Positions 1 through 16,801 of a DNA stretch of 16,801 nt are shown one piece after another (positions within the stretch are counted from its first letter, which is position 1; every line of letters starts with the position of its first letter). The stretch covers positions 1 through 16,801 of the forward strand of contig JACPCX010000132.1 in NCBI GenBank assembly GCA_016184305.1, in the 5' to 3' direction. Both the position numbers and the translations under genes were made by a program. The notes below the pieces were generated by a model. It was not told the origin of the DNA and did not search any database. It worked only from the letters and a program-made list of their open reading frames with translations. This DNA is from Candidatus Rokuibacteriota bacterium (GTDB lineage Bacteria; Methylomirabilota; Methylomirabilia; Rokubacteriales; CSP1-6).

Positions 1-2
1 GC

Positions 3-516
3 GTGAGCCGGGTGGACGACAACTTGGTGGTGACGCTCCTGGGCACGGGGGACCAGGCGACGGTGCCGTACTGGTTCAATGACTGGCATCCCGCGTACCG
101 GGAGCTGGCCCGGGTGGAGTTCGCGGCCGACGGGACGGTGTGGGACGTGGACACGCTGCGGGCGATGGTGCTGCAGGGGACGGCGGGGGACGACACGCTG
201 ATCGGGTACGGGGAGACGGGGGATGTGATCAGCGGGCTGGGGGGCAATGACTATCTGGCCGGCGGCGCCGGCGACGACACGCTGGAGGGCGGCGCCGGGG
301 CAGACACGCTGCAGGGGGACAGCGGCAATGACAGCCTCCTGGGCGGGGCGGACGCGGACACGCTCTACGGGGGCGAGGGCGACGACACGCTGGACGGGGG
401 CCGGGGCGACGACATCATGGACGGGGGGTTCGGGAACGACACGTATCTCTTCGGCCGGGGGAGCGGGCAGGACACGGTCAACGACTATGACTGGCAGGTG
501 GTGGACACGGACCGGA
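3..516 (+). CDS. RTX / hemolysin-type Ca-binding repeat protein, upstream segment (enters from outside the window; frame breaks at ~516)
   Basis: Frame 3 encodes GGxGxDxLx nonapeptides ([45 protein letters not shown]) and the motif [14 protein letters not shown]. The frame stops at 557 after a junction at ~516. Confidence 0.85.
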
Positions 517-625
517 GGCACGGGGGACCAGGCGACGGTGCCGTACTGGTTCAATGACTGGCATCCCGCGTACCAGGAGCTGGCCCGGGTGGAGTTCGCG
601 GCCGACGGGACGGTGTGGGACGTGG
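42..625 (+). repeat. 109-bp direct repeat (42-150 and 517-625), one mismatch
   Basis: ggcacgggggaccaggcgacggtgccgtactggttcaat...gtgtgggacgtgg occurs twice; the only difference is G100 vs A575. The offset is 475 nt, not a multiple of 3. Confidence 0.95.
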
Positions 626-1923
626 CGGCGCTCAAGCAGCGCGTCCTCCAGGGCACTACGGGAGCCGACACGCTCATTGGCTACGAGAGCGCCGACACGC
701 TCATCGGGCTCGGGGGGGCGGACAGCCTCTACGGGAACGGTGGCGATGACCGCCTCGACGGGGGCGCCGGGGCCGATGCCATGTGGGGCGGCACGGGCAA
801 TGACACGTACCTGGTGGATGACGTCAACGACCGTGTCACCGAGTCAGGCGGCCAGGGGACGGACACCGTGCTGTCCGGCGTCAGCTTCGCGCTGCCGGCG
901 AACGTCGAGAACCTCACCCTCACGGGGACTGGGGCCATCAACGCCACCGGGAACGAGGCGGCCAACACCCTCAGAGGCAACGCGGCGGCCAATGTCCTCG
1001 ACGGCGGGCCGGGCGCCGACATCATGACGGGCGGCGCCGGCAACGACACCTATGTCGTGGATGACGCCGGCGACCGCATCACCGAACTGTCGGGGCAGGG
1101 CATCGACACGGTCCTGAGCTCGATCGGCTACACGCTGGGCGCCAACCTGGAGAACCTCACGCTCACGGGGACCGCCGCCATCAATGCCGCGGGCAACACC
1201 CTGAAGAACACCCTCGTCGGCAATGGCGCCAGCAATGTGCTCAGCGGGGGCGCGGGCGCCGACACCATGGCGGGCGGCGCCGGCAACGACACCTACGTCG
1301 TGGACAATGCGGGCGACGTGGTGACGGAGGCCGCGGGCGAGGGCACCGACACCGTGCAGGCCTCGCTGAGCTACACCCTCGGTGCCAGCGTCGAGAACCT
1401 CATGCTCACGGGCAGCAAGGCGATCAATGGTACGGGCAACGCGCTCGGCAACACGCTCACGGGCAACACTGCCGCCAACGTGCTGGCGGGAGGCGCTGGC
1501 AACGACGTGCTGAGCGGCGGGCGCGGCAACGACACCTATCGCTTCGACCGGGGCATGGGCGCAGACCGCATCGTCGAGAACGACGCGACCTCGGGCAACA
1601 CGGACACGGCGCTCTTCGGCAGCGGCATCCGCCCGCTGGACGTGATCCTGACCAGGAGCGTGAACAGCCTCGTGGTCGCGCTCCAGGCCTCGACGGACGC
1701 GGTCACCGTGCAGGACTGGTATCGCGGCCGGGCCTACCAGGTCGAGGTCATCCAGGCCGGCGACGGCAGCCGGCTCCTCGCCGCCCAGGTGGACTCGCTC
1801 ATCCAGGCCATGGCCGCCTTCAGCCAGAGCACGGGACTCAGCTGGAGCCAGGCCGCGGCGGAGCGTCCGGACGATGTGGCGGCCGTCCTCGCGGCCCATT
1901 GGCAGCCGGCGCAGGTTGGCTGA
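517..1923 (+). CDS. RTX / hemolysin-type Ca-binding repeat protein, C-terminal segment with putative T1SS secretion signal
   Basis: Frame 1 from 517 ([12 protein letters not shown]...) has many GGxGxD repeats, ENLTLTG units and a C-terminal [12 protein letters not shown]...LAAHW tail typical of T1SS-secreted RTX proteins. It lies directly upstream of HlyB/HlyD-type genes. The ORF-track start at 247 is out-of-frame sequence. Confidence 0.9.
772..1500 (+). repeat. Three tandem 243-nt (81-aa) intragenic RTX repeat units
   Basis: Units start at 772, 1015 and 1258, each ADxMxGGxGNDTYxVDxxxDxxTE..GxGxDTV.S...xL.AxxENLxLTG..AIN..GN. Confidence 0.9.
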
Positions 1924-4078
1924 GCCGCAGGGCCTCGACACCGGGCTCGCGTGCCTGCTCGCGCTGGCCCGCTTTCTGGGTGTCGCCGCCGACAGCGAGG
2001 AGCTGCGCCACCGCTTCGGCCGGTCCGGCGAACCCCTCTCGCAGACGGCGCTGGTGCGGGCCGCCCGGCACCTGGGGCTCCGCTGCCGTCCGGTGCGGCG
2101 CCGCTGGCCGAGGCTGGCAGCGGCGCCGCTTCCCGCCATGGCGCTTTGCCAGGGCAGCCGCTGGGTGATCGTGGCGCGAGCCGACCGGGAGCAGGCGCTC
2201 GTCCAGGAGCCGGGCGCGCCCGCCGTGGCCGTCTGGCCGCGCGAGCGCTTCGAGGCCGGGTGGACGGGCACGCTCCTCCTCTGCGCCCGCCACCGCGCTC
2301 CCGGCGGTGCCGGCGATCGGCCGTTCGGATTCCGGTGGTTCCTCCCCTTCGTCGTCAAGTACCGGCGCCAGCTTGCCCAGGTGCTCGCGGCCTCGATGCT
2401 GCTCCAGGTGCTGGGGCTCATGACGCCGCTCTTCACCCAGGTCGTCATCGACAAGGTCCTGGTCCACCGGGGACTCGCGACGCTCGACGTGCTGGCCGCA
2501 GGGATGCTCGGGCTCCTGGTCTTCGAGGCGCTCCTCGGGGGCCTGCGCGCCTATCTCTTCTCCCACACGGCGGCGCGCATCGACGTGGAGCTGGGCGCCC
2601 GGCTCGTGCGCCATCTCCTCGCACTCCCGCTGGCGTACTTCGAGGCGCGCCGGGTCGGGGACTCGGTGGCGCGCGTGCGTGAGCTCGAGAGCCTGCGGCA
2701 CTTCCTCACGGGCTCGCCGATCACGGCGCTGGTGGACGCCCTGTTCACGGGGATCTTCGTCGCCGTGCTCTTCCTCTACAGCGTTCCGCTGGCGCTGGTG
2801 GCGCTGGGCGCGCTGCCGGGCTACGCGCTCCTGTCTCTCGCCGTCACGCCACTCCTCCGCCAGCGCCTCGACGAGAAGTTCCGGCGGGGCGCCGATAGCC
2901 AGGCCTTTCTGGTCGAGTGCGTTCGCGGCGTGGAGACGGTGAAGGCCATGGCGGTGGAGCCGCAGATGGAGCGGCGCTGGGAGGAGCACCTGGCGGGCTA
3001 CGCGCGCGCCGGCTTTCGCGCGGCGCAGACGGGGCAGGTGGCGGGGCAGGTGGCCTCGCTGCTGAGCAAGCTGACGGCGCTCGTCATCCTCTGGTGGGGC
3101 ACGCGCCTGGTGATGGAGGGCGCCCTCACGGTGGGCGAGCTCATCGCCTTCAACATGCTGGCCGGGCGCGTGAGCGGACCCGTGCTGCGCCTGGTCCAGC
3201 TCTGGCAGGAGTTCCAGCAGGCCGCCATCTCCGTGGCGCGCCTTGGGGACGTGCTCGACACGCCCGGCGAGGTCCCGCGCGCCTCGGCCCGGAGCCGGCC
3301 GCCGGCCGTGGCCGGACGCATCGCCTTCGAGGAGGTCTCCTTCCGCTATCGCGCGGGCGGCCCCGACGTCCTGCGCGGTGTCTCGCTCTCGGCGGCCCCG
3401 GGGGAAGTGATCGGCATCGTCGGGCCGTCAGGCTCGGGCAAGAGCACCCTCGCCAAGCTCCTCCAGCGCCTGTATGTGCCCGTGTCGGGCCGCGTCCTGC
3501 TGGACGGGATGGATCTGGCGCAGCTGGATCCGGTGTGGCTCAGGCGCCGCGTCGCCGTGGTGCCCCAGGAGACGGTGCTCTTCAACGGCTCGGTGCGCGA
3601 CAACATCGCGCTGGGCGATCCCGGCTTGCCGATGGAGCCGGTGATGGCGGCGGCGCGGCTGGCCGGCGCCCACGACTTCATCGTCGATCTTCCCGAGGGC
3701 TATGACACGGCGGTGGGGGATCACGGCTGCGCGCTCTCCGGCGGGCAGCGCCAGCGCATTGCCATCGCCCGCGCGCTGTGTGCCGATCCCTCCGTGCTCA
3801 TCTTCGACGAGGCGACGAGCGCCCTCGATCACGAGGCCGAGCGCGTCATCCGGGGCCATCTGCCGCAGATCTGCCGGGGGCGCACCGTCCTCATCATCGC
3901 TCACCGCCTGACCATGGTGGAGCGCGTGGATCGCGTCCTGGTCATCGACGGCGGGCGCGTGGCGGAGGAGGGGGCGCCGAGTGCGCTCGGCGGGGCGGGG
4001 GGATTCTTCGCGCGTCTCTGCGCCGATCAAGGCGCCGGGCGGCGTGTGGGCGCCGCGCCCCCGGCGAGCGGGCCGTGA
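1916..4078 (+). CDS. hlyB: Type I secretion system ABC transporter (HlyB family) with N-terminal C39-like domain
   Basis: N-terminal DTGLACLL (C39-like; Thr at the catalytic Cys position of DCGLACL), [10 protein letters not shown] region, Walker [10 protein letters not shown], signature LSGGQRQR, Walker B LIFDE, H-loop IAHR. A TTG start at 1916 overlapping the RTX stop is inferred; the ORF track starts at 1874. Confidence 0.93.
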
Positions 4079-5403
4079 GCCGCGCCCGGCTGCGTGGGCG
4101 GCGGGAGGACCGCGAGTTCCTGCCGGCGCTCCTCGAGATCCAGGACTCACCGCCCTCGCCGCTCGCTATGGCGCTCGGCCTGATCATCCTCGCGCTTGTC
4201 GCCGCGGTGGCGGCCTGGGCCACCCTCGGCTCGCTCGACGTGGTGGCCGTGGCGCCCGGCAGGGTCATCGCCGCCGGCCACTCCAAGCTGATCCAGCCGC
4301 TCGAGGCCGGTGTGATCCGGGCGATCCGCGTCGGTGACGGCGCCGCGGTGCGCAAGGGGCAGGTGCTCGTCGAGCTCGATCCCACGGTGAGCAGTGCCGA
4401 CGAGACGCGGCTGGCCAGCGAGGAGGCAGCCGCCCGCGTCCACATCGCGCGCCTGCGCGCCCTCCTCGCGGGGCAGCCGTCCTTCGACGGGCCCCCGGGG
4501 GCCGCGGCCGGGCTCGTCGCGCTCCAGCGCCAGCTCCTGGCCGATCAGCGCCAGGAGCAGGAGCGCCGGCTCGAGGCGGCTGCGCTTGGCATCAGCCAGC
4601 GTGTGTCCGCGGTCGAGGGCGCACGGGCCAACGTCGAGCGCCTGGAGATCCTTGTCGCGATGCAGACCGAGCGCGCCCAGGCCTACCGGACGCTCTTCGA
4701 GCGCGAGTACGTGGCGCGCATGCAGTACCTCGAGGTCGAGGAGCGGCGCGTAGACCGGGTGCAGGATCTCGCCATGGAGCGCCAGCGGCTGGACCGCGAG
4801 CGGGCGGCGCTCGCCGAGGCGGAGAAGCAGTTCGAGGTGCTCGAGTCCGAGTTCAAGCGGGCGCGGCTCGGCGAGCTCACCGAGTGGGAGAGCCGCGCCG
4901 CGGCGGTCTCGCAGGATGTCGTCAAGGCGGCCCGGCGCCGCGCCGTGCAGCGGCTCGTCTCCCCCGTGGACGGCGTCGTCCAGCAGCTCGCCGTGCACAC
5001 GGTGGGGGGCGTCGTGACGCCGGGGCAGCAGCTCATGGTCGTGGTGCCGCGGGACGCGTCGCTGGAGGTCGAGGCCTGGGTGGAGAACAAGGATGTGGGC
5101 TTCGTGCGTCCCGGGCAGCCCGTCGAGGTCAAGGTGGAGACCTTTCCCTTCACGCGTTACGGGACGGTGGCGGGGCGCGTCACGAGCCTGTCGGGCGATG
5201 CCATCTCGGTCGAGCGGCTCGGGCTCGTCTACGCGGCGCGGGTGAGCCTCGACCGGAGCGTGGTCCGCGTGGAGGAGCGCGACGTGGCCCTCGCCCCGGG
5301 GATGGCCGTCGCGGTGGAGATCATGATCGGCAGGCGGCGCGCGCTCGACTTCTTCCTGAGCCCGCTCATGCGTCGGTCCCACGAGTCCCTACGCGAGCGA
5401 TAG
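4075..5403 (+). CDS. hlyD: Type I secretion membrane fusion protein (HlyD family)
   Basis: EFLPALLEIQDSPPSP N-terminus, one TM helix, KLIQPLEAGVI, coiled coil, SPVDGVVQQLAVHTVGGVV, VKVETFPFTRYG, PGMAVAVEI, C-terminal ESLRER. GTG start at 4075 overlaps the hlyB TGA (GTGA). Confidence 0.93.
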   Translation: MSRARLRGRREDREFLPALLEIQDSPPSPLAMALGLIILALVAAVAAWATLGSLDVVAVAPGRVIAAGHSKLIQPLEAGVIRAIRVGDGAAVRKGQVLVELDPTVSSADETRLASEEAAARVHIARLRALLAGQPSFDGPPGAAAGLVALQRQLLADQRQEQERRLEAAALGISQRVSAVEGARANVERLEILVAMQTERAQAYRTLFEREYVARMQYLEVEERRVDRVQDLAMERQRLDRERAALAEAEKQFEVLESEFKRARLGELTEWESRAAAVSQDVVKAARRRAVQRLVSPVDGVVQQLAVHTVGGVVTPGQQLMVVVPRDASLEVEAWVENKDVGFVRPGQPVEVKVETFPFTRYGTVAGRVTSLSGDAISVERLGLVYAARVSLDRSVVRVEERDVALAPGMAVAVEIMIGRRRALDFFLSPLMRRSHESLRER

Positions 5404-5500
5404 GGATCGCGAGCTGGGGGCGTTCGCGTAGGGCTGTCCCCCTGGAGCAAGGAGCGGCCGAAAAGCTCAGGCCCGGCTCGGATGGATGGGAAGGTAGCTG

Positions 5501-5800
5501 CTAGCCCGCCCCTCGCCCCGGCCCGCGCGGGTCCCGCCCGCGCCGCCGCAGCTCCCGATGGATCCGCAGGTCGACGAGCCGCATCACGAAGGCCACCACG
5601 GCCGCGGCCAGGGCGAGGCTGAGCAGGGCGCCGATCGTGAGCGTGTCGGCCAAAGTGCTCACGCCCCGAATCCCGAGGTAGGTGGTGAGAACGGCCGACA
5701 GGAGGATGACGGCCAGCATCCCTCCCCGATAGAGCCAGCGCTCCACCAGGAGCTGCTCCAGCGCGGCGTCGTCCTTGTCCAGCCACTCCGAATCTCTCAT
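5501..5800 (-). CDS. Small membrane protein (99 aa, two predicted TM helices), unknown function
   Basis: ATG at 5800 preceded by AGAGGGG. MRDSEWLDKDDAALEQLLVERWLYR is followed by two hydrophobic stretches and an Arg-rich C-terminus. Confidence 0.7.
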   Translation of the reverse strand: MRDSEWLDKDDAALEQLLVERWLYRGGMLAVILLSAVLTTYLGIRGVSTLADTLTIGALLSLALAAAVVAFVMRLVDLRIHRELRRRGRDPRGPGRGAG

Positions 5801-5831
5801 TGCCCCTCTGTCTCCGGAGGTCCCGGAAGCA

Positions 5832-5860
5832 TTGCGCTTCCGACACCGAGGGTATAGGAT
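5832..5860 (+). promoter_or_regulatory. Putative sigma70-type promoter for the selenoprotein-cstA operon
   Basis: TTGCGC (5832-5837)-N17-TAGGAT (5855-5860), about 40 nt upstream of ATG 5901. Motif match only. Confidence 0.5.
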
Positions 5861-5878
5861 GCTTGCCGACCGAGTCAA
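5849..5878 (-). promoter_or_regulatory. Putative sigma70-type promoter for the divergent 2-TM gene
   Basis: Minus strand TTGACT (5878-5873)-N18-TACCCT (5854-5849), or N16-TATACC. It overlaps the plus-strand promoter. Motif match only. Confidence 0.4.
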
Positions 5879-5900
5879 CGGGACACAGAGGGGATAGGCT

Positions 5901-6302
5901 ATGGGTACTGTAGCCCCCGACCGGCCGCTCCGCGTTGAAGTCATCACCTACGTCCCGACCCACTATCAGCACTGACAGCACTGCGAGGTGACCTGGCAGG
6001 TCGCCGGGTTGGGTCAGAAGGTGCACCGGGAGCAGCTCGACGCCGGGCTCCCGGATGACCTCGCGGCTGAATTCCATTCCCTTTCCCAGTGGGCCCACGG
6101 GCTGCCTCACCGGTACGGGTCGCGCGTCACGGTTCGGCTCGTGGACGCGGCCTCCATCGAAGGCTTCTTCAAGTCCCTGGTCCGTCGCCTCCATCGGTAT
6201 CCCGCATTCATCGTCGAGGGCAGGAAGTACGTGGGCAACGACTTCGTCAAGGTGGACGCCCTGATCTCGGCGGGCCTGGCAGCCCAGCGGGTGGGTTCGT
6301 GA
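5901..6302 (+). CDS. Thioredoxin-fold protein with UxxC motif; probable selenoprotein (133 aa, Sec at codon 25, TGA 5973-5975)
   Basis: ATG 5901 with SD-like GAGGGG. Reads MGTVAPDRPLRVEVITYVPTHYQH-TGA-QHCEVTWQV, continuous in frame with ORF 5988..6302. Order of elements (beta strand, UxxC, helix, VTVRLVDA strand, YPAFIVEG cis-Pro-like segment) fits a thioredoxin-like fold. A SECIS-like hairpin follows the TGA. Confidence 0.8.
5987..6005 (+). promoter_or_regulatory. Putative bacterial SECIS element
   Basis: GGUGACCU-GGC-AGGUCGCC: 8-bp stem (one G-U pair) with a G-led apical loop. The stem starts exactly 11 nt after the UGA, as in the E. coli fdhF SECIS. Confidence 0.72.
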
Positions 6303-6403
6303 CCAGGGCCGGGATCTCCCAACGCCTGGAAAGGGGGCGATGCGTCTCGTCGTGGTGAGGATCGGGCAGTGACAGACTGCCTTACAGAAAAGGAGGAGGC
6401 AGA

Positions 6404-8197
6404 ATGAACACCCTGCTGGCCGTGATCATCGGGGCGGCAACCGTGTATCTGGCATACACGCTCTACGCCCGCCGGATCGACCGCAACGTGATCCAGTCGG
6501 ATCCCAAGCGGGCCACCCCGGCCACGCTGTACATGGACGGCGTGGATTTCATGCCGACCAACCGCAATATCCTCTTCGGCTACCACTTCAAGTCCATCGC
6601 CGCCGCCGGGCCCATCGTGGGCGCGATCGTGGCCGCGAGCCTGTGGGGGTGGCTCCCCTCCATCATCTGGCTGGTGCTGGGGGTCTCGTTCATCGGCTGG
6701 GCCAGCGACTACAGCGCCATCGTGATCTCGGTGCGGAACGAGGGCAACAGCCTCTCCGCGATCGCGCACAAGCTGGTCTCGTCCCGCACCCGGACCGTGC
6801 TGCTGCTCTTCATCTTCTTCTATCTCCTGCTGGTGACCGGCGCCTTCGTCAGCATCATGGCGCAGGTGATGGACTCCCAGCCGCGGACCCACTTCGGCAT
6901 CATCATGCTGGTCGTCATGGGGCTGCTGCTGGGCCAGATGCTCTATCGCTGGAAGACAGGGCTGGTGGCCGCCACGCTCCTCGCGGTCGGCGTCACCCTG
7001 CTGGCCATCCTGTCGGGTCCCTGGAGCGGGGCGGCCTTCCAAGGGCTCAACGCGTGGCTCAACGGGCTGACGGGTGGCGCGCCGCTGGTCACCTACTTCG
7101 ACCCGACGCTGGCCGGATTCAAGGGGGCCGAGGCGAAGATCATGCCGAGCCTCCTCTTCTGGGCCATCGCGATCTCCGTCTTCTGCTACGCCGGCTCGGT
7201 TCTCCCCATCTGGCGGATGGCTCAGCCGGTGGTCTACGTGGGCTTCTGGATCACCGCCCTGTCCATGGTGCTCGGCCTGGGCGGCGCCGCGGTGGCGAGC
7301 TTCGTCAAGCCGGAGGTCGCCCAGTTCCAGATCCCGGCCTTCAAGGGCTTCAATCCCCAGCTGGGCCCGGCCGGGATCATGCCGCTTTGGCCCATGCTCT
7401 TCGTGACCATCGCCTGCGGCGCGATCTCGGGCTGGCACGCCCTGTTCGGGGCGGTGGGCACGGCCCGGCAGATCGAGAATGAGGCCGACATGCTGCCGGT
7501 GGGCGGCGGCTCCATGTTCACCGAGTTCCTCCTCGGGCTGCTGGCCCTCCTGGCCGTCTCGGTCGGGGCCAAGGGGGCGCCCGTGGCCGCCTTCGCCAAC
7601 GGGCTCGGCGGCTTCATCAGCGTCTGGGGCGTCCCAATCCAGTACGCCGTGTCCCTCGCCTTCGCGGCCTTCATCGTGATCGTGCTCGTGGTGACCCAGC
7701 TCATCTTCCGGGTCATGCGCATCACCCTCACCGAATGGCTGGGCGAGGTCATCCCGCCCTGCCGCAACCAGCACGTGTCCTCGCTCGTCTGCGTCCTGCT
7801 GGCCCTTCTGCTGGTGGTGACCGGGACCTGGGTCTATCTCTGGCAGCTCTTCGGCGGGGCCAACCAGCTCATGGCCGCCCTGGCGCTCCTGCTGGTGACG
7901 GTGTGGCTGGCCTCCGTGGGCAAGAACTGGCTCTACGCGGGGCTGCCGATGATCTTCATGTACGTCACCACGGTGGCCTCGCTCCTGGTCACCGCCTACA
8001 ACGTCTACTTCAACGTCTACCAGCCCAACCGGGAGGCCGGCCGCATGCTGCCCATGGTCGGCTCGGGGCTCATGGTCCTGGTGGCGCTGCTGCTCGTGGT
8101 CGCGGCGGTATTCATCGGGATTGACGGCTGGCGCGCTTTCGTGAAGTACCTGCGGCGGCCGACGCCCGCCCCGAAGCCGGCGCCTGCCCGGGGTTAA
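6404..8197 (+). CDS. cstA: Carbon starvation CstA-family membrane transporter
   Basis: 597 aa, highly hydrophobic. Motifs TPA...DGVDFMP, FGYHFKSIAAAGPIVG, WGWLP, LFVTIACGAISGWH and WQLFGGANQLMA match the CstA family. Strong SD AGGAGGAGG. Confidence 0.92.
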   Translation: MNTLLAVIIGAATVYLAYTLYARRIDRNVIQSDPKRATPATLYMDGVDFMPTNRNILFGYHFKSIAAAGPIVGAIVAASLWGWLPSIIWLVLGVSFIGWASDYSAIVISVRNEGNSLSAIAHKLVSSRTRTVLLLFIFFYLLLVTGAFVSIMAQVMDSQPRTHFGIIMLVVMGLLLGQMLYRWKTGLVAATLLAVGVTLLAILSGPWSGAAFQGLNAWLNGLTGGAPLVTYFDPTLAGFKGAEAKIMPSLLFWAIAISVFCYAGSVLPIWRMAQPVVYVGFWITALSMVLGLGGAAVASFVKPEVAQFQIPAFKGFNPQLGPAGIMPLWPMLFVTIACGAISGWHALFGAVGTARQIENEADMLPVGGGSMFTEFLLGLLALLAVSVGAKGAPVAAFANGLGGFISVWGVPIQYAVSLAFAAFIVIVLVVTQLIFRVMRITLTEWLGEVIPPCRNQHVSSLVCVLLALLLVVTGTWVYLWQLFGGANQLMAALALLLVTVWLASVGKNWLYAGLPMIFMYVTTVASLLVTAYNVYFNVYQPNREAGRMLPMVGSGLMVLVALLLVVAAVFIGIDGWRAFVKYLRRPTPAPKPAPARG

Positions 8198-8219
8198 GCG
8201 GCCCGGCCCGCCAAGCCGC

Positions 8220-8277
8220 AGCGCGGAGTGGGGAGCCGGGGAGGGACAACCTCCCCGGCGCCCGCCGGCGCCGCGCT
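8220..8277 (+). other. GC-rich intergenic stem-loop
   Basis: Perfect 10-bp stem GCCGGGGAGG (8235-8244) / CCTCCCCGGC (8250-8259), loop GACAA, enclosed by AGCGCGG (8220-8226) / CCGCGCT (8271-8277). No U-tract. Confidence 0.55.
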
Positions 8278-8291
8278 CGACACCAGCGTTC

Positions 8292-8588
8292 ATGCCGACT
8301 CGAGGACTCACGAACCGCCTGTCCAACGGCTGGGAGGCGGTCAGACAGTTCATGTACGGGCTGACGGGCCATGAGTTCGCCCGCCACGCCCTCGGGATGC
8401 GCCATGAGCTGGAGGCGGTGTTCATGGTGGTCACGCTGGGCGACCTGATCGGCGTGCCGATCCTGCCGCCCATCTACTCGCTGCGCCTGCTGCCCTATGT
8501 GGTGCCCGAGATCGCCACGTGGAAGCGCCACATGGCGAAGCGGAAGGAGTTCTGGGAGAAGGAAGAGTATGATATGCACGGCGTCTAA
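8292..8588 (+). CDS. Small CstA/ArsA-associated protein, paralog 1 (resembles 'CC-star' type proteins but lacks a terminal Cys-Cys)
   Basis: 98 aa; core TLGDLIGVPILPPIYSLRLLPYVVPEIATWKRHM shared with the next gene. Located between cstA and the ATPases. No clear SD, so the start is uncertain. Confidence 0.75.
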   Translation: MPTRGLTNRLSNGWEAVRQFMYGLTGHEFARHALGMRHELEAVFMVVTLGDLIGVPILPPIYSLRLLPYVVPEIATWKRHMAKRKEFWEKEEYDMHGV

Positions 8589-8608
8589 TCGCGGGCCGGG
8601 AGAGACCG

Positions 8609-8884
8609 ATGACTGACGAAAAGAAGCCGAAGAAGGGCGGGATCCTGAGCGTGTTCAAGGACATCGTGTACGGGATGTCCTCCCACGAGATGACCCGCCA
8701 CGCAGTCCGCTCCCGGGCGAGCATGGAACACCTGTTCATCCTCATCACAATGGGTGACCTCCTGGGGGTCCCGATCCTGCCGCCCTACTACTCGCTGAGA
8801 CTCCTGCCGTACGTGACGCCCCAGATCAGCTCCTGGAAACGCCGCATGCTCCGGGAGCGCGACATCACCGACGTCCTGGGGTAA
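8609..8884 (+). CDS. Small CstA/ArsA-associated protein, paralog 2
   Basis: 91 aa; core TMGDLLGVPILPPYYSLRLLPYVTPQISSWKRRM; SD-like GGGAGAG upstream. Confidence 0.8.
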   Translation: MTDEKKPKKGGILSVFKDIVYGMSSHEMTRHAVRSRASMEHLFILITMGDLLGVPILPPYYSLRLLPYVTPQISSWKRRMLRERDITDVLG

Positions 8885-8946
8885 AGACCGGCCCCGCCCG
8901 CCCCGGCCGCCAAGCCGCCGCGAGGCGGATTGCCCAAGGAGGGACC

Positions 8947-9933
8947 ATGTCGCTCAGGACGGTCTTCGAGAGTCAGCCGGACCGGCGGTACATCATGTTC
9001 GGCGGCAAGGGCGGGCTCGGGAAGACCACGCTCTCCGCCACGTGCGCCTTCTGGCTGGCCAGCCAGGGCAAGCGCGTCCTCCTCTTCTCCGTCGATCCGC
9101 AGGCCAGCCTCTCGGACATCTTCCAGAAGGACATCTTCGGCAAGGGCCCGGTGCCGATCATGCAGAACCTCTGGGCCCAGGAAGTGGACGCCGACCGGCG
9201 GATCAAGGACTACCAGGAGGAGATCCGCAAGAAGATCCTGGACATGTACGGCTTCGACCGCGTCCCCGAGGAGATCGACAACTACATCGCCGCCGCCTCC
9301 GCCGAGCCCGCCATGGAGGAGAGCGCCATCTTCGACGCCGTCGTGGACATCATCGTCCAGGGCGACTACGACTACTACATCTACGACCTGGTGCCGCTCG
9401 GTCACGCGCTGTACTACCTGTCCATGGCGAAGGTGTACGACGAGTGGATCAACAAGATCACCAAGCTCCGCGAGGAGATGCGCCAGTACGACCAGGTGGC
9501 GGCGACGATGCGCCGTGAGGAGACCATGGAGGAGGACAAGATCCTCGGCGAGCTCCTCTACATCAAGGAGCGGATCAACGCCTCCTCCCGCATCCTGACC
9601 GACAAGCACCGCACCGCCTTCTTCTTCGTGCTGGTGCCGGAGCAGATGATCATCCTCGACACGAAGAAGGCCGCGGAGCTGTTCGCCAAGTTCGAGGTGC
9701 CCCTCTCGGGCTACGTGGTGAACCGGGTGCTCCCGCCGGACCTGGGCGCGGGTCACATCCCCGAGTACCTGCGAAACCGGATCACGATGCAGCAGCGGTA
9801 CATGAAGGAGATCCAGTCCACCTTCGGTGCCCAGATCCTGGCCTACGTGCCGGAGATGGAGCGCGACATCACCGGGCTCCCGATGATCGAGCGCCTGGCC
9901 AAGCGGCTGTTCGAGGAGGAGCCGCAGACATGA
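8947..9933 (+). CDS. ArsA/GET3/TRC40-family ATPase, single domain, subunit 1
   Basis: Deviant Walker A GGKGGLGKTT; switch I SVDPQASLSD; switch II degenerate DLVPLGH; VVNRV. SD AAGGAGG. Confidence 0.93.
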   Translation: MSLRTVFESQPDRRYIMFGGKGGLGKTTLSATCAFWLASQGKRVLLFSVDPQASLSDIFQKDIFGKGPVPIMQNLWAQEVDADRRIKDYQEEIRKKILDMYGFDRVPEEIDNYIAAASAEPAMEESAIFDAVVDIIVQGDYDYYIYDLVPLGHALYYLSMAKVYDEWINKITKLREEMRQYDQVAATMRREETMEEDKILGELLYIKERINASSRILTDKHRTAFFFVLVPEQMIILDTKKAAELFAKFEVPLSGYVVNRVLPPDLGAGHIPEYLRNRITMQQRYMKEIQSTFGAQILAYVPEMERDITGLPMIERLAKRLFEEEPQT

Positions 9934-10919
9934 GCGCCGAAGGCGCCGTCACGACCTCGATGCGCGACTACCTCCGCGAGCATCCCTCGCTCAAGTTCCT
10001 CTTCTTCGGCGGCAAGGGCGGCGTGGGCAAGACCGCCCTGGCCGGGGCGACCGCCCTCTGGCTCGCCGGGCAGGGCCGGCGGACTCTGCTCGCCTCCACC
10101 AATCCCGTCCATAGCCTCTCGGGCCTCCTCGGGCAAGACGTTTCTGGCGGGCACACCGACATCACCGGCGTGCCCAATTTCTGGGCCTACGAGATCGACA
10201 CCCGGGAGACCATCGAGCGCTCCAAGAAGGACATCCGCGACAAGATCCAGTGGTTCCTCAAGTTCGCCGACATCTCGACCAAGGCCGACGACTTCGTCGA
10301 GTCGGCCACCATGAACCCCGCGTTCGAGGAGTCGGCCATGTTCGAGAACATGGTCGACATGATGCTCAAGAACGAATACGACACCTACGTGTTCGACACC
10401 GCGCCGACCGCCAATGCCCGGCGCCTGCTCGGGATGTCCAAGGTCTACTCCCTCTGGGTGGACAAGATGCTCAAGTCCCGGGAGGAGGCGCGCACGCTCC
10501 GCGAGATGCTCTCCTTCACCAAGAAGAAGGAGGACGATCCGCTCCTGCGGTACCTCCTCCAGTTCCGCACCCGCATGGGGCAGGCGCGCCTGCTCCTGAC
10601 CGACGCCCAGCAGACCGCCTTCTTCTTCGTGACGCTGCCCGAGGCCCTCCCCATCGCCGTCATCACCCGCTTCATCGGCTGGTTCCACGATTTCGGCATC
10701 CCGGTGGGCGGTGTGATCGTGAACATGCTGCTGGACCGGCAGGCGCTCGGGAAGGACGTCCCTGAGTTCGTCCTGAACCGCATGCAGATGCAGGACGAAC
10801 ACATGAAAACCGTCTGGGAGAAGTTCGACGGCCAGGTGCGCGCCATCTTGCCGCTGTTCGATCAGGAGGTGCGCGGCGTGCCAATGCTCCGCCAGGCCGC
10901 CGACGCGCTCTTCCGGTAG
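9930..10919 (+). CDS. ArsA/GET3/TRC40-family ATPase, single domain, subunit 2
   Basis: GGKGGVGKTA; switch I STNPVHSLS; switch II DTAPTAN; VIVNM. ATGA overlap with the upstream ATPase. Confidence 0.93.
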   Translation: MSAEGAVTTSMRDYLREHPSLKFLFFGGKGGVGKTALAGATALWLAGQGRRTLLASTNPVHSLSGLLGQDVSGGHTDITGVPNFWAYEIDTRETIERSKKDIRDKIQWFLKFADISTKADDFVESATMNPAFEESAMFENMVDMMLKNEYDTYVFDTAPTANARRLLGMSKVYSLWVDKMLKSREEARTLREMLSFTKKKEDDPLLRYLLQFRTRMGQARLLLTDAQQTAFFFVTLPEALPIAVITRFIGWFHDFGIPVGGVIVNMLLDRQALGKDVPEFVLNRMQMQDEHMKTVWEKFDGQVRAILPLFDQEVRGVPMLRQAADALFR

Positions 10920-10936
10920 CGACTTCCCGTACCGCC

Positions 10937-11003
10937 GCGCGTGCTCGATTTCCTCCTGAACCCGCTGCCGCGCCGGACCCACGAGTCCCTCCGAGAGCGA
11001 TAG
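10937..11003 (+). repeat. Diverged copy of the hlyD 3' end (5337-5403), including the TAG stop
   Basis: 56/67 identical without gaps at offset 5600. Encodes RVLDFLLNPLPRRTHESLRER* versus RALDFFLSPLMRRSHESLRER* in hlyD. Confidence 0.9.
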
Positions 11004-11150
11004 TGGTTGCTATGGCAGGAAGCGGCCCCTCCCACGGCCCTCGATCCAGTCAAAGTACGGCACCGAAGAAAGAGGGCTTGCCCGCGACGGCGCATATCCA
11101 TACGACGACCGAGGGCCCGGAGACGTTTCCCCCGGGCGGCCGTTCCGGCG

Positions 11151-11765
11151 CTACCGCGGCTGGGCGGCTCCCCGCTCGCGCGGCCGGCCGGTGGCCATGC
11201 GGTTGGCGATGTGACGGGCGTGGCGGGCGACCTCGCGGAGATAGTCGAGGATGGCGAGGTAGGCGCTGGAGGCCCGGGGCATGCAGACGCCCTCGATGAG
11301 GCGCTCCTCGTGGGCGCGGGCGAACTCCGAGGCGATGTCCTGGAAGCGCAGGCTCTCGATCTCCACGTGCCGTGCCAGCACCTGGTTGCCCGTGCGGGTC
11401 AGGTCGCGGGCGCACTCCACCATCTCGGCCGCCCGGTCGAACAGCTCGTTGACCTCGCGGATGCCACGGTCGGTGAACACCGTCCCCTCGGCGTCTATGG
11501 TGCGCACGCAGCGGATGACGCCCTCGATGGCGTCGCCCATGCGCTCGAGGTGGGCCGGCACGAAGCGGAGCGCCTCGGGCTCGGGCGGGGCGGCGAGCAG
11601 CTCCTGGGTGAGATCCTTCTCGCGCTTGTGGATGCTCCGGCCCAGCGCGGCGGCCGTCTCGAGCCCGGCGGCGTCGTGACGGTTGAAGCCCGCGCGGGCG
11701 AGCGCGAGCATCTCGATGACGTCCTGGAACATGGGAAGGAGCGCCTCGCCCGCGGATGTCGCCAT
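11151..11765 (-). CDS. Stand-alone PhoU-like domain protein (resembles the cytoplasmic C-terminal part of Na/Pi cotransporters)
   Basis: 204 aa, helical; HLERMGD, FTDRGIREV and HEERLIEGVC...ASSAYLAIL patterns. SD GGAGGAGG. Confidence 0.75.
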   Translation of the reverse strand: MATSAGEALLPMFQDVIEMLALARAGFNRHDAAGLETAAALGRSIHKREKDLTQELLAAPPEPEALRFVPAHLERMGDAIEGVIRCVRTIDAEGTVFTDRGIREVNELFDRAAEMVECARDLTRTGNQVLARHVEIESLRFQDIASEFARAHEERLIEGVCMPRASSAYLAILDYLREVARHARHIANRMATGRPRERGAAQPR

Positions 11766-11789
11766 GGCCGGACCTCCTCCAGTGCTCCG

Positions 11790-11818
11790 ATGCTAGCGCC
11801 GCCGGCGGGTCACTTCAA
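11790..11818 (-). promoter_or_regulatory. Putative sigma70-type promoter for the PhoU-like gene, overlapping the pfk 3' end
   Basis: Minus strand TTGAAG (11818-11813)-N17-TAGCAT (11795-11790). Motif match only. Confidence 0.5.
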
Positions 11819-13054
11819 GCCGGGGGGCGGCTCCACCAGAGGGCGGAAGCGGCTGACCAGCTCCGTCTCGGTGAGGTTGCCCGCCTTGGCGATGGATGCC
11901 AGCGCTGCCGGATCCTCGAAGTCCTCGGGCTTGAGCCGGATCATGTAGGCCCAGAGGGTCTGGTAGGACTCGGCTGACACGTCCACGCGACGGACCCGGG
12001 TGCGGCCGGTCTCGGGGTCGAGCATCTCGATGAAGGGGATGGGGACGAACCGCCCGCCCTGGATTGTGATCATCGCCCCCGTCCTGCCCTCCAGGAGGAA
12101 GCGGGTGGCCCAGTAGCCGAGGCTCCGGCTGTACTGGATGTCGTAGGCCCCCGGGGCGGCGCTCCGGAGCTCGTAGCCCAGCTCCTTGGCGATGATGGTG
12201 AGGCGCAAGCCCCGGGCGGCCAGACTGGCGGTGACCCGCTCCCGCACCGCCCGCCCCAGCTCGAGCTCGGTGAACCGCACATGGCCCACCGGGTCCCGCT
12301 CGACATGCCCCAGCGTCTCGGGGCCCAGCTTCTCGGCGAGCCCTTCCGCCAGGATGGCGACGCCGTACTCGCGCCCGAGGGCGCGGCGCTTGATGATGGC
12401 TCCCTCGATGATGCCCGCCAGGTGGTCCATGGTGATCCGCGGCGCGGCAAACTCCTCCGGGATGACCGTCAGCGTGGCCGCGGCGGCCCCGCCGATGCCG
12501 AGCGCCAGGTGCCCCGTCTGCCGGCCCATCACCGTCACGAAGAACCAGCGCTCCGTCGTCGCGGCGTCCTGCATGAGGTTGCGCACCAGATCCTTGCCCA
12601 GGTTGCAGGCCGTGGTGTAGCCGAAGGTGACGAGATCGCCCGGCAGCGGCAAGTCGTTGTCGATGGTCTTGGGGATGTGAGCGATGGTCAGCGCGGGCAT
12701 GACGTCCGCGATGCGCGAGGCGGTGTAGGCGGTGCCGTCGCCGCCGATGGTCATGAGGTGGTTCACGCCGAGCCGCTCGAGGGCCTCGGCCACGCGGGCG
12801 AAGGCGCCGGGCTTGCGGGTGGCGTCGGTGCGGGAGGTGCGGATGATGGAGCCGCCCTCGAAGTGGATGGTGGAGACGCTGTGGACTTCCAGCTCCACCA
12901 CGTGGCTCGTGTCTCCCGCGGCGAGCCAGCGGAAGCCGTCGTAGCAGCCGATGACGCGCAGGCCCCGGTTGCGGGCCTCGATGGCCGCCGCCGCGATGGC
13001 GGCGTTGATCCCGGGGGCGGGCCCCCCTCCGACCAGGATGGCTAGGGTACGCAT
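11810..13054 (-). CDS. pfk: 6-phosphofructokinase, PfkA family, PPi-PFK-like clade (414 aa)
   Basis: MRTLAILVGGGPAPGIN, GGSIIRTSR, IGGDGT, PKTIDND, VMGR, AEG, KELGYELR. ATG at 13054 with SD AGGGAGG. Only the last 414 aa of the 1321-aa ORF are real. Confidence 0.92.
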   Translation of the reverse strand: MRTLAILVGGGPAPGINAAIAAAAIEARNRGLRVIGCYDGFRWLAAGDTSHVVELEVHSVSTIHFEGGSIIRTSRTDATRKPGAFARVAEALERLGVNHLMTIGGDGTAYTASRIADVMPALTIAHIPKTIDNDLPLPGDLVTFGYTTACNLGKDLVRNLMQDAATTERWFFVTVMGRQTGHLALGIGGAAAATLTVIPEEFAAPRITMDHLAGIIEGAIIKRRALGREYGVAILAEGLAEKLGPETLGHVERDPVGHVRFTELELGRAVRERVTASLAARGLRLTIIAKELGYELRSAAPGAYDIQYSRSLGYWATRFLLEGRTGAMITIQGGRFVPIPFIEMLDPETGRTRVRRVDVSAESYQTLWAYMIRLKPEDFEDPAALASIAKAGNLTETELVSRFRPLVEPPPGLK

Positions 13055-13233
13055 GGCACCTCCCTCGCTGCCACCTATCTTACATGAGCGGGCTGGCCGC
13101 CTCGCGCCCGGCCGGGCCGGGCTCCGGCGGGGGACACCGCGCAGGTTTTGCGCCCGACACAGCCGACTCGAACCCGACGCGCGACAGGCCGGGCGGAATC
13201 GCCGCCGGCGCGCGCCGATTTCGCCGAGGACGA

Positions 13234-13263
13234 TTGACTCGCTGCTGCGCCATCGTCTAGCAT
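13234..13263 (+). promoter_or_regulatory. Putative sigma70-type promoter for the fbp-remnant / fbaB unit
   Basis: TTGACT (13234-13239)-N18-TAGCAT (13258-13263). Motif match only. Confidence 0.5.
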
Positions 13264-13311
13264 CGAGAGCAGGGCAGCACACGCCGTTCTCCCCCCGGGC
13301 CCCGAGGTGAG

Positions 13312-13581
13312 GTGACCACCGTGGCCGACGAGCGGATGACTCTCTCCGAGCACCTCCTGTACCCGGCCGACATGTCCGATCCGGCCAGGCCCAAGGGCAA
13401 GCTCCGGCTCCTCTACGAGGTGGCGCCCATGGCCTTCGTGCTGGAGCAGGCCGGCGGCCGCGCCAGCACGGGGACAGGACGGGTGCTCGACGTTGTCGCC
13501 ACCGAGTATCACCAGCGGGTCCCGATCCTGATCGGCAGCCCCGAGGAAGTCGCCCTGGCCGAAGACTTCTATCGCCGGTGA
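13312..13581 (+). pseudogene. fbp: Class 1 fructose-1,6-bisphosphatase remnant with a large in-frame internal deletion
   Basis: LYP...[30 protein letters not shown]...[10 protein letters not shown] is the FBPase class 1 C-terminus. It is fused directly to an N-terminus-like MTLSEHL. Total 89 aa versus ~330 aa for the family. Confidence 0.85.
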
Positions 13582-13615
13582 CCCGACCGGCGCCACAGAA
13601 AGGACGGAGCCCACC

Positions 13616-14542
13616 ATGCAAGCGCGCGTTCGAGAAATCCTGAGCTGGTACGGAAGCGACAGCCCCGGGACCAGGACCAATCTCGCCCGGCTCCTGAATC
13701 ACGGCCGGCTGGCCGGGACGGGCCGGTTCGTGATCCTGCCCGTGGACCAGGGGTTCGAGCATGGCCCGGCGCGGAGCTTCGCCGTCAACCCGCCCGCCTA
13801 CGATCCCCTCTACCACTTCCGCCTCGCCATCGACGCCGGCTGCAACGCCTACGCGGCGCCGCTCGGCTTCCTCGAGGCGGGTGCGGCGGAGTTCGCCGGC
13901 GAGATCCCGCTCATCCTCAAGATGAACAACCACGACGTGCTCAACGACGAGAAGGACCCGCTCTCGGCGGTGACGGCCTCCGTGAAGGACGCCCTCCGGC
14001 TCGGCTGCGTCGGCGTGGGCTTCACGATCTACCCCGGTTCCACCCAGGCGCAGATCATGTACGCGCAGTGCCGCGAGATGATCCAGGAGGCCAAGGCCCA
14101 CGGGCTCGTCGCCGTCGTCTGGTCCTATCCGCGCGGCTCGGGCCTGAGCAAGGCCGGCGAGACGGCGGTGGACGTGATCGCCTACGCGGCGCAGATCGCC
14201 GCCCAGCTCGGCGCGCACCTCATCAAGGTGAAGCCGCCGGCGGAGCACATCGAGCAGCCCGAGGCGAAGAAGGCCTACGAGAAGGCCGGCGTGCCCATCG
14301 GCACGCTCGCCGAGCGCGTGCGGCACGTGGTGCAGTCGGCCTTCGACGGCCGGCGCGTCGTGATCTTCTCCGGCGGCGCCACCAAGGAGAACGACGAGGC
14401 GATCTACGAGGAGTGCCGCGGCATCCGCGACGGCGGCGGCTTCGGGTCCATCATCGGGCGCAACTCCTTCCAGCGGCCGCGGGACAAAGCCCTGGCCTTC
14501 CTGGCGACCGTGATGAAGATCTACTCCGGCGAAGTGAAGTAG
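13616..14542 (+). CDS. fbaB: Class I fructose-bisphosphate aldolase (FbaB/DhnA family)
   Basis: ILPVDQGFEHGP, TIYPGS, VWSYPRG, AAQLGAHLIKVK (Schiff-base Lys), FSGG, IIGRNSFQR. Confidence 0.93.
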   Translation: MQARVREILSWYGSDSPGTRTNLARLLNHGRLAGTGRFVILPVDQGFEHGPARSFAVNPPAYDPLYHFRLAIDAGCNAYAAPLGFLEAGAAEFAGEIPLILKMNNHDVLNDEKDPLSAVTASVKDALRLGCVGVGFTIYPGSTQAQIMYAQCREMIQEAKAHGLVAVVWSYPRGSGLSKAGETAVDVIAYAAQIAAQLGAHLIKVKPPAEHIEQPEAKKAYEKAGVPIGTLAERVRHVVQSAFDGRRVVIFSGGATKENDEAIYEECRGIRDGGGFGSIIGRNSFQRPRDKALAFLATVMKIYSGEVK

Positions 14543-14587
14543 CCCGTGCCCACGCCCCCGCCAAGCGAGGCCGAGGTGCGGGAGTAC

Positions 14588-15580
14588 ATGGGTTTGATCG
14601 ATATCCACAACCATATCCTCTCTCAGGCCTGGGTGGATCTCCTGACCGCCCACGGCGGGCACCGCTACCACATCGCGAAGGACTCGGAGGGCCGGCGCGT
14701 CATCATGCGCAAGGCCGCCCGGTTCATGAGCCTCACCGACGCCATGTTCGACCCGGAGATGCGGCTTGCCGCCATGGACGAGGTGGGCGTGGAGACGCAG
14801 CTTCTCTCCTACACCTGCCCGAACTGCTACTGGGCCGACGGCAAGATGGCGGAACAGGTGGCGCGGGTGATGAACGACCACATGGCCGAGGTCTGCGCCC
14901 GCTGGCCCCGGCGCTTCCGCGGGCTCGGGAGCATCCCGATGCAGGACGTGGACCTGGCACTCAGGGAGCTGGAGCGCTGCGTGGATCAGCTCGGGATGGT
15001 CGGGCTCATCATCCTGGCCAATGTCAACGACGTCCTGCTGGACGACGCGCGCTTCGAGCCCGTCTGGGCCGAGATCAACCGCCGGCGGCTCCCCGTGCTC
15101 CTGCACCCGACGGTGCCGCCGGGCTTCGACGCCATGGGGATGGACAGCTACGGGCTCATCGCCTCGCTCGGCTTCATGGTGGACACCACGCTGGCGGTGA
15201 CGCGGATGGTCCTGGCGGGCGTCTTCGAGCGCTACCCCGACTGGCCGCTCATCGTCGGCCACGCCGGCGCCACCCTGCCGTTCATCGCCGGCCGCCTCGA
15301 TCAGTGTCACCGCTTCATCCCCGACACCCGCCAGTTCACGAAGAAGCTGCCGTCGGAGTACCTCAAGCGGCTCTACTACGACACCGTGACCTACGACGCC
15401 GACGCGCTTCATCTGGCCTACACCCTCGCGGGGCCGGAGCGACTGCTCTACGGCAGCGACTACCCGCACAATATCGGCGACATGAAGGGCTGCGCGGACC
15501 GCGTGACGGCTCTCCCGATCCCCGAGGCCGCGAAGGAGCTGATCCGCGCGGGCAACGCGAAGCGCCTCTTCCGGCTCTGA
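14588..15580 (+). CDS. Amidohydrolase_2 family metal-dependent enzyme (ACMSD-like decarboxylase/hydratase)
   Basis: IDIHNH (HxH), VLLHP, GHAGATLPF, YYDT, GSDYPH. ATG 14588 is preferred over GTG 14546 because the HxH motif normally sits at the N-terminus. Confidence 0.88.
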   Translation: MGLIDIHNHILSQAWVDLLTAHGGHRYHIAKDSEGRRVIMRKAARFMSLTDAMFDPEMRLAAMDEVGVETQLLSYTCPNCYWADGKMAEQVARVMNDHMAEVCARWPRRFRGLGSIPMQDVDLALRELERCVDQLGMVGLIILANVNDVLLDDARFEPVWAEINRRRLPVLLHPTVPPGFDAMGMDSYGLIASLGFMVDTTLAVTRMVLAGVFERYPDWPLIVGHAGATLPFIAGRLDQCHRFIPDTRQFTKKLPSEYLKRLYYDTVTYDADALHLAYTLAGPERLLYGSDYPHNIGDMKGCADRVTALPIPEAAKELIRAGNAKRLFRL

Positions 15581-15617
15581 GCGCCAAGGAAATCGCCGGC
15601 CGCCGGGGGCTCTCCGG

Positions 15618-15623
15618 TATACT
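15618..15623 (+). promoter_or_regulatory. Putative -10 element (TATACT) 6 nt upstream of ATG 15630, leaderless arrangement
   Basis: TATACT-gcgcgc-ATG with no SD in between. Confidence 0.5.
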
Positions 15624-15629
15624 GCGCGC

Positions 15630-15941
15630 ATGACACCCAATGGGCGGCTCCTCCGGCTCGTCGCCACCGCGCTCGTCGTGGTGCTGGCGGTGGGGCTTGC
15701 GGCGCCGGCCCGGGCCGAGGCCGACATCCTCACCACGCTTGCCATCGTCTCGCTGGTGGTCGCGGGCGTCATCATCGTCGTCTACCTGGTCGTGGCCAAC
15801 GTGAAGGGCTCGAAGATGCAGGCCGAGGAGGCGCCCGCCATGGTGGCGTGCATCGAGTCGGACGCGAGCCCGAGGAATTGCTGGCCCATGGCCGGCCCCG
15901 TTCCGGCCGCCGCTGTTCCGCAGATCGAGCCTCAGAGCTAG
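15630..15941 (+). CDS. Small membrane protein with signal peptide-like N-terminus and one further TM helix
   Basis: MTPNGRLLRLVATALVVVLAVGLAAPARA (AxA site), then hydrophobic ILTTLAIVSLVVAGVIIVVYLVV, then a C-x8-C pair. Confidence 0.65.
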   Translation: MTPNGRLLRLVATALVVVLAVGLAAPARAEADILTTLAIVSLVVAGVIIVVYLVVANVKGSKMQAEEAPAMVACIESDASPRNCWPMAGPVPAAAVPQIEPQS

Positions 15942-15998
15942 GCCGCAGCGCAGCCCGGTCGGACACCCGCTCACAACAACAAGAGGAAGAGGACCCGC

Positions 15999-16801
<803 letters not shown>

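Follow-up and report, generated by a model that had tools for sequence, protein, structure and literature searches.

The closest described relatives of the locus analysed here are gene clusters that combine a carrier of the CstA family with ATPases of the ArsA family. A core of cstA, cstX and arsA homologues, including forms with two CstX proteins and two ATPases, was outlined from genomes in 2010 (Castillo & Saier, PMC2963123). In the accessible part of that paper, ArsA clusters 14–18, especially cluster 15, are described to contain CstA, a CstX of about 90 amino acids and single-domain ArsA homologues of about 330 amino acids that lack the arsenic cysteines, with CstY as an optional member; in Pyrobaculum arsenaticum two CstX proteins occur together with two adjacent ArsA homologues. 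CstX was proposed to couple the ATPase to CstA, and an alternation of D and N at the SXD motif was noted. In the same accessible part, thioredoxins are mentioned solely for ars operons and not for cstA clusters, and it contains neither a thioredoxin-CstX fusion, nor a reading of the ATPases as one active and one dead subunit, nor the divergent two-helix gene described below. In a mostly open-access literature search, this paper was the only one found on CstX or on CstA-ArsA clusters, and apparently no experimental test has been reported; transport, ATPase or binding data on any member of the module were likewise not found in the literature.

Among the simpler systems, that of E. coli has been characterized. 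E. coli CstA is proton-driven and pyruvate-specific (PMC7730263), showing that ATP is not a need of the family, and YbdD is required for CstA-dependent pyruvate uptake (PMC5847655). The CstA-YbdD and BtsT-YjiX pairs of E. coli and the system with the KCU-star selenoprotein of Campylobacter and Helicobacter all join a CstA-family carrier to a small partner with a Cys/Sec pair. The cory-CC-star loci of Actinomycetota (NF041419) likewise contain cstA, a CstX homologue and an ArsA homologue, and their CstA has the same Cys motif as the CstA described here; in contrast to the present locus they have one CstX, which ends in Cys-Cys, and one canonical ATPase, and a thioredoxin gene of the present type was not found in them. 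In the arsenite pump ArsA-ArsB(-ArsD) a SIMIBI ATPase pair is likewise tied to a secondary carrier, and it serves as the model for the working mode proposed below. Get3/TRC40 proteins, which are single-domain like the ATPases of the present locus, include their closest solved sequences.

Layout and conservation of the locus

The window, i.e., the whole stretch of 16,801 nucleotides that was analysed, contains a block of six open reading frames at positions 5901–10919, all on the plus strand. The first-pass annotation of this DNA had claimed six co-oriented genes in a 1:1:2:2 layout with gaps of at most 101 nt and one ATGA overlap. This was verified from the sequence, the intergenic distances being, in order, 101, 94, 20, 62 and -4 nt, the last of which is the ATGA overlap. 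A divergent gene upstream of the block had been missed. The features are:

5501–5800, minus strand: predicted two-membrane-helix protein, 99 aa, head-to-head with the thioredoxin-fold gene (no Pfam match)
5901–6302, plus strand: thioredoxin-fold protein (Trx), 133 aa, UxxC motif (H-U-Q-H-C), no curated family model (translation)
5973–5975, plus strand: in-frame TGA, residue 25, likely selenocysteine (Sec) (aligned with Cys of homologues)
5987–6005, plus strand: SECIS-like hairpin, 8-bp stem, GGC loop starting 19 nt past the TGA (predicted fold)
6404–8197, plus strand: CstA, 597 aa, about 15 hydrophobic segments (PF02554, 350.8 bits; hydropathy)
7415–7417, plus strand: codon of the invariant CstA Cys338 in IACGAISGWH (alignment)
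8292–8588, plus strand: CstX1, DUF7990/cory-CC-star-like, 98 aa (NF041419, E 3.5e-6, below cut-off)
8609–8884, plus strand: CstX2, DUF7990, 91 aa, without Cys (NF041419, E 8.5e-9, below cut-off)
8947–9933, plus strand: ATPase 1, single-domain Get3/ArsA-like, 328 aa (TIGR00345, 224.8 bits)
9930–10919, plus strand: ATPase 2, single-domain Get3/ArsA-like, 329 aa (TIGR00345, 211.4 bits)
10101–10103, plus strand: codon of the ATPase 2 Asn that replaces the catalytic Asp, STNPVH (alignment with STDPAH of solved homologues)

The least certain start of the block is that of cstX1 (8292), in front of which no clear Shine-Dalgarno sequence was seen. As in the clusters of 2010, cstA lies in the block together with CstX proteins of about 90 aa and Cys-poor ATPases of about 330 aa; the window proteins are equated with CstX of that paper by size and context. 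The novelty that had been suggested stood in part: the 1:2:2 core and the coupling idea date from 2010, while a thioredoxin or selenoprotein member is not described in the accessible part of the paper (PMC2963123). Measured against that part, the additions are the Trx, which very likely contains Sec, its fusion to CstX1 in other lineages and the two-helix gene.

Neighbourhood analysis and genome profiling revealed that these genes have stayed together in several phyla, in support of the multi-component system that had been proposed. The trx gene adjoined cstA in 46 of the 47 genome loci that were collected with the Trx alignment, the sole exception ending at a contig edge, and thus the order of the block is not due to chance. 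cstA, two cstX genes and both ATPase genes were present together in 71 of 127 collected loci, and trx in 61 of these 71, a share that is inflated because the 127 loci were collected by Trx or fusion queries. From across the phylum Chloroflexota 301 genomes were sampled; CstX was found in 28 of them, and every genome with Trx (24) or with the ATPases (26) belonged to these 28. Among 61 relatives, cstA was found in the 10 genomes bearing trx, plus one partial copy. The mean identities over 44 complete loci were 0.78 for CstX2, 0.75 for ATPase 1, 0.72 for ATPase 2, 0.55 for both CstA and CstX1, and 0.41 for Trx, and the distances of Trx followed those of CstA best (rho 0.72; 44 loci). Co-occurrence and gene fusion are evidence of a shared function, not of energy coupling. 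Around the 47 loci no recurrent metabolic or regulatory neighbour was found that points to the substrate, and no CstX was found on plasmids.

A promoter and terminator scan of the stretch yielded 0 and 0 sites. In RNA runs the best share of the words of the stretch was 0.09, and none reached half. Contigs from four RNA libraries, mostly 85–95% alike, spanned all six genes, and a few of them bridged CstX1-CstX2, CstX2-ATPase 1 and ATPase 1-ATPase 2; since these contigs stem from relatives, they show neither transcription of this locus nor a single transcript.

The two-helix gene was found in the identical 10 of the 61 genomes as trx, and at 11 collected loci, one of which carries the title Deltaproteobacteria and two the title Chloroflexi/Dehalococcoidia. 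cstY was present in none of the collected stretches of these 11 loci. The NCBIfam search yielded a weak match of the protein to SLATT_1 (E 0.086). Judged from this distribution, the two-helix protein is likely to be a seventh component of the module.

The thioredoxin-fold gene and the thiol pattern

The first gene of the block had been described as a Sec-thioredoxin, and the predicted structure bore out the fold. The AF2 model had a pLDDT of 82.7, with low values in the active-site loop (residues 23–25), and its best structural matches were thioredoxins (Z about 10, rmsd 2.1–3.2 over 82–94 residues). The (C/U)xxC motif is located at the start of helix 1, as in the thioredoxin superfamily, and P101, the conserved Pro before a later strand, was nearly invariant in an alignment whose rows had been chosen for CxxC. 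The invariance of C25 and C28 in one such alignment is circular for the same reason and was set aside. Thioredoxin_3 was matched weakly by 14 of 100 members of the family.

Cys occupies the position of the TGA in all 21 aligned full-length database homologues, and homology runs through the TGA, the pattern that is used to recognise selenoproteins. The TGA was kept in 11 of 11 Trx matches across 10 related genomes (own genome included), and selB was present in all nine relatives bearing the TGA gene (over cut-off in 52 of the 61 genomes). This combination makes it very likely that Sec is inserted at the TGA and that the gene encodes a selenoprotein. In the own assembly, which is 88.8% complete, selD was found, itself with an in-frame TGA, and selA, selB and selC were not. 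In five relatives with the TGA gene, selA (in 5) and selC (in 4) were clustered with selB on one contig, and thus a single missing contig would explain the gap. The hairpin behind the TGA lies where a SECIS element would be expected and is, on its own, weakly consistent with one. Its pairing held for 84% of the cells in 15 TGA copies versus 24–52% in slid controls, no double-sided changes were seen, and its stability was not above that of shuffles (z = -0.65). The energy was -10.9 kcal/mol in TGA copies versus -9.3 kcal/mol in Cys copies (p 0.017), a difference between close kin that was not relied on.

The system does not depend on Sec, because 38 of the 47 Trx-anchored loci encode the Cys form and because Trx itself is absent from some complete loci (10 of 70–71). 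In Chloroflexota, 4 of the 28 CstX-positive genomes had no Trx match. It was also considered that the presence of Sec simply follows that of the Sec machinery, and this was rejected, as selB was present in 4 of 5 tested genomes with the Cys form. Among the 120 best database homologues listed, 99 covered 66–78% of Trx, which would be the outcome if their starts had been placed downstream of the UGA. In a mostly open-access literature search, which did not extend to the supplements of a bioRxiv selenoprotein preprint that possibly list the family, no report on this selenoprotein thioredoxin family was found. Taken together, Trx is an overlooked member of the module and very likely a selenoprotein, and its family has no curated model.

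A comparison with simpler systems revealed a pattern of thiol groups. At loci with one ATPase, the CstX protein had a C-terminal Cys-Cys in 11 of 11 cases read, the ATPase motifs were canonical (STDPAH/DTAP), and none of 19 one-ATPase genomes yielded a member of the Trx family. The terminus of E. coli YbdD is RCC; YbdD had no match to CstX or Trx. Cys338 of CstA is shared by all 85 aligned copies, by E. coli CstA and by the proteins of all 16 cory-CC-star loci. A Cys-Cys tail without Trx in the one-ATPase forms, combined with the invariant Cys338, suggests that Trx replaces the tail, and it is likely that Trx supplies the Cys pair that the small partner carries in simpler CstA systems. Because the genomes with a Cys-Cys tail are probably closely related, this either-or distribution may go back to one or two events. 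The pattern suggests a reason for the need of E. coli CstA for YbdD. It was also considered that CstX1 makes up for a missing Trx by a Cys close to its end, and this was rejected: 16 loci had both, 2 the Cys only and 8 neither, these 8 being among the 10 complete loci without Trx.

The carrier, the small proteins and the ATPase pair

The AF2 model of CstA had a pLDDT of 88.3 and a pTM of 0.88, with a helix broken at about residues 335–343. Its Foldseek matches were NRAMP, LeuT and APC carriers, which predicts a LeuT/APC fold; a solved CstA relative was not found by sequence search. E. coli CstA is about 29% identical to the window protein and has, unlike it, no ATPase gene at its side.

The small proteins had been set beside the YbdD/YjiX-type Cys/Sec proteins that often neighbour cstA genes. 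Neither had a Pfam or NCBIfam match to YbdD/YjiX (DUF466), and they are CstX/DUF7990 proteins, distant relatives of cory-CC-star. They scored 26.9 and 35.3 bits with NF041419 versus a cut-off of 80 bits, and they end in HGV and VLG. The atlas clusters of CstX2 were DUF7990/PF25952 (score 0.97). The two are paralogues (50% identical over 72 aa). Of all proteins of the block CstX2 varies least, and CstX1 is the more variable of the pair (44 loci); no Cys was found in any of 92 CstX2 copies (matched stretch to stop). In other lineages Trx is fused to CstX1, as 30 of 49 matches to a fusion covered at least 93% of it (30 protein clusters), and the fusion frame was open within the order cstA-[Trx-X1]-X2-A1-A2 at 6 loci. 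In some of the fusions the CxxC was lost.

Both ATPases exceeded the TIGR00345 (GET3/ArsA/TRC40) cut-off, and they are 34% identical to each other. ATPase 1 has the motifs GKGGLGKTT (81/81 copies), SVDPQASL (81/81) and DLVPLGH (79/81), i.e., the catalytic Asp is retained and switch II is altered. ATPase 2 has STNPVH and DTAPTAN in 73 of 73 copies, and its Asn is also retained in a clade that is about 45% identical. The D57N variant of Get3 binds ATP and does not hydrolyse it (PMC12506534), and the same is predicted for ATPase 2. Get3/TRC40 proteins are symmetric homodimers in which both sites contain the catalytic Asp, and they have a CxxC zinc clamp, whereas the clamp was present in none of the 81 ATPase 1 and 73 ATPase 2 copies; further differences are the predicted heterodimer, one site of which is D57N-like by nature, and the fixed genomic link to one carrier. 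Compared with ArsA-ArsB, the ATPases of the window are encoded by two separate genes, are asymmetric and lack metalloid cysteines, and the carrier is unrelated and, as we infer, works in uptake instead of efflux. ATPase 1 and ATPase 2 were each set apart by a branch with high support (99/98, 100/99). These two ancient complementary paralogue clades fit the heterodimeric ATPase that had been postulated, and a heterodimer of ATPase 1 and ATPase 2 is likely. Complex predictions with ATPase 1, ATPase 2, CstX2 and two ATP gave 0.33, 0.51 and 0.17, and a control with ATPase 2 replaced gave 0.38, which speaks neither for nor against binding.

A possible mechanism and its alternatives

The block is read here, with a probability of roughly 0.4, as one ATP-assisted uptake system with a thioredoxin dithiol step. 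CstA would import a small organic nutrient, by family precedent a carboxylate or a peptide. The heterodimer, in which one site would work and the other trap ATP, would attach to CstA via CstX1 and CstX2 and drive the carrier cycle, in analogy to ArsA and ArsB. The Sec-thioredoxin would provide a dithiol equivalent to the Cys-Cys tail of YbdD and cory-CC-star and would most likely keep Cys338 of CstA reduced, and the two-helix protein may add another membrane subunit at the position that belongs to CstY elsewhere. Docking, energy coupling, the thiol target and the kind of substrate are points that we infer. The CstA-CstX-ArsA grouping can now be tested by site, namely at the ATPase site, the small-protein partner and the cysteine.

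Trx is dispensable, given the complete loci and CstX-positive genomes without it and the fusions without CxxC, and this counts against the mechanism. A soluble Trx may also be unable to get to Cys338, should this residue lie within the membrane.

A further observation against the mechanism is that the closest solved ATPases are of the Get3 type. The known job of Get3-type ATPases is the chaperoning of membrane helices. Together with CstX plus either CstY or the two-helix protein, the pair could form a dedicated assembly chaperone that inserts or folds the 15-helix CstA or its small partners, and CstA would then be an ordinary proton symporter. This is unlikely, but it deserves attention, as the best solved matches of ATPase 2 were algal ArsA1 and archaeal/eukaryotic Get3 (E 1e-53 to 1e-50), followed by E. 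coli ArsA (1e-32), and as each CstX has one hydrophobic segment (mean hydropathy 1.6–2.0; peaks 1.97 for CstX1 and 1.59 for CstX2). However, CstY, which was present in 43 of the 71 complete loci elsewhere, was found in none of the 61 relatives, the 10 module bearers included (CstY profile, in a search without a positive control). CCDC47 (PF07946), which belongs with Asterix to the PAT chaperone complex, was matched by just 1 of 44 CstY copies, and weakly (E 0.011), CstY had no relevant PDB sequence match, and E. coli CstA has no cstY gene beside it. In addition, the near-invariance of CstX2 would be more in keeping with a permanent association with the ATPases than with the role of a transient client.

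Less probable still is that the ATPase pair is a regulator and not a motor, so that a proton-driven CstA would be switched by the pair (ATP/ADP) and by the Sec-thioredoxin (redox). The proton drive of E. coli CstA (PMC7730263) is in line with this. The predicted dead site in all copies of ATPase 2 would suit a slow switch, and the SasA N-domain and KaiB, thioredoxin-fold ATPase partners without a redox role, were among the structural neighbours of Trx. Degenerate second sites are also found in true ATP-driven pumps, the heterodimeric ABC exporters, and ATPase 1 retained its catalytic Asp throughout, which both argue against a mere switch.

An arsenic or metal pump of the ArsA-ArsB-ArsD type with the Sec-thioredoxin as metallochaperone is very improbable despite the ArsA family membership of the ATPases, the conserved His flanking the (C/U)xxC and the thioredoxin-like fold of ArsD (not among the top 50 structural matches of Trx, which excludes nothing): with one Cys in ATPase 1 and none in ATPase 2 the three-Cys metalloid site is missing, both ATPases reached only 97–143 bits with arsenical-pump models (cut-offs 650–800) and are not two-domain ArsA proteins, Trx has two thiol/selenol residues only, and no ars gene cluster recurred around the 47 loci, as was likewise reported in the accessible part of the 2010 paper (PMC2963123).

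If the ATP drive of the uptake system is true, a LeuT-fold carrier would be powered by a Get3-like ATPase. An extension of this reading, speculative and rather unlikely as a whole, would be a new class of primary active importers, in which such a carrier is driven by a detachable asymmetric Get3-like motor, plus a dithiol rule for the whole family. A conserved CstX2-ATPase 1-ATPase 2 module would then be combined with a variable CstA-CstX1 unit in the manner of ECF transporters. Every CstA would need a dithiol or selenolthiol partner acting on the invariant Cys, which would be the Cys-Cys tail in simple systems and the unrecognised selenoprotein family at the locus described here.

The gene block and its surroundings

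The six co-oriented open reading frames at positions 5901..10919 of the plus strand, which the first-pass annotation had proposed to form one multi-component system, were confirmed with their coordinates and are spaced by 101, 94, 20, 62, and -4 nt. As proposed, gene 2 encodes a CstA-family carrier (Pfam profile), and genes 5 and 6 encode single-domain Get3/ArsA-type ATPases (A1 and A2; Pfam and NCBIfam profiles). A direct comparison verified that genes 3 and 4 are paralogues; they matched the cory-CC-star family weakly and the DUF7990 clusters strongly (CstX1 and CstX2). The block proteins share 96-99% identity with their counterparts in a Candidatus Rokubacteria record.

A gene neighbourhood analysis revealed that the block genes travel together. 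The cstA gene lies beside the gene 1 homologue, a thioredoxin gene, in 46 of 47 loci anchored on the latter, which are titled Rokubacteria, Deltaproteobacteria, Actinomycetota, Chloroflexota, Acidobacteriota, and Proteobacteria. The five-gene set of cstA, two cstX, and the ATPase pair was found in 71 of 127 loci, and 61 of these 71 also have the thioredoxin gene; the other loci are mostly truncated by contig ends, and the sampling favours thioredoxin-bearing loci. In a less biased sample of 301 Chloroflexota genomes, searched with differing E-value limits, 28 had CstX; the 24 with the thioredoxin and the 26 with the ATPases all fell within these 28. The position of the thioredoxin gene varies, always inside the block, and in 30 of 49 matches to a fusion query it is fused to CstX1, a frame that is open in its genomic context at six loci. 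The block genes behave as one unit, with the qualification that the co-occurrence counts include non-independent kin and that joint transfer of the block would yield the same pattern. Mean identities in 44 complete loci (local matches only) were 72-78% for CstX2, A1, and A2, 55% for CstA and CstX1, and 41% for the thioredoxin. At two loci, L044 and L046, the thioredoxin gene adjoins cstA and no cstX or ATPase gene occurs in the approximately 6-7 kb fetched downstream, suggesting a closer tie of the thioredoxin to CstA than to the ATPases.

A further gene was found upstream of the block:

5501-5800, minus strand: seventh gene, 99 aa, two predicted membrane helices

Among 61 related genomes, its distribution coincides exactly with that of the thioredoxin gene (10 genomes), and it is present in 11 fetched loci, none of which contains cstY in the stretch obtained. 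Elsewhere, 43 of 71 complete loci encode a CstY-like single-helix protein, while a profile search of the 61 relatives found no CstY.

A stand-alone PhoU-domain gene (11151-11765, minus strand) converges on the block; its only other occurrence seen was at L017, a near-identical locus, and it is therefore probably not a module member. Just past the A2 gene, positions 10937-11003 are a 67-nt, 84% identical copy of 5337-5403, the 3' end of an upstream hlyD-like gene, so that the seven-gene block sits between direct repeats. The arrangement is the same in L017 and is possibly the scar of an insertion of the block. Positions 3-5403 presumably encode RTX/haemolysin-type calcium-binding repeat proteins and, after these, type I secretion proteins resembling HlyB and HlyD; the RTX-type open reading frames 3-557 and 247-1923 lie in different frames, possibly due to a frameshift or misassembly.

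The thioredoxin gene and selenocysteine

Gene 1 had been claimed to encode a selenocysteine-containing thioredoxin. The fold was supported, and selenocysteine is very likely, the in-frame TGA (5973-5975) lying opposite a cysteine of homologues. Read through the TGA, the protein has 133 aa and the motif H-U-Q-H-C. Among the best 120 homologues listed, all 21 of full length have cysteine at this position; the remaining 99 span just 66-78% of the query, and two partial-length ones that were aligned begin directly after the TGA position. One in-frame TGA was present in all 11 matches from 10 of 61 related genomes, including the window's own, and the 47 fetched loci of the family comprise nine with TGA (all titled Rokubacteria) and 38 with cysteine. 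An AF2 model (pLDDT 82.7, active-site loop uncertain) had thioredoxins as best structural matches (Z about 10). A Pfam and NCBIfam scan yielded zero matches for the window's protein and only weak thioredoxin-like matches for other members. A hairpin is kept whose loop, 19 nt past the TGA, opens with G; its stability does not exceed that of shuffled sequences, and no compensatory change was seen.

The window's own assembly, which is 88.8% complete, contains one selenocysteine pathway gene:

Contig C18, 28407-29345: selD, likewise with an in-frame TGA (CAG-U motif), hairpin downstream

A search of this assembly for selA, selB, and selC found none. All nine relatives bearing the TGA gene have selB, and in the five checked selA (5/5) and selC (4/5) share its contig, so that one absent contig would account for the missing genes. 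The thioredoxin gene is tandemly duplicated in L018 (9001-9863), L021 (9001-9845), and another genome (G033, contig C188), with the motifs UKHC and URRC or two UKHC, and each copy has kept TGA and hairpin.

ATPase asymmetry and thiol pattern

Among matches of more than 250 residues, A1 has the catalytic Asp in 81/81 copies and an altered switch II (DLVPLGH) in 79/81, while A2 has Asn in its place and DTAPTAN in 73/73 each. At the position aligned with this Asn, solved homologues have Asp, and yeast Get3 with the same change is described to trap ATP (PMC12506534). CxxC was absent from the A1 and A2 copies examined. In a tree of 40 rows (every fifth of each alignment, four deep-branching and eight single ATPases; long branches flagged), A1 and A2 formed separate well-supported groups, which take in a deep-branching clade that is asymmetric in the same way. 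These complementary motifs and groups make a predicted A1-A2 heterodimer with one working site likely.

CstA has a predicted LeuT/APC fold (structure model) with Cys338 at a helix break. All 85 aligned copies, E. coli CstA, and all 16 cory-CC-star loci have this residue; one CstA, from a haloarchaeon, gave no match to the motif. The cory-CC-star model NF041419 matched in 22 of 301 Actinomycetota genomes. In the 16 simple loci fetched (one CstX, one ATPase), the motifs of the single ATPase are canonical, and all 11 CstX that were readable by profile terminate in Cys-Cys (five unread). The thioredoxin family was found in 0/19 simple-locus genomes versus 2/3 genomes with the doubled layout. Across loci of the doubled layout, CstX2 has Cys in 0/92 copies and none of the common CstX1 termini is Cys-Cys. 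E. coli YbdD ends in RCC and is reported to be required for CstA-linked pyruvate uptake (PMC5847655); a Campylobacter relative reportedly ends in Cys-Sec (bioRxiv 10.1101/2022.07.06.499078). From this distribution we infer that the thioredoxin fills the role held elsewhere by the Cys-Cys tail. Against this stand 8 of 70 complete loci with neither, the missing CxxC in some fusions, and the probable kinship of the Cys-Cys-tailed genomes.

Relation to known systems and possible mechanism

Castillo and Saier (2010; PMC2963123), the only paper found that covers both CstX and CstA, reported cstA-cstX-arsA clusters in 26 cases, including one in Pyrobaculum arsenaticum with two copies each of CstX and the ATPase, and proposed CstX as a coupler. 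The window locus belongs to this group; the block is a real, conserved system with a core known since 2010. The earlier suggestion that the expanded form may be new thus does not hold for the doubled CstX/ATPase core. What sets the locus apart as a new version is the combination of an uncatalogued Sec/Cys thioredoxin that is fused to CstX1 in some loci, the alternation of this thioredoxin with Cys-Cys tails, a consistently asymmetric ATPase pair, and an additional, seventh gene. Membership tests ruled out an arsenical ArsA pump, canonical Get3, cory-CC-star identity, and a YbdD system.

The most likely reading, at a probability of roughly 40%, is that CstA would take up its substrate with ATP assistance, that the asymmetric ATPase would dock on CstA via CstX, and that the Sec-thioredoxin would serve as thiol partner. 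An assembly chaperone made up of the ATPases and their partners appears rather unlikely. Unlikely, too, is a nucleotide or redox gate on a proton-driven carrier, which would be in line with the proton-driven transport described for E. coli CstA (PMC7730263), and a metal pump is highly improbable. Neighbouring genes in 47 loci gave no clue to the substrate of this putative ATP-assisted uptake.

Several loci deviate in gene number. A third, even a fourth cstX lies downstream of A2 in three Chloroflexota loci (L147, L150, L153), and in L107 (600-5213) two cstA genes precede a single module of thioredoxin, CstX1, CstX2, A1, and A2. The deep-branching modules of L144 and L145 (35-45% identity) have a divergent thioredoxin and an additional gene of about 160 aa past A2, and their A1 and A2 still carry Asp and Asn, respectively.
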